Shown: positions 1-64,000 of the stretch, piece by piece
Layout of the letters: every line of letters begins with the position of its first letter
How positions within the stretch are numbered: the first letter of the stretch is position 1
From: an uncultured Actinomycetes bacterium
GTDB lineage: Bacteria; Actinomycetota; Thermoleophilia; Gaiellales; Gaiellaceae
Reading direction: 5' to 3'
Length of the DNA stretch: 64,000 nucleotides
Assembly (NCBI GenBank): GCA_963775155.1
Contig: CAVZHU010000014.1
Coordinates: 50,297 to 114,296 of the forward strand
The notes under the pieces: generated by a model
What the model saw: the letters and a program-made list of their open reading frames with translations, nothing else
Database searches by the model: none
Told to the model about the DNA's origin: nothing
Translations under genes and position numbers: made by a program

Positions 1-747
1 CGTTCTCCGTGATCGTCAGGCCCGCGTCGTACCGCCGCGACTCGACACCCTCGTACATCCCCGTCACGGTGTTCAGGTTGAAGACCGTGCCCGCGCTGTA
101 CTCGGTGCGCAGGCCGTAGCACTGCTGGGGATCGTTCGACTCGAACGAGCTGAACGCGTTGCCGACGATGTAGTTGACCGTGCCGTAGTCCTGGTACACG
201 CCCGCGCAGCCGTACTCGTCGTTGAACGACGGCATGATCGTGTTGTGCTTGATCAGGGCGCCGGTCGACCCGTCGAGGTAGACGCCGTTCTTGACGCCGC
301 TGATCGAGCCGTCGAGGACCGTCAGCCCAGTCGACTCGTAGTCGTAGACGCCCGTCGAGTCGGTGTTGGTGCCGTCACCGATGATGGTCACCACGTCGAG
401 CGTAACGCCGCTGGAGCCGTCGCTGACGTCGAAGCCGGTGCCGTCACCGCCGAAGTGAGCGTCCCATTCTTGACCAGCGTGCCGCTAAAGCCATCGTTCT
501 CGACCACGTCGTACCCGTCGGAGCCCGTGATCGTGAACCCGTTCAGGTTGAACGTCACCCCGTCGTGCCCGATGAAATGTCGCATCGTGCCGTACCCCGA
601 GCAATCGAGGTTGCCGATCAGCGTCGCGCTCGAGGTGAGCACCTCCCCACAATGCAGGTTCGCCGCCGCCGCCGGCCCCGCCAGCACCAGCATCGCACCG
701 ACGCTGGCGGCTGTCGCGAGCAGCAGATAAATCCCTCTCAACCGCAT
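1..747 (-). CDS. secreted right-handed beta-helix (PbH1/NosD-like) repeat protein; 3' end runs off the window; one frameshift near 452
   Basis: ATG at 747 is preceded by GGGAGGCAAGGAG. Signal peptide MRLRGIYLLLATAASVGAMLVLAGPAAA. After ORF 388..747 stops, the adjacent frame continues with GDGTGFDVSDGSSGVTLDVVTIIGDG...NGVYLDGSTGALIKHN repeats down to position 1. Confidence 0.6.
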
Positions 748-885
748 ACTCCTTGCCTCCCTTTCTGTCCCATTGCCTGCCGGTCCATCGCACTCCGGCC
801 ACTACGGCCTAAGAGCCGACTAAGAACGTACACGAATACGCGGACGGACACCAGAGTCCTTCCTGCGTCTTTACGTGCATCTACA

Positions 886-1983
886 TCAAGGGTTCCCCGC
901 AAATTGCGGACTTTCGGCCGGCTCGAGGGCGAGCTGCCTGAAGTCGGCGAGACCGGAGACGCCGACGCCGACGAGACGCAACGCGCCGGGCCGGTCGCGC
1001 AGCCCGCGGTCGAGGAGCAGGCAGGCGAGATCGCCGATCGCCTCGGCCCCGTCGATCCCCGCCTCGAGCGAGGTCGACCGGCTGCGGATCGAGAAGTCGG
1101 CGTAGCGGAGCTTCGCCGTCACCGTCCGCGCGACCTGGGCGCGGCGCTGCAGCGCCGCCGCGACCTCCTCGGCCATCCGGCGCAGCTCGTCGTGCAGCCG
1201 TTCGCGGTCGGCGATGTCGCGCTCGAACGTGTTCTCGACGCTGATCGAGATCCGCTCGGCGCCGAGCTCGAGCCCGCGCGGGTCGATCCCGCGCGCCCGG
1301 TCGCGCAGCATCGTCCCGACGCTGCCTGGGAGCAGGCGGCGGAGGTCGTCGTCGGCGAGGGCGGCCAGACCGCCGATCGCGTCGATCCCGGCCGTGCGGA
1401 GACGCTGCTCGGCCTTCGGCCCGACGCCCGGCAGGCGGCGCACCGGCAGCGGCGCCAGGAACGCTTCCTCCCGTCCCGGCGACACGACGACGAGGCCGCC
1501 CGGCTTGCGCGCGTCGCTCGCGACCTTCGCGACGACCTTGCACGGAGCGACGCCGAGGGAGCACGTGAGGCTCGTCGCGGCGCGCACCGCGGTCTGCACC
1601 GCCTCCGCGACGACGCGGGCGGCGAGGAAGTCCCTTGCGACCTCTCCGACGTCGAGGTAGCCCTCGTCCAGCCCGGTCTGCTCGACCGTGGGGACGACGC
1701 CGCGCACGGTCTCCCAGACGGTTCGCGAGTACTCCCGGTAGAGCGCGTGGCGCGGGCGGACGAAGACGGCCTGCGGGCAGCGGCGCAGCGCCTCGGCGGC
1801 GCTCATCGCCGAGTGGATGCCGAAGCGGCGCGCGGCGTAGTTCGCGGTCGCGACGACGCCGCGGCCGCGCGGGTCGCCGCCGACGACGAGCGGCTGCGTG
1901 CGGAGCTCCGGGCTCTCGAGCTCCTCCACCGCGGCGAAGAAGGCGTCGAGGTCGAGGTGCGCGACGATCCCCGGGACGGCCAC
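886..1983 (-). CDS. dinB: DNA polymerase IV (Y-family translesion polymerase)
   Basis: 365-aa intact ORF. N-terminus IVAHLDLDAFFAAVEELE and the overall Y-family (IMS/UmuC) layout are recognisable. Confidence 0.9.
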   Translation of the reverse strand: MAVPGIVAHLDLDAFFAAVEELESPELRTQPLVVGGDPRGRGVVATANYAARRFGIHSAMSAAEALRRCPQAVFVRPRHALYREYSRTVWETVRGVVPTVEQTGLDEGYLDVGEVARDFLAARVVAEAVQTAVRAATSLTCSLGVAPCKVVAKVASDARKPGGLVVVSPGREEAFLAPLPVRRLPGVGPKAEQRLRTAGIDAIGGLAALADDDLRRLLPGSVGTMLRDRARGIDPRGLELGAERISISVENTFERDIADRERLHDELRRMAEEVAAALQRRAQVARTVTAKLRYADFSIRSRSTSLEAGIDGAEAIGDLACLLLDRGLRDRPGALRLVGVGVSGLADFRQLALEPAESPQFAGNP

Positions 1984-2007
1984 GCGAACAAGCGTACGCC
2001 CCGGGCA

Positions 2008-2122
2008 GGCCGGTGGCAGCCACCGTTACGGAAGCGTCACGACGCGCTCAGCTCTACGAAGCGGCCCGTGACGTATTCGCGATTCTTCTGCGCGTGCTTT
2101 GTGATGGTGGCTGCCACCGGCC
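2008..2122 (+). repeat. 115-bp palindrome-ended intergenic element, copy 1
   Basis: GGCCGGTGGCAGCCACC at 2008-2024 and its complement GGTGGCTGCCACCGGCC at 2106-2122. Lies between divergent dinB and the carboxyltransferase gene. Same termini as at 8334, 41750 and 57712. Confidence 0.85.
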
Positions 2123-2152
2123 TTGCGCACGGGCCCGGGTAGGCTCCGCGCC

Positions 2153-3712
2153 GTGGCCGTGCTCACGTCGACCGCCGACCGCGACGCCGAGGAGTTCTCC
2201 CGCCGGCGCGAGCGGATGGCGGAGCTCGTCGCCGAGCTGCGCGAACGGACGGCGCAGGTCGCGCGCGGCGGCGGCGAGCAGGCGATGGAGCGCCACCGCT
2301 CACGCGGCAAGCTGCCGGCCCGGGAGCGGATCGACCGCCTCGTCGACCCCGGCACCGCCTTCCTCGAGCTGAGTGCGCTCGCCGCCTGGGACCTGTACGA
2401 CGGCGGGGCGCCGAGCGCCGGGATCGTGACCGGCATCGGGATCGTCGAGGGACGCGAGTGCGTGCTCGTCGCCAACGACGCGACCGTCAAGGGCGGCTCG
2501 TACTTCCCGCTCACGGTGAAGAAGCACCTGCGCGCCCAGGAGGTGGCGGAGCAGAACCGGCTGCCCTGCCTCTACCTCGTCGACTCGGGCGGCGCCTTCC
2601 TCCCGCTCCAGGCCGAGGTCTTCCCCGACCGCGACCACTTCGGGCGGATCTTCTACAACCAGGCGCAGATGTCCGCGCAGGGCATCCCGCAGATCGCGGT
2701 CGTGCTCGGCTCGTGCACGGCCGGCGGCGCCTACGTGCCGGCGATGTCGGACGAGACGGTGATCGTGCGCGGCACGGGGACGATCTTCATCGGCGGCCCG
2801 CCGCTCGTGAAGGCGGCGACCGGACAGGACGTTACCGCGGAGGAGCTCGGCGGCGCCGACGTCCACACGCGCCGTTCCGGGGTCGCCGACCACTACGCGA
2901 CCTCCGACGAGCACGCACTCGCGATCGCGCGCGGAATCGTGCGCAACCTCCACCTCGGCGCACTCGAGCCGTGGGACGTCGCCGAGCCCGAGCCCCCCGC
3001 CCTCGACCCCTCCGACCTGTACGGCCTCGTCCCCGAGGACTTCCGCCACCAGGTCGACCCGCGCGAGCTGATCGCACGCATCGTCGACGGCTCGCGCTTC
3101 CAGGAGTTCAAGCAGCTCTACGGCGAGACGCTCGTCACCGGCTTCGCGCGCCTCGAGGGCTTCCCCGTCGGGATCCTCGCGAACAACGGCGTCCTCTTCG
3201 CCGAGTCGGCGCAAAAGGGGGCGCACTTCGTCGAGCTCTGCTGCAAGCGGAAGATCCCGCTCGTCTTCCTCCAGAACATCACCGGCTTCATGGTCGGGGC
3301 CGAGTACGAGGCCGGCGGGATCGCGCGCGACGGGGCGAAGCTCGTGATGGCCGTTGCCAACGCCGCCGTGCCGAAGTTCACGGTCGTCACCGGCGGCTCG
3401 TTCGGCGCGGGCAACTACGCGATGTGCGGGCGGGCCTACTCCCCGCGCCAGCTCTGGATGTGGCCGAACGCCCGCATCTCGGTCATGGGCGGCGAGCAGG
3501 CGGCGACCGTCCTCTCGCTCGTCGGCGACGTCGACGAGGCCGCGATCCGCGCCAAGTACGAGCGGAGGGCAACCCCTACTACTCGACCGCACGGCTCTGG
3601 GACGACGGGATCATCGACCCGCTCGACACGCGGCGGGTACTCGCGCTCGGGCTCGCGGCGGCGCTGCAACGCCCCGATTCCCGAGACGACGTTCGGCGTC
3701 TTCCGCATGTGA
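2153..3712 (+). CDS. acyl-CoA carboxylase carboxyltransferase (beta) subunit, methylcrotonyl-/propionyl-CoA type; frame changes near 3565 and 3665
   Basis: ORF 2123..3712 has the carboxyl-transferase family sequence throughout. The C-terminus switches to the frame of ORF 2458..3726 ([30 protein letters not shown]) and returns for [14 protein letters not shown]. Start uncertain (TTG 2123, GTG 2153 or 2159). Confidence 0.85.
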
Positions 3713-3722
3713 GAGGAGAACG

Positions 3723-4080
3723 ATGAGCTACTCGCTGGTGAACGTGCACGAGCTGGAGCCGGGCGGCCGCACCGGGATGGTGAAGTTCGTGCGGCGCGAG
3801 CTCGGCGTGGGAGGCGTTCGGACTCAACTGGTTCGAGCTGCCCCCGGACACCAAGGCCACGAGCACGACGAGACCGCCACCGGGCAGGAGGAGGTGAACG
3901 TCGTCTTCTCGCGGCGGCGGCCACTGGCGGATCGACGGCGAGGACGTCCCGGTACGGGAGGGCACGTTCCTCCGGTTCGACCCCGAGACCGTCCGCTGCC
4001 CGGTGGCCGGCCCGGACGGGATGGCCTTCCTCGCGATCGGCGCGCGCCGAGGCAGCTACGAGCCGCGCGGACCGTTCTAA
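3723..4080 (+). CDS. cupin domain protein (frameshifted)
   Basis: [15 protein letters not shown]... then by frame-hopping ...[86 protein letters not shown] with stop at 4078-4080. This is the cupin G-x5-H-x-H pattern. Confidence 0.55.
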
Positions 4081-4089
4081 GCTCACGCC

Positions 4090-4394
4090 ATGACCACGAA
4101 GGACGTCGTGCAACGGGTGAAGGCACTCCTCGCGAAGCTGCCCGAGGAGACCGCCTCCTCGTCCGCGTGATCTGCCGCATCCTCATCTGGAACCTGTTCG
4201 AGTCGAAGACGACGCTCGACGAGCTGCGCGCGCACCTGCCCGCGCTGCCCGAGGGCGACACGTGGATCTCGAACGACGTTGCACGACCGGCTCGGCCTGA
4301 TCAGCTTCGGCGACGAGGTGCCCGACCTCGGGGACGTGCCGGCAGCTCATCGGGAGACGACCCGGACATCGCCGAAGAGTTCGACGTCGAGTGA
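4090..4394 (+). CDS. small hypothetical protein (frameshifted)
   Basis: ATG at 4090 (MTTKDVVQRVKALLAKLPEE). It continues in other frames as ICRILIWNLFESKTTLDELRAHLPALPEGDTWISNDV and ends ...PDIAEEFDVE. No family recognised. Confidence 0.3.
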
Positions 4395-4434
4395 CTCACT
4401 CCACAAAGTGCTGTGCACTTTGCGGAGGCCCCGA

Positions 4435-5503
4435 ATGAGGCGAGCCCCGGCCACGTGGCCCGCCGCGGTCGCGGCCTGCGTCCTGCTCTGCGATCTCCTT
4501 CTACGTCCTGCAGCCGCTGGCTCGAGCAGGGGCCAGCTCTCGGACGTCCCGGTGTACCAGCACTACGGCGGCGCTCTTTGCGCGCCGGTGCCGTCCCGTA
4601 CCGCGACTTCTCGTTCGAGTACCCGCCTGCCGCGTTGCCCGTGCTGCTCGTCCCCCTCGTACATGAGCTGGAGCTACCCGACCTCGTTCGCCGTACTCAT
4701 GGGCCTCTGCGGCGCCGGTGCACGCCCCTCGTCGCCTCGGCGCTGCGGACGGCCGGCGCCGGGGCGGCACGGGTCACGGGCGCGTTGCTCCTGCTCGGGG
4801 TCTCGCCGCTCGTGCTCGGCTCGCTCTTCGACACGCGCTTCGACCTCTGGCCGACGCTGCTCGCGATCGGAGCCGTCGCGGCGCTCGTGCGGGAGCGGCC
4901 ACTCGTTCACCGGCGCGCTGGCTCGGGCTCGGCTTCGCAGCGAAGCTCTGGCCGGGCGTCCTGCTGCCGATCGCTCGTCGTGCAACCTCTGGCGGCGCCG
5001 GGGGGAACCGAGCGGCTGGGCGGTGATCTCTCGCGTTCGTCGCCGTGGCGGCCGCCTGCTTCGTGCCCTTCGGGCTCATTGCCTCCGGCGGGGGCTCCGA
5101 CGCGAGCGTCACGGGGCAGCTCGACCGCCCGCTGCAGGTGGAGAGCCTCGGCGCGGCGATCCTCATGGGCCGCGCAGCACCTCCGGGATGCGGCCGCTCA
5201 CGACGATCGCCACGAACGGCGGGGCAGGCGCTGGAGCGGCCGCGGCGCGGGCCTCGCCGCCGACCTCTCGACGGCGGCTCGAGCTGCGCGACGGTCCTCG
5301 CCGTCTGGATCGCCTTTGCCCGCCGGCGCGCCGCCGGCGCCGAGACCGCACTCCTCGCCTGCGCCGCGGCCGCCGCCGCGACCGTCGCCTTCGACAAGGT
5401 GCTCTCGCCCCAGTACCTGATCTGGCTGTCCCGTTCGTCCTCCTCCTGCGGGGGCTCGGCGGCGCGGCGGCGACCGTGCTCCTCCTCCTCGCGCTCGGCC
5501 TGA
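4435..5503 (+). CDS. polytopic membrane glycosyltransferase, DUF2029/GT87-like, several frameshifts
   Basis: Pieces in three frames: [27 protein letters not shown], multiple hydrophobic helices, and LSPQYLIWL near the end. The YRDF..EYPP motif is typical of DUF2029 mannosyltransferase-like proteins. Confidence 0.5.
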
Positions 5504-5627
5504 CGCAGCTGTGGTTCCCGGTGCCCTACTGGCTCCTCGCCGACAACCACGCCTCCCCGTACTCCTGGTACCTCCTCGCCCGCGACCTCGCCGCTCGTCG
5601 CCCTCGCCGCCGTCCTCCTCTTCGAGC

Positions 5628-6541
5628 TCAGCCGCGAACGAGATTTCGCAGGAGGAAGAGAAGGTTGGCCGGCCGCTCGGCCAGCCGCCGCATGAGATAG
5701 CGGTACCACTCCGGCCCAAAGGGCGTCGCGACGAGGACGTCGTAGCCGCGCGCGACGAGCTCGAGCTGCAGGCGCGGGCGGACGCCGTAGAGCATCTGGA
5801 ACTGGAAGCGGTCGCGCGGGATGTCGTCGCGCTGCGCGAAGCAGATCGCGTGCTCGATCAGCGACTCGTCGTGCGTGGCGATCGCGGTGAAGTCCGGCGC
5901 CGAGCGAGCGCTCGACCAGCCGCGCGTAGGCGGCGTCGACGTCGCGCTTCTCCGGGTAGGCGACCTCAGGCGGCTCGAGGTACGCACCCTTGACGAGGCG
6001 AAGGTTCGGGCGAGGTCGAGCAGGGACTCGAGGTCGTCCGCGTGCGGTAGAGGTACGCCTGCAGCACGGTGCCGACGTTCGTCGTGGCCCTCCTCGCGGA
6101 GCCGGCGGTAGATGCGCAGCGTCGCGTCGACGTGCGCGGACTCCTCCATGTCGAGGCGGACGAAGTTGCCGCGCTCGGCGGCGCTGCTCGGCGAGCGCGG
6201 CGGCGTTCGCGTACGCGAGCTCCTCGTCGATCTCGAGGCCGAGCTGCGTGAGCTTCAGCGCAACGTTCGTGCTCAGCCCCTCGGTGCCGATGCGGTCGAG
6301 GAGCCGCGTAGGCCTCGACGACCTCGCGGGTCTCGGCCTCGTCGGGCACGCCCTCGCCGAGAAGCGTCGTGTTCGTGAGGAGGCCGGAGTCGTTCAGTCG
6401 CCGCAGCACGGGAACGGCCGCGTCGAGGGTCTCCCCGGCGACGAAGCGGGCGGCGCCGAGGCGGAAGCCGTATCGCTGCACGAGGCGCTGCAGCCGTTTG
6501 CTGTCGGCCGCCGCGAGGATGAGGCTGCGCAGCGCGCTCAT
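5628..6541 (-). CDS. proline dehydrogenase (several frameshifts)
   Basis: N-terminus [64 protein letters not shown]-terminus [57 protein letters not shown]. The middle is spread over different frames. Confidence 0.75.
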
Positions 6542-7390
6542 GGGCGCCACGCCGCGACGATCCGCTCGACCTCCGCGTGCTCCGCCGCGGTCAGGCCCGC
6601 GGAGCGGCGCGCGCACCTCCGGTCCGAGCGGGACGCCGCGCAGCGCGAGGGCCGCCTTCGCCGCAGCGTGGAACGGGAGCTGCTGGAGGGACGCGCGGAG
6701 CGAGGTCGCCCTCTCCCCCGCCTCGGCCGTCGGCTCGCGGACGAGCGGCACGACGGCGTCCGGGAAGCTCGCGGCGAGACCCGAGACGGCACCGGCGGCG
6801 CCGGCCGGCAGCGCCCGGGCGAGCAGCGCCTCGGCGCCGACGAAGACGTCGAGCCCGGCGCCGAGATACGGCTCGAGCCGCTCCCACGGGCTGTCCGAGA
6901 CCTTCATCCCGGCGAGGTTCGGGACGCGCTCGCGGAGGCGCTCGATCACGGGCAGCGGGATCGCGTAGCCGCTCCGGGCCTGGAACTCGTACAGATAGAA
7001 AGGCAGGGGCGCGCAGGCGGCGGCGGCCGCCTCGAAGTGCGCGAGCAACTCCTCGGGGTCGAGCGGGAAGTACGGGGGGCCGATCACGGCGACGGCGTCG
7101 GCCCCGGCCGCGGCCGCGTGCGCGGCGAGCTCGGCGGTGTCGCGGGTCGTCTGGGCGCCGCAGTGGACGGCGACCTGGAGGCGGTCGTGGGCCGCTGCCA
7201 GGAATGCGGCGGCCACGGCGCGCCGCTCGTCCGGCGAGAAGAGCACGCCCTCCCCCGTCGTGCCGAGGACGAGGATCCCGTCGAGCCCGTGCCCGGCGAG
7301 GAAGTCGACGTACGGCCCGACCGCGGCGGCGTCGAAGGCGCCGTCGCGCAGCGGCGTCACCGCAGCTGCGAGCGCTCCGCGCAGCGTCAC
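6538..7390 (-). CDS. DapA-family lyase (dihydrodipicolinate synthase / hydroxyproline-pathway type); one frameshift near the 3' end
   Basis: VTLRGALAAAVTPLRDG...GLDGILVLGTTGEGVLFSPDER...GMKVSDS inside ORF 5966..8242. The end ...[19 protein letters not shown] lies in the frame of ORF 6538..6792. ATGA overlap with the proline dehydrogenase start suggests a proline/hydroxyproline catabolic pair. Confidence 0.75.
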
Positions 7391-8265
7391 GGTAGGACTC
7401 CGGTCAGCTGCGCGAACGCCATCCGCCACTCCCCCTCGCCGCGCTCGACCAGCGGCCGCAGCTGCGCCGTCAAACGCGCGCGCTCGTCCAGCGTCAAGGC
7501 CTGGTCCATCGCCTCGCGCAGGGTCGGGATGTTCGGGTTGCCGGCGGTGTCGAGAAGGCCGTCCCAGCTCCGCGGCGCCACGGGTTCGATCGCAGCCCTC
7601 AACCTCAACCTGAGGGGGAAGAATGCGGCGTCCTCGGCGAGCCGGAGGAGGTCGCGCTCGTCGAAGTCGAGCATCGGGTCCCTGTCGGGCGGCTGGAGCC
7701 CGGCGAAGACGGCGTGCAGCTTCGCTCCGAGCTCCTCCAGCCCGTCGAGCTCGTAGCCGAAGAAGCGTCCCCGCCAGAGCTGATCGGCGCCGAAGCGGTT
7801 GATCGGCTCGGCGAGCGAGATCCGGCCGCCGGGCCGGAGCACGCGCGCGAACTCGGCGAACGCGCCCGCCTTGTCCCGCTGGTAGATGAGGACGGAGCGG
7901 GTCGTGACGACGTCGGCGGAGGCGTCCTCGACGGGCGCGAGGTCTGCGGCCGCCGCCTGCACGAAGCAGCAGCGATCGAGGACACCGAGCTCGGCCGCAG
8001 CCTCGCGGCAGAAGTCGAGCAGGTCGCTGGAGATGTCGGAGAAGACCACGCGTCCGGCGCCACGCTCGAGCGCGCCGAAGCCGATCAGCCCCTCGCCGCA
8101 GCCGACGTCGAGGAGGGTCTCTCCCCCGCGGAGCTCGGCGCGGTCGAGCACCTCGCCCCGTACTTCCGCGAGCCTCGCGAGCGTCGCAGCCCGAGTCTCG
8201 GGGTCGCCGCCGAAGCGCCGCTCCGCCAGCCACTCCGCCCACCGGTCGCGCGCCGCCGCGGTCAT
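7387..8265 (-). CDS. class I SAM-dependent methyltransferase
   Basis: 292-aa intact ORF with motif I LLDVGCGEGLIG. Confidence 0.8.
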   Translation of the reverse strand: MTAAARDRWAEWLAERRFGGDPETRAATLARLAEVRGEVLDRAELRGGETLLDVGCGEGLIGFGALERGAGRVVFSDISSDLLDFCREAAAELGVLDRCCFVQAAAADLAPVEDASADVVTTRSVLIYQRDKAGAFAEFARVLRPGGRISLAEPINRFGADQLWRGRFFGYELDGLEELGAKLHAVFAGLQPPDRDPMLDFDERDLLRLAEDAAFFPLRLRLRAAIEPVAPRSWDGLLDTAGNPNIPTLREAMDQALTLDERARLTAQLRPLVERGEGEWRMAFAQLTGVLP

Positions 8266-8333
8266 CGGCGCAATCTACGTGGCCGCCGTGCTCCGCCGTT
8301 CACGGAGCTGCCGCGCGCACGGCGCGTGCCAAC

Positions 8334-8448
8334 GGCCGGTGGCAGCCACCCTTACGAAACTGTCACGAGCGCGGCCGCGTGGGGATGCGGTGCGATTGCG
8401 ATCGCCGACGCGTTCGTGATGCTTTCGCGACGGTGGCTGCCACCGGCC
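8334..8448 (+). repeat. 115-bp palindrome-ended intergenic element, copy 2
   Basis: Termini identical to copy 1. Symmetric pairing gives 41 of 46 positions paired (4 G-U) when read on the + strand. Confidence 0.85.
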
Positions 8449-8464
8449 TTAAGCTCTCTCGTCG

Positions 8465-9210
8465 TGGCGGCGAACCTTCGTACCGAGCGGGACGGCGACG
8501 TCCTCCGCATCACGCTCACGCGCCCCGACCGGCGCAACGCCTTCGACGCCGGCGTGATCGCCGAGCTCGCCGAGGCGTTCGTCGCCGTCGGGCGGGCGCG
8601 GGCGGTCGTCCTCGCCGGCGAAGGGCCGAGCTTCTCCGCCGGGGCCGACGTCGAGTGGATGCGCTCCTCCGCAGACCTCTCCTACGAGGAGAACGTCGCC
8701 GACGCGAACGCGCTGCGCGCGATGCTCGAGGCGATCGACGGCTGTCCCGCGCCGGTCGTCGCCCGGGTGCAGGGGCACGCCCTCGGCGGCGGTGCGGGGC
8801 TCGTCGCGGCGGCGGACATCGCGATCGCGTCCCCCGACACGGTCTTCGCCTTCTCGGAGGTGAAGCTCGGGATCATCCCGGCGGTCATCTCCCCCTTCGC
8901 GCTCGCGAAGATCGGCCCGGGCGCGGCGCGGCGGTACTTCGTCACCGGCGAGCGGTTCGGCGCCGACGTCGCGCTACGACTCGGGCTCGTCTCCGAGGTG
9001 GCCGGGGATCTCGACGCGGCGGTCGAGCGCATCGTCGGCGAGCTCCTCTCGGCCGGCCCGCACGCCGCCCGCTGGGCGAAGCGGCTCGTCCGCGAGCGGC
9101 CCGACGGGCCCGAGACCGCCCGCTGGATCGCCGAGCGGCGCACGAGCGAGGAGGGACAGGAAGGCCTCCGCGCCTTCCTCGAGAAGCGCCCGGCCGGCTG
9201 GCGCGAGTAG
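8465..9210 (+). CDS. enoyl-CoA hydratase/isomerase family (methylglutaconyl-CoA hydratase-like)
   Basis: LRITLTRPDRRNAF, GEGPSFSAGADV, GHALGGGAGLVAAADIAIA, FSEVKLGIIPAVISPF. Start uncertain: GTG 8465, or ATG 8419 inside the repeat. Confidence 0.85.
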
Positions 9211-9370
9211 CCGGGGTCTGCGCGTGGGCCGGTCGCGACGACAGCCGCCACCCACCCGGCGATCCCCCGGCCCGCGGGCAGATCGGACTCGCCAGAGTTC
9301 GCATCGGGGAGTGCTAGGTTTCGCCGGCGAACTGCCACGAGGACCAGGTCATAGAGGAGGATCGCATAGC

Positions 9371-12046
9371 GTGAGGCGCGCGAGACGCTTGCTGCTGGTC
9401 GCAGTGCTGCTGGCAGCCTCGGCGTCGGCGGCCGCAGCCGGAGGGACGAGCGCCGAGGCGCCGATCAAGGGGAACGTCCCGGCGGCCGTGGCCGGCCGGA
9501 CGCCGATCGGTCCGCACGATCCGACGAGCGTCATCCGTCTCAACGTGGGTCTGCAGGTCCGGAACTCTCAGCAGCTCGATCGGGTGATCAGGGCCGCAAG
9601 CACTCCGGGGATGGTGGGCAGCTACCTGACCCGGGCGGAGTACACGCAGGAGTACGCACCGCTCGACTCGAGTGCTGCGGCACTCCGCTCCTGGCTCGCA
9701 GCCCGGGGCTTGCACGTGATCGGGACCGCGCAGAACAACCTCTACGTCAAGGTGACCGGCACGACGGCGGCGATCGACAGCGCGTTCAACGTGACGATCG
9801 GCAACTACCGGGCGTCGAGCGGTCGGGTGTTCTACTCGAACGACCGGGCTCCGACGGTGCCCGGGAACCTGTCGATCAGCTGGATAACGGGGCTGGACGA
9901 CTACGGCGTGATCAAGACCACGCTCCGCCTGGGATCCCGAGCGCTGCACATCGCGGGCGCCCGCTCCAAGAACCAGGGGCGCAGCACCGACCCAGCGCCG
10001 CTCCAGGTCTACAACTGCACCGGCAGCACCCCCTACACGTGCTTCTACCCGTCCGACTTCAGGACCGCGTACAACGTTCCCTCCGGCTGGAACGCGAGCG
10101 GGGTGACGATCGGGATGACGCTCTGGGGCAAGCCGCCGAACACCTCCGGGACGACGACGTTCCAGACCGATCTGAACACGTTCGCCTCGAATTCCGGGTC
10201 GACGGCGCTGACCATCGGCGGGTCGGGCGACGACCATGTCGAGTTCATCCCGGTCGACGGCTCCAGCTCGATCACGGGCTCCGACCCCGAGGTCGCGATG
10301 GACATCGAGGACGGCCACGGGGTCGCGCCCGGTTCCCACATCAAGTACTTCCTCGGCAGCGACAACAGCTTCGCGACGCTGACGGACACCCTGAGCGCGG
10401 CGGCGAACGACTCCTCGATTCACGTCGTCTCGAACAGCTGGGGCTGCGACGGCTGCTCCCTGGATACGAACATCGACGCCGTCCTGCAGTACGCGGCGTC
10501 GGTCGGGACGACCTTCTACTTCTCGAGCGGCGACAACTCCACGATCAGCTACCCCTCCGACTCGCCGTACGTCGTCGCCGTCGGCGGGACGTCCCTGACG
10601 CTCAACGCCGGCTCCACCTACGCGTCCGAGTCGGCGTGGAGCGGCAGCGGCGACGGCTGCACCTCGGCCATCGCCCGGCCGTCCTGGCAGTACGGGGCGA
10701 GCGTGACGGCGCACGCGACCTGCTCCGGCCGGGCGACGCCGGACATCTCCGCTGACGCCGATCCGAACACCGGGGCGTACGTGCAGGTGGACGGCACCGT
10801 GAATCAGTACGGCGGAACGAGCCTGTCGGCGCCCCTGTGGGCCGGCTTCACCGCCGACTGGAACAAGGCTCGTGCGGACGCCGGGCTGCCGACCGTCGGC
10901 TTCGACGCTCCGCTTCTCTACTCGCTCGCAAACAACGCGGTCACGTACGCCGCCGCCTTCCACGACGTCACGACGGGCAGCTCCGGAGGCCACTCGGCGG
11001 CGACCGGTTGGGACGAGGTCACCGGCTGGGGGTCTCCCAATTTCGCCGGTCTCGCGGCGGCCACCTTGACGGGTCTGCTGCGGGTGACGACGTCGCCGGC
11101 GCTGGCGTCGCAGATCCTGATCGACGGCGTGAGCACGGACAGCTGGGGCTTGAACTGGCTGGAGCTCGATCCGGGCACGTACACGCTCAGCTTCACCCAC
11201 GTCGAGGGCTACACCGAGCCGGCGCCGCAGCAGGTCACGATCACGGCCGGACAGACGACAACCGTCACCGGCACCTTCACCCAGCGCGGCGAGCTGCGCG
11301 TGATCACCTCGCCGGCCGTACCGGCGACGATCTCCGTGGACGGGACCCCGATGAACGACTGGGGTCTGTGGACGGACCTGCCGGTCGGCAGCCATCAGGT
11401 CTGCTTCGGGCCCACCCCCGACTTCACTCCGCCCGCCTGCCAGAACATCACGCTCGTCGCGGGTCAGCAGACGACGGTGACCGGCACCTTCACGCCCAGT
11501 GCTGGTGCGCTGGGGGCGAGCGGCAAGGGGTTGTTGCGGGTGACGACGTCGCCGGCGCTGGCGTCGCAGATCCTGATCGACGGCGTGATCGCGGACAGCT
11601 GGGGCTTGAACTGGCTGGAGCTCGATCCGGGCACGTACACGCTCAGCTTCACCCACGTCGAGGGCTACACCGGGCCGGCGCCGCAGCAGGTCACGATCAC
11701 GGCCGGACAGACGACAACCGTCACCGGCACCTTCACCCAGCGCGGCGAGCTGCGCGTGATCACCTCGCCGGCGGTGGCGGCGACGATCTCGGTCGACGGG
11801 ATCCCGATGAACGACTGGGGTCTGTGGACGGACCTGCCGGTCGGCAGCCATCAGGTCTGCTTCGGAACGACGGCCGGCTATCTCGCACCCGCCTGCCAGA
11901 ACGTCACCCTGACCGCCGGCCAGCAGACGAACGTCACCGGCACGTACCAAACGTCGCCGTACAGCGTCTCCACGGCCCTGGGTCTGTCACCGTCCTCCTG
12001 GATCCCGTCGCTCGTACAGCCGGAGAGCTTGCCGCCAGGGCGTTGA
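9371..12046 (+). CDS. secreted S53 (sedolisin/kumamolisin-type) peptidase with four C-terminal PEGA-like domains
   Basis: GAGGAGG RBS then GTG 9371. Signal peptide RRLLLVAVLLAASASAAAAGG. Pro-kumamolisin activation-domain-like N-terminus. Catalytic-serine context YGGTSLSAPLWAGF. Then 4 repeats of about 75 aa of the type RVTTSPA.A.I.IDG...G.H.V.F. Confidence 0.8.
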   Translation: MRRARRLLLVAVLLAASASAAAAGGTSAEAPIKGNVPAAVAGRTPIGPHDPTSVIRLNVGLQVRNSQQLDRVIRAASTPGMVGSYLTRAEYTQEYAPLDSSAAALRSWLAARGLHVIGTAQNNLYVKVTGTTAAIDSAFNVTIGNYRASSGRVFYSNDRAPTVPGNLSISWITGLDDYGVIKTTLRLGSRALHIAGARSKNQGRSTDPAPLQVYNCTGSTPYTCFYPSDFRTAYNVPSGWNASGVTIGMTLWGKPPNTSGTTTFQTDLNTFASNSGSTALTIGGSGDDHVEFIPVDGSSSITGSDPEVAMDIEDGHGVAPGSHIKYFLGSDNSFATLTDTLSAAANDSSIHVVSNSWGCDGCSLDTNIDAVLQYAASVGTTFYFSSGDNSTISYPSDSPYVVAVGGTSLTLNAGSTYASESAWSGSGDGCTSAIARPSWQYGASVTAHATCSGRATPDISADADPNTGAYVQVDGTVNQYGGTSLSAPLWAGFTADWNKARADAGLPTVGFDAPLLYSLANNAVTYAAAFHDVTTGSSGGHSAATGWDEVTGWGSPNFAGLAAATLTGLLRVTTSPALASQILIDGVSTDSWGLNWLELDPGTYTLSFTHVEGYTEPAPQQVTITAGQTTTVTGTFTQRGELRVITSPAVPATISVDGTPMNDWGLWTDLPVGSHQVCFGPTPDFTPPACQNITLVAGQQTTVTGTFTPSAGALGASGKGLLRVTTSPALASQILIDGVIADSWGLNWLELDPGTYTLSFTHVEGYTGPAPQQVTITAGQTTTVTGTFTQRGELRVITSPAVAATISVDGIPMNDWGLWTDLPVGSHQVCFGTTAGYLAPACQNVTLTAGQQTNVTGTYQTSPYSVSTALGLSPSSWIPSLVQPESLPPGR
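11071..11982 (+). repeat. tandem duplication, 2 x 456 bp, inside the S53 gene (two PEGA-like domains per unit)
   Basis: CGGGTGACGACGTCGCCGGCGCTGGCG... at 11081 recurs at 11537. The first 240 nt or so of each unit are almost identical, and the 3' parts are more diverged. Confidence 0.85.
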
Positions 12047-12108
12047 CACGCAACGCCTCCCCCAGGCTGCAGCGGTCGGCCACACGCGCGACCGCCACAT
12101 ACACGGCA

Positions 12109-13356
12109 ATGCCCCGGTCGACCCGCCGGTCGGACTCGGCGGCGTTCACGTCTGACCCAGCCCCGGTGGACACCTCGGTCGTCATCCCCTGCCTGAACGA
12201 AGAGGAGGCGGTCGGGCAGGTCGTCGACATGGCCTTCGAGGGCATCCAGGCGAGCGGACGTCCCGGGGAGGTCATCGTCGTCGACAACGGCTCGGACGAC
12301 GCCTCGGCCGAGATTGCCAGCCGGCACGGCGCACGGGTCGTGCAGGAGCCGAACCGAGGGTACGGCCACGCCTACCTGGCGGGCTTCCGTGCCGCTCGGG
12401 GTCGCTACATCGTCATGGGCGATGCGGACGGGACGTACGACCTCCGCGACCTCGAGAGCTTCCTGAGACCGCTCGCCGAGGGGGCCGACCTCGTCATGGG
12501 CTCACGCCGGCCGAGCACACGCAAGAAGGCGATGCCGTGGAGTCACCGCTGGATCGGCAACCCCGTGATCACCTTCATGGTCAATCGCTTGTTCAAGGTG
12601 AAAGTGTCTGATGCCTACTGCGGGATGCGATCGTTGAAGCGGAGGGCCCTGTCGCAGTTGGCGCTTCAGTCGCCGGGGATGGAGTTCGCACTGGAGATGC
12701 TCTTCAAGGCGGCCCGCAACCATCTGACCGTCGTGGAGACGCAAATCGACTACCACCCACGCGTGGGGGAGTCGAAGCTTCGTTCGGTTCGCGACGGCTG
12801 GCGCAGTGTGAAGTTCATCCTGCTCAGCAGCCCCAGCTACCTGTTCTTCGTACCTGCCGCGATGCTTCTCGTGCCTGGTTGCGTGGGGATGCTCGCTTTT
12901 GCAGCAGGGTCGATTCACGTACTCGGGAGAACGTGGCAGGTGCACACGATGATGTTCTTCTCTGCGCTGGCCCTGCTCGGCGCCCAGACTGCGCAGCTCG
13001 GACTCTTCGCGCGCACGCTTGCGGCGGTCGAGCTGGGAGAACGAGATCCGCTGCTCGAGCGCATCTGGCACCGCGTCTGGCTGAAGCACGGCATTGCCCT
13101 GGGAGCGGCCGGCATCTCGCTGGGCGCGACAATCCTCCTTGTCGTGCTCTTCCGGTGGGCGCGCGGAGGGTTCGGCGAGTTGCATACGGAGTACGCCATC
13201 GTGCTCGGCTTCACTCTTGCCGGTCTCGGCGTCCAAGCGCTCTTCAACTCGTTCTTGATCAGCATCATCGGCCGCAGCGACTACCGGCCCGTGACCGGGG
13301 GCTCACTGCAGGCGGCCGTCGCGCCGGCCTTGAGCGAGACGGTTGGCCAAGATTAG
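12109..13356 (+). CDS. family 2 glycosyltransferase with C-terminal membrane helices (polyprenyl-phosphate sugar synthase-like)
   Basis: VVIPCLNEEEAV, VVDNGSDDASAEIA, MGDADGTYD (DxD). Four hydrophobic helices follow in the C-terminal third. Confidence 0.8.
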   Translation: MPRSTRRSDSAAFTSDPAPVDTSVVIPCLNEEEAVGQVVDMAFEGIQASGRPGEVIVVDNGSDDASAEIASRHGARVVQEPNRGYGHAYLAGFRAARGRYIVMGDADGTYDLRDLESFLRPLAEGADLVMGSRRPSTRKKAMPWSHRWIGNPVITFMVNRLFKVKVSDAYCGMRSLKRRALSQLALQSPGMEFALEMLFKAARNHLTVVETQIDYHPRVGESKLRSVRDGWRSVKFILLSSPSYLFFVPAAMLLVPGCVGMLAFAAGSIHVLGRTWQVHTMMFFSALALLGAQTAQLGLFARTLAAVELGERDPLLERIWHRVWLKHGIALGAAGISLGATILLVVLFRWARGGFGELHTEYAIVLGFTLAGLGVQALFNSFLISIIGRSDYRPVTGGSLQAAVAPALSETVGQD

Positions 13357-14392
13357 GCTGGCATGCATCGGTGCGGGTTGGGCGACCCGCAACCGTCACC
13401 TGCCGGCGCTGCAGCGCGATCCGCGCGCGGAAGTCGTCGCCGTCGTCGACCGACATCTCGAACGTGCGCAGGACGTGGCGCGCAGGTTCGGCATCCCCGT
13501 CGCAGCCGACTCGCTGGCGGGATCGTGGACCAAGCAGATCGACTGCGCGACGATAGGCACTCCGCCGTGGGAACACGCGGTGTGCGTGGAAGCGGCACTC
13601 GACCGGAACTGGCACTGCCTCTGCGAGAAGCCGTTCGTGCTACCCGCGGAGCGTGCAGCCGAGCTCACCACGGTTGCGCATGCAGACGACCTCGTCTTGG
13701 CGGCGGTCCACAACTTCCAGTTCTCCCGCGCCGGGAGGCGCTTCTTCGACCTGGTCGAGTCGGAGGCGCTCGGTTCACTGCACGCGCTCTACGCCTTTCA
13801 GCTCTCGAACCCCGATCGAGGTCTTCTGCCCGCGTGGCACCACGACCTGACGGGCGGGCTCTTTCTCGACGAGGCCTCGCACTTGCTCTATCTCTTGCGA
13901 CGCGTCCTTGGACGTCTGGAGCCCCGCCAGGTGGACGCGAAGGTGGTCGGGACGGAGATTCGCGGCATCAGCGCAACCTTCGAGCACGAGACGATCTGGG
14001 CCACTCTCGCCATGAGCTTCGACGCCTCGGTCTCGGAGTGGACACTCACGGCGATCGGCTCGAAGGCGACGGCCGTCTGGGACATCTTTCGCGACCTGCT
14101 GATCGTCCTCCCGAACGACGGCCGGCACAGAGCCGGGGATGTCCTCGCCACCTCCGGGCGTCTGCTGGCCGGCCACGCCGCAGGCTTCGTTCGGTCGAGT
14201 TTCGAGCTGGCCCGTCACCGTTTGAGCTACGGCAACGGTGAGGTCGTGCAGCGCTTTCTCGATGCCGTCGAGGGGGATCGCGAGCGCCTCCGCGGGATGC
14301 GCGCCGAGGATGGTCACGACGTGGTCACCTGTATCGAGCACTTGCTCGAGCGAAGCGGCCTCCGGCTCGAGCTGCCCGTCAAGGTTCCCTAG
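13343..14392 (+). CDS. Gfo/Idh/MocA family oxidoreductase
   Basis: N-terminal Rossmann IRLACIGAGWATRNRHLPAL. 349-aa intact ORF. 14-nt overlap with the upstream GT2 gene. Confidence 0.8.
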   Translation: MAKIRLACIGAGWATRNRHLPALQRDPRAEVVAVVDRHLERAQDVARRFGIPVAADSLAGSWTKQIDCATIGTPPWEHAVCVEAALDRNWHCLCEKPFVLPAERAAELTTVAHADDLVLAAVHNFQFSRAGRRFFDLVESEALGSLHALYAFQLSNPDRGLLPAWHHDLTGGLFLDEASHLLYLLRRVLGRLEPRQVDAKVVGTEIRGISATFEHETIWATLAMSFDASVSEWTLTAIGSKATAVWDIFRDLLIVLPNDGRHRAGDVLATSGRLLAGHAAGFVRSSFELARHRLSYGNGEVVQRFLDAVEGDRERLRGMRAEDGHDVVTCIEHLLERSGLRLELPVKVP

Positions 14393-14394
14393 GG

Positions 14395-15507
14395 ATGCGG
14401 GTGCTGCTGGCGAGCTCGAACTTTCGTCCGGCCGTCGGCGGCATCGATCGCTTCACCGAGGTGCTCGGTGAGACGCTCGCTGGACGGGGTCACGAGGTGA
14501 CGGTCGTGTGCTGTCGCCGCGACGACGCGCCGCGAAGCGAGACAACCGCAGCGGGAGTCCGGGTGGTGCGCACGCCGGCGAGCTACGTGCTGCACCGTCT
14601 GCGTCGGATTCCGTACCCGATCCCTGAGCCCGTCAGCCTTCTCCGCACACTGAAGCGGCTGGTGGCGACGGCGGACATCCTTCACGTTCAGGACTCGACC
14701 TATCCGCTGACGAGCGCGGCGCTGCTAGTCGCGCATCGGCAACGCAAGCCTTCGATCGTCACGCAACACGTCGCCTTCGTTCCGCAGGGGAGTCGCCTCC
14801 TCGACGCGCTGGAAGGGCTCGCGATCAGGGTCTTCGGACGGGCGGCACGGCATGCGGAAATCGTCGCTGCTCTCACTCCGGAGATCGCCACCTTCGTGAG
14901 GGAGCGCTGGCACGTCGACGACGTCCGCATCGTCCCACCGGGAGTCAAGCTCGAGTCAGGGAGCGAGAATCGAGCCGCCATGCGGGCCTCCCTCGGCCTC
15001 CCCGAAGGGCGGTTTCTCGCCCTTTTCATGGGCAGAGACGTCCCCAAGAAGGGTCTCGAGCACTTCCTGGCGGCACGCGATGCCGCCTACGACCTCGTCG
15101 CGGTCACGGATGGTGACGTGGCTCAGCAAGAGAACGTGTACGGAGTTCCGTTCATGGAGGTGCACCGGTTCCACGACCTGCTGCGCGCCGTCGACGCGTT
15201 CGTTCTCCCCTCGGTGGCGGAGGGTTTCCCGGTCTCGATTCAAGAAGCGCTGACCGCGGGGCTGCCGGTCCTCGCGACCATGAGCCCCGGCTACGAGCGC
15301 TACCTGAGACCCGGTGAGGTCATCCCGATCGAGCGAGACGGCGAGAGCATCCGGCGCGCTCTCAAGAGCATTGCCGCTGACCCGGCGGGGCGCGCAGAGC
15401 TGGCCGAGCGTGCGGCCGCTGCGGCAGAGCGTGAGTTCGGGCGCGAGCGCTTCGGCGCCGCGTACGAGCACTTGTACAACGAGGCTCTCGAGAGGAGCTC
15501 TGCATGA
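14395..15507 (+). CDS. GT4-family (GT-B) glycosyltransferase
   Basis: MRVLLASSNFRPAVGGIDRFTEVL N-terminus and C-terminal ...PSVAEGFPVSIQEALTAGLPVLAT (E-x7-E-like region). Confidence 0.8.
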   Translation: MRVLLASSNFRPAVGGIDRFTEVLGETLAGRGHEVTVVCCRRDDAPRSETTAAGVRVVRTPASYVLHRLRRIPYPIPEPVSLLRTLKRLVATADILHVQDSTYPLTSAALLVAHRQRKPSIVTQHVAFVPQGSRLLDALEGLAIRVFGRAARHAEIVAALTPEIATFVRERWHVDDVRIVPPGVKLESGSENRAAMRASLGLPEGRFLALFMGRDVPKKGLEHFLAARDAAYDLVAVTDGDVAQQENVYGVPFMEVHRFHDLLRAVDAFVLPSVAEGFPVSIQEALTAGLPVLATMSPGYERYLRPGEVIPIERDGESIRRALKSIAADPAGRAELAERAAAAAEREFGRERFGAAYEHLYNEALERSSA

Positions 15508-16004
15508 GAGCTCGGTTGCGGGTTACAACGAGGCTGCTGGCCGCCTCCGGTGTGCTGGGCGCCGCCGTCCTCGCAGTCGCAGCAGGACCGGCGCCGGCAA
15601 AGGGGCCGCCGATCCCCTCTGCCGCGTATCAAGAAGCGCCCGTCCCGGCTCCGGAGAAGCGCGCGGCCGCAATCGTCAACCGGACGCTCCGGCGGGAGGG
15701 GTCGGGCGTGAGGGTGCAGAGCTCCGAGCTGCAATCCGGCGTCACGCTGCAGCAATCGCCGGCAGCGAAGAAGAAGGCCGCGGGCCGGCAGGGTAAGCGC
15801 GCTCACGGAGGGGCACACAAGCAGTCGCAGACCGCGGGTCCGCGCATCTCTGCGAGTGCGGCAGCACCTATCTTCCGGCGAGCTGGTGTCGCACAGGGGG
15901 CGAGCCAGGGCGCGCCGTCCATCTTCGGGGCTGTCGCAGTTGCACTCGGTCTCGTTCTGGCCGCTGCGCTTCTTGGTGTCAGGGAGCGCAGACGACGGGC
16001 GTGA
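15504..16004 (+). CDS. small exported protein with C-terminal TM helix plus Arg cluster (sorting-signal-like tail)
   Basis: Signal peptide LLAASGVLGAAVLAVAAGPAPA. Low-complexity basic middle. Tail IFGAVAVALGLVLAAALLGVRERRRRA. ATGA-type overlap with the GT4 gene. Confidence 0.55.
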   Translation: MRARLRVTTRLLAASGVLGAAVLAVAAGPAPAKGPPIPSAAYQEAPVPAPEKRAAAIVNRTLRREGSGVRVQSSELQSGVTLQQSPAAKKKAAGRQGKRAHGGAHKQSQTAGPRISASAAAPIFRRAGVAQGASQGAPSIFGAVAVALGLVLAAALLGVRERRRRA

Positions 16005-16080
16005 GTGCGCGTACGTCGTCGATCGCTCCCCCCTTGCCGCTCTCGTCCTGCTGGCGATCGAGACCGGCACGGCCTATGGG

Positions 16081-17829
16081 GTGGCGCCACAACCCGCGCT
16101 CGCTGCACTGGCGCTGGTCCTGGCACCGGGACTGGCGATCACGCCGTTTCTTCCCCGAGAGCTCCGCCGAATGCCGGTCTGGCCCGCCGTCGTACCGATT
16201 GCCGGTGTGGCAGCTGCAATCGTCCTCCTCGTCTCGCTCTCCTCGTTCGGGATTCCGCTTTCGCCCGTACCGATCCGCGTGGGTCTGCTCGTGGTCTCGC
16301 TCGGAGGCCTGTGCTGGGCATGGCGGCGCGGCGGTCGCGTCCACCCCGGCGACGCCGGGGAGGCAATCGGCAGCCTGCCAACGCTCCTTCTCGCCGCCGC
16401 TGCGGTCGCTCTCGGCATCGGGTTGCAGGCGCAGGTGCTGGGCGCAAGGCCGCTACCCGGAGAGGACTGGGGCGAGTTCCTTCTCTTTGCCGATCAGATC
16501 AGCCACCACCACTCGCTGCTGATCACAAACCCCTATTGGATGCTGGGTGGTCACACGTTTCCGCAGGATCCGGGCGTTCCGGCGCTCTATGGCTCCTACC
16601 TCTCGCTGAGCGGCGCACACGCATCCTCGCTGCTGTCGGGGATCTGGATCTTTGCGGTGCTCGCGGTGCTCGCGATCTTCGCTGTCGCGACCGTTCTCTG
16701 GGGGCGTGTCGCCGGCGTCGTGGCGGCCTCGCTATTCGCCGTGATTCCCATGAACCTCGACATGCTGAGCTGGCACGGGCTCTCGAACGTCGTCGGTCTG
16801 AGCTTCCTGGCGCTGGCGCTCCTGGCGGGTGCGATGGCGGTCCGTTCCCCCGGGCGTTTGAGCTGGTGTTTCACGCTGGCGCTCTTCCTCAGCTCCCTCC
16901 TCGCCACGCATCGCATCAGCTTCATCGTCGGCGGCCTTACGCTCGGACTGACCTTCGTGCTCGCTGCGCGTGGCCGGCTCGCGGCAGTCGGCCGTCATCT
17001 CCTACTCACGCTGCCGTTTGCCGTTCTCCTCGGCCTTGGCCCCGCAATCGACGCTGCACGCAGAAGCCTTGCGCTCTCGGGCACGCAGAGCTACAGAGTG
17101 TTTCTCCCCACCCGTCTGCACTGGGCGGCGGTGCCGCGCGAGCTCACCTGGCCCGTTCTGGCCGCCGCCGGGCTGGCCGGAGCCATCATCCTCGCGAGGC
17201 AGCACCGTCGCCGGGATGGTGCGACCGTTGCACTCGTCGGTCTACTGCTCTCGATCCTGGTCTTCACGTATGCCTGGGTTCTGCATTTGCCGGCGCAGTA
17301 CAACCGTGCGGCGTACTTTCTCCCGCTCCTGATTGCGCTGACGATCGGTCTGGGCTTCTCGCGTCTCCCGCCCGCGCTGCTCCTGCCGCTACTGGCTGTC
17401 GTGCTCGCGCTCACGACCGTGAAGGGGCTCACCCTTGCGCGCGGCTTCCGCGGCTTCTACGCCGAAGTGGACAGCGCGAGCTTGAAGGGATTGGCGCTGA
17501 CCGCCTCGCTCGCCCGCCCGCAGGATGCCGTCGTCACCGACCAGTGCTGGGGCTTCCTCTCCGCCTGGCTGCTGCAGCGCCCGATTCTCGCCGGTCTGGA
17601 TCCCGCGCTCATCCTCCCGGCCGCCGAGGTCGCACCGGCCCGGCAGGCACGCGAGATTCTGGCGGGCGGCAGGCAGGCGAAGGCCCTGGAGAAGAACGAC
17701 CACATCCGCTTCGCCCTGCTCGATCCGCAGTGCACCTTCCAGAACGGTTCCTACTACCCGATTCCTCGCAGCGGGAGCCTGATATTCGCCAGCACGAGAC
17801 TGATGGTCTTCGAATTGCAGCGCCGATGA
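16081..17829 (+). CDS. large polytopic membrane protein, GT-C-like (ArnT/PMT-like fold suspected)
   Basis: About 12-14 predicted helices followed by a soluble C-terminal domain. Acidic loop motif GEDWGEFLLFADQI lies after the first helices. The start is not resolved (GTG 16081 chosen; the ORF is open from 15856). Confidence 0.6.
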   Translation: MAPQPALAALALVLAPGLAITPFLPRELRRMPVWPAVVPIAGVAAAIVLLVSLSSFGIPLSPVPIRVGLLVVSLGGLCWAWRRGGRVHPGDAGEAIGSLPTLLLAAAAVALGIGLQAQVLGARPLPGEDWGEFLLFADQISHHHSLLITNPYWMLGGHTFPQDPGVPALYGSYLSLSGAHASSLLSGIWIFAVLAVLAIFAVATVLWGRVAGVVAASLFAVIPMNLDMLSWHGLSNVVGLSFLALALLAGAMAVRSPGRLSWCFTLALFLSSLLATHRISFIVGGLTLGLTFVLAARGRLAAVGRHLLLTLPFAVLLGLGPAIDAARRSLALSGTQSYRVFLPTRLHWAAVPRELTWPVLAAAGLAGAIILARQHRRRDGATVALVGLLLSILVFTYAWVLHLPAQYNRAAYFLPLLIALTIGLGFSRLPPALLLPLLAVVLALTTVKGLTLARGFRGFYAEVDSASLKGLALTASLARPQDAVVTDQCWGFLSAWLLQRPILAGLDPALILPAAEVAPARQAREILAGGRQAKALEKNDHIRFALLDPQCTFQNGSYYPIPRSGSLIFASTRLMVFELQRR

Positions 17830-17922
17830 CTCAACGGTCTTCGTCGGTCCAAGCCGTGAGCGAGTCGACCGAGCATCGCTCACGAGCTAACACGGCGGCG
17901 AGCAACCAGACGAGGCGGGACC

Positions 17923-19431
17923 CTACTTCCCCCAGGGGTTGTAGCTGAGCTTCGGGGACGGCCGCGTGAGCGAGAACGGCAGCGAGTTGCCGGAGCCGGA
18001 CGCCACGGCGCGCAGCCAGTCCTTCTTCGCAGCGTTCTCGACCTTGAGCTTGGCGATGAAGATGCCGGAGCGGTTGGCTCGAACGCGCCCGACGGTCGTC
18101 CACTTGCCGTGCTTGCCGTGGCGGCGCTGGATGGTGACGACCTTCTTGTCGCTCGTCGCGTCGCGTCCCCAGATGCTGACCACGTTGCCGCTGAGATACG
18201 CGACGAAGGGGAACCGGAACGAGGTCCGCATCGGCTTGGCCTTTGCACGCGACAGCTGCGGCGAGGAGAAGTAGAGACCGCACTGCCACGGATTCCGGGA
18301 CGGCTGGTCCTGCAGGAGGAACCAGGTCACGAGCGAGACCCCCGAGCGCCACATCTGGTAGAAGGCCTCGGCCGTCCAGCGGGCCTCGAGCTGCAGCGGA
18401 ACGGCGTGCGCGCGCGGCGGGTTCGTGTCCCAGCTGAACTCCGTCACCCAGAACTGGACGGGCTGGGTGGAGACCACGCGGTGGAGCTTGATTCCCGCTT
18501 TCAGCAGCGCGTTCATCCTCGGCAGGTCGCCGAGCGAGACGTCGTTCTTGAGCTTCGCATGGCCGAACGGGCCCTGGAACGTGTACGGGTGGTGCGACCA
18601 GACGTCGAAGTGGACCTTCGCCTTGCAGGTCGAGTGCGGATGGGCTCCCGTCGAGAGGCAGAGCATCTGCCGCATGAAGGTGAGAGGCGCCATCGTGTGG
18701 AACTTCTTCGTCTTGTTCTGGAACGGGTCGAGGTCTCCGGCGACGACGAGGTTCGACGGGTCGACCGCGTGCACCGACGCCGCGACCGCGTTGACCATGG
18801 CGCGATACGTCGCCGGGCTGACCGGGTTCAGGAAGAGGCTGAGGTTCGGCTCGTTCCAGACCTGGAAGACGTGCTCGGCAGACGCTCCGTGGTTCCCGTC
18901 GTAGTGCGTGGCGAGCGCGGTGGCGAACTGTCCCAGCGGCCCGATCTGCGGGTTGACCCCCCCGGCGGCGGTCGCCCACGCAGGCGGGCTGACGATGTCG
19001 AGGTAAGGCGTCAGCCCCGCTGCCTCAGCTGCCGCCACCGTGCCGTCGAGGCCTTGCCACGAGTAGCCCGGAGAGTTCGGGTCGGAGGGATCGAACCCGG
19101 CGGGGACGGTCGCGGGAGCGATGCTCGACCAGTGGACCAGCAGCCGCACGTAGGTGGCGCCCGCGGCCTTGGTGCGTCGGAACGCCTCGTCCTGCTGTGG
19201 GCTCGGCATCAGGACCGGGTCGTCGATCGCCGTCCGCAGCGGGAGCGTGGCAGGAGTGGAGCGGATGCGCTGGTGCCGGGCGTGACGGTCGTGCTGGGCA
19301 CCGGCGGCGGATGCGGCAGCGCTCGCGCCTGCGGCGACGAGGCAGGCGAGCACGAGCAGTGCAGGCAGGTACCGCTTCGACCCCTGCAGCCACCTCATCG
19401 AAGACCCGCTCCTCTGTCGCACCGACGCCAC
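17923..19431 (-). CDS. secreted clan GH-A glycoside hydrolase (GH5/GH39-like)
   Basis: Signal peptide LPALLVLACLVAAGASAAASA and catalytic-acid context VFQVWNEPNL. 502-aa intact ORF. Confidence 0.65.
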   Translation of the reverse strand: MASVRQRSGSSMRWLQGSKRYLPALLVLACLVAAGASAAASAAGAQHDRHARHQRIRSTPATLPLRTAIDDPVLMPSPQQDEAFRRTKAAGATYVRLLVHWSSIAPATVPAGFDPSDPNSPGYSWQGLDGTVAAAEAAGLTPYLDIVSPPAWATAAGGVNPQIGPLGQFATALATHYDGNHGASAEHVFQVWNEPNLSLFLNPVSPATYRAMVNAVAASVHAVDPSNLVVAGDLDPFQNKTKKFHTMAPLTFMRQMLCLSTGAHPHSTCKAKVHFDVWSHHPYTFQGPFGHAKLKNDVSLGDLPRMNALLKAGIKLHRVVSTQPVQFWVTEFSWDTNPPRAHAVPLQLEARWTAEAFYQMWRSGVSLVTWFLLQDQPSRNPWQCGLYFSSPQLSRAKAKPMRTSFRFPFVAYLSGNVVSIWGRDATSDKKVVTIQRRHGKHGKWTTVGRVRANRSGIFIAKLKVENAAKKDWLRAVASGSGNSLPFSLTRPSPKLSYNPWGK

Positions 19432-19461
19432 TCTAGCCCAGAGTCCGGAGCCGTCTGGCCC

Positions 19462-19653
19462 CAGGAGGAGAGCGTCGCGCGAACGCCCCGTGGGCGATGC
19501 TCGAGGCGATCGACGGCTGTCCCGCGGCCGACATCGCGATCACGGCACCCGAGACCGTCTTCGCCTTCTCGGAGGTGAAGCTCGGGATCATCCCGGCGGC
19601 CATCTCCCCCTTCGCGCTCGCCAAGATCGGCCCGGGCGCGGCGGTACTTCGTC
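19462..19653 (+). pseudogene. decayed internal fragment of the enoyl-CoA hydratase gene (copy of roughly 8684-8945)
   Basis: ATGCTCGAGGCGATCGACGGCTGTCCCGCG at 19497 is identical to 8722-8751. The following 60 nt of the intact gene (PVVARVQGHALGGGAGLVAA) are missing. Then ...GTCTTCGCCTTCTCGGAGGTGAAGCTCGGGATCATCCCGGCGG... matches closely, and a 5-nt loss breaks the frame near the end. Confidence 0.85.
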
Positions 19654-20188
19654 TAGGGCTGGAACTGCTGCGCGAACTCCGTCACGGTCGCCACGCGCAC
19701 GCGGAGCCAGACGCCTGAGAGGAGCGGCTCGATCAGGTGCGGCGTCTTCGCGCCGGCGACGAGCGCGGCCAGCTGCACGGCACTGATCCGGGTCGTGTGC
19801 ATCTTCCCGCCGCCGACGGTGATGACCGTCCCCCTCGTGGCCGCGGGCAGGACGAACGTGAGGCTGGACTTCCCGGCCGGGAGGACGATGTGGTCGTCCT
19901 CGACGCCGGGGCAGGAGAGCGGGGCGCACCGCTCGTGCTGCGAGGCCGCGAACGCGACATTGGCAGCCACGCCGACGAGGAAGAACTCCGGCCGCAGGAC
20001 CAGCAGGTACCGGCGCGCGTCCGCCTTCCGCACAGAGACGATCCGGCCGAAGTAGCGCACGTCCTGAGTGCCGAGCGGCGCGCTCGGCTGCCCGACCGTT
20101 CGTCGTCACGGTCACCGTCGAGCCCCGGCCCGACCGCGGCCGCGAGAACGAGCGCCAGGACGAGCGCAACGAGGGCGGCGATCCGCAA
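19653..20188 (-). CDS. hypothetical exported protein (one frameshift near 20100)
   Basis: TTG 20188 gives (M)RIAALVALVLALVLAAAVGPG. After a frame change it continues TVGQPSAPLGTQDVRYFGRIVSVRKADARRYLLVLRPEFF... to the stop at 19653. No family recognised. Confidence 0.4.
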
Positions 20189-20384
20189 CGCCGCGACCGT
20201 ACCGCGGGGGTCGGACGCCCGGGCGGACCGCCGCGCGTACGCGCGCCCGTCACTCCTGCGAGAGATCGAGCCTGCCGGAGATTGAATCGCAGGTGGACAA
20301 CGGTTAGATTTTGATCCGATGTGTTGCCCGTCACTTCGGTGGCAACGGTGCCCCACGGTGAACGAGGGAAGGAAGGGGAAAGAG

Positions 20385-22988
20385 ATGAAGAGAGCACTGC
20401 TCGCAGCGGCTGTCGGCGCGTTGGCGCTGCTGGTCGTCGGCGGGGCGTCAGCCACAGCTTCGACCACTGTCGTGACACCGTCCCACTTGGACGGTTGGAC
20501 TCTGGCAGTGACCGACGACGGGTACGGGCCGTCGGTGTACGGAGCCGGAGCCGACTTCGTCTCCGGACCGGCCACGCCACCACTGGGGACCGGAAGCCTG
20601 AATCTATACACCGGGCCTGGCCACGGAGAAGAGTCCGCCGGGATTCGCAACGCCGACTACTCAGGCGTGCGGCTCGACGAACTGACGAGCCTCAGCTACA
20701 GCACGTACATGACCGCGAACAACGGCCAGCAGATGCCGTACCTGTCGCTCGAGATCAGCACCACAGGGGGGTCCACTCCGGACGATCGCATCTTCTTCGA
20801 GCCGCCGTACCAGACGCCCTCGAGCGGGAATCCGAGTCTGCCTGACCAGGGAGGCTCTGTGCTCGACCAGTGGCAAACCTGGGACGCACTCGACGGCGGT
20901 TGGTGGGCGAACAGCGGCGGCGGCGCCGGAACCACCGGCTGCACCCCGGGCACGGGGGTCTGCTCACTTGCCGACTACCTGGCCCAGCATCCCGACGCCA
21001 CGATCGTGAACAAGTCCGATGGCACAGGCTCGATCAGGCTTGTCGTGGGCTATGCCTCGGAGGGCGACACCTTCAACGGAAACGTCGATGCGTTCACCAT
21101 CGGTGTCAGCGGAGACTCGACAGCGTACGACTTCGAGCCCGAGCCGCCGTGCACCACGGTGTGTTATGTGAACGCGGCCACCGGGAACGACTCGAACGCC
21201 GGTGACACCCCTGCGCTCGCGAAGAAGACGATCAAGGCGGCCGTGAACCAGGTCTCGGACGGCGGCACCGTGATCGTCGCGGCCGGAAACTACGGCTACG
21301 AGTCGATCGGCGCCGACAAGACCGTCACGATCGAGGGCGCACAGTACGGGGTCGACGGAAGCGCGGCGGGCCGGCCGGGAGATGCCACGACCGAATCGAT
21401 CGCCAAGCTCGACGTGACCTCGGGCGACATCACCGTCGACGGCTTCGTCCTCGACGCAAGCCTGACGGGAGGCCCCAACGACGGACTTCGGGCTCTTTAC
21501 ACGGGCGCACCGGCGAACAACGGACTGACGGTCCGGGACTCGGTGCTCGAGAACGGCTTCTTCGGGCTCGAAGACCCATCGAACAGCCACCTGGCCTCGC
21601 TCGACGTCGAGCACAGCCAGTTCCGGAACAACTACGCCTCGGGGAACGCGAACCAGCTCTGGGCGGTCTCCCCCGACACGCTGACGAAGACTGTCGAGGA
21701 CAACTCCTTCAGCGGCAACGACAACGCCGACATCAACCTCAATTGGGGCGACGTCACGGTCTCGGGCAATACGTCGACCGGGGACGCCACGATGCTCGTC
21801 GTCACGGAAGCCGAGCCGGTGAGCATCACCGACAACTCGGGAGTGTTCAACGGCGACGGCACCGCCATCTACCTCGGAAAGGGAAACCATGACGTCCTCA
21901 TCAGCGGCAACTCGCTGACCGGGGCCTACAGAGGGATCAAGTTCGACAGCCTCTTCGGAGGGTCGAACGGCGGCGCCACGACCGGAGCCGTCGTGACCGG
22001 CAACACGATCACCGACGCGATCGACTCCGGCATCCGGGTCGCCGCAGGCGCCTATTCGGGCCCGATCACGATCGACCACAACGTGATGGCGAGCCCGTCG
22101 GTGCCCGGCATCGTCTTCGACTCCGGCTCCGGTGTCACCGCGGCAGGTTCTTCGGTCGTGCGCAACGACCTGTCCGGAGCCACCACCGGCCTCTCGTGGC
22201 CCGACGCCGGCACGATGGACGCGACCTGCAACTGGTGGGGCAGCGCGAGCGGGCCGTCGGGAGTCGGCAGCGGCTCGGGCTCGGCCCTCAGCGGCTCCGC
22301 CCGCTACCAGCCGTGGCTCACCTCGTCCGACCTCAACGGTCCGTGCAACGGCTTCTCGCCGCTGCCGGGCGGGAAGGCGACGTGCGACGGGGTGCTGCCC
22401 GACGGCACGTACACCGACGTCACGGTTCCCGACGGCGCGACGTGCACGCTCGACGCCGGCGACAACATCACCCATGACGTCAAGGTCGGCAAGGGCTCGA
22501 CCCTGATCGACGAGGGTGCCACGATCGGCCACGACATCCACGCGGACAAGGCGGCCGGGATCGACGTCGAGGGCGGCAGTATCGGCCACGACGTCCACGT
22601 GACCAAGACCAGCGGCGACGTCACGATCGAGAACGCCTCGATCGGCCACGACATCCACGTCGAGAACAACCAGGGCGCGGTCACGGTCGACGGCAACGAC
22701 GTCACCCACGACCTCGTCGTCCAGAAGAACCAGGGCGGCACCACGGTCGACGGCAACACGGTCGGGCACGACCTCCACGTCAACAACAACGGCGCCCCGA
22801 CCGACGTCAGCGGCAACAGCGCAGGCCACGACGCGACCTGTGACCACGACGGCGGACTGACGGCATCCGGCAACAGCGCAGGCCACCACCTCGCTTGCCC
22901 TGCGCCAGGGCCTCCCGGACCCCCAGGGCCTCCCGGGCCTCCCGGGCCTCCCGGGCCCCCCGGCCCCCCAGGGCCTCCCGGACACTAG
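20385..22988 (+). CDS. large secreted protein: N-terminal beta-sandwich-like domain, parallel beta-helix (PbH1) region, seven 20-aa His/Asp-rich repeats, C-terminal collagen-like (GPP)8
   Basis: GGAAGGGGAAAGAG RBS then ATG 20385. Signal peptide MKRALLAAAVGALALLVVGGASATAS. PbH1-type repeats (SGNDNADINL, VSGNTSTGD, ISGNSLTG, VTGNTITD). CNWWGSASGPSG motif. Repeats of the type IGHDIHV..N.G.VTVDGN. Ends GPPGPPGPPGPPGPPGPPGPPGPPGH. Confidence 0.8.
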   Translation: MKRALLAAAVGALALLVVGGASATASTTVVTPSHLDGWTLAVTDDGYGPSVYGAGADFVSGPATPPLGTGSLNLYTGPGHGEESAGIRNADYSGVRLDELTSLSYSTYMTANNGQQMPYLSLEISTTGGSTPDDRIFFEPPYQTPSSGNPSLPDQGGSVLDQWQTWDALDGGWWANSGGGAGTTGCTPGTGVCSLADYLAQHPDATIVNKSDGTGSIRLVVGYASEGDTFNGNVDAFTIGVSGDSTAYDFEPEPPCTTVCYVNAATGNDSNAGDTPALAKKTIKAAVNQVSDGGTVIVAAGNYGYESIGADKTVTIEGAQYGVDGSAAGRPGDATTESIAKLDVTSGDITVDGFVLDASLTGGPNDGLRALYTGAPANNGLTVRDSVLENGFFGLEDPSNSHLASLDVEHSQFRNNYASGNANQLWAVSPDTLTKTVEDNSFSGNDNADINLNWGDVTVSGNTSTGDATMLVVTEAEPVSITDNSGVFNGDGTAIYLGKGNHDVLISGNSLTGAYRGIKFDSLFGGSNGGATTGAVVTGNTITDAIDSGIRVAAGAYSGPITIDHNVMASPSVPGIVFDSGSGVTAAGSSVVRNDLSGATTGLSWPDAGTMDATCNWWGSASGPSGVGSGSGSALSGSARYQPWLTSSDLNGPCNGFSPLPGGKATCDGVLPDGTYTDVTVPDGATCTLDAGDNITHDVKVGKGSTLIDEGATIGHDIHADKAAGIDVEGGSIGHDVHVTKTSGDVTIENASIGHDIHVENNQGAVTVDGNDVTHDLVVQKNQGGTTVDGNTVGHDLHVNNNGAPTDVSGNSAGHDATCDHDGGLTASGNSAGHHLACPAPGPPGPPGPPGPPGPPGPPGPPGPPGH
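22908..22979 (+). repeat. 8 x 9-nt imperfect tandem repeat encoding (Gly-Pro-Pro)8
   Basis: GGGCCTCCC/GGACCCCCA-type units read directly from the sequence. In frame, followed by GGA CAC TAG. Confidence 0.9.
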
Positions 22989-23005
22989 ACACCAGTACGA
23001 CCCAA

Positions 23006-23035
23006 GGTTGGGGCGGGCACGAGTCCGCCCCAACC
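23006..23035. terminator. 11-bp GC hairpin between convergent genes
   Basis: GGTTGGGGCGG-gcacgagt-CCGCCCCAACC lies between the beta-helix gene stop (22988) and the zur stop (23044). No clear U-tract. Confidence 0.5.
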
Positions 23036-23043
23036 CCCGCTCC

Positions 23044-23475
23044 TCAGCGGCAGTCGCGGCAGAGGCCGGTGATCTCGAGCCGGTGGTCGGTCGTGCGGAA
23101 GCCGTGGCGCTTCGCGACCCCCTCCACCCAGTCGCCGACGAGATCGGAGCCCTCCACCTCGACCACGCGGTGACAGCTCTCGCAGTAGAGGTGGTGATGG
23201 TGCGAGTCGCTGCAGAGCCGGTAGCACTGCTCGCCGCCGTGATGGGAGAGGACGTCGACGACGCCCTTCTCGCTCAGCAGGCCGAGCGTCCGGTAGACCG
23301 TGGCGAGGCCGGTGCCGGAGTCGCGCTCGCGCAGCCGGCTCCACAGCTCCTGCGCCGTCACGTCGTCCCGCTCCCGGGCGAGCTCGGAGAGCACCTCGAG
23401 CCGGCGCGGCGTCGCCCGCACACCCTTGCGCTCGAGCAGTCCCCGAATGTCTTGCGGCGCCTCGCTCACAGCCAC
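23044..23475 (-). CDS. zur: Fur-family metalloregulator, zinc uptake regulator type
   Basis: Winged-helix region VTAQELWSRLRE...LATVYRTLGLL. Metal sites HHHHLYCESC and CRDC. Divergent from a znuABC-type operon. Confidence 0.8.
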   Translation of the reverse strand: MAVSEAPQDIRGLLERKGVRATPRRLEVLSELARERDDVTAQELWSRLRERDSGTGLATVYRTLGLLSEKGVVDVLSHHGGEQCYRLCSDSHHHHLYCESCHRVVEVEGSDLVGDWVEGVAKRHGFRTTDHRLEITGLCRDCR

Positions 23476-23489
23476 TATGCTAGCCGACA

Positions 23490-24380
23490 GTGGTAATGAG
23501 AACCGTTATCGTTATCGGACTGGCCCTCGTGACGAGCGCAGGACTCTCCGCGTGCGGCGGCTCGACGCACGCGACCGGGAAGCTCGACGTCGTGGCCGCG
23601 GAGAACGTCTACGGAGACATCGCCGCCCAGATCGGCGGCCGCTACGTCTCGGTCACCTCCATCCTCACGGACCCGAATGCCGACCCGCACCTGTTCGAGC
23701 CCGGCACGGCGAACGGCCTCGCGGTGTCGGGCGCGCGGGTCGTGATCCAGAACGGCCTCGGCTACGACGACTTCATGACGAAGCTCGAGAACGCAGCGCC
23801 GTCGACAAAGCGGATCGTCGTCACGATCGCCGACCTTCTCGGCGTCCAGGGAACCGACGCGAACCCGCATCTCTGGTACGACGTGCCGAGGCTCGGGCGG
23901 ATCGCCGGCGGGATCGCCGCCGCCTTCGCGCAGGCCGACCCGGCCCACGCCGCCGCGTACCGCAGCGGTGCCCGTCGCTTCGAGCGGTCGCTCGGGCCGC
24001 TCCGCGCTGAGATCGCCCGGATTCGCGCGCGCTTCGGCGGCGCGCCCGTCGCGTACACGGAGCCGGTGCCCGCATACCTCCTCGCCGCGGCAGGCCTCCG
24101 CAACCTCGCGCCCGAGGCGTTCACGCGGGCGATCCAGGACGGCAGCGAGCCGGCGGCCGCAGCAGTCTCGGCGATGAACACCCTCGTCACGCAGCGCCGC
24201 ATCCGCGTCCTCCTCTACAACGACCAGACCGTCTCCCCCATCACGGAGCAGCTCGCCGCCGCCGCGCGGCGGGCGGGGATCGGCGTCGTCGGGGTGAGCG
24301 AGACCCTGCCGCCCCACCTGACCTTCCAGCAGTGGCAGCTGGGTCAGGCCCGCGCCCTCGCCTCCGCCCTCGCACGATGA
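23490..24380 (+). CDS. znuA: zinc/manganese ABC transporter substrate-binding lipoprotein (TroA/ZnuA family)
   Basis: Lipobox LSAC after a hydrophobic signal. 296-aa cluster-9 SBP-like sequence. Operon with an ATPase and a permease. Confidence 0.8.
   Translation: MVMRTVIVIGLALVTSAGLSACGGSTHATGKLDVVAAENVYGDIAAQIGGRYVSVTSILTDPNADPHLFEPGTANGLAVSGARVVIQNGLGYDDFMTKLENAAPSTKRIVVTIADLLGVQGTDANPHLWYDVPRLGRIAGGIAAAFAQADPAHAAAYRSGARRFERSLGPLRAEIARIRARFGGAPVAYTEPVPAYLLAAAGLRNLAPEAFTRAIQDGSEPAAAAVSAMNTLVTQRRIRVLLYNDQTVSPITEQLAAAARRAGIGVVGVSETLPPHLTFQQWQLGQARALASALAR
23494..23514. promoter_or_regulatory. candidate Zur box
   Basis: TAATGAGAACCGTTATCGTTA matches 15 of 21 positions of the actinobacterial Zur consensus as I recall it (TAATGAAAATGATTTTCATTA). 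An AT-rich patch in a GC-rich context, overlapping the first codons of znuA. Confidence 0.35.
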
Positions 24381-25177
24381 GCGTCGTCTCCGCAGAGGGC
24401 CTCGCGCTCCGGTTCGGCGAGCGCACGCTGTTCGAGGACCTGAGCTTCGACCTCGAGCGCGGCGAGCTCCTCGCCGTCCTCGGGCCGAACGGAACCGGGA
24501 AGACGTCGCTCGTCCGGATCCTGCTCGGGCTCCTCCCCCCCACCGCCGGCCGGGTCTCGATCGACAGCTGCCCGCCGCGCGAGCGCTGCGGGCGGATCGG
24601 CTACGTGCCGCAGCAGCGCGTCTTCGACCGCGACACCTCGCTGCGCGGCCGCGACCTCGTCCGCCTGGGGGTCGACGGCCACCGCTGGGGCTTCGGGCGC
24701 CTGAGCGCCGCCGATCGCCAGCGGGTCGAGCGGGCGCTCGCCCAGGTCGGGGCGACAGGTTATGCGGACGCGCCGCTCGGGCGGCTCTCGGGCGGCGAGC
24801 AGCAGCGGCTGCGCGTCGCCCAGGCGCTCGCCTCCGATCCCGTGCTCCTGCTGGCGGACGAGCCGCTCCTCTCGCTCGACCTCGCCCACCAGCGCGGCGT
24901 CGTCGACCTGCTCGACGCGCGCCGGCGCAGCGCGGGCACGCCCGTCGTCTTCGTCACGCACGACGTCAACCCCGTCCTGCACAACGTCGACCGCGTGCTG
25001 TACCTGGCCCCGGGCAGGTGGGCGATCGGCACTCCGGACGAGGTGCTGACCTCGGACACGCTCTCGCGCCTCTACGACACCGACGTGGACGTCCTCCGCG
25101 TTCGCGGCCGCGTCGTCGTGGTCGGCACGCCTGACGACCAGCACGTCCACCACGTCGAGGACGGACACGAGCACTGA
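24377..25177 (+). CDS. znuC: metal ABC transporter ATP-binding protein
   Basis: Walker A GPNGTGKTS, signature LSGGEQQR, Walker B LLLADEP. ATGA overlap with znuA. Confidence 0.85.
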   Translation: MSVVSAEGLALRFGERTLFEDLSFDLERGELLAVLGPNGTGKTSLVRILLGLLPPTAGRVSIDSCPPRERCGRIGYVPQQRVFDRDTSLRGRDLVRLGVDGHRWGFGRLSAADRQRVERALAQVGATGYADAPLGRLSGGEQQRLRVAQALASDPVLLLADEPLLSLDLAHQRGVVDLLDARRRSAGTPVVFVTHDVNPVLHNVDRVLYLAPGRWAIGTPDEVLTSDTLSRLYDTDVDVLRVRGRVVVVGTPDDQHVHHVEDGHEH

Positions 25178-26037
25178 TGTTCACGCAGCTCCTCGCCGAG
25201 CACTTCGTCCACACGGCCCTCTGGGCGGGAGCCGTCGTCGCCGTCGTCTCGGGCGCGATCGGCGTCTTCGTCGTCACCCGCGGCATGAGCTTCGCCGTGC
25301 ACGCGATCTCGGAGCTCGGCTTCACCGGCGCGGCCGGCGCACTCGTGGTCGGCCTCGACCCCGTGCTCGGGATGCTCGGCGGCTCGCTCGTCGTCGGCCT
25401 CGTCCTCGGCCTCCTCTCCCTGCGTGGACGCGAACGGGACAGCTCGATCGGCGCCGTGCTCGCCTTCGGCCTCGGCGTCGGCGTCCTCTTCCTCTCCCTC
25501 TACCAGGGCTACGCGACCGAGGCCACGAACCTGCTCTTCGGCAGCATCGTCGGCGTCTCGGACGGGCAGCTCCGCGACCTCGCGATCGTCGCGGCGATCG
25601 TCGTCGCCGGGATCGCGATCCTCTACCGGCCACTCCTCTTCTCGAGCGTCGATCCCGAGATCGCGGCCGCGCGCGGCGTGCCGGTGCGCACGCTCTCGGT
25701 GGCGATCTTCCTCCTGCTCGCGCTGACGACGGCCGAGGCGATCCAGGTCGTCGGCGTCCTGCTCGTGCTCACCCTCGTGATCACACCCGCGGCGGCGGCG
25801 CAGCGGCTGACCGGGAGGCCGACGCTCATGCTCGTGCTCAGCATCGCGATCGCCCTCGTCTCGACGGAGGGCGGCATCCTGCTCTCACTCGCGAAGCCGT
25901 GGCCGACGAGCTTCTTCATCAGCGCGCTCTCGTTCGCCGCCTATCTCGGCGCGCGGCTCCTCGACTGGAGCCGCGGACGTCTGCCGCGCTCAGAACCGCT
26001 TCAGCTCGAGCCCACCACGCCGCAGGTGCGCAGTTAG
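25177..26037 (+). CDS. znuB: metal ABC transporter permease
   Basis: 286-aa polytopic ABC-3 family-like sequence. Its start overlaps the znuC stop (TGATG). Confidence 0.8.
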   Translation: MFTQLLAEHFVHTALWAGAVVAVVSGAIGVFVVTRGMSFAVHAISELGFTGAAGALVVGLDPVLGMLGGSLVVGLVLGLLSLRGRERDSSIGAVLAFGLGVGVLFLSLYQGYATEATNLLFGSIVGVSDGQLRDLAIVAAIVVAGIAILYRPLLFSSVDPEIAAARGVPVRTLSVAIFLLLALTTAEAIQVVGVLLVLTLVITPAAAAQRLTGRPTLMLVLSIAIALVSTEGGILLSLAKPWPTSFFISALSFAAYLGARLLDWSRGRLPRSEPLQLEPTTPQVRS

Positions 26038-26706
26038 GTAACGGACGCCCTCGGGCCCGGCGACGAGCCGGCGTGCGACGCCCTTCTCGACAACGAGCGC
26101 CGCGCCCTCGCGTAGCTCACGTGGCTCGCCGTCGACATCGAGAACCGCTGCGCCGGCAAGGACGACGTAGAGGACGTCACGGTGCGCGTTCACGTGCTCG
26201 GCGGGGCCTTCGCCCGGCGGCCAGACGAGCAGGGTCGCGTTCAGGTCTTCGCTCGCCGCGCCCCAGACCGGCCCGCGGGGCTCCGGCTGCTCGTCGCGCG
26301 GCGCCAGCCGGATCGCGCCGAGCTCCGCGTCCGGAACGTGCTCCTGGACGAGCTCGAAGACGGTCCGCTCCTCGAGCCGGATGTGCTCGTCGAGAAGTGC
26401 ACCGAGCTCCCCGAGCGTCTCGGCCGAGGGATCCGCGCGGAGGCTCCGGGCGAGGGCGCGTATCCGCTGATGCTGGACGAGCACCCGCTCGAGCTCCGGC
26501 GGCTGGAGCGAGAGGAGCGGGAAGACGAGCTCCTCCTCCTCGCGGAGATGGCGGACGACGTGGAGGCCGAAGTGACGCAGGAAGCGGGTAGCCGCCGCAC
26601 GCCGCGCCTCCGCGTCCTCGTCGGCAGACCGCCGGAGGTCCCGGGCGCGCACCAGCGTCGCATGGTGGTCGTGCGAGAGCGGAACGAGCGCTGGGTGCCG
26701 CTTCAC
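25990..26706 (-). CDS. hemerythrin-like (HHE cation-binding) domain fused to a cupin domain
   Basis: N-terminal LSHDHHATLV...HLREEEELVFP...LDEHIRLEE pattern. C-terminal half VWPPGEGPAEHVNAHRDVLYVVLAGAAVLDVDGE is cupin-like. Confidence 0.6.
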   Translation of the reverse strand: MKRHPALVPLSHDHHATLVRARDLRRSADEDAEARRAAATRFLRHFGLHVVRHLREEEELVFPLLSLQPPELERVLVQHQRIRALARSLRADPSAETLGELGALLDEHIRLEERTVFELVQEHVPDAELGAIRLAPRDEQPEPRGPVWGAASEDLNATLLVWPPGEGPAEHVNAHRDVLYVVLAGAAVLDVDGEPRELREGAALVVEKGVARRLVAGPEGVRYLTAHLRRGGLELKRF

Positions 26707-26716
26707 GACTCTCGAG

Positions 26717-28360
26717 CTAGTGCCGCAGCGCCCCGAGCTGCCGGCGCGTCACGCGGAGCTGCGTATGGGTCGAGGTGAGCGTCCCGTCGGTTCCGACGGC
26801 GACCTTGTAGCGGCCGGGCCGCATGCGAAGCGGGGTGTGGAACGCGCCCTGCCCGGTCAGCCGCGGCCGTGAGACGAGCCTCCAGTCGCGGCCCACGCGG
26901 CGCCAGACCGTGACCGGGGCGCTCGTCCGCGGGACGACGCTGCCCGCCAGCAGCCTCGGCCCGAGGAGCCGGACCTGCAGTCGCGGAGCGACGGCGACCG
27001 AGACGCTCGTCCCGCTCGCCCCGGTCGTGCCGCGCAGCACGAGCCGGAAGCGGGTGTTCGCCCGGGGCGCAACCTGGAGGTGCGCGACGCCTCCCTGCAC
27101 GTGCCGCACCGTCCGCCACCAGCCGTGGGCGTTCTGCTGCTGGAGGACGGCGTCCTTCGCGCCGGCCGTGTGCGCGACCACGTCCACGCGGCTGCCGTAG
27201 AGGACGCGCGTCCGGCTCGTCCGGAGGCTCAGCCGGCCGATCGAGAACCACGTCGAGCGGAGGTGCAGGGCGCGCTCCACCTGCTCGCCGCTGCGCGTCG
27301 CGACGGCGCCGGACGCGAGCCGGAAGAGGACCGACTCGGCGCGCCAGCTCGAATCCCGCCGCACCCGGACCGACTCGACGGTGCCGTCGAGGCCGAGCCG
27401 CGACGCGAGCACCGAGGGAGAGAGCCCGAGCGGTCCCCAGGTGTGGTTCGGGGAGTAGACGTCGTACGGATCCGGCACCGACCGGAGGTACGGAATGGGC
27501 GACGAGCCCGGCCAGGCGTCCTGCACGGCCTCGGTCCGGCCGCCCGAGCTCGAGGAGTAGTACGTGCGCGCGACCTCTCCGTCCCACATCAGCACCTTGC
27601 CGCGCGTCGCGTAGACGGCCCTGTCGGAGCGCGGGCGCTCCGCCGCGACGCCGCCGTAGACCTGGTCGCGCGTGTCGGGGAGGAGGTCGTACGGCCTGTC
27701 CGGCCGCAGCTCCGAGACGGCGTACGAGCGGGCGGCGACCGCCTGCGCCTCGAGCTCGGCGAGCGGCCAGCGCGAGGGCGACTCGCTCGGGACGACTCCG
27801 CGCACGTACGTGTCGAGCCGGAGCCCGTTGACGACGGCGAGGCTCCTCCCGTTGCTGCGGACGACGAGAGTGCCGTGGTAGGCGCGCCCGTCGAGGGTCA
27901 GCGGAGCCTTGCGGCAGGCGAAGACCGCGACGCGGCCGAGCGAGCGGCCGCCTCCGTGGGCGCGCACGGGCAGGACGAGCCGCGGCCCCACGCCGTAGCG
28001 TCCCGCCGGCAGTCGCGTGAAGTGCCTTCCGTTGCCGACCTTGAGCGCGGCGGCGCAACCGATCGTCGCGATCTTCGCGTTCTGCACGAGGAGGACCCGG
28101 ACGTACGGCTCGCCCGCATGCCCGAGCCCGGTGCCCGGGTAGTAGTGGCGGAGGATGTGGCGGTAGCTCCAGCCGTGCCGCGCGTAGCCGTACGCGCCCC
28201 ACTGGCTCATGCCGACGCCGTGCCCCCAGCCGTGCCCGGTGACGACGAGCGCGGTTCCCGCGCCCGCGGGAGCGGCCGCAACGGCGACAGCCGCGAGCAA
28301 CACTGCCAAGGCAACCCCCGACCTCATCGGCACGGCGACGCCGTTCCACCTCCCGGGCAC
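26717..28360 (-). CDS. SpoIID/LytB domain protein (peptidoglycan remodelling)
   Basis: Signal peptide, then GHGWGHGVGMSQWGAYGYA and the SpoIID-type core YYSSSSGGRTE. 547-aa intact ORF. Confidence 0.8.
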   Translation of the reverse strand: MPGRWNGVAVPMRSGVALAVLLAAVAVAAAPAGAGTALVVTGHGWGHGVGMSQWGAYGYARHGWSYRHILRHYYPGTGLGHAGEPYVRVLLVQNAKIATIGCAAALKVGNGRHFTRLPAGRYGVGPRLVLPVRAHGGGRSLGRVAVFACRKAPLTLDGRAYHGTLVVRSNGRSLAVVNGLRLDTYVRGVVPSESPSRWPLAELEAQAVAARSYAVSELRPDRPYDLLPDTRDQVYGGVAAERPRSDRAVYATRGKVLMWDGEVARTYYSSSSGGRTEAVQDAWPGSSPIPYLRSVPDPYDVYSPNHTWGPLGLSPSVLASRLGLDGTVESVRVRRDSSWRAESVLFRLASGAVATRSGEQVERALHLRSTWFSIGRLSLRTSRTRVLYGSRVDVVAHTAGAKDAVLQQQNAHGWWRTVRHVQGGVAHLQVAPRANTRFRLVLRGTTGASGTSVSVAVAPRLQVRLLGPRLLAGSVVPRTSAPVTVWRRVGRDWRLVSRPRLTGQGAFHTPLRMRPGRYKVAVGTDGTLTSTHTQLRVTRRQLGALRH

Positions 28361-28387
28361 GTCAAACGGGGAAGGGTAGTCGACGGG

Positions 28388-29107
28388 TCAGGCCGCGACG
28401 GCGCGCATGTTCGCCTCGAGGTGCTCGACCTTCGACGTCCCCGGAATCGGCAGCATGACCGGCGACCGGGCGAGCAGCCAGCGCAGCTCGGCGGCCGGGT
28501 CGCCGAGCGCCTCGCCGAGAGGGTTCCACGGCATGAACCCGATGCCGTCCGCCTCGCACGCCTCGAGCACCTCCTCCGAGGTGCGCAGGCCGCGGTTGTA
28601 CTCGTTCTGGACGGACGCGACCGCCGTCACGGCCTGAGCCGTACGGAGTTGGCCGACGGAGACGTTCGAGAGCCCGACGAGCCGGATCTTCCCCTCCTGC
28701 CGCAGCTCCTCGAGAGCGCCGATCGACTCGGCGAGCGGCACCTCCGGGTCGTCGCGGTGAAGCTGGTACAGGTCGATCCGCTCGAGCCGCAGGCGGCGCA
28801 GGCTCTCTTCGCACGCGCGGCGCAGGCGCTCGGGCCGCGCGTCGCGGATCCGGTCCTGGAAGCCGGTGCCGAGGCCGCCCTTCGTCGCGATGACGAGGTC
28901 GTCCGGGTACGGGTGGAGCGCTTCGGCGATCAGTTCCTCGCTACGACCGGCGCCGTAGACGTCCGCCGTGTCGATCAGGGTGACGCCGAACTCGAGCGCC
29001 CGGCGCAGGACGCGCCTGCCTTCCTCCGCGTCATCGACGATGTGCAGCGCGCCGAAGCCGAGGCGGCGCACCTCGAGCACTCCCCCGAGGAGGAAGGTCG
29101 GGTTCAC
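28388..29107 (-). CDS. aldo/keto reductase
   Basis: LIDTADVYGAGRSEELI, IATKGG, IDLYQLHRDDPEVP, LSNVSVGQL, NEYN. Somewhat short (239 aa). Confidence 0.75.
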   Translation of the reverse strand: MNPTFLLGGVLEVRRLGFGALHIVDDAEEGRRVLRRALEFGVTLIDTADVYGAGRSEELIAEALHPYPDDLVIATKGGLGTGFQDRIRDARPERLRRACEESLRRLRLERIDLYQLHRDDPEVPLAESIGALEELRQEGKIRLVGLSNVSVGQLRTAQAVTAVASVQNEYNRGLRTSEEVLEACEADGIGFMPWNPLGEALGDPAAELRWLLARSPVMLPIPGTSKVEHLEANMRAVAA

Positions 29108-29131
29108 CGGCCGAGCCTAGACTCTCGCGGG

Positions 29132-30751
29132 ATGCGCCGCGTGCTCGTCGCCAACCGGGGAGAGATCGCCATTCGCGTCTTCCGCGCCTGCCGCGAGGAG
29201 GGCCTGGAGACGGTCGCCGTGGCCGCGCCCGACGACCGCCGCGCGCTGCACGCGGAGTCGGCCGACGCGCTCGCCGAGATCTCCTCGTACCTCGACCCTG
29301 CCGAGCACGTCCGCGCGGCGCTCCAGGCGGGGGCCGACGCCGTCCACCCCGGCTACGGCTTCCTCGCCGAGAGCGCGGAGTTCGCGGAGGCGGTGCTCGA
29401 GGCGGGCCTGACCTGGATCGGGCCGCCGCCGGCGGCGCTGCGCGCGGGCGGCGACAAGCTCGCGGCGAAGGAGACGGCCCGGGCCGCGGGCGTCCCCGTC
29501 CTGCCGAGCGGAGCGCCTGAGGAGCTCGGCTTCCCGCTACTCGTCAAGGCTGCGGCGGGCGGCGGCGGGCGCGGCATGCGCGTCGTGCGCACGCCCGAGG
29601 AGCTCGAGGAGTCGCTCGCGGCCGCACGGCGCGAGGCGGCGGCGGCGTTCGGCGACGAGACGATCTTCTGCGAGCGCTATCTCGAGCGGCCGCGACACGT
29701 CGAGATCCAGATCCTCGCCGACCGGCACGGCAACGTCGCCGCGCTCGGGGAGCGCGACTGCTCGATCCAGCGCCGCCACCAGAAGGTGCTCGAGGAGAGC
29801 CCGTCGCCCGCACTCGACCCGGAGCTGCGGACCCGGATGAGCGACGCCGCGGTCTCGTTCGCGCGCGCGATCGGCTACGAGAGCGCCGGCACCGCCGAGT
29901 TCGTGCTCGACGGTCGCGACTTCTGGTTCCTCGAGCTCAACGCGCGGATCCAGGTCGAGCACCCCGTCACCGAGCTCGTCACGGGCGTCGACATCGTGCA
30001 CGAGCAGCTGCGCATCGCGTCCGGAGAGGCCCTGTCCAAGCAAGTAACAGACTGTCACTTGCGGGGGCATGCGGTCGAGGTGCGGCTGTACGCCGAGGAT
30101 CCGCGGACGTTCCTCCCCCAGGCAGGCAGGCTCGAGCGGCTGCGGCTGCCGGAGGGGATCCGCGTCGACTCCGGCGTCCGCGAGGGGGACGAGATCGGTA
30201 CGGCCTACGACCCGATGATCGCGAAGCTCGTCGCCGCCGGCGACACGCGGGAGGAGGCACTCGATCGGCTGGCGCAGGCGCTGCGCGAGACGGAGGTCGG
30301 CGGCGTGACGACGAACCTCCCCTTCCTCCGCTGGCTCGTCTCGCACCCGCTCGTCCGCGCCGGCCGCGTCACGACCGCCTTCCTCGCCGAGCAGCCGCCC
30401 CTGTCGGAGCCGCCGGCAGCCGCTCCCGCACGCGCGTGGGGGGATGCGTGGCGCCTCAACCTCCCGGCACCACCGCCGCGCCCGGCGCCCGACCTGGAGG
30501 CCGCAGCGGGCGGCCAGGCGACCGGCGCGCACGAGCAGTCGAGCGTCACGGCTCCGATGCCCGGAACCGTGATCCGTGTCCTCGTCGAGCCCGGCGCCGA
30601 GGTCGCGGCACGGCAGCCGCTCGTCGTGCTCGAGGCGATGAAGATGGAGACGCCGCTCGTCTCGCCCTACGACGCCACCGTCCGGGCGGTCCATGTGGCG
30701 GAGGGAGATCGCGTCGCGCGCGGCGCGGTTCTCGTCGAGCTCGACGAGTGA
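29132..30751 (+). CDS. acyl-CoA carboxylase alpha subunit (biotin carboxylase + C-terminal biotinyl domain)
   Basis: MRRVLVANRGEIAIRVFRA, ATP-grasp core, biotin attachment motif LEAMKMET. In-frame part of ORF 27080..30751. Confidence 0.9.
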   Translation: MRRVLVANRGEIAIRVFRACREEGLETVAVAAPDDRRALHAESADALAEISSYLDPAEHVRAALQAGADAVHPGYGFLAESAEFAEAVLEAGLTWIGPPPAALRAGGDKLAAKETARAAGVPVLPSGAPEELGFPLLVKAAAGGGGRGMRVVRTPEELEESLAAARREAAAAFGDETIFCERYLERPRHVEIQILADRHGNVAALGERDCSIQRRHQKVLEESPSPALDPELRTRMSDAAVSFARAIGYESAGTAEFVLDGRDFWFLELNARIQVEHPVTELVTGVDIVHEQLRIASGEALSKQVTDCHLRGHAVEVRLYAEDPRTFLPQAGRLERLRLPEGIRVDSGVREGDEIGTAYDPMIAKLVAAGDTREEALDRLAQALRETEVGGVTTNLPFLRWLVSHPLVRAGRVTTAFLAEQPPLSEPPAAAPARAWGDAWRLNLPAPPPRPAPDLEAAAGGQATGAHEQSSVTAPMPGTVIRVLVEPGAEVAARQPLVVLEAMKMETPLVSPYDATVRAVHVAEGDRVARGAVLVELDE

Positions 30752-31614
30752 CCGGTGTCGCACTCGTAGCCGACCCGGGCGAGTTCCTGCGCGAGGCAGG
30801 GCCGCTGCTGCTCGCGGACGAGGCGCGGCACAACCTCATCCTCGGCATCGCCGGCAACATCCGCGACGGCCTCTACGAGGAGCACCGGCTCTGGCTCGTG
30901 CGCGAGAGCGGCCGCCCGGCGGCGGTGGCCCTCCGAACGCCGCCGTTCAACCTGATCCTCGCCCGGCCGGCTTCGGCTGCGGCGCTCGCTGCGCTCGCAG
31001 ACGGGCTCGGGAGTGAGTCGCTGCCCGGCGTGACGGGGGCCGTCCCCGAGGTGGAGCAGTTCGCGGAGCTCTACGCCGCCCGCGCCGGGCGCCGGCCGCG
31101 CCGGCCGCGCCGGACGATGGGTCAGGGCATCTACGCGCTCGACGACGTCGTGCCGCCGCCGGTGCCGCCGGGCGGCCTGCGCGTTGCGGGCGAGGACGAC
31201 CGGGAGCTCGTCCTCCGCTGGTTCCGAGCGTTCGCCGACGAGGCGGTCCACAAGGGCAGCCCCGGTCGCGACCGCGCAGAGCAGGCTGCCGACCAGCGCC
31301 TCTCGTCGGCTTCAGCCGGGATCCTGCTCTGGGAGGAAGGCGGCGAGGCCGTCTCGCTCGCCGGCTGGGGCGGCCCGACGCCGAACGGGATTCGCATCGG
31401 GCCTGTCTACACGCCGCCGGAGCTCCGCGGCCGCGGCTACGCGACGGCGCTCACCGCCGAGCTCTCGCAGCGGCTGCTCGACGGCCGCCTCTTCGAGGGC
31501 GGCCGCCGCTTCTGCTTCCTCTACGCCGACCTCGCGAACCCGACCTCGACCGCGATCTACGAACGCATCGGCTACCACCGCATCGCCGAGTCGGCCGAGA
31601 TCTCCTTCGAGTAG
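30748..31614 (+). CDS. GNAT-family acetyltransferase-like protein
   Basis: GTGA overlap with the carboxylase stop. C-terminal RGRGYATALTAELSQ...IYERIGY acetyl-CoA binding pattern. Confidence 0.65.
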   Translation: MTGVALVADPGEFLREAGPLLLADEARHNLILGIAGNIRDGLYEEHRLWLVRESGRPAAVALRTPPFNLILARPASAAALAALADGLGSESLPGVTGAVPEVEQFAELYAARAGRRPRRPRRTMGQGIYALDDVVPPPVPPGGLRVAGEDDRELVLRWFRAFADEAVHKGSPGRDRAEQAADQRLSSASAGILLWEEGGEAVSLAGWGGPTPNGIRIGPVYTPPELRGRGYATALTAELSQRLLDGRLFEGGRRFCFLYADLANPTSTAIYERIGYHRIAESAEISFE

Positions 31615-31673
31615 CTCGCGACGGATGGCTGCCCCGACCCCGCGCGGCGGCCCAAACAGCACTTACAGCACGA

Positions 31674-31701
31674 GGGCCGGGAGACCACGCTCTCCCGGCC
31701 C
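31674..31701. terminator. 11-bp hairpin between convergent genes
   Basis: GGGCCGGGAGA-ccacgc-TCTCCCGGCCC. Confidence 0.45.
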
Positions 31702-31743
31702 GAGTTCCTTGATCCCAGCGAGCGAGAGCGAAGCTCTCGCGAG

Positions 31744-32052
31744 CTAGAAGAGCTTTTGCAGCTTCATGGCGGCGCCCATGTCGCCCTTGAGCTTGAGCTT
31801 GCCGGTCATGTAGGCGCTCGTCGGGTTCTGCTCGCCCGCGATGATCTTCTCGAAGACCTCCTGCGAGGTGCTGATCGTGGCGTCGGCGTCCTCGAGGCCC
31901 TCGTCGACCGTGACGTTGCCATCCGTGACCTTGACCGTCCACTGCCCCGCGCCGTCGATGTCGAAGGCGTAGGAGTTGTTCATCCCGGCCGTCTTCGTCA
32001 TGTCGGCGCGGGAGGGAAGCGACTCGAAGAACTCCTGCACGCTGGCTGCCAT
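31744..32052 (-). CDS. SCP-2 sterol-carrier domain protein
   Basis: 102 aa, ending ...SAYMTGKLKLKGDMGAAMKLQKLF, typical of the SCP2 family. Confidence 0.8.
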   Translation of the reverse strand: MAASVQEFFESLPSRADMTKTAGMNNSYAFDIDGAGQWTVKVTDGNVTVDEGLEDADATISTSQEVFEKIIAGEQNPTSAYMTGKLKLKGDMGAAMKLQKLF

Positions 32053-32281
32053 CTGTCTCGCTCCTTCTCGGGTTCTCGCAGCCGAGTCTACGCCGCGATC
32101 GTCGGTACACGCGTCTCTGAGTCATGGCCACTTCCCGACGGCGTCTCGCCGCCCGTGGCGGCGTCCTCGGTCGCCTCGATAGGAGCCGCTGTCGGGACTC
32201 CCTGCGTCCTTGCCACGAACGACGATCCGCGCGCCGGTTCAGCAACCAGACTCACAGAAGCTGTACTAGCATCGCGCCGGC

Positions 32282-33811
32282 ATGACGAACGTGGAGATCG
32301 CGCTCCCGGGTCAGGCAGAAGCGGATGCGATCGCGCTGCCGATCGCTGCAAGCGCCGCCGGCACAGCCGGCGACGCGCGGCGAACAACGGGGTCGTCGCC
32401 GCTCGGCGGCGAGGGCGCCCGGATCGTCGAGGAGAAGCTCGGCGGCCGGCTGGCGCGCCTGGTCGAGACCGGTGACCTGCGCGGCGACCGCGGCGAGACC
32501 GTCCTCCTCCATCTCGACGGCGAGCTCCAGGCGCCGCGCCTCGTGGCCGCGGGGGTCGGCGAGCGCGACAAGGTCGACGCCGACGCACTACGGACGGCGG
32601 GAGCAGCGACGGCGCAGGCCCTCTCCCGCGTCGGCGGAACGCTCGTCTGGCTGCTGGACGAGTCGCTGCCCGTGCCGCTGCCGCAGCAGGCGGCGGCGCT
32701 CGTCGAGGGCACGATCCTCGGCGGATACTCGCCCGGCCGCTGGAAGGCGAAGGACGAGGCGCGGGCGCCGGCGACGATCGTCGTCGGGCACGAGGACGAG
32801 CCGGAGCTGCGGGAGGCGGTCGAGCGCGCCGCACTCGTCGCGGAGCGGGCGAACCGGGCCCGCGACCTGCAGAACATGCCGCCGAACGAGCTGACCCCGA
32901 AGCGCTCGCAGAGCAGGCACGCGAGCTGGCCGCCGAGCACGAGCACCTCACCGTCGAGGCGCTCGGGCCGGACGAGATCGCGAGCTCGGGATGGGCGCCC
33001 TCCTCGCCGTCGGCCGGGCAGCCGCAACGAGCCGCGCCTCGTCGTCCTCCGCTACGAGCCGCCCAACCCCGCCGACGGCGACCTCCTGCTCGGGATCGTC
33101 GGCAAGTCGATCACCTTCGACGCCGGCGGCATCTCGATCAAGCCGTCCCGCGGCATGGAGGACATGAAGGGCGACATGTCGGGCGGCGCCGGCACGCTGC
33201 ACGGGATCGGGGCGCTCGCCGCGCTCGGCACTCCCGTCCGCGCGATCGCCGTCCTCGCCGCGGCCGAGAACCTCCCGGGCGGCGGCGCCTTCCGCCCCGG
33301 CGACATCCTCCACGCGGCGAACGGCAAGACGATCGAGATCATCAACACCGACGCCGAGGGACGGCTCGTGCTCGCGGACGCGCTCTGGTACGTCCGCCGC
33401 GAGGGAGCGACGCACGTGCTCGACCTCGCGACGCTCACCGGGGCGATGGTGCTCGCGCTCGGCGACCTCTACTCCGGCGTCTTCGCGAACGACGACGACT
33501 GGCGTGACCGGATCGTGGAGGCCGGCCGGCGCAGCGGCGACCTCGTCTGGCCGTTCCCGCTCCACCCGCGCTTCCGGCGCTACATCGACTCCGCCTACGC
33601 GGACCTGAAGAACGGCTCGACGCTGCGCCAGGCCGGGCCGGCGCTCGCGGCCGAGTTCCTGCACGAGTTCGCCGGCGACGGCCCCTGGGCGCACGTGGAC
33701 ATGGCCGGGCCGGCGTTCCTCGACCGAAGCCGCGGCGACTACCTGCGCTCGCCGGGCGGCACAGGCTGGGGCGTCCGCCTCATCGCCGAGCTCGGGCAGA
33801 TGCTCGCGTGA
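32282..33811 (+). CDS. pepA: leucyl aminopeptidase (M17); garbled 32.89-33.04 kb by about three single-base losses
   Basis: [39 protein letters not shown]. The segment [12 protein letters not shown]...RRRPG reads correctly ([39 protein letters not shown]) only after frame correction. Confidence 0.85.
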
Positions 33812-34943
33812 ACTTCGAGCTCAGCGAAGAGCAGGAGCTGATCCGGCGACACCGTTCGCGAGTTCGCCGAGACGAGGGTCGCGCCGGTCGCCGAGGAGCT
33901 CGACCGCGAGGCGCGCTTCCCGTACGAGATCGTCGCCGAGCTCGCCGAGCTGGGACTGATGGGCATGCCGATGCCCGAGGAGTACGGCGGCGCCGGCGGC
34001 GACACCGTCTCCTACGCGATCGCGGTCGAGGAGCTGACGCGGATCGACTCGTCCGTCGCGATCACCGTCGCCGCCCACACCTCTCTCGGCACGATGCCGA
34101 TCTCCTCTTCGGCAGCGACGAGCAGAAGCAGGAGTGGCTGCCGCGGCTCGCTTCCGGCGAGGGCCTCGCCGCGTTCGGCCTCACCGAGCCGGACGCGGGC
34201 TCCGACGCGGGCGCGACGCGGACGACGCGCCGAGCTGCGCGACGGGCAGTGGGTGATCGACGGCTCGAAGATCTTCATCACGAACGCCGGCACCGAGATC
34301 ACCGCCTGCGTCACGATCACCGCGCTGACGGGAGACGGCGAGATCTCGAACCTCATCGTCCCGAACGGGACGCCCGGCTACGAGATCTCGGGGCCGATGC
34401 ACAAGCTCGGCTGGCACGCCTCGGACACGCGCGAGCTCGTCCTTCCGGGGCTGCGCCGTGCCGGAGGGGAACCTGCTCGGCGAGCGCGGGCACGGCTTCC
34501 ACCAGTTCCTGCAGATCCTCGACGGCGGGCGGATCTCGGTCGCGGCGATGGGAGTCGGTCTCGCCCAGGGCGCCTACGACCTCGCGCTCGGGTACGCGCG
34601 CGAGCGGCAGCAGTTCGGGAAGCCGATCGCGAAGTTCCAGGCGATCCAGTTCCAGCTCGCCGACATGGCGACCGAGATCGAGGCGGGCCGCCAACTCGTG
34701 CACCGCGCCGCCTGGCTCAAGGATCAGGGGAAGCCGTTCGCGCTCGCCGCGGCGCAGGCGAAGCTCTACACGGGCCTCCTCTCGAACCGGGCCGTCAACT
34801 CAGCGCTCCAGATCCACGGCGGCTACGGCTTCATGGAGGAGTTCGCGATCTCGCGCCTCTACCGCGACCAGAAGATCCTCGAGATCGGCGAAGGCACGAA
34901 CGAGGTGCAGCGCATGGTGATCGCGAAGCACCTCGGCCTCTGA
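33808..34943 (+). CDS. acyl-CoA dehydrogenase (short/branched-chain type); 4 or more frameshifts
   Basis: Pieces in three frames: [67 protein letters not shown], and the intact tail ...[44 protein letters not shown]. Confidence 0.8.
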
Positions 34944-34979
34944 GCCCCGGAACAGCCGATCCTAGGCACAATCGAGACC

Positions 34980-35758
34980 GTGGCTCCGGTGGTCGTCGCC
35001 GCGCTCGCAGCGCTCCTCTTCGCCCAGGCCGTCGTCCGGCTGCGACGCCGGGGCCGCGCCGACCTCGCCGGCTGGGACCGCGTCGCGCTGTTCGCGGCCG
35101 GCCTCGCCGTCACCGTCTTCGCGCTCGTGGGACCGCTCGACCGGATCGCGGACGACGACCTCCTCTCCGCCCACATGGGCCAGCACGTCCTGATCGGTGA
35201 CCTCGGGCCCGCGCTGATGGTCACGGCCGCCAGGGGCCACTGCTCGTCTTCCTCCTGCCCGCCGCGGTGCTCGCGCCGCTCGCGCGCAGCCGCCGCGTCC
35301 GGGGAACCCTGAGCACACTGCTGCAGCCGCGCGTCGCCTTCGGCCTCTGGGCGGCCAACATCGCGATCTGGCACGTCCCGTACGTCTACGACCTCGCGCT
35401 CGCGCACCAGAACCTCCACGACTTCGAGCACGTCTGCTGGATCGTGTTCGGGACGCTCCTGTGGACGCTGCTCGTCGACCCGGGCTCGCACCGGCGGCTG
35501 ACCGTCGGCGGCCGGGTGGCGCTCGCGGCCGCGATGTTCGCGGCGGGCCTGATCCTGAGCGACGTGCTCGTCTTCTCCTTCACGCCGCTCTACCCCTGGT
35601 ACCACGGGGCTTACGGGATCTCGGCGCTCACCGACCAGCAGCTCTCCGGGATCGTGATGATGGTCGAGCAGCTCGCGACGCTCGGCACCTGCGTTCTGCT
35701 GCTCCTGCTCCCGCGCCGCAGCCGCCCGGCGCGAGGCTCGCCGCGTCGCACGACGTGA
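34980..35758 (+). CDS. cytochrome c oxidase assembly factor CtaG-like membrane protein (caa3 type), one frameshift near 35240
   Basis: SAHMGQHVLIGDLGPALMV, WHVPYVYDLALAHQNLHDFEHV, DQQLSGIVMMVEQ. Confidence 0.65.
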
Positions 35759-35801
35759 GCCCGGCTCCGACCTGTTCAGCTTCGAGCCGTTCTTCCTCGT
35801 C

Positions 35802-36521
35802 GTGTCGGCGCTCGCCGGTGTCCTCTACTGGCGAGCGCTCCGGCACGAGGAGCCGCCGTGGTGGCGGCTCACCGCCTTCGGCGCGGGCCTCTTCCTCGTC
35901 GCCGCCTCGCTGAACTCGCCGCTCGAGACGATCGCCGACCACTACCTCCTGCTCATCCACCTGCTCCAGAACGCGCTCATCGCGGACGTCGCTCCGCTCC
36001 TCGTCGTGCTGGGCCTGACGCCGCGGATGCGCCGGGCGCTCGGACGCCTCGGGCCGGACCGGCTGCGGCTGCGCTGGATCCTGCCGATCTGGCTCGCCGC
36101 CTGGTACGGCACGCACCTCGCCTTCTTCTACGACTGGGCGCTGCGGACCGGCTGGGGGCTGAACATCGAGCACGCGATCCTCATCGCCGCCGGCCTCCTG
36201 TTCTGGTGGCCGATCGTGAGCGGGCGGCTCGTGCCGGCGTCCGGCCTCGCGTACCTCGCGGTCGCCTTCGTCGGCTCCTCCTTTCTCGGCCTCGCCTACA
36301 TCTTCTCGAGCAGCCCCTTCTACTCGTTCTACGAGCAGGCGCCGCGACTCTGGGGGCTTTCACCGGTGAGCGACCAGAACCTCGGCGGGATCCTCATGAA
36401 CGCAGAGCAGACGCTCGTTTTCCTGATCACGATCGGGTGGTTCGTGGTGCGGCTGCTCGACGAGGAGCATGCCCGGGGCGAGGCGCGGGCGCGCGAGCCG
36501 GTCACTCTTCCGGATTCGTAG
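35802..36521 (+). CDS. second CtaG-like membrane protein (tandem paralog)
   Basis: HYLLLIHLLQNALIADVAPLLVVLG, SDQNLGGILMNAEQ. The start may lie a little upstream. Confidence 0.65.
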   Translation: MSALAGVLYWRALRHEEPPWWRLTAFGAGLFLVAASLNSPLETIADHYLLLIHLLQNALIADVAPLLVVLGLTPRMRRALGRLGPDRLRLRWILPIWLAAWYGTHLAFFYDWALRTGWGLNIEHAILIAAGLLFWWPIVSGRLVPASGLAYLAVAFVGSSFLGLAYIFSSSPFYSFYEQAPRLWGLSPVSDQNLGGILMNAEQTLVFLITIGWFVVRLLDEEHARGEARAREPVTLPDS

Positions 36522-36549
36522 CCCGCAGGCCCGCTGGTACCTTCGCCCG

Positions 36550-37869
36550 ATGCTGTTCAGGCAGTTCCTCGACGACGACCTCGGCTGCGCCTCGTACCTC
36601 GTCGGCGACGAGCAGGCGGGAGTCGCGGTCGTGGTCGATCCGCCGTACGCGATCGAGCCGGTGCTCGAGGAGGCGGAGCGGCGCGGCGTCCGCCTCGTCG
36701 GCGTCCTCGAGACGCACACACACGCCGACCACGTCTCCGGGCACGGCCGGCTCGCACTCGAGCACGGCATCCCGGCCCGCGTCCACTCGGCGGCCGGCGC
36801 TGCTTTCGAGCACGCGCCGCTCGAAGACGGCACCGAGGTGGAGGTCGGCGACGTCGTCCTGCGGACGATCCACACGCCCGGCCACCGGCCGGAGCACTGC
36901 TGCTTCGCCGTGATCGACCGATCCCGCGGCGAGGAGCCGTGGCTCGTCCTGACCGGAGACTCGCTCTTCGTCGGCGACGCCGGGCGGCCCGACCTCGCCG
37001 TCGAGGCGCGGGAAGGCGCCGAGGGCCTGTTCCACAGCCTCCACCGCCTCGTGGAGCTCGGTGACGGCGTCGAGGTCTTCCCCGGCCACGTCGCCGGCTC
37101 GCTCTGCGGTGCGGCGATGAGCTCGAAGGCGTCGACGACGATCGGCTTCGAGCGGCGCTTCAACCCGGCGCTGCGGGGTGAGCTGGACGACTTCCTCTCG
37201 CTGGCGCTGGGGCCACAGCCGCCGCGGCCGCCGAACATGGAGCGGATCGTGGAGCTCAACCGCGGCGAGTTCCTCGGCGCGCAGCCGCCGCTCGAGCGTC
37301 TCGACTCGGCGCCGGTGGAAGCCGTCGTGCTCGACGTACGTCCGACCGAGGAGTTCGGGGCGGGCCACGTCCCGGGCGCCGTCGGCATTCCGGTCTCGGG
37401 CTCGAGCTTCGCCACGAAGGCCGCCTTCGTCCTGCCCGAGCGGCCGCTCGTTCTCCATGCCCGCGACGAGGCGGAGGCCCGACGGGCGGCGCGGGCGTTG
37501 CATGCGGTGGGCCTGTTCGGGATCGCCGGCTGGCAGCAGGGCGGCGGCGAGGAGACACTGGAGCCCGTCTCGCTCGAGGAGCTCGAGCGGCTGCTCGCCG
37601 ACGACGCGATCGAGCTGCTCGACGTGCGGGAGGAGGACGAGCGGGAAGACGGCTACATCCCCGGCTCGAGGAGCCTCCCGTACCGGGCGGTTCGCGCTGC
37701 CGCCGAGGGCGGCCTGCTCGACGGCCGACCGGTCGTGACGATCTGCGAGAGCGGCCCGCGCGCGGCGGTCGCTGCGAGCGTGCTGCAGGCGGCGGGAGTC
37801 GCGGCGCGACCGGTGCTCGAGGGAGGCATCTCGTCCTGGGACGCCAAGACGACGAGCCTCCGCCGGTGA
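36550..37869 (+). CDS. metallo-beta-lactamase fold hydrolase fused to two rhodanese domains (persulfide dioxygenase-like)
   Basis: THTHADHVSGH motif. First rhodanese-like region without an obvious active Cys. Second with CESGPRAAVAAS (active-site Cys loop). Confidence 0.75.
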   Translation: MLFRQFLDDDLGCASYLVGDEQAGVAVVVDPPYAIEPVLEEAERRGVRLVGVLETHTHADHVSGHGRLALEHGIPARVHSAAGAAFEHAPLEDGTEVEVGDVVLRTIHTPGHRPEHCCFAVIDRSRGEEPWLVLTGDSLFVGDAGRPDLAVEAREGAEGLFHSLHRLVELGDGVEVFPGHVAGSLCGAAMSSKASTTIGFERRFNPALRGELDDFLSLALGPQPPRPPNMERIVELNRGEFLGAQPPLERLDSAPVEAVVLDVRPTEEFGAGHVPGAVGIPVSGSSFATKAAFVLPERPLVLHARDEAEARRAARALHAVGLFGIAGWQQGGGEETLEPVSLEELERLLADDAIELLDVREEDEREDGYIPGSRSLPYRAVRAAAEGGLLDGRPVVTICESGPRAAVAASVLQAAGVAARPVLEGGISSWDAKTTSLRR

Positions 37870-38333
37870 GCGTGCGCCTCAGGGCGATGCGGGACGACGA
37901 GTTCGTCACCTGGCTGCCACGGCTGCGCGGCAGCTATGCCGAGGACATGGTGCGAAACGGCGGGCTCTCGCCGGAGGGGGCTGAGGCGAAGGCAGCCGAG
38001 GACACCGAGCGACTGTTTCCCGGCGAGCGTCCGTCGGCGGAGCAAGCCGTCTACGTCATCGAGGCGGAGGGGCAGCCGGTCGGCGCCCTGTGGCTGGCGG
38101 AGCGCGACGATGCGCTGCAGCGCTGCGTGTTCGTCTACGAGCTCTGGGTGGACGAGGCCCATCGCGGCCGTGGCTACGGCAAGGAGGCCATGCTCCTCGC
38201 CGAGGACGAGGCACGGCGGCGGGGCTTCGACCGGGTCGCGCTCAACGTCTTCGGCGGGAACACGGTCGCGCGCGGGCTCTACCGGTCGCTCGGCTACGAG
38301 GAAGACGCCGTTGCGATGAGCAAGCGCCTCTAG
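37866..38333 (+). CDS. GNAT-family N-acetyltransferase
   Basis: 155 aa with VDEAHRGRGYGKEAMLLAE...GNTVARGLYRSLGY. Confidence 0.8.
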   Translation: MSVRLRAMRDDEFVTWLPRLRGSYAEDMVRNGGLSPEGAEAKAAEDTERLFPGERPSAEQAVYVIEAEGQPVGALWLAERDDALQRCVFVYELWVDEAHRGRGYGKEAMLLAEDEARRRGFDRVALNVFGGNTVARGLYRSLGYEEDAVAMSKRL

Positions 38334-38362
38334 CCTCGCTTCAGCGGTCGCCGGCTCGCGCC

Positions 38363-38427
38363 CCGACCTGTCCCGCCAGGACACGTCCGGTGTCTGACAC
38401 CGGACGTGTCGGTATCGGACAGGTCGG
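38363..38427. terminator. nested perfect palindrome between convergent genes
   Basis: Inner GACACGTCCGGTGTC-t-GACACCGGACGTGTC (15 bp arms, 38380-38410) sits inside outer CCGACCTGTCC/GGACAGGTCGG (38363-73 / 38417-27). Confidence 0.5.
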
Positions 38428-38436
38428 CGGGCGGGA

Positions 38437-39573
38437 TCAGGCCACGACCCAGCTCACGAGCGGGATCTCGATCTCGTCCGCGCTCAGCCCTCCGTGCTGG
38501 CCGTGGAACCGTTGTTCGAAGCGGCCCGGCTCGAACCACCACGCGGCCTCGCCCTCGTGCGGCAGCACCACGAGGTTCGCGAGCCGCGCACGCAGCGCCT
38601 CGGAGACCGACGCACCGAACAGGCCCGCCTCGACGAGCGACTCCACGCGCTCGACGTCCGCCCTGCCCGCGAGCCTCCTCCCCAGCTCGGCGACCACCTC
38701 GTCGAGCCGCTCCGCCAACACGTGCAGGAACAGGTCGCGGGCCGACCCGGCCGGAGCGAGCGGGAGGCCGTCCGCGCCGAGCGCCAGGTGCCCCGCGAGC
38801 TCCGGCCACACGACATTCACGTAGGACGTCCGCTCGGGCGAGATCGCGGCCATGCCGTGGTCGGCCGTGAGAAGGACGAGCGTCCCCTCCGGCCACGGGG
38901 CAGCCGCAATCTCGGAGAGCGTCGCGTCCACCAGCCCGTCGACCGCCGCGGCGCCCGGCCCCTCGTAGTGCATGAGCCCGTCGAGCGCCGGCAGGTGGAT
39001 CATCCCGTAGCCCCGCTCCTCGCCGGCGAGCGCGTCCGCCAGCAGCCGCAGGCCGTCCTCCGACGAGCGGTAGCCGTGGGCCGTCGCGCCCGCGCCCAGC
39101 CGCCGGTTCGGCGTCGAGAACGCGTACTCGGCCGGGTTCACGACGTGACACGGCACCTCGAGCCGCTCGTAGAGCGTCGGGAACGGGAACACGTCGGCCG
39201 GGTCGAGCCCCGCCGCGAGCAGCGTGTCCCGCTCCCGGTCGCCGGCGAAGGAGAACCAGAGCGGCGTGATCAGCCGGTCCAGCCGCGGCTCGTACAGGTT
39301 CCACTCGTAGAGCCCGTGCTCGCCGACGGGCAGTCCGGTCTGGAGCGTCGTCGTGTGGACGGTCGTCGTCGAGGGAAACTGGCTCCTCCAGCGCTCGGCG
39401 GTGGCGTCCCGGAAGAGCGCATGCCCGGAATGCCGCTCGCAGAAGCGCCACCCGAACGCGTCGAAGTAGACGAGCGCCACCCGCGCGTGCTCCCGCAGCG
39501 ACTCCTCCACGAGCCCGGGCAGGTCGGCGAAGGACCGCAAGCTCAGTCGAGCCGCTCGACCGGGTAGCCCCAC
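38437..39573 (-). CDS. alkaline-phosphatase superfamily protein (type I phosphodiesterase/nucleotide pyrophosphatase-like)
   Basis: VYFDAFGW, FPSTTTVHTTTLQTGL (nucleophile Thr region), LLTADHGM. Confidence 0.7.
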   Translation of the reverse strand: MGLPGRAARLSLRSFADLPGLVEESLREHARVALVYFDAFGWRFCERHSGHALFRDATAERWRSQFPSTTTVHTTTLQTGLPVGEHGLYEWNLYEPRLDRLITPLWFSFAGDRERDTLLAAGLDPADVFPFPTLYERLEVPCHVVNPAEYAFSTPNRRLGAGATAHGYRSSEDGLRLLADALAGEERGYGMIHLPALDGLMHYEGPGAAAVDGLVDATLSEIAAAPWPEGTLVLLTADHGMAAISPERTSYVNVVWPELAGHLALGADGLPLAPAGSARDLFLHVLAERLDEVVAELGRRLAGRADVERVESLVEAGLFGASVSEALRARLANLVVLPHEGEAAWWFEPGRFEQRFHGQHGGLSADEIEIPLVSWVVA

Positions 39574-40726
39574 TCGCGCATCTGGGCGAGGAGCTGCTCG
39601 CAGTGGGCGGGATCGCGCGTGAGCAGCGTCAGCTCGACCCCGGTGTGGCCGACGGGAACGCCGGCCGCCTCGCGCTGATGCTTCACCTCGACGACGTTCA
39701 CCCGCTCGCCCGCGAGCAGGTCGAGCAGCCTGGCGAGCTGGCCGGGCCGGTCGAGCACGCGCGTGCGCAGCACGAGGTAGCGGCCGCTCAACGCGAGGCC
39801 GCGACGCATCACCTGCACCATCATCGAGGCGTCGATGTTGCCCCCGGAGAGGACGGCGAGCGCGGGGCCCGAGCCGCCGACGAGGCCGGCGAGGATCGCG
39901 GCGACTCCGACCGCTCCCGCCCCCTCGACGACGAGCTTCGTCCGTTCGGCGAGGAGGACGATCGCCTCGGCGATCTGCTCGTCGTCGACCGCGACCATGT
40001 CGTCGAGGGTCTCGCCGAGGATCGCCATGGCCAGCTCGCCCGGCTTCTTCACCGCGATCCCGTCGGCGATCGTGTGCCCGAGCCGCCGGGCAGCGTCCCG
40101 GCGGCCTGGACGCCGACGAGGCGCAGGCCGGGCCGCACCGCCCGCAGGGCGAGCGTGATCCCGGCGGCGAGCCCGCCGCCGCCGATCGGGACGACGATCG
40201 TCCCGAGCTCCTCGTCCTGCTCGGCGAGCTCGAGCCCGATCGTCCCCTGGCCCGCGATGACGTGCGGATCCTCGAAGGGATGGACGAGGGAGGCTCCCGT
40301 CTGCTCGACGTATGCGTGGGCGGCCGCGAGCGACTCCTCGAGCGCCGGGCCGGTCAGCTCGACGTCGGCGCCGTAGCTGCGTGTCGCGTCGACCTTCGCC
40401 ATCGGCGAGTCCTGCGGCATGAAGATCCGCGCCTGCGCGCCGAGCTCGCGCGCCGCCCACGCCACGGCCTGCCCGTGGTTGCCGGCGCTCGCCGCGACGA
40501 AGCCGCCGGCGCGCTCCTCGGCCGCGAGGCCGGAGAGCTTTGCGTAGGCGCCGCGGATCTTGAACGAGCCCGTCCTCTGGAGGTTCTCCGCCTTCAGGTG
40601 CACCGGCCGGCCGACGAGCCGCGAGAACGTCTCCGAGGAGAAGACCGGCGTGACGCGCGCGACCCCGGCGAGCCGCTCGCGCGCGCGCTCGATCTCAGCG
40701 AGCCCTGGTGCCGCTGCCGTCGCCAT
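39543..40726 (-). CDS. ilvA: threonine ammonia-lyase with C-terminal ACT-like domain; one frameshift near 40085
   Basis: PLP-lysine context LQRTGSFKIRGA, SAGNHGQAVA, PIGGGGL. C-terminal part ...GHTIADGIAVKKPG... YLVLRTRVLDRPGQLARLL lies in the second frame. Confidence 0.85.
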
Positions 40727-41693
40727 CGTGGATCCGGAACACCTTCTCGAGTATCTCGCGCACCGCCGTCAGGGGGTCGAGTTCCCGCGCCTGCACCTCC
40801 GCCAGCAGCCGCCGCAGCTCGGGATCGTCGGCGACCGCCTGCTCGAGATGGCGGCCTGCCCGGCTCGCGGCTACCGCGAACACCTCGCGGGCGAGGTTCG
40901 TACGCCGTCGCTCGTCGAGCCGGCCGCTCTGCTCGAGGAAGGCGCGATGCTCGGAGATCCTCTCCCACAACTCCGGGACGTGCTCGCCGCGCACGGCCTC
41001 GGTGAGGACGATCGGCGGGTTCCAGTCGCGGCTGCGGTCGAGCGCGAGGATCGAGCGCACACCGTTGAGCATCGTCCTCGCCGCCGGGTGGTCCATCTTG
41101 TTGATCGCGATCACGTCCGGGATCTCCATGATCCCCGCCTTGAGCGCCTGCACCGCGTCGCCGGAGCCCGGCATGAGGACGAGGAGGATGGTGTCGGCGA
41201 TGCCGATGATCTCGACCTCGCTCTGCCCCGCGCCGACGGTCTCGAGGAACACGAGTTCCTTTCCCGCCGCGTCGAGGACGAGCAGCGCCTGGAGCGTCGC
41301 CTCGGCGAGCCCGCCGAGATGGCCGCGCGTCCCCATCGAGCGGATGAAGACCTCGGGGTCGAGGAAGTGGTCGCTGAGCCGGATCCGGTCGCCGAGCAGT
41401 GCGCCTTGCGAGAACGGGCTCGACGGGTCGACCGAGACGACACCGACCGACGTGTCTCGCTCGCGGACGTGCCGGACGAGCGCCGAGACGAGGCTCGACT
41501 TGCCGACGCCCGGCGGCCCGGTGACGCCGACCGAGTAGGCGGAGCCGGTGTCCGCGTAGAGGTCGGCGACGACGCCGTACGCAAGCGGGTCGCCGTCCTC
41601 GACGAGGGAGATCGCGCGGGCGAGCGCGCGGCGGTCGCCGGCGCGGACGGCGGCGGCGAGATCCTCCCGTGTCCAGTCGCGGCGGGCCGGCAC
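40695..41693 (-). CDS. meaB: methylmalonyl-CoA mutase-associated G3E GTPase (MeaB/ArgK)
   Basis: P-loop GPPGVGKSSL, ETVGAGQSE, NKMD. The ORF is open to 41771, but its first 26 codons read through the repeat element, so GTG 41693 is preferred. Confidence 0.8.
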   Translation of the reverse strand: MPARRDWTREDLAAAVRAGDRRALARAISLVEDGDPLAYGVVADLYADTGSAYSVGVTGPPGVGKSSLVSALVRHVRERDTSVGVVSVDPSSPFSQGALLGDRIRLSDHFLDPEVFIRSMGTRGHLGGLAEATLQALLVLDAAGKELVFLETVGAGQSEVEIIGIADTILLVLMPGSGDAVQALKAGIMEIPDVIAINKMDHPAARTMLNGVRSILALDRSRDWNPPIVLTEAVRGEHVPELWERISEHRAFLEQSGRLDERRRTNLAREVFAVAASRAGRHLEQAVADDPELRRLLAEVQARELDPLTAVREILEKVFRIHDGDGSGTRAR

Positions 41694-41749
41694 CGCGAGG
41701 ACTGTAGTGGAAGCGATCGCCGGAGTCGCCGAGATGCCCGGGGGCCTAC

Positions 41750-41852
41750 GGCCGGTGGCAGCCACCATCACAAACAGTCACGCCATAGAGGACAAACGGC
41801 GAGACAGAGCGGCGGACTCCGTTACGAAGACGTGCAGTGGCTGCCACCGGCC
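41750..41852 (-). repeat. 103-bp palindrome-ended element, copy 3 (inverted, shortened)
   Basis: GGCCGGTGGCAGCCACC at 41750-66 and GTGGCTGCCACCGGCC at 41837-52. The arm plus flank CCACCATCACAAA is the reverse complement of copy 1's right end TTTGTGATGGTGG. Confidence 0.8.
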
Positions 41853-41898
41853 GTCCGAACGTCGAACGTCGGTCTGTTGGAGGAGCCACGCTCGAGCT

Positions 41899-42069
41899 AC
41901 TAGAGGCTTGATGTGAAATAGACGCCCGCAGGGGCCGTTCCAGGCCAAGCGAGGGAGGCTCGGCGGTCGCAGCGCAGGCCGGTGGCCTGTGCAAGGCCGA
42001 CGAGACGGCCTCGCGCCGCGCCTGGGACGGCATCCGGCGCCGCGGGCTATTTCACATCGAGCCTCTAGT
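41899..42069. repeat. 171-nt rod-like inverted repeat (22-nt AT-rich arms); candidate MITE or structured RNA
   Basis: CTAGAGGCTTGATGTGAAATAG (41900-21) pairs with CTATTTCACATCGAGCCTCTAG (42047-68), one G-U. Further helices by hand folding: 41925-29/42042-46, 41935-45/42020-30, 41949-54/42009-14, 41959-62/42001-04, 41964-68/41995-99 and an apical 41972-80/41984-92. Confidence 0.7.
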
Positions 42070-43328
42070 TGGCGGCTGCGACCGGCGCGGGCTCGGACCC
42101 GGGCAGGAGCTCGCCCTCGGCCCCGGCCTCGCCGGCGAGGTTCCGCGCGATCAGCCAGCCGGCGAGGGCGGCGACGAGCAGAGAGGCGCCGGCACCTCCC
42201 CAGAGCCAGCGCGGACCGGCGCGGTGGAGCAGGAGCCCGCCGACGGCCTCACCTGCGCCGAGCAGCAGGAACGTCGCGCTCATCACGAACGTCAGCGCCC
42301 GGCCGCGCAGGAGGTCGAAGGTGCCGCGCTGGACGAGGAGCGCGTTGCACGCCACGGCCGCCCCGTTCCCGACGCCGAGCACGACGCAGCAGACGGCCGC
42401 CACCCAGATGTTCGGGCTGAGGCCGGCGGTCGCAAAGCCGATCCCCATGATCACGAGGCTCCCGCCGTAGACGACGGCTGCGCTGCGACGAGCGAGGGAG
42501 GCCGCGCTGGCGAAGCTGCCGACGACGAGGCCGGCTCCCATCGCCCCGTAGAGGAGCCCGTAGCCGAAGTCGCCGGCCGAGAACGTGTCCTTCGCGAGGA
42601 AGACCTCGGAGACCTGCGCGCCGCCGGTGCCGAACGAGGTGATCCCCCAGGCGACGAGCACGGCGAGCATCGAGCGCGAGTGGAGCGCGGCGCCGAAGCC
42701 GTCGGCGAGGTCGCGCCAGTGGCCGCGCGACAGGGCTCGCTCGCTCTGGAGCAGCCGCGGCGGGATCCGGACGACGAGCACGATCGAGACGAGGAACGAG
42801 GCGGCGTTGATGCCGTACGGAGGCCGACGGCCCGGCTGCAGCGGTGAGCAGACCGCCGACGACCGGCCCGATCGTCCAGCTCAGATTCTCGACCGTCTGC
42901 AGTAGCGCGTTCGCGGCCGGCAACTCCTCCTCGCCCACGAGGTTTGGCACGCCCGCGTAGACCGCCGGACGGAAGAAGCCCGTCGCGAGGCCGGCCACGA
43001 GCGCGAGGCCGACGACGGTGGCGGCGTTCGGCGCGAACGGCAGCGCGACGAAGACGCCGACGCGCAGCGCGTCGGCGGCGATCATCAGCGAGCGGCGCTC
43101 GAGCCGGTCGAGCAGCGGGCCGAGCAGGAGCCCGACGACAACCGTCGGCAGGAACTCGACGACGAGCACCGCGCCGACCCAGAGCCCGGAATCCGTCCGG
43201 TCCTTGACGTCGATCGCGAGCGCGACGGCCGCGAGCAGCGTCCCGGCGCTCGAGCCGAGGGTGGCGAAGAAGAGGTTCCGGAACCCCGGCAGGCGGAGCG
43301 GTGCGAGTTGTGCGGCGCTGACCCTCAC
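42065..43328 (-). CDS. MFS transporter (one frameshift near 42.8 kb)
   Basis: N-terminal half is in ORF 42249..43328 (FRNLFFATLGSSAGT...) and the C-terminal six helices are in ORF 42065..42781. Confidence 0.7.
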
Positions 43329-43364
43329 GGAGCTGCGCCCGAAGCTACCACCTGGGGCAGCTAC

Positions 43365-44462
43365 TTACGAGACGCCCGAAAGGACCTGTCCCAAGGCGAC
43401 AGCGAAGAGCTCGTTCTCCTCCGGAGTCCCGACACTGACCCGGATCGCCTCGGGCGCGCCGAAGCCGTCGAGCGGGCGGACGATCACACCCTCCCGCAGC
43501 AGGCGCTCGAACAGCTCCCGGCCACGGCCGACGTCGGCGAAGAGGAAGTTGCCGAGCGCCGGCTCGACGGGCGCGAGCCCGTGCCCGCGGAGAATCTCGG
43601 CCAACCGGCGGCGTCCGGTGGCGTTGAGCCCGCGCCGCCGCTCGATCTCCGCCGGGTCGTCGAGGCTCGCGAGCGCGGCGACCTGAGCGACTGCACCGAC
43701 GTCGAAGGCGCGGCGCACCTTGCTCGTGGCGGTGACGACGTCCGCGGGCGCGACGCCCCAGCCGACGCGGAGCCCCGCGAGGCCGTAGATCTTCGAGAAC
43801 GTCCGCAACACGACTACGCGTCTCCCCTCCCGGAAGCAGTCGAGCCCGTCGAGATAGTCCGGGTCGTCGATGTACTCGAGGTACGCCTGGTCGAGGATGC
43901 AGAGGACGTGCTCCGGGAGCCGGTCGAGGAAGCCGAGCAGCTCGTCCCGGCCGTTCGCCGTCCCCGTCGGGTTGTTGGGATGGCAGACGTAGACGAGCTT
44001 CGTCCGCGGGCCGATCGCCTCGAGCAGGGCGTCGAGGTCGTACGTGTGGTCACGCAGGGGAACCCGGTTCACGGCGGCGCCGAGCTTCGCCGCGGTCAGG
44101 ACGTAGCTCGGGAACGAGGGCCAGCCGCAGACGACGTCGTCGCCCGGGTCGAGGCTCGCCTGCGCGAGCAGGTCGATGATCCCGTCCGCGCCCGCTCCGA
44201 CGACGAGCTCCTCGTAGCGGACGCCGTGCCGCTCGGCCAGAGCCGTCCGCAGGACGTGGCAGCCCCCGTCGGGGTAGCGGTTCAGCTCGGCCGCGGCGCG
44301 CTCCATCGCCTCGAGCGCGGCCGGGAAGGGCGGGAACGGGCCCTCGTTCGAGGCGAGCTTGACCACCCGCTCGAGCCCGAGCTCTCGCTGCACCTCCTCG
44401 ACGGGCTTACCCGGCTCGTACGGGACGAGATCCGCGATCGAGGCGCGGAAGAAGTCGGTCAA
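43365..44462 (-). CDS. hisC: histidinol-phosphate aminotransferase
   Basis: 365-aa class-II aminotransferase. KLASNEGPF, NPNNPTG and the PLP-lysine context TFSKIYGLAGLRVG. TTG start. Confidence 0.85.
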   Translation of the reverse strand: MTDFFRASIADLVPYEPGKPVEEVQRELGLERVVKLASNEGPFPPFPAALEAMERAAAELNRYPDGGCHVLRTALAERHGVRYEELVVGAGADGIIDLLAQASLDPGDDVVCGWPSFPSYVLTAAKLGAAVNRVPLRDHTYDLDALLEAIGPRTKLVYVCHPNNPTGTANGRDELLGFLDRLPEHVLCILDQAYLEYIDDPDYLDGLDCFREGRRVVVLRTFSKIYGLAGLRVGWGVAPADVVTATSKVRRAFDVGAVAQVAALASLDDPAEIERRRGLNATGRRRLAEILRGHGLAPVEPALGNFLFADVGRGRELFERLLREGVIVRPLDGFGAPEAIRVSVGTPEENELFAVALGQVLSGVS

Positions 44463-44590
44463 TCGCCGCTCTTCCCGCGCCAGGACGCGAGCTTGCCGCC
44501 GACGCGCTTCGCCTTCCGCCGCGCAACCGCCTTTCCGGCCCTCAGCACGAGCCAGCCGACGACCGCGTTCCGCCTGTTCATGATGCCCAT
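44459..44590 (-). CDS. 43-aa basic small protein, translationally coupled to hisC
   Basis: AGGAGG then ATG 44590. MGIMNRRNAVVGWLVLRAGKAVARRKAKRVGGKLASWRGKSGD. Its TGA overlaps the hisC TTG. Confidence 0.45.
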   Translation of the reverse strand: MGIMNRRNAVVGWLVLRAGKAVARRKAKRVGGKLASWRGKSGD

Positions 44591-44705
44591 GGCTCCTCCT
44601 GTCGTCGGCTCGAGGCTACCGCATACGCCCGCGGTGCAAGCGGCGCCCGTTTGACACGGCGCACCTGGTCGCGAAGATCGTGACCGGGCACGCGTACCAG
44701 CTCGC

Positions 44706-46120
44706 CTACGCGGTCGTCTTCGCACGCGGCTTGCGGTTCTGGACGTGGATGGCCCGTCCAACGCCACGAGACCGGCCTCCTTGATCGCCTCGGAGAGCGT
44801 CGGGTGCGGCGCGATCCCGTCGGCGACCGTCTCCACCGTCGACTCCGCGTCGATGGCCACGACCCCGACCTCGATCATGTCGGTCACGTGCGGCCCGACC
44901 ATGACGAGCCCGAGCAGCTCGCCGTAGCGCGTCTCGTGGATCGACTTGACCCAGCCGACCGTCTCGTCCTGCATCACGGCACGCGCGTTCGCGACCCATG
45001 GGAACCGCCCGACCGCCACGTCGTCGCCGTACTGCTCGCGGGCCTGCGCCTCGGTCAGCCCGACGGCCGCGATCTCGGGATCGGTATAGGTCGGGCGCGG
45101 CACGGCGCGCGGGTCCACGACCGCCTCGTGACCGGTCGCGTTCTCGGCCGCGACCTCGCCCTCGCGGAAGGCCGTGTGGGCGAACTGCCAGTAGCCGGCG
45201 CAGTCGCCGACGGCGTAGATGTGCGGGATGTTCGTGCGCCGGTGGCCGTCGGTCGCGATCCCGGTCCGCCGGTCGAACTCGACACCCGCCGCCTCGAGCC
45301 CGATCCCGTCGACGAGCGGCCCACGGCCGACGGAGACGAGCATCAGGTCGGCCTGTACGGTCTCGCCCTCGCCGAAGTGGACGGTGAGCTGGGATCCGTC
45401 GTCCTCGACCCTCGTGCACTGCTTGCCGAGGTGAAGGGAGATGCCGCGACGCTCGAACTGCTTCGCGAGCTCCTTTGCCGCGTCGGCGTCCTCCATCGGG
45501 ATCAGCGTGTCGAGCATCTCGACGATCGTCACCTCCGAGCCGAAGCGGCGGAAGATCGAGGCGAACTCGCAGCCGATGATGCCGCCGCCGAGCACGACGA
45601 GCCGCGCCGGCACCTCCTCCTGCGCGAGCAGCGCCGTCGAGTCGACGCAGCGCGGCGAGTCGAGCCCCTCGATCGGGGGCCGGAACGGGTACGAGCCGGT
45701 CGCGACGATCGCGGACTTGAAGGAGACGCTCTCGGCGCCCTCGACGGCGAGGGTGCCGGCGTCCTCGAACCTCCCGGTTCCCTTGATCCACTCGACGCCG
45801 TTCGCCTTGAACAGGCTCGCGACGCCCTGCGTCATCTGCTTGACGACCGCCGCCTTCCAGGCGTTCGAGGCGGAGAAGTCGAGCGTCGCCTCCCCGACCA
45901 CGACCCCGAACTTCGCGAAGTGCTCCTCCGCCTCCTTGAGCGCGAACGCGGTCTGCACCCAGGCCTTCGTCGGGATGCAGCCGACGCGCAGGCAGGTGCC
46001 GCCCAGCTCGGGCTCCTTCTCGATGCAGGCAACCTTCGCGCCGAGCTGTGCGGCGCGGATGGCGGCGGTGTAACCGCCCGAGCCGCCCCCGAGGACGGCG
46101 ACGTCAACGTCCATGCTCAT
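44706..46120 (-). CDS. lpdA: dihydrolipoyl dehydrogenase (E3); frameshift near 44755 causes apparent read-through
   Basis: GGGSGGYTAAIRAAQLG, redox disulfide GGTCLRVGCIPTK, HPTLSEAIKEA. The natural end ...DGRAIHVQNRKPRAKTTA lies in the frame of ORF 44706..45791. Confidence 0.88.
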
Positions 46121-46148
46121 CTCCCTCGTCTGGTTCGGCTGAGCGTAC

Positions 46149-46595
46149 TCAGAGGTCGGCGACCATCGTCACGGTTCCGCCCTCGCGCCGCACCTCGCGG
46201 AAGCCGTGCCGCTCGTAGAAGGCGGTCTGGCCCTGCTGCGCGCCGAGGCTGGTGCGCACGAAGCCGTCCTTGCGTGCGCGCGAGAGCAGCGCCTCGAGGA
46301 GCTCGCCGCCGGTGCCGTGCCCCCGGTGGCTCGGGACGACGGCGATCGTCAGCTCCGGCGTCTGCTCGTCGACGAAGCCGAAGCCCGGCGCCGCCTCCGG
46401 AAAGAGGCGGTACCACGCGGCCCCGTACACGTTCGTGCCGGTGAAGGCGATCACGCCCGCGTCGCCCCTCCTGCCCCAGTTGTGGACGTAGCGGAAGACG
46501 GGCAGGTCCGGATCCTGCGCGAGCCGCCAGTAGTAGGCGTGCCGGAGCATGTCGCGGAGGAACCGGACGTCTTTGCTGTCGACCGGGCGGAGCAT
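46149..46595 (-). CDS. GNAT-family N-acetyltransferase
   Basis: 148 aa with VPSHRGHGTGGELLEALLSRA...FYERHGF. Confidence 0.8.
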   Translation of the reverse strand: MLRPVDSKDVRFLRDMLRHAYYWRLAQDPDLPVFRYVHNWGRRGDAGVIAFTGTNVYGAAWYRLFPEAAPGFGFVDEQTPELTIAVVPSHRGHGTGGELLEALLSRARKDGFVRTSLGAQQGQTAFYERHGFREVRREGGTVTMVADL

Positions 46596-46759
46596 CTAGT
46601 CGTCGCTCCGGCAAGTAGCAGCACCCCTTGTCCGGCTGCAAACCGTCGCACTCCGGCGTCCTCGGTCGGCGACGTGCCGTCGGGTACGCGGCCTCCCTGC
46701 GTCCTTGGCCTGCTCGGCTCTCGCGCGGCCAAACGGCACTGGACTCACCGGAGCAACCA

Positions 46760-47964
46760 CTAGAGCGCGAGCCCCGGCTCCTCGAGGCCCTCCTTGACGG
46801 CGCGGAGGAAGGCGGCGGCAGGCGCGCCGTCGACTGCGCGGTGGTCGAACGTGACGACGAGCGTCAGCATCGGCCTCACGGCGAGCTCACCGCCGACCGG
46901 CACGACACGCTCCTCCGTCGCGCCCACGGCGACGATCGCCGCCTGCGGCGGGTTGAGCACGGCGGTGAAGCTCTCGACCGCGTACATGCCGAGATTCGAG
47001 AGCGTGAACGTGCCGCCGTCGAGATCCTCCGCACGCAGCCGGCTCTCTCGCGCTCTCGTCACGAGGTCCGCGCGCAGCGCGGCGATCTCTGCCAGCGAGA
47101 GCCGCTCGGCGCTGCGGATCACCGGCACGACGAGCCCCTGCGGCGCTGCGACTGCGATGCCCACGTTCGCGCTCGGGTGGAGCAGGATCGCCTCGTCGGT
47201 CCACTCGGCGTTGACCTCCCGATGGCGGACGAGCGCGGCGGCGCAGACCTTCGTCAGGACGTCCGTGACCGTGACGCGAAGCTCCGGTTCCCGCTCGCGC
47301 AGCTTCGCGACGAGCGCGTTCACGCGTGTCATGTCCGCCGAGGCCTGGAGCTGGAAGACCGGCACCTGCCACGCCTGCGTCAGGCGGCGCGCGATCGTCT
47401 TGCGGACGTTCGAGAGCGGCCTCCGCTCGACCTCGCCCGCAGGGGCAGGAGCTTGTAGCAGTCTGTTACTTGCCGGAGCCGGACCGCCGGCTCCCGACCG
47501 CTCGACGTCCTCGGCGACGATGCGGCCGTCCGGTCCGGTGCCGCGGATCGCCGCGAGGTCGAGCCCCCGCTCCCGGGCCATGCGGCGGGCGAGCGGCGAC
47601 GCCTTGAGCCGGCCGTTCGCCGGCGCGGCGGCGGGCTCGGACTGCGGCGCGCGCTCGATCCACCGCTTCGCCGGCGCGGGCTCGGGCGGGTGGGAGGAGC
47701 CGACGGTGTTGCCTCCGGCACGTCCTCGCCCTGCTCGCCGATGAAGGCGACGGTGCGGCCGACGAACACCTCGCCCTCGGCGACCGTGATCTTGAGCAGG
47801 ACGCCGCTCGTCTCGGCCTCCACCTCCTGCGTCACCTTGTCCGTGTCGACCTCGAACAGGGGCTCCCCCCTCTCCACCGGCTCGCCCTCGGACTTGAGCC
47901 AGCGGACGATCGTGCCGGACTCCATGCCCTGGCCGAGCCGCGGCAGGATGACCTCGGTCGCCAC
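46760..47964 (-). CDS. 2-oxoacid dehydrogenase E2 (dihydrolipoamide acyltransferase); frameshift in the linker (about 47.6-47.7 kb)
   Basis: Lipoyl domain with EVDTDKVTQEVEA. E3/E1-binding segment ARERGLDLAAIRGTGPDGRI. Catalytic FDHRAVDGA. Confidence 0.88.
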
Positions 47965-47967
47965 TCG

Positions 47968-48948
47968 CTACCCCTTGCCGACGGTGCGCTTGATCGCCGC
48001 GAGCACGTCCTCGGCGTGCGGGACGAGGAACGCCTCCATGACGGGAGCGAACGCCAGCGGCGCGAACTTGGCGCCGACGCGCTCGATCGGCGCGTCGAGC
48101 CAGTCGAAAGCCTCGTACTGGAGCACGGCCGCCACCTCGGCGCCGAAGCCCATCCGGGTCACGGCCTCGTGAGCGACGACGGCACGGTTCGTCTTCTTCA
48201 CCGACGCTACGAGCGTCTCCTCGTCGAGCGGCTGCAGCGTACGGGGATCCACGACCTCGACGGAGATGCCGTCGCGCTCCGCCGCCTCCGCCGCCTTCAG
48301 GCTCTCGTGCACGAGCCGTCCGGTCGCGATCACCGTCACGTCCGCCCCCTCCCGGTGGACGCGCGCCCGGCCGAGCGGGATCGGCTCGATCTCCTCCGGA
48401 ACCTCGCCCTTGATCGGATAGAGCGTCCGATGCTCGAAGAAGACGACGGGGTTGTCGTCGTAGATCGACGACCAGAGCAGCCCGCGCACGTCCTCCGGCG
48501 TGGAGGCGAACACGACCTTGAGCCCCGGGATGTGGACGAACCAGGCCTCGAGTTGCTGCGCGTGCTGCGCGCCCGGAGACCAGCCGGCGCCGCCCTGGGT
48601 CCGGAAGACGACCGGGACGCTGACCTGCCCGCCCGACATGTAGCGGTGCTTTGCCGCCTGATTGACGATCTGCTCGGTCGCGAGCGTGAGGAAGTCCTCG
48701 TACATGATCTCGGCGACGGGCCGCATCCCCTGCAACGCGGCGCCGATGGCCGCTCCCGCGATCGCCATCTCCGAGATCGGCGCGTTGCGGACGCGGTCGG
48801 GCCCGAACTCGTCGACCATCCCATGCGTCACGCCCATCGAGCCACCCATCTCGGCGATGTCCTCGCCCATGACGAACACGTCCTCGTCCTGGCGCATCGC
48901 CTGGACGAGCGCGTCGCGGACGGCTTCGCGGTAGGTCAGCTCAGGCAT
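47968..48948 (-). CDS. 2-oxoacid dehydrogenase E1 beta subunit
   Basis: 326 aa. MGEDIAEMGG, transketolase-like pyrimidine-binding and C-terminal domains recognisable. Confidence 0.88.
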   Translation of the reverse strand: MPELTYREAVRDALVQAMRQDEDVFVMGEDIAEMGGSMGVTHGMVDEFGPDRVRNAPISEMAIAGAAIGAALQGMRPVAEIMYEDFLTLATEQIVNQAAKHRYMSGGQVSVPVVFRTQGGAGWSPGAQHAQQLEAWFVHIPGLKVVFASTPEDVRGLLWSSIYDDNPVVFFEHRTLYPIKGEVPEEIEPIPLGRARVHREGADVTVIATGRLVHESLKAAEAAERDGISVEVVDPRTLQPLDEETLVASVKKTNRAVVAHEAVTRMGFGAEVAAVLQYEAFDWLDAPIERVGAKFAPLAFAPVMEAFLVPHAEDVLAAIKRTVGKG

Positions 48949-48949
48949 C

Positions 48950-49921
48950 TCACGCGTACACGTTCTTCAGCGCATCCTCGGGAGCGGGATCGGTCGCTCC
49001 CTGCGCGAACTCGACCGACGCCTCGACGATCTCCGTCACCTCGGCGTCGAGCTCCGCGAAGTCCTCGTCGGGGACGCCGATCTTCTCGCGCAGCAGCCCG
49101 ATCGGATCACGTGTCTCGCCCAGCTCCCGCGCCTCCTCGCGGTCGCGGTAGACCTGCGGGTCGCCGATGTAATGGCCCGAGAAGCGGATGGTCTCGAGAT
49201 GGACGAAGACGGGACCGTCGCCGCCGCGCGCATGGTCGAGCGCCTTCCGTGCCGTCTTGTACACAGCCTCGACGTCCTGGCCGTCGACCTTCAGCGCCTT
49301 CATCCCGAATGCCTTGGCGCGCTCGGAGAGGTCGCGGATCGGGGAGTGCTGCCACTCCGGAGTCGACTCCGCCCACCTGTTGTCCTCGAGCACGAACACG
49401 GCGGGCACCTGCCAGAGCTGGGCGAGGTTCAACGCCTCGTGGAAGGTGCCGATGTTCGTCGCGCCGTCACCGAAGAAGGCGACCGCGACACGCGGCTCCC
49501 CGCGGAGCTTGAAGGCGAGAGCGGCGCCCGCGATCTGCGGGAGCCCGCCTCCGACGACCGCGTTCGCGCCCATGTTGCCGCGCTCGACGTCGTAGAGGTG
49601 CATCGAGCCGCCGTAGCCGTGCGAGCACCCCTCCTGCTTTCCGTACAGCTCGGCCATGAGCTCGTTCGGATGCGTCCCCTTCGCGAGCGTGTGCCCGTGG
49701 GCGCGGTGCGTAGAGGCGATGACGTCGCCGTCCTCGAGCGCGCGGCAAACCCCGACCGCGCAGGCCTCCTGGCCGATGGCGACGTGGAGAAAGCCCGGCA
49801 GATCGCCTGCCCGGAACCTCTCCTCGACCTTCTCCTCGAAGCGCCGGATGAGAAGCATCTCGCGCAGCACGTCCCCGAGCTCGCCCTTCGCCAGGCTCGC
49901 TCTCCGCTCCACCTTGGCCAC
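48950..49921 (-). CDS. 2-oxoacid dehydrogenase E1 alpha subunit (TPP-dependent)
   Basis: 323 aa. TPP motif region GDGATNIGTFHEALNLA...VLEDNRWA. Confidence 0.88.
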   Translation of the reverse strand: MAKVERRASLAKGELGDVLREMLLIRRFEEKVEERFRAGDLPGFLHVAIGQEACAVGVCRALEDGDVIASTHRAHGHTLAKGTHPNELMAELYGKQEGCSHGYGGSMHLYDVERGNMGANAVVGGGLPQIAGAALAFKLRGEPRVAVAFFGDGATNIGTFHEALNLAQLWQVPAVFVLEDNRWAESTPEWQHSPIRDLSERAKAFGMKALKVDGQDVEAVYKTARKALDHARGGDGPVFVHLETIRFSGHYIGDPQVYRDREEARELGETRDPIGLLREKIGVPDEDFAELDAEVTEIVEASVEFAQGATDPAPEDALKNVYA

Positions 49922-49944
49922 GGGTCGAGTGTACGGTTCCCGCC

Positions 49945-50586
49945 GTGCGGCTTGTCGAACGGTGGAATCTGATCGAGAACGGTCTGGATCCGAGGTGGAA
50001 CGAAGCCACGCTGAGCCTCACCGTCCACGACGACGAGGCGCGATCCCGCGCGGCTGCGCTGCTCGCGCCGGCCGGCCCGGGTCTCGCGGGACGGGAGATC
50101 CGCGTCTACGTGACACGCTCCGGGGCGGGAATCGGACCCGAGGCCGCGCGCCGGCTGCTCGGCCGCATCGACGACGAGGGTGTCGTCGGGCGTCTGGAGC
50201 TCGTCTCGGCGAGCGAGTCGGAGGCGCCGCCGCAGGTGGCGCAGCCGCTGCTCGCCGCCGAGTGGGAAGCCGCGCTCGAGGTGCTCCCGTCCGACTGGAG
50301 CGACCTCGTCGTCGAGCTCGAGCTCGACTCGAGCGCCGACGTCGACCGCGCGGCCGTCCTCTGCGCACCGCTCAACCCGATTCAGACGACGGGCGGGCCG
50401 GGCTTCCGCTTGCGCTGCGCGAGCGCGCACGGCTACGGCGCCTCGCCGGGAATGGTCGCCCGCTGCCTCGCCCGCCTCGACGGAGAGCAGATCACCGGCC
50501 GCGTGCGGATCGCGCGCGTCCTCAGCGACGTCCACCCGGTCGGGACGCAGGGGCCCATCTTCCTCGTCGGCCGCCGCCCGGTCTGA
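49945..50586 (+). CDS. hypothetical protein
   Basis: 213-aa ORF with coding-like composition. Only 23 nt from the divergent E1 alpha start, so the true start may be later. No family recognised. Confidence 0.45.
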   Translation: MRLVERWNLIENGLDPRWNEATLSLTVHDDEARSRAAALLAPAGPGLAGREIRVYVTRSGAGIGPEAARRLLGRIDDEGVVGRLELVSASESEAPPQVAQPLLAAEWEAALEVLPSDWSDLVVELELDSSADVDRAAVLCAPLNPIQTTGGPGFRLRCASAHGYGASPGMVARCLARLDGEQITGRVRIARVLSDVHPVGTQGPIFLVGRRPV

Positions 50587-50598
50587 GGCTCGACCGAC

Positions 50599-51996
50599 GT
50601 GAGCGAGCTCGCCTTCGCGGGGCCGCTCGAACTAGCCGCGCAGGTGCGGGCACGCGACGTGTCGCCGCTCGAGCTCGTCGACCTCTATCTCGAGCGGATC
50701 GAGCGGATCGACCCGCAGCTGAACGCCTATGTCACGGTCGATGCCGAGCAGGCGCGGGCGGAGGCGCGCGCGGCCGAGTCTGCCCCCGACGCTCCGTTCC
50801 GCGGAGTTCCGCTCCCGATCAAGGACCTCACCGAGACGGCCGGCCTGCGGACGACGTATTCGACGAAGGCGTTCGCCGACAACGTGCCGGAGGCGGACGC
50901 AGCCGTCGTCCGGCGGCTGCGCGAGGCGGGGTTCGTCGTCCTCGGCAAGACGAACACGCCTGAGCTCGGGACGATCGCGCAGACGGAGTCGGAGCTGAAC
51001 GGCGTCTGCCGCAACCCCTGGAACCCGGACCTGACGCCGGGCGGCTCGAGCGGCGGCGCCGCCGCGGCCGTCGCGGCCGGGCTCGCACCGGCGGCACACG
51101 GGAGCGACGGCGGCGGCTCGATCCGGACGCCCGCGTCCTGCTGCGGGCTCGTCGGAATCAAGCCCTCCCGTGGACGCGTCACGCCTGCGCCGTACGGACC
51201 AGGCCCGCTCGGACTCTCCACCGCCGGCCCGCTCGCCCGCACGGTCCGAGACGCCGCCGCCCTGCTCGACGCCATGGCGGGCCCCGAGCCGGGCGACCCG
51301 TTCGTCGCGCCGGCGCCCGAGCGCCCGTTTCTCGCCGAGGCCGACGAGGAGCCCGGGCGGCTGCGTGTCGCCGTCACGCTCGAGCCGCCGATCGAGGTGC
51401 CGGTCGATCCGGCCTGCACCGCCGCGGCGCGCTCGGCCGCCGACCTCCTCGCGGAGCTCGGGCACGACGTCGTCGAGGCGACGCCGCCGTGGCAGAGCGA
51501 GGAGGTGCTCGTCCACTTCATCCGGGTCTGGCAGGTCTTCGCCGCGATCGCCGGCGTCGAGGACCTGTCGCTGCTCGAGCCGATCAACCGCGCCCTCGCC
51601 GAGGACGCGCTCGCGACGCCGAGCCCGGCATTCGCAGCCGCGGTCTACATCCTTCAGGCGGAGGCCCGGCGGATCGTCGGCTTCTGGCAGCAGGTCGACG
51701 TCGTGCTCACGCCCACGCTCGCCCTCCCGCCGGTGCCGATCGGCTGGACGTTCGAGGAGACCGACGGCGACGCCCGTCTCGCCTTCGCACGCCAGACGCT
51801 CTTCACGCCCTTCACGCCGCTCGTGAACGTGACCGGCCAGCCGGCGCTGTCCCTCCCGCTCCACTGGACCGAGTCGGGCATCCCGATCGGCGTCCAGCTG
51901 ATCGGCGCGCCGTTCGCGGACGCGACACTCGTGCGGCTGGCCTCGCAGCTCGAGCGGGCGCGCCCCTGGCACGACCGCCGGGCGCCGATCTCGTGA
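50599..51996 (+). CDS. amidase-signature family amidase (GatA-like)
   Basis: GGSSGGAAAAVAAGLAPAAHGSDGGGSIRTPASCCGLVGIKPSRG. Confidence 0.88.
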   Translation: MSELAFAGPLELAAQVRARDVSPLELVDLYLERIERIDPQLNAYVTVDAEQARAEARAAESAPDAPFRGVPLPIKDLTETAGLRTTYSTKAFADNVPEADAAVVRRLREAGFVVLGKTNTPELGTIAQTESELNGVCRNPWNPDLTPGGSSGGAAAAVAAGLAPAAHGSDGGGSIRTPASCCGLVGIKPSRGRVTPAPYGPGPLGLSTAGPLARTVRDAAALLDAMAGPEPGDPFVAPAPERPFLAEADEEPGRLRVAVTLEPPIEVPVDPACTAAARSAADLLAELGHDVVEATPPWQSEEVLVHFIRVWQVFAAIAGVEDLSLLEPINRALAEDALATPSPAFAAAVYILQAEARRIVGFWQQVDVVLTPTLALPPVPIGWTFEETDGDARLAFARQTLFTPFTPLVNVTGQPALSLPLHWTESGIPIGVQLIGAPFADATLVRLASQLERARPWHDRRAPIS

Positions 51997-52071
51997 CCTG
52001 AGCCCGGCTGAGCAGGCCGCAGGAACGGGCCGGCTCGACTACGGTGCGACCGTGCTGGGAATGAGGAAGGT

Positions 52072-52452
52072 GTGAACGGCTTGGGCCTCTCCGGGGCAAC
52101 ACGGCGCGTGGCCGACCACGCTCGCTCGCTCGTCCAACTCGAGCTCGAGCTGGCTGCCGTCGAGATCAAGCGGAAGCTCACGGCGCTCGGGATCGGGATC
52201 GGCCTGACGCTCACCGCCGCCGTGCTCGGGTTCTTCGCGCTCGCGGTCGGCCTCGCAGCGGGCGTCGCCGGAATCGCGGTCGCGCTCCCGGTCTGGCTCG
52301 CGCTGCTCATCGTCTTCGGTGGGCTGCTTCTGCTCGTCGCCATCCTCGGCGGCGTCGGCGTTCGCGCTTCTCCGCCGTGGCGCGAGACCGCTGCCGGAGA
52401 AGGCGATCGACGAGGCCCGAGTCACGACGGAGGCGCTACGGAATGGCCACTG
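52072..52452 (+). CDS. Holin-X-like (holin superfamily III, Phage_holin_3_6-like) small membrane protein; frameshift near 52370
   Basis: LVQLELELAAVEIKRK then two helices. The tail ...FLRRGARPLPEKAIDEARVTTEALRNGH is in the adjacent frame. Confidence 0.5.
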
Positions 52453-52631
52453 AGACCGAGATCCGCCGCCGGCTCGCCGACGAGCGCCGAGAGCTCACCG
52501 AAGCGGTGACCTCGCTGCGCGAGGAGCTCGGGCAGGCGGCCGCACGCGGCAAGAAGGTCGGCGCGGGAGTCGGAGCGGCGACGGGCGCTGCCTTCCTCGC
52601 ACGACTGCTGCTCCGCCTGCGGCGGAACTAG
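52443..52631 (+). CDS. DUF3618-like small protein
   Basis: MATETEIRRRLADERRELTEAVTSLREELG, then a hydrophobic tail. Its start overlaps the previous gene's end. Confidence 0.5.
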   Translation: MATETEIRRRLADERRELTEAVTSLREELGQAAARGKKVGAGVGAATGAAFLARLLLRLRRN

Positions 52632-54884
52632 GCCCGCAAGACGGCGCCGAACCGCTTCGCCAGCGCATCGACGATCGCGGAGCGCACGGGTGCGACGTCC
52701 TCGTCCGCGAGCGTCCGCTCCGGCGAGCCGAAGGCGACACGGAAGGCAAGCGACCGCTTTCCTTCGCCGACCTGCGGCCCGCGGTACTCGTCGAAGGCCT
52801 CGACCTCGCGCAGCAGCTCTCCGCCGGCCTCGCGGATCGCAGCGACGAGCTCTGCCGCCGGCACCTCCTCGTCGACGACGAAGGCGAGGTCCTGCCGCAC
52901 CTCCGGGTACGGGCTCACCTCGGAGACGGAGAGCCCCGCCGGCGCGACGGCGGCGAGCGCGTCCAGATCGAGCTCGAAGGCGCCCCAGACACCTTCGAGC
53001 TGGTCGGGGTGGAGCTCGCCGAGCCAGCCCTCTGCCGTGCCCGCCGCCTTGCCGGGATGAAGGAACGGCTCGCTCGCCCGCTCGTAGCGCGGCTCGATGC
53101 GGAGCGCGGCGTAGAGCTGCTCGACCGCCCACTTCGCCGGCGCGAGCCCGCCCTCGACGATCGCGGCGACGTGCCACGGCTCCCGGCCGACCTCCGGATA
53201 GACGCGGGCGATCTCGAACAACGCGACGTCTTCGACGTCGACGCCGACGTTCGCCCGCGCAGCGGCGACGAGGCTCGGCAGCAGCGACTCGCGCATGGCG
53301 GAGAGGTCGGCCGAGAGCGGCTCCGGCAACGTGATCGGGCCGGAGGCCGTGAAGGACGGCGTGTACGCCTCGGAGTAGCCGCAGCCGACGAGGACGTCTT
53401 CGGCGACACGCCGCAGCCGCTGCCAGCGCGTCAGCCGTCCGAACATCGCCTTCCGGGTGGGCAAGGTGAACGGGATCGACGGAAGCTCGAAGCGCGCGAC
53501 CTCCTCGACGAGGTCGATCTCGCGCGTGACATCGCGCGCCCGCCATGTCGGGACCCGGAAGCCGCCCTTCTTCTGCGGCGCGAAGCCGACCCGCGTCAAG
53601 ATCTGCTCCTGCCGCTCGGCGGGAACGTCGAGGCCGAGCACCTCGCTCGCCCGCTCGGGACGTAGCCGCAACACCGCCGGCTGCGGCAGCTCGCCCTGCA
53701 CGTCCGTCGCGCCGGTCCAGCGCGCGCCGGACAGCTCCACGATGAGCTGCGTCGCGAGCGCGGCGGCCGGCCCGGCGAGATACGGGTCGACGCCCTTCTC
53801 CCAGCGGTTCGAGCCCTCGGTGCGCAGCCCGAGCCGCTCGGAGCTGCGGAGGATGCCGACCGGCTCGAAGTTGGCCGCCTCGAGCAGGACGCTCGTCGTA
53901 GCCTCCGAGACCTCGGTCTCCTCGCCTCCCATGATCCCGGCGAGCGCGATCGAGCGCTTCGCGTCGGCAATCATCAGATCCTCGGTCGTCAGCGTGCGCA
54001 ACGTGCCGTCGAGCGTCCGCAGCTGCTCGTCCTTCTTCGCGCGGCGTACGAGGACCCGGGCACCGGAAAGCGTGTCGGAGTCGAAGGCGTGGAGCGGGTT
54101 GCCGAGCGCGAGCATCACGTAGTTCGTCACGTCGACGACGTTGGAGATCGCCCGCACGCCGGCGTCGCGCAGCCGGAACTTCAGCCAGAGCGGCGACTCG
54201 GCGACGGTCACGTCTCGGAAGAGCCGGCCGACGTAGCGGGGGCAGCCGGCGAGATCGTCCACACGCACGTCGACCTCCTCGGCGGCGTCCTTCGGCGGGT
54301 CGACGCCGGGCATGGGCGCGAGCTCGCCGTCCAGCAGCGCAGCGACCTCCCGCGCGAGCCCGTAGACGGAGAGCAGGTCGACGCGGTTCCCCGTCGGGTC
54401 GACGTCGAGGATCTCCTCGACGAGCGGCAGCGCCGCGGCGAGCGGCGAGCCGGGCTCCAGCCCGTCGGGGAGGACGATGATCCCCGTATGGTCGGTGCCG
54501 AGCTCGATCTCGTCCTCGGCGAGGATCATCCCCTCCGACATCTGGCCGCGCAGCTCGCGCCGATCGAGCGTGATCCCGTTCGCGAGCGTCGCGCCCGGCA
54601 GCGCGACCGCGACCGTCGCCCCGGCGCCGAAGTTCCAGGCGCCGCAGACGATCTGGGCCGGCTCGCCGGCGCCGACGTCGACACGGCAGAGCTGGAGCCG
54701 GTCGGCATTGGGATGCTTGTCCGCCTCGAGCACGCGGCCGACGACGAAGCGCGAGGGATCGGCCGGCCACGCGGCGCTCGATGCCGATCACCTCGGCGGC
54801 GGAGATGGAGAGCGCCTCGGCGATCCGCTCCGCGTCCGCGTCGACGCGCACGTACTCGCGCAACCAGGAAAGCGGAGCCTTCAC
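52628..54884 (-). CDS. pheT: phenylalanine--tRNA ligase beta subunit; frameshift near 54.75 kb
   Basis: N-terminus (M)KAPLSWLREYV lies in one frame. The tRNA-binding domain KHPNADRLQLCRVDVG and the rest are in ORF 52628..54733. GTGA overlap with pheS. Confidence 0.88.
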
Positions 54885-55915
54885 CTGAGCCGCCTCAGGA
54901 AGCGCAGGTCGTTCTCCCAGAACGGCCTGATCGTCGGGATGTCGTAGCGCAGCTGAGCGGCGCGCTCGAGGCCGAGCCCGAACGCGAAGCCGCCCCATTC
55001 GTCCGGGTCGAGCCCGACGTTCGAGAGCACCCTCGGGTCGACCATCCCCGAGCCGCCGATCTCGATCCAGCCGGACCACTTGCACGTCGGGCAACCGGCG
55101 CCGCCGCAGACGCCGCACGAGACGTCGGGCTCCATCGACGGCTCGGTGAACGGGAAGTAGTGGGTGCGGAAGCGCACCTCGCGCTCTTCGCCGAAGAGGG
55201 CGCGCATCACGTGCAGCAGCGTCCCCTTGAGGTCGGCCATCGTGATGCCGCGGTCGATGGCGAGCCCCTCGAACTGGTGGAAGATCGGGAAGCGCGTCGG
55301 CGTGATCGCGTCGCGCCGGTAGACGCGACCGATCGAGACCATGTAGATCGGCGGCGGCTTCTCCTCGAGGGCATAGATCTGCGACGGCGAGGTCTCCGTG
55401 CGCAAGACGTGCCCGGCATCGACGTAGAACGTGTCGCGAGCCGACCGCGCCGGATGCCACTCCGGGAACGCGAGCTTGTCGAAGTTGTACTCGACGGTCT
55501 CGATCTCGCGGTCCTCCCGGATCTCGTAGCCGAGGCCGATGAAGGCATCCTCGACGTCGCGGCGGATCAGCGTCGTCGGATGGAGCGTCCCGCGCGGCCG
55601 CGGACGCAGGTCGCCGAGCAGCTCGGCCGGGAGCGTGACATCGACGCGCTCCGTCGCGAGCCGCAACTCGAGCTCCGTGCGCTCGAGTACCTCCTGCCGC
55701 GCGGCGAACGCCGCCTCGATCGTCTCGCGCACCGCGTTGAGCGCCATGCCGGTCTCGCGGTCGCGCACCTCGCGGAGCGCGAGCTTGAGCGCGCTCTTGC
55801 GGCCGAGGTAGCGGACACGCACCTCGTCGAGCTCCGTGAGCGACGCCGCGGCAGCAGCGGCTGCCAGCGCCTCCCTCTGGACGTCGTCCGGATTCATGGC
55901 GGCGACTGTATCCAA
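54881..55915 (-). CDS. pheS: phenylalanine--tRNA ligase alpha subunit
   Basis: 344 aa with class II motifs (FRTHYFPFTEPS, GSGMVDPRVL...GFAFGLGLER). Confidence 0.92.
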   Translation of the reverse strand: MDTVAAMNPDDVQREALAAAAAAASLTELDEVRVRYLGRKSALKLALREVRDRETGMALNAVRETIEAAFAARQEVLERTELELRLATERVDVTLPAELLGDLRPRPRGTLHPTTLIRRDVEDAFIGLGYEIREDREIETVEYNFDKLAFPEWHPARSARDTFYVDAGHVLRTETSPSQIYALEEKPPPIYMVSIGRVYRRDAITPTRFPIFHQFEGLAIDRGITMADLKGTLLHVMRALFGEEREVRFRTHYFPFTEPSMEPDVSCGVCGGAGCPTCKWSGWIEIGGSGMVDPRVLSNVGLDPDEWGGFAFGLGLERAAQLRYDIPTIRPFWENDLRFLRRLR

Positions 55916-56078
55916 CGGTTTCTCCTCCCTTCTCGGGCACGGATCGGGCGGCTGTCACGCCCCGGCTCGAGCTGCTGGAGGAACCGCGCCCGCTAACGCA
56001 GCGCCGCCCCGGCAGCGAGCCGGGGCCGGATAAAGGCGAAGGTGCGCAGGCGGTGCATCGAGACGGATACTACCGGCG

Positions 56079-56768
56079 ATGAGCGAGTACGACGCCTGGG
56101 CGGCCGTCTACGACGCGTGGAACGCCGACGTGCACCCGGGGGACGTCCCGCACTACTTGGCGCTCGCGCGCGAGGCGGACGGCCCCATCGTCGAGCTGAT
56201 GGTCGGCACCGGCCGCGTCGCGATCGAGGTGGTGCGCGCGACCGGCAAGCCGGTGCTCGGCATCGACTCCTCCGCAGCGATGCTCGAGATCGCCCGGGAG
56301 CGCTCGGCGGGCCTGCCGCTCGAGCTGCGGCTCGGCGACGCCCGCGAGCTCGTCCTCGACGAGCCGGCCGCCCTGATCTACGTGCCGGGCCGCTCCCTCC
56401 TGCACCTGCACGGCTGGCAGGAGAAGCGGCACGTGCTGGAACGGGTCGCGCGCTCGCTGCGGCCGGACGGCCGGCTCGCGTTCAACGTCTTCGTCTTCAG
56501 CCACCAGATCGCAGCCCGCCTCGACGGGACGACGCAGGACCAGAACGGCGTCGTCCACACGCTCCACTACGCGCCGGCCGACAACCGGGTCGACATCGTC
56601 CGCGACGACGGCGCGACCATCCGCCTCTGGTGGGCGACGAGATCCGAGTGGGAAGGGCTGATCGAGGTCGCCGGCCTGGAGGTCGAGGCGCTGTACGGCG
56701 GCTTCGAGCGCGAGCCGTACACCGACGAGTCGCTCGAGATGGTCTGGGTCGCGCGCAGGCCGGCTTGA
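56079..56768 (+). CDS. class I SAM-dependent methyltransferase
   Basis: 229 aa, IVELMVGTGRVAIE motif I. Confidence 0.75.
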   Translation: MSEYDAWAAVYDAWNADVHPGDVPHYLALAREADGPIVELMVGTGRVAIEVVRATGKPVLGIDSSAAMLEIARERSAGLPLELRLGDARELVLDEPAALIYVPGRSLLHLHGWQEKRHVLERVARSLRPDGRLAFNVFVFSHQIAARLDGTTQDQNGVVHTLHYAPADNRVDIVRDDGATIRLWWATRSEWEGLIEVAGLEVEALYGGFEREPYTDESLEMVWVARRPA

Positions 56769-57466
56769 GCGCGTACGACCCGATCGCGCGGCTCTACGAC
56801 CCGTGGAGCGCGAGCGTCGTCGAGGACGTCTCCTTCTACGTCGACGAGGCGCTGGCCGCGGGCGGCGAGGTGGTGGAGCTCGGCGTCGGGACGGGCCGGA
56901 TCGCCATCCCGACGGCGCTCGCGGGCGCGCACGTGATCGGCGTCGACTCCTCGGCGGGGATGCTCGCCGTCTGCGCGGAGCGGGCACGGGAAGCCGGCGT
57001 CGGCCCACGACTCGACCTGCGGCTCGGCGACCTGCGCAGGCCACCTGTCGACGAGCGCGTCCACCTCGTCACGTGCCCGTTTCGCGCCTACCTCCACCTC
57101 CGCGACGACGAGGAGCGGCTGCAGGCGCTCCGCGCGGCGCGTGACCTCCTGCAGCCGGGCGGCAGGCTCGTCTTCGACGTGTTCACGCCCTCGCGCGAGG
57201 ACATCGAGGAGACGGACGGACGGTGGCTCGAGCGCGAGCCCGGCATCGAAGAGCGTGCGGACTGGGATCTCCGCGCCCAGACGCTCACGCTGTCGGTGCG
57301 CGGCAAGGACGGCGAGTCGACGATGACGCTCTGGTGGATCGAGCCGGAGCGGTGGCACTCGCTGCTCGCCGAGGCCGGCTTCGACGTCCTCGCCTGCTAC
57401 GGCTGGTTCGACCGGCGACCGTTCGCAGGCGGCGAGGACAGCGTCTGGATCACCGCCCGGAGATGA
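56765..57466 (+). CDS. class I SAM-dependent methyltransferase (tandem paralog)
   Basis: TTG start overlapping the previous stop. VVELGVGTGRIAIP. Same architecture as the upstream gene. Confidence 0.75.
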   Translation: MSAYDPIARLYDPWSASVVEDVSFYVDEALAAGGEVVELGVGTGRIAIPTALAGAHVIGVDSSAGMLAVCAERAREAGVGPRLDLRLGDLRRPPVDERVHLVTCPFRAYLHLRDDEERLQALRAARDLLQPGGRLVFDVFTPSREDIEETDGRWLEREPGIEERADWDLRAQTLTLSVRGKDGESTMTLWWIEPERWHSLLAEAGFDVLACYGWFDRRPFAGGEDSVWITARR

Positions 57467-57503
57467 TCCATGCAAATTGCGGCAAAATCGTTTCGAGAGA
57501 GTC

Positions 57504-57532
57504 TTGATCCGGTGACGCCGAATGTCTAGGTT
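57504..57532 (+). promoter_or_regulatory. sigma-70-like promoter candidate
   Basis: TTGATC-N17-TAGGTT read directly from the sequence. No ORF follows. Confidence 0.4.
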
Positions 57533-57539
57533 CTCTCTT

Positions 57540-57700
57540 GCGCCGAGCACGGAGCGCAAGTAGGTCGAAACCTCGACTGAGCGGTCAGACGAAGAGGGGG
57601 CAACCCCGAGGCGGAAGGTCGGTTGGGCGAGGCGGACGAAAGCGCAACCGGCTCGGCGAATTCTCTGGTCCGGCCCCCGCAAGGGGGCCGGACGCTTTTC
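57540..57700 (+). ncRNA. candidate orphan structured small RNA (about 160 nt), family not recognised
   Basis: Closing helix CGCCGAGC (57541-48) / GCTCGGCG (57651-58), extended by CGG/CCG and GCGC/GCGC. Internal hairpins include GGGG-GCAA-CCCC. Ends in a strong intrinsic terminator. Lies in a 350-nt gap between convergent genes. Confidence 0.45.
57669..57700 (+). terminator. rho-independent terminator
   Basis: TCCGGCCCCC-GCAA-GGGGGCCGGA followed by CGCTTTTC. Confidence 0.75.
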
Positions 57701-57711
57701 AGGGGCCGAAC

Positions 57712-57826
57712 GACCGGTGGCAGCCACCGTCACGAGAGGGTCGGGCGTTCGCGACGGATCGGTGACGGAGCGGCCGGCCGAGCGGCGCAGCTCGTGACAG
57801 AGACGTCACGGTGGCTGCTACCGGCC
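57712..57826. repeat. 115-bp palindrome-ended element, copy 4
   Basis: GACCGGTGGCAGCCACC (57712-28) and GGTGGCTGCTACCGGCC (57810-26). The right arm overlaps the last 9 nt of the TrmH-family gene. Confidence 0.85.
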
Positions 57827-58490
57827 TTGGCGCGCCAGCTCGTAGAGCGCGATCGTTCCCGCCATCGCGACGTTGAGCGACTCGCCGCCCGCCTGCGGGA
57901 TCGAGACGCGCTCGGCGCAGGCCGCCAGCACCTCGGAAGGAAGCCCGTCGCGCTCTGCGCCCAGCACGAGCACGACTTCGCCGCCGGCCTCGAGCTCCGG
58001 CAACGGCGTGCCGCCCTGGGGCACGAGCGCAAGCCGTCGGCCGGCGGGCTGCTCGAAGTCCGCGAGCGGAACGCGGAAGACGGAGCCCATCGACGCGCGG
58101 AGCGCCTTCGGCGAGGTCGGGTCGGCGCAACCAGGCGAGAGCGCGACACCGGCCCCGAACGCGTCCGCGGAGCGGAGCAGCGTGCCGACGTTGCCGGGGT
58201 CGCCGACGTGCCACAGTCCGAGCGTGACGGGGCGCACGCCGCGCGGGAGGTCGTCGCGCCGGTAGACGGCGATGACGCGCGGCGGGTGCGCCAGCGACGA
58301 GACCTCGGCGAGGAGCTCGGGCGCGACGGTCTCCCCCGCCGCCAGCACGTCGACCGGCTCCACGCCGGCAGCCGCTGCGGCTGCGACGAGATCCTCGCCC
58401 TCGACGGCGAACAGTCCGAGCTTGTCGCGCCAGCGCCGGTCGCGGAGCTTGCGCAGCAGCTTGAGGCGCTCGTTGTCGCGGGAGGAGATC
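57818..58490 (-). CDS. SpoU/TrmH-family RNA 2'-O-methyltransferase
   Basis: [16 protein letters not shown]..., GDPGNVGTLLRSADAFG, ESLNVAMAGTIALYE. GTG 58490 preferred (GTGA overlap with the upstream gene); the ORF is open to 58594. Confidence 0.8.
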
Positions 58491-59391
58491 ACGCGCGCCA
58501 GTCGATCCAGGCGCCGTGAAAGTCGGCGTGGGCCACCTCGTCTCCGTCCACGAAGAGACCGTAGTAGTCGTGGCTGCCGTCGTTCGGCTGCCACGTCTCG
58601 ACGAACGCGACCTCCGCCTCGGCGAGCAGCTCCCGGACACGCTCCCGGCGCTCGCGCGGAAGGTAGTTGAGCGCAGCCGTCTGCCAGACGACGAGCAGGC
58701 TGTCGCCGCGGCCGCGCGCGAGCACCGCCGGCAACTCCTCGACCATGTCGCCCGCGACGATCTCGGGCGGGTCACGCCGCCAGACCTCGACCGCGGCGTC
58801 GACTCGTGCGAGCCGCTCGGTCTGGCCCGCCCAGACGAACGCCTTCAGCAGCCGTACCCCCTCGTCCGTGTGCAGGTCGGGGGGCGCCGCGTCGATTCCC
58901 ACCCGCGACCGCACGACGGGAAGCCGCGAGAGCGGCACGGGCGTCCGCTCCTTGCCGGCGAGCACCGGCTCCCCGGGGAACGAGCCGTTTCCGTACTCGT
59001 AGCCGTACCGGTCCCAGATCAGGTTCAGCCCGCCGCTGCAGCCGAGCTCGAGGCAATGGAAGGAGTCGACGCCGTAGCGGCGCGCGACCTCGAGGAAGCA
59101 CGGCACGAGCCACCAGCAGCGCTGGACCTCGTTCGTCTGCACCCGCTCCTGCGCCACCCAGGCGGCGAGGAACTCCGCCTCGTCGCGCAGCGCGCCGTGC
59201 ACGTCGTCCCACGACGCGCGGCCGCTCAGCACGAGGTAGTGGAGGCCGCCGAAGAGCTGCAGCGGGTAGCGCCGGCCGACCTCGGCGGGAAGGAGCGGCT
59301 CGCCGGCGAGCTCGTGGGCCAGCCGTTCGTAGAGAGGCGAGCGGCCCGCGAAGTGCCGCGCCTGCCGCCGGAACGCCTCGGCCCGGTTCAG
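58489..59391 (-). CDS. DUF2332-like protein (methyltransferase-fold family); start unresolved
   Basis: The family-like N-terminus [28 protein letters not shown] is in frame upstream of the annotated GTG 59232. No ATG/GTG/TTG precedes it, only a CTG at 59391 overlapping the rplT stop. Confidence 0.55.
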
Positions 59392-59789
59392 GCCCCAGGA
59401 CCGGCGGCGGCGGCTTTGCCGCCGGCGCTTCCAGCCTCGAGCGCGGCCTTCGCCCGCGCGGCGATCGCGCCGAACGCCGCCGGATCGCTGACCGCGAGGT
59501 CGGCGAGTATCTTCCGGTCGAGCTCGATGCCCGCCTTCGTGCAGCCGTTCACGAACTGGTTGTACGAAAGCCCGTGCGCGCGCGCCGCGGCGTTGATGCG
59601 CGTGATCCAGAGCCGCCGGAACTCCCGCTTGCGCACCTTGCGGTCGCGGTAGGCGTAGACGAGCGAGTGCTCGACCTGCTCCTTCGCGTAGCGGTAGTGG
59701 GTGCTCTTACGGCCCCAGTAGCCCTTCGCCTGGGCGAGAACCTTGCGGCGCTTCTTGTGCGCGTGGACGGCACGTTTGACCCTCGGCAT
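59388..59789 (-). CDS. rplT: 50S ribosomal protein L20
   Basis: [26 protein letters not shown]... Confidence 0.95.
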
Positions 59790-59799
59790 CGGAGGCCTC

Positions 59800-59997
59800 C
59801 TACCCCATCCTCAGCATCTTCTTGATCGCACCGCGGTCCGCACCCGTAACCTCGACGTCCTTGCGGAAGCCGCGCTTACGCTTCGACGACTTCTTCTCCA
59901 GGTTGTGACTGCGCATCGCCGGCCGGCGCAGAATCTTGCCGCTGCCGGTCACCTTGAACTTCTTCTTCGCGCTGCTCCGCGTCTTCGTCTTCGGCAT
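59800..59997 (-). CDS. rpmI: 50S ribosomal protein L35
   Basis: [25 protein letters not shown], preceded by a GGAG RBS. Confidence 0.95.
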
Positions 59998-60565
59998 TTC
60001 GTTTCACTCCTGCGTTCTTCGTCGGACCCAGCAGCATCACCATGTTGCGTCCGTCCTGGAGCGGCTGGGACTCGATCTGCCCGATCTCCTTGACGTCCTC
60101 GGCGAGCCGGAGGAGGAGGTCGCGACCCCGTTCCGGGTGGGTCTGCTCCCGGCCCCGGAACATGATCGTGATCTTCACCTTCGCGCGCTGGTTGAGGAAC
60201 CGCTCGACGTGCCCCTTCTTGGTGTTGTAGTCGTGGACGCCGATCTTCGGCCGGAACTTGATCTCCTTGACCTGGATCTGGCTCTGGTGCTTACGGGCCT
60301 GCTTCGCCTTCTGCTCCTGCTCGTACTTGTACTTGCCGTAGTCCATGACCTTGGCGACCGGCGGGTCGGCCTGGGCGGCGACCTCGACGAGATCGAGGTT
60401 CTTGCCGTAGGCGTACTCGCGCGCCTCGTCCGTGGACTTGATTCCGAGCTGGCTGCCGTCGTCGTCGATCAGCCGGACCCGCGGAACGCGGATCGCGTCG
60501 TTGATCCGAGTCGTGTCGCGTGGCTCCGGGCGGATCTGGTCGAACGGCCGGCGTCTGGGCCTCAA
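59876..60565 (-). CDS. infC: translation initiation factor IF-3 (3' end uncertain; the ORF as read overlaps rpmI by 122 nt)
   Basis: [59 protein letters not shown]..., [10 protein letters not shown] 60565 or an internal ATC start. Confidence 0.88.
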
Positions 60566-60610
60566 GCGTCTCTCACCAAGTCGGGCTTATACCTCCTGTC
60601 TCGCTTGTGC

Positions 60611-60637
60611 AACAAAAAGCCGCTGCCATGCAGCGGC
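60611..60637 (-). terminator. intrinsic terminator / possible attenuator between thrS and infC
   Basis: Minus strand reads GCCGCTGC-atg-GCAGCGGC followed by TTTTTGTT, only about 45 nt upstream of the infC start. Confidence 0.6.
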
Positions 60638-60741
60638 CCGATCCTCGTCCCCAAACCAGATACCTGGCGACTCGGTTGAACCCCGCGCGGTCCGTCGCCG
60701 GCCCGGGAGGTGAGGAACGGGTCCGCTCCTGCTTTCAGGTG

Positions 60742-62658
60742 TCAGAGGGTAGCAAGCCTGTTGAGGAGAGCAAGCAGCGACAGCGTCGACTGCTCGCCGC
60801 CGCGCTCCCGCACGGCGAGGCTCTCGTCGGACTCGCGGTCGCCGTAGACGATCGTGACCGGAATCTTCTCGAGCTCCGCGGCCCGGATCCGCTTGCCGAT
60901 CGTCTCGCTCGGCTCCGCGACCTCGGCGCGGAAGCCGGCCTCGCGCAGCCGCAGCTCGAGCGTCCGAGCCGCGTCCACGTGCGCCTCCCCCACCGGCAGC
61001 ACGCGCACCTGTACCGGCGCCAGCCAGAAGGGGAAGGCACCCGCGTAGTGCTCGACGAGGATGCCGATGAAGCGCTCCAGAGAGCCGAGCAGCGCGCGGT
61101 GGATGACGTACGGCGTGTGCTCGCGGTTGTCCGCGCCCATGTACGTGAGACCGAAGTTCTTCGGCATCTGGGCGTCGAGCTGGATCGTCCCCATCTGCCA
61201 GGAGCGGCCGAGGACGTCGGTCATGTGCAGGTCGATCTTCGGCCCATAGAAGGCGCCGTCGCCCTCGTTGACGACGTACTCGATCTCGCGCTTGTCGAGC
61301 GCCGCCCTGAGCGCACCCTCGGTGAAGTCCCACTCCTCGTCGGTACCGAGCTTCGGGTCGGGACGCGTCGAGAGCTCGAAGCGCGCCTCCATCTCGAACA
61401 GGTCATACAGGTACGAGGCGAAGTCGAGGCAGCCGAAGATCTCGTCCTCGATCTGCTCCGGCGCGCAGAAGATGTGCGCGTCGTCCTGCGTGATGTGCTT
61501 CACGCGAAGGAGGCCGTGGAGCGTTCCGCCCAGCTCGTCCCGATGCAGCGTCGAGGACTCTGCATAGCGGAACGGCAAGTCTCGGTAGCTGCGGAGCTGC
61601 GAGCCGAAGAGCAGCATGTGCCCCGGGCAGTTCATCGGCTTGAGCGCGAACTCGCGCTCCTCCCCGTGCGAGCGCGTGAAGAACATGTTCTCGCGGTAGT
61701 TGTCGTAGTGACCCGAGGTGACATAGGTGTCCACGTCGTAGAGCAGCGGGGTCTTCACCTCGACGTACCCCCGCTCGAGGTTCTCCCGCCGGCGTAGGTC
61801 CTCGAGCGCATTCCAGATCACCATCCCCTTCGGGTGCCAGAAGGGAGAGCCCGGAGAGTGGTCGCTCAGGTGGAAGAGGTCGAGCTGGACGCCGACCCGA
61901 CGGTGGTCACGTGCCTTCGCCTGCTCGAGCCGTTCCAGGTACGCGTCGAGGTCTCCTGCGTGTAGAAGGCGGTGCCGTAGATGCGGGTGAGCTGCGGCTG
62001 CGACGAGTCGCCGCGCCAGTAGGCGCCGGCGAGGCCGGTCAGCTTGAGCGCCTTGATCGGCTGCGAGTCCTGCAGGTGCGGGCCGCGGCAGAGGTCGGTG
62101 AATTCCGCCTCGCCGTCGTGCGACTGGGTGTAGAGGGAGATGTCGCCCTCGGCCGTGCCGACGAGCTCGACCTTGTACGGCTCTCCCTCCGCCTCGAAGC
62201 GGGCGACCGCCTCGTCGCGGCGAGCTCTCGCTCCGCTCCCAGCGCCTGCCCTCCTTCAACTCGCGCCGAATCTCGGCCTCGATCTGCTCGAGATCCTCCT
62301 CGCGGATCGGCTCCGGAAACTCGAAGTCGTAGTAGAAGCCGTTCTCGATCGGCGGCCCGATCGCGATCTTGACCCCGGGGTAGAGGCGGCGTACGGCCTC
62401 GGCGAGCAGGTGCGCCGACGAATGGCGCAGAACCGAGAGCGCGTCCGGGTCCTCGCGGTCGCGCGTCGTCAGGAGCTGGATCCGCGCACCCTCGGAGAGC
62501 GGCAGGCGCAGGTCCTGGACGCTCCCGTCGGCGCGGACGAGCACGGCCTGCTCGGCGAGCTTCGGCCCGATCGCGCGGGCAGCGTCGAGCCCGGTCGCGC
62601 CGGCGGGAAGCTCGAGCTCGGAGTTGTCGGGAAGGACGACCTTCATGGAACCGGTCAA
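60742..62658 (-). CDS. thrS: threonine--tRNA ligase; two frame changes (about 62225 and 61953) garble roughly 90 codons
   Basis: TGS N-terminus, HSSAHLLAEAV, class II core, HRALLGSLERFIGILVEH, anticodon-binding end. The alternative frame between the two sites reads DEAVARFEAEGEPYKVELV...CRGPHLQDSQPIKALKLTGLAGAYWRGD. Confidence 0.9.
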   Translation of the reverse strand: MTGSMKVVLPDNSELELPAGATGLDAARAIGPKLAEQAVLVRADGSVQDLRLPLSEGARIQLLTTRDREDPDALSVLRHSSAHLLAEAVRRLYPGVKIAIGPPIENGFYYDFEFPEPIREEDLEQIEAEIRRELKEGRRWERSESSPRRGGRPLRGGGRAVQGRARRHGRGRHLPLHPVARRRGGIHRPLPRPAPAGLAADQGAQADRPRRRLLARRLVAAAAHPHLRHRLLHAGDLDAYLERLEQAKARDHRRVGVQLDLFHLSDHSPGSPFWHPKGMVIWNALEDLRRRENLERGYVEVKTPLLYDVDTYVTSGHYDNYRENMFFTRSHGEEREFALKPMNCPGHMLLFGSQLRSYRDLPFRYAESSTLHRDELGGTLHGLLRVKHITQDDAHIFCAPEQIEDEIFGCLDFASYLYDLFEMEARFELSTRPDPKLGTDEEWDFTEGALRAALDKREIEYVVNEGDGAFYGPKIDLHMTDVLGRSWQMGTIQLDAQMPKNFGLTYMGADNREHTPYVIHRALLGSLERFIGILVEHYAGAFPFWLAPVQVRVLPVGEAHVDAARTLELRLREAGFRAEVAEPSETIGKRIRAAELEKIPVTIVYGDRESDESLAVRERGGEQSTLSLLALLNRLATL

Positions 62659-62792
62659 GGATATGCACCCCCGTGCAGACGGACGGGACGGGAAGTCGCC
62701 GGCCTCCGCTGCGACGGCGGAGGCGGATCAGCCCGCGCACGACCCGGCGACAACCGGCCGCGCGCGGCGGGCTGTCGATGTCCGGGTCGTGA

Positions 62793-63957
62793 TCATCGGC
62801 CGGAGCCTAGCGCCAGGAGGGTCACGGGCGCCACCAGGAGAACCCACATCACGACCCCGATTCCTGCGGCCCCGGCGAGCACGCCGAGCAGGAGAGGGAC
62901 GAAGGAGGCCGCGATCCCGCCCAACCCCCCGACCGCCACCGCCGCTCCGCTGCGCCCCGGCAGCGCCTCGTAGAGCCACGCCTTCGGAATCGGGTACCAG
63001 CCCGACGTGAGCAGGCCCAGCATCGCGAGAAGAAGCAGCTTCGCCAGGCCCGGGACGAGGAGGAACGCCGGATAGGCGCCGAGCGCGAGCAGCGCGGTCG
63101 CGCGCAGCACGCCCGAGCCGGCCGTCCGCCGCAACACCCGCAGAAGCAGCCAGTTGCCGACCAGCTCGGCGCCCGTCCACACGCCGACGCCGAGCGCCGC
63201 CCGCGCCGGAGTCCAGCCGTCCCCGTACACGAGGTAGAGGGCGACGAAGCCGTGGAAGCCGTCGAGCAACAGATCGCCGGCCTCGAGCAGGAGGAGGAGC
63301 CGCAGCACGTCCCGCCTGCGGATCGCGGCCGCCGCCTCGCGAAGCGCACGACCGAGCGGCGGCGCGCCGTCCGGACTCGAAGCGGGGAAGCGCAGAGCCG
63401 CGAGCGCGAGCGGGAGCGCCGCGACGGCGAGCAGGACGATCGCTCCACGCCAGCCGAGCCCGAGCTGGACGGCAGCCACGAGCAACACCGGGCCGCCGAC
63501 ATAGCCGAACGAGCCGGCGAGCGTCCAGCGTGCCATGTTGCGGTACCCGTGCGGGCGGGTCGGAGTCCATCAGCGTCGCCTGCGCGAGAGAGACGAAGGC
63601 GCCGGTGGCGGGGTTGCCGATCAGGAGCGCGAAGAGCAGGAGCCAGAAGCCTCCGGCAGCAGCGGTCAACGCGGCCGACAGCGCGAAGACGAGCCCACCT
63701 CCGACGACCAGCGCCCGCCGGCGCGCGGTGTCCCCGACGGCGCCGAGCACCGGGTCCAGCGCGCTACCGACGAAGCCCGGGATCGCGAGGACGAGCCCGA
63801 CCTCGGCGTAGCTCAGGCCGAGGTCGTGCCGGATCGACGGCCAGGCAGCCGCGCGGGTACCGCCGACGAGCTCGTCGAGCAGCTCGATCGCGAGCAGCGC
63901 CGCGACGAGCGCCGCGCCGCTATGCCGGACGGATCAGGGTCTGCCGCGAATCGACAT
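62793..63957 (-). CDS. MFS transporter (frameshifts near 63.53 and 63.93 kb)
   Basis: C-terminal half is in ORF 62793..63536. N-terminal helices (...WPSIRHDLGLSYAEVGLVLAIPGFVGSALDPVLGAVGD...) are in another frame. Likely ATG at 63957. Confidence 0.6.
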
Positions 63958-64000
63958 GTCCTGATTCTGCCCCATCGTCCGGCGGCACTCCAGGAGTATC

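Follow-up and report, generated by a model that had tools for sequence, protein, structure and literature searches.

Inverted palindromic doublets of Gaiellaceae as probable REPINs of a divergent REP-associated tyrosine transposase (RAYT)

REP sequences, the REPINs in which two of them stand inverted and the RAYT transposases that accompany them have been well described (PMC2817692, PMC3116915, PMC3337134, PMC5581495, PMC3479197). The Haemophilus REP, for instance, reads GTAG-GGTGGGC-TTCA-GCCCACC (PMC2817692), and the reported range of GTAG REPs covers Proteobacteria, Cyanobacteria, Chloroflexi and PVC but does not include Actinobacteria (PMC3733652). An association with REPINs has been reported only for RAYTs of Groups 2 and 3, which are largely gammaproteobacterial (bioRxiv 10.1101/2021.07.10.451892), and REPIN-associated RAYTs show a single-locus, vertically inherited pattern (PMC5581495). 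In the literature searched, no paper joining 'REP-associated tyrosine' with Actinobacteria was found, nor was the 13-mer on which the elements described below are built. A sequence-only reading of the DNA had not recognised them as a described family, which holds for this particular sequence and fails for its kind, namely REP/REPIN elements with a RAYT (PMC3116915, PMC2817692). The kind of element found here is thus familiar, although no report of it from this group was met with in the literature searched.

The window, i.e., the whole 64-kb stretch of Gaiellaceae DNA that was analysed, has a G+C content of 71% and carries four such elements, each consisting of two REP units in inverted orientation. 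They are given below with their neighbours, palindrome spacing being measured from start to start; the arm types A and B are defined further on.

2008..2122: probable REPIN copy 1, 115 bp, palindrome spacing 94 nt, both arms of type B; neighbours are the start of a DinB-like gene (886-1983, minus strand) and a carboxyltransferase gene (about 2155-3712, plus strand)
2008..2029, plus strand: left REP unit of copy 1, with GGCC, the 13-nt palindrome GGTGGCAGCCACC and a GTTAC tag
2101..2122, minus strand: right REP unit of copy 1, reading GGCC-GGTGGCAGCCACC-ATCAC on the minus strand
8334..8448: probable REPIN copy 2, 115 bp, spacing 94 nt; neighbours are a methyltransferase gene (7387-8265, minus strand) and an enoyl-CoA-hydratase-like gene (start about 8464, plus strand)
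8334..8355, plus strand: left REP unit of copy 2, GGCC-palindrome-CTTAC
8427..8448, minus strand: right REP unit of copy 2, GGCC-palindrome-GTCGC on the minus strand
41750..41852: probable REPIN copy 3, 103 bp, spacing 82 nt (the 83 class, one 11-nt unit shorter), left arm B and right arm A; upstream of meaB (40695 to about 41693, minus strand)
41750..41771, plus strand: left REP unit of copy 3
41831..41852, minus strand: right REP unit of copy 3, palindrome with one mismatch (AGTGGCTGCCACC)
About 57670-57705: G+C-rich hairpin followed by TTTT, preceding copy 4
57712..57826: probable REPIN copy 4, 115 bp, spacing 94 nt, left arm B and right arm A; between convergent genes
57712..57733, plus strand: left REP unit of copy 4, GACC-palindrome-GTCAC
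57805..57826, minus strand: right REP unit of copy 4, GGCCGGTAGCAGCCACC-GTGAC on the minus strand

The coordinates, lengths and spacing of the four copies are those given by the sequence-only reading, whose description of 17-nt inverted termini on a 13-nt palindrome is also confirmed. With up to one mismatch allowed, the palindrome GGTGGCWGCCACC is matched eight times in the window versus 0.14 times expected from shuffles, and all eight matches belong to the four element pairs. The 17-mer GGCCGGTGGCAGCCACC, inverted copies of which form the termini, is exact in six of the eight and differs by one mismatch in the remaining two. The GGCC-TT outer flank in three of the four copies and the cores sharing no alignable sequence were likewise borne out. 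No additional copies or singlets were detected in the window by an nhmmer profile of the arm, and the density is four doublets per 64 kb, or about 125 REP units per Mb. Products of the flanking genes include DinB, a carboxyltransferase, two methyltransferases, an enoyl-CoA-hydratase-like protein, MeaB, an MFS transporter and SpoU. The copies had been described as all intergenic, which is correct except for copy 4: the mismatch in its right terminus (GGTAGC, 57810-57826) supplies the TAG stop codon of a SpoU-type methylase gene (57818-58594, minus strand).

A search of relatives for the terminus pattern, which had been proposed as a check, yielded further doublets. With one genome per species, the pattern GGTGGCAGCCACC-N60-90-GGTGGCTGCCACC gave 39 loci (L001-L039), nearly all of them in MAGs of Gaiellaceae, Gaiellales or Thermoleophilia; the exceptions, a Planctomycetaceae MAG with three matches and a Phycisphaerae MAG with one, share just the 13-mer. 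A second scan, of metagenomes and with the single terminus GRCCGGTGGCAGCCACCNTYAC, gave at least 120 loci. Altogether, at least 124 doublets are present in the window and the 159 related loci listed, and the MAGs scanned contain 10 exact doublets at most, which looks like a modest copy number. The palindrome, GGTGGC-W-GCCACC, is short, G+C-rich and extragenic, with a very short hairpin of 5-6 bp in the stem and 1-3 nt in the loop, and the REP unit reads 5'-GTRAC-GGTGGCTGCCACC-GGYC-3' on the tag-first strand. The canonical GTAG tag is absent; its position is occupied by a GTAG-like GTYAC on one strand and GTRAC on the other, the counts at the tag position in arms being T 50/67, A 60/67, C 63/67 and G 55/67.

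The conserved arm extends beyond the 17-nt termini described in the sequence-only reading. From 33 doublets of the main variant, the arm consensus is nnA(C)GRCC-GGTGGCAGCCACC-GTYACG-N5-GTSACG-(N5-GTCACG), with two or three GTNAC boxes per arm at an 11-nt period. Arms of type A have a pyrimidine-rich spacer (ACG-TCTYT-GT) and those of type B a purine-rich one (ACG-GAAGC-GT); the pairings among doublets are AB in 24 cases, BB in nine and AA in none. The palindrome spacing is sharply quantised at 83, 94 and 104 nt (103-105 for the third class), in steps of one 11-nt box unit. Singlets are almost absent, two to three remnants being detected by the arm profile in the window and L001-L039. Among the matches listed, 116 termini had been found by one end, and for these the inverted partner 17-mer is present with at most two mismatches in 69 and perfectly in 40, and 59-68% of singly ascertained termini have their inverted partner. 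Doublets thus predominate over singlets, and in each of them two REP units with their tags pointing inward ('head-to-head') enclose a freely evolving spacer of quantised length. Both the very short REP with its GTRAC tag and the 11-nt-phased GTSAC boxes with matching quantised lengths are unusual for REPs.

The same termini can also be found around a gene. In several loci among the matches listed from the single-terminus metagenome scan, two inverted termini about 630 bp apart enclose an ORF of 180 amino acids, with one palindrome starting 77 nt before the ATG and the inverted palindrome starting 16 nt after the last codon. This geometry recurs in eight to nine distinct loci among the matches listed (L093, L082, L070/L138, L132/L057, L065, L159 and L160, with L075 at -74/+34) and also on a 754-kb Gaiellaceae contig, and the encoded proteins are 61-81% identical to one another. 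By tblastn, homologues of the gene were detected in 14 of the 120 loci listed, chance expectation being estimated at well under one, and none was detected in the 64-kb window. The ORF product matches Pfam PF01797 Y1_Tnp (23.2 bits versus a cutoff of 23) and NCBIfam NF047646, 'REP-associated tyrosine transposase' (E 5.9e-11), where its 42.4 bits lie below the equivalog cutoff of 80 bits, as befits a divergent relative. A PDB search with a single RAYT sequence gave nothing, and a profile of nine homologues matched only 4ER8, the E. coli TnpA-REP, with an E-value of 7.7e-7 and across the HUH and Tyr motifs. Invariant motifs are H-x-H (THYHL; H60-x-H62), Y..NP (YAYAMNNPV; Y119) and W.WSS. A protein search returned 269 homologues, which are named 'REP element-mobilizing transposase RayT' by JGI, those at NCBI coming from Gaiellaceae MAGs.

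The gene order Asparaginase_II, RAYT, Fpg is shared by L070, L082, L093 and L160, and such a recurring order is the pattern described for REPIN-associated RAYTs (PMC5581495). The 5' flank of the RAYT gene is a B arm (GTSACG-GAAGC-GTCACG) with 64 nt from palindrome to ATG, and its 3' flank is an A arm (GTTACG-TCTCY-GTCA) with the TGA stop codon inside the second box. These flanks sum to 79 nt (64 + 15), which approximates the 81 nt that make up the interior of the common class of doublets. As the two arm types match the two flanks and the summed lengths are close, which is expected if an AB doublet equals the RAYT unit minus its ORF, the sequences suggest that AB doublets may have originated when a RAYT unit lost its ORF. 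With regard to the window, the metagenome that yielded the RAYT locus L070 also yielded contigs identical to those of the window's relative of about 94% identity and, judging from close relatives, the RAYT would reside in the same cell as the window elements.

Taken together, the elements are very probably REPINs of the Gaiellaceae RAYT, that is, small, non-autonomous, mobile doublets of two inverted REPs. They would be the partners of a single-locus transposase of the HUH/Tyr type (Y1, IS200-like). By analogy with E. coli TnpA-REP and IS200/IS605, the 13-nt palindrome may fold into a small hairpin on single-stranded DNA, which RAYT would bind together with the adjacent GTRAC tag before cutting nearby; a doublet could then occasionally be copied or moved to another extragenic site, where copies would afterwards remain in place for very long. 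Binding and cleavage by RAYT, a single-stranded intermediate and present-day activity are what the same analogy would predict. GTSAC boxes phased every 11 nt have not been described for REPs, and the REPIN reading leaves them unexplained.

The likeness to the REPINs of Pseudomonas fluorescens, E. coli and Neisseria lies in the inverted REPs, the conserved length of the spacer, the total of about 100 bp and the extragenic position (PMC3116915, PMC5581495, bioRxiv 10.1101/2021.07.10.451892). It extends to the RAYT, flanked by the same REPs in conserved synteny at what is probably a single locus, as well as to long residence at orthologous sites and to a spacer that is less conserved than the REPs. 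Unlike in those systems, the host belongs to the Gaiellaceae (Thermoleophilia) and is thus an actinobacterium, not a proteobacterium, the REP is a far shorter and perfect 13-nt palindrome, and the spacers of different copies can hardly be aligned at all and are not under selection for pairing; arms of two types, GTSAC boxes every 11 nt and a divergent RAYT further set the Gaiellaceae pair apart. With GTAG REPs and E. coli TnpA-REP, the layout of a tag plus a G+C-rich hairpin is shared (PMC2817692, PMC3479197, PMC3733652). As in GTAG REPs, head-to-head dimers predominate, heterodimers prevail over homodimers and positions are downstream of coding regions, whereas the tag GT(A/G)AC and the loop of 1-3 nt differ from theirs. 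As in E. coli TnpA-REP, the enzyme is of the HUH/Tyr kind, 4ER8 being its only PDB relative. Palindrome-associated elements derived from IS200/IS605 and MITEs such as Correia, RUP and ERIC are also small, non-autonomous and intergenic, with hairpin potential and no ORF. In contrast to the Gaiellaceae elements, the ends of IS200/IS605 are not inverted copies of each other, and classical MITEs have target-site duplications, conserved interiors and DDE transposases, none of which was seen in the Gaiellaceae elements.

Work on REPIN-RAYT systems has been confined almost entirely to Proteobacteria, and the Gaiellaceae pair widens their host range to a family of abundant, mostly uncultured soil Actinomycetota. 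A minimal REP consisting of a 13-nt palindrome and a 5-nt tag provides a small substrate for studying what RAYT needs for recognition, and copies of very different ages can help to test the persistence of REPINs and selection on their ends. In practical terms, the repeats account for breaks between contigs and for odd palindromes between genes in MAGs of Gaiellales, and should be masked in motif or sRNA screens.

Among 43 doublets, 21 lie between tandem genes, 13 between convergent and five between divergent ones, and three of these five are window copies 1 and 2 and the orthologue of copy 1 in L017. The elements of related genomes lie mostly at the 3' ends of genes; three of the four window copies, located in divergent or 5' regions, do not have the position typical of the family. 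Where genes converge on elements, the stop codon stands 3-11 nt before the palindrome in about half of them, typically in the form TGA-CGGCC-GGTGGC; the conserved A at position -6/-5 is due to this stop codon at the element border. Many elements occupy the entire gap between two stop codons.

Copies directly after stop codons could be expected of a structured ncRNA or of an RNA-level element, e.g., a bidirectional terminator or an mRNA stabiliser, and stabilisation of the mRNA upstream and effects on the termination of translation are known for REPs of E. coli (PMC3733652). Single-sequence folding moreover gives a long hairpin for each copy, with z-scores of -4 to -9. However, this stability comes from the 17-nt inverted termini alone, which pair by design over 17-19 nt. 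No covariation supporting a hairpin was found in the interiors, where arms are less alike within than between elements (permutation p = 0.9995, in the wrong direction), and, in contrast to the textbook REPIN, no long whole-element hairpin with pairing beyond the REPs was found. Native pairs of halves even fold worse than chimeras (-63.9 versus -67.3 kcal/mol; Wilcoxon p = 0.0006) and have fewer cross-half pairs than these. Such avoidance of perfect long palindromes matches the preference of REPs for heterodimers (PMC3733652). The Rfam scan proposed as a check returned no match at the gathering score; the matches at E<1 were just mir-1451, snoZ206 and radC at the chance level of 16-19 bits, the best having an E-value of 0.26 and 16 bits against a gathering score of 40. 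Nor is a U-tract seen after the termini, and the polarity of elements between tandem genes, AB in five and BA in six cases, shows no orientation bias with respect to transcription. That an RNA function is the primary reason for the elements is therefore very improbable. In the sequence-only reading, a long structured RNA and a MITE-like hairpin had been offered as one interpretation: its RNA half is not supported, given the null Rfam result, the interiors free of hairpin covariation and the random orientation, while its MITE-like half stands insofar as the elements are non-autonomous and their ends match those of an element carrying a transposase. With random orientation and no covariation, the element reduces to a repeat of the REP/MITE type, as that reading had itself foreseen. 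The orientation of an element cannot be read from its termini, since any inverted repeat gives A...T on both strands.

The other interpretation offered at the outset was a cis-regulatory module with two dimer operators about nine helical turns apart for DNA looping, to which the 11-bp-phased GTSAC boxes may be added as sites for a regulator of the OmpR family (MtrA/GlnR). Conserved termini and GTNAC boxes around a free core would suit such a module, as would spacing classes (83/94/104) that differ by about one helical turn and a direct-repeat period of 11 bp, which may resemble that of actinobacterial response-regulator sites (MtrA/GlnR-like). Three window copies also lie upstream of acyl-CoA-related genes, those for the carboxyltransferase, the enoyl-CoA-hydratase-like protein and meaB. 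A propionate-like regulon of copies 1-3 was considered on account of these window neighbours, but the preference for 3' ends and convergent genes at the 39 other loci and the link to RAYT led to its rejection. Against operators stand the 13 convergent and 21 tandem contexts versus five divergent ones across related loci, and the elements that fill whole stop-to-stop gaps and so leave no promoter to regulate. Copy 4 itself follows a terminator-like hairpin and has convergent genes on its two sides, an orthologous site without the element exists, and the same ends bracket a transposase gene at fixed geometry. With such positions and no convincing regulon among the window's flanking genes, phased looping operators are highly improbable.

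A further possibility is that a DDE-type insertion sequence gave rise to the elements as ordinary MITEs, the terminal inverted repeats being accompanied by subterminal repeats to which the transposase binds. The terminal inverted repeats of 17-19 nt, the subterminal repeated hexamers, the length of about 100 bp and the missing ORF would all be in keeping with this origin. However, each terminus is itself palindromic, which is a hallmark of hairpin-recognising Y1 enzymes. The sole gene found between such termini among the matches listed is moreover the Y1/RAYT gene, and no DDE transposase was found there. No target-site duplication was seen, also on comparing L122 with L038, and the cores are unrelated between copies. 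Typical MITE bursts are short-lived, unlike the element copies here, which persist at orthologous sites to about 78% flank identity. An origin as a DDE-type MITE is accordingly exceedingly improbable.

Comparison of orthologous sites indicates that the probable REPINs have both moved and remained in place for long. One clean empty site is found in L122, which is without exactly the 124 nt that the element occupies in L038: in L122, two convergent genes overlap at CTAG, and in L038 the last codon of one of the genes is altered and is followed by a new TAA where the element begins to border on it. At the same site, L077 has an unrelated spacer of 60 nt. L085 was also considered as an empty site and was set aside, the gap being really a deletion of 118 nt that begins in the flank and extends into the element. 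Orthologous loci can differ in how many REP units they carry at a single site (L018, L036 and L109), with 1.5 units in L036.

As regards the window copies, copy 1 recurs at the corresponding position and in the same orientation in L017 and in the metagenome contig L124, both of which share about 94% identity with the window, its interior being identical to that in L124 at 73 of 81 positions between flanks of 94-95% identity; the MAG CAZRTE01 is likewise a close Gaiellales relative of the window DNA. Copy 4 has orthologues in L155 and L127 and, compared with L155, retains its termini, including the GGTAGC stop, at about 80% flank identity and an interior identity near 50%. Across the loci listed, 116 non-identical orthologous pairs could be compared, the flanks being as little as 78% identical. 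Where flank identity is 77-92%, the outer 6 nt are about 82% identical, boxes 1 and 2 62-66%, the core about 58-60% and the second spacer 40-44%; the 97-98% identity of the palindrome is partly built in, since elements were found by their palindromes. A less biased measure of terminus conservation is given by the termini found via the other end, 40 of 116 being perfect and 69 of 116 having at most two mismatches among the matches listed. Most copies are old, and their termini have been retained while the interiors drift. That ends and spacing are conserved around a free core, a combination to which the sequence-only reading had drawn attention, would then be due to ancient copies that keep the ends recognised by RAYT and, to a lesser degree, the boxes.

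At orthologous sites where flanks have diverged by 12-20%, interiors are about 40-60% identical and the 17-19 nt termini are essentially intact; the flanking 6 nt and the GTSAC boxes are partly conserved, lengths stay on the 11-nt grid, and the border of the element incorporates the stop codons of genes abutting on it. Rather than being merely selfish, the elements might be held in place by selection on each copy, either through a host protein or RAYT acting at the palindrome and the phased GTSAC boxes or through co-option of the elements as stop-codon and terminator modules of a compact genome, or else by RAYT-driven correction of the sequence, a tentative and on the whole rather unlikely proposal. 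If it were correct, the notion of 'REPIN-RAYT as vertically inherited symbiont' would extend to Actinomycetota, with an independent and far more minimal REP.

One orthologous copy departs from the common pattern. In L124, the interior of the copy 2 orthologue (6108-6215) is turned round with respect to its flanks. That inversion might be general was considered and rejected: among the 116 other orthologous pairs, the orientation is kept in 74 and inverted in none, the interiors of 42 being too diverged to tell. Since none of these pairs is inverted, the inversion in L124 is regarded as an isolated event beside a local rearrangement.

GTNACG boxes recur with an exact period of 11 nt in all doublets, two to three per arm (e.g., window 2025-2046 and 8351-8372), and the length of the doublets is itself quantised in 11-nt steps, as seen in the palindrome-to-palindrome spacings of 83, 94, and 104 nt. 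To our knowledge, neither the 11-nt phasing of GTNACG nor this quantisation of length is explained by any published REP feature. At variant loci, such as the related locus L011 (7118-7150), the palindrome carries three GTGACGGGCAT units on its outer side. A second Gaiellaceae variant is present in L001, L002, L007, L011, L020, and L033, where GTCAC repeats are followed by one palindrome and then by a second palindrome, GGAC-N3-4-GTCC. The modules of this variant are arranged directly and not inverted, and one of 90 nt is tandemly duplicated in L011 (7100-7250).

Regarding copy 2 of the window REPINs (inverted REP doublets; 8334-8448), comparison with its orthologue in L124 (6108-6215), a relative with approximately 90% identity, indicates that the L124 interior is inverted relative to both flanks. 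The interiors align with a score of 36 in the inverted and 6 in the direct orientation (null 3.3 ± 7.9), and an inverted interior was found in none of the 74 other resolvable orthologous pairs. The left flank of the L124 orthologue is likewise rearranged. The methyltransferase gene adjoining copy 2 (window 7387-8265) is mostly missing in L124, about 1030 nt of the window beside this copy corresponding to about 290 nt; this difference is an indel polymorphism directly adjoining the REPIN. Elsewhere, L017 and L124, both close relatives, lack a stretch of about 455 nt (window 3712-4166) that includes the following:

within window 3712-4166, cupin-like ORF, seemingly frameshifted
within window 3712-4166, small ORF (MTTKDVVQRVKALLAKLPEETASSSA)

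The contigs of L113 (3941-4058) and L085 share approximately 99% identity and are distinguished by a 118-nt deletion, which takes out one REP unit together with 81 nt of flanking sequence that contains a gene start. It is either an element-associated deletion or an assembly artefact.

Stop codons are supplied or overlapped by REPIN borders. The TAG of the SpoU-type methylase gene (57818-58594, minus strand) lies within the terminus of copy 4 (window 57810-57826), an arrangement kept in L155. The insertion in L038 (1160-1300, compared with L122 2340-2350) altered the last codon of one gene and provided it with a new TAA. Of about 50 converging genes across loci, 13 have a TGA or TAA that precedes the palindrome by 4-5 nt. 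Immediately upstream of copy 4, a G+C-rich hairpin (GGTCCGGCCCCCGCAAGGGGGCCGGAC) followed by GCTTTTC (window 57668-57706), also kept in L155, resembles an intrinsic terminator; it was not called by the terminator scan because its T run comprises only four T's.

MAGs of the PVC group also carry the identical 13-nt palindrome, paired in inverted doublets that measure 115-116 nt:

L009 6731-6846, doublet, Planctomycetaceae MAG
L026 904-1019, doublet, Planctomycetaceae MAG
L032 771-885, doublet, Planctomycetaceae MAG
L010 5469-5583, doublet, Phycisphaerae MAG

Their flanks (AGAAAA-palindrome-AAATYY) are wholly different from the Gaiellaceae ones. Convergence on a hairpin preferred by RAYTs (REP-associated tyrosine transposases) could account for these doublets, as could mis-binning or an old RAYT lineage common to both groups.

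The same metagenome loci also contain more distant RAYT-like genes, with 32-42% identity:

L095 269-830, RAYT-like gene
L152, L101, and L131, RAYT-like genes
L081 10771-11217, RAYT-like gene

Flanking palindromes are absent at the genes of L152/L101/L131 and L081. At L095, GGTGGCAGCCACC was found 38 nt downstream of the gene, suggesting that the 13-nt palindrome hairpin may be used by a wider RAYT clade.
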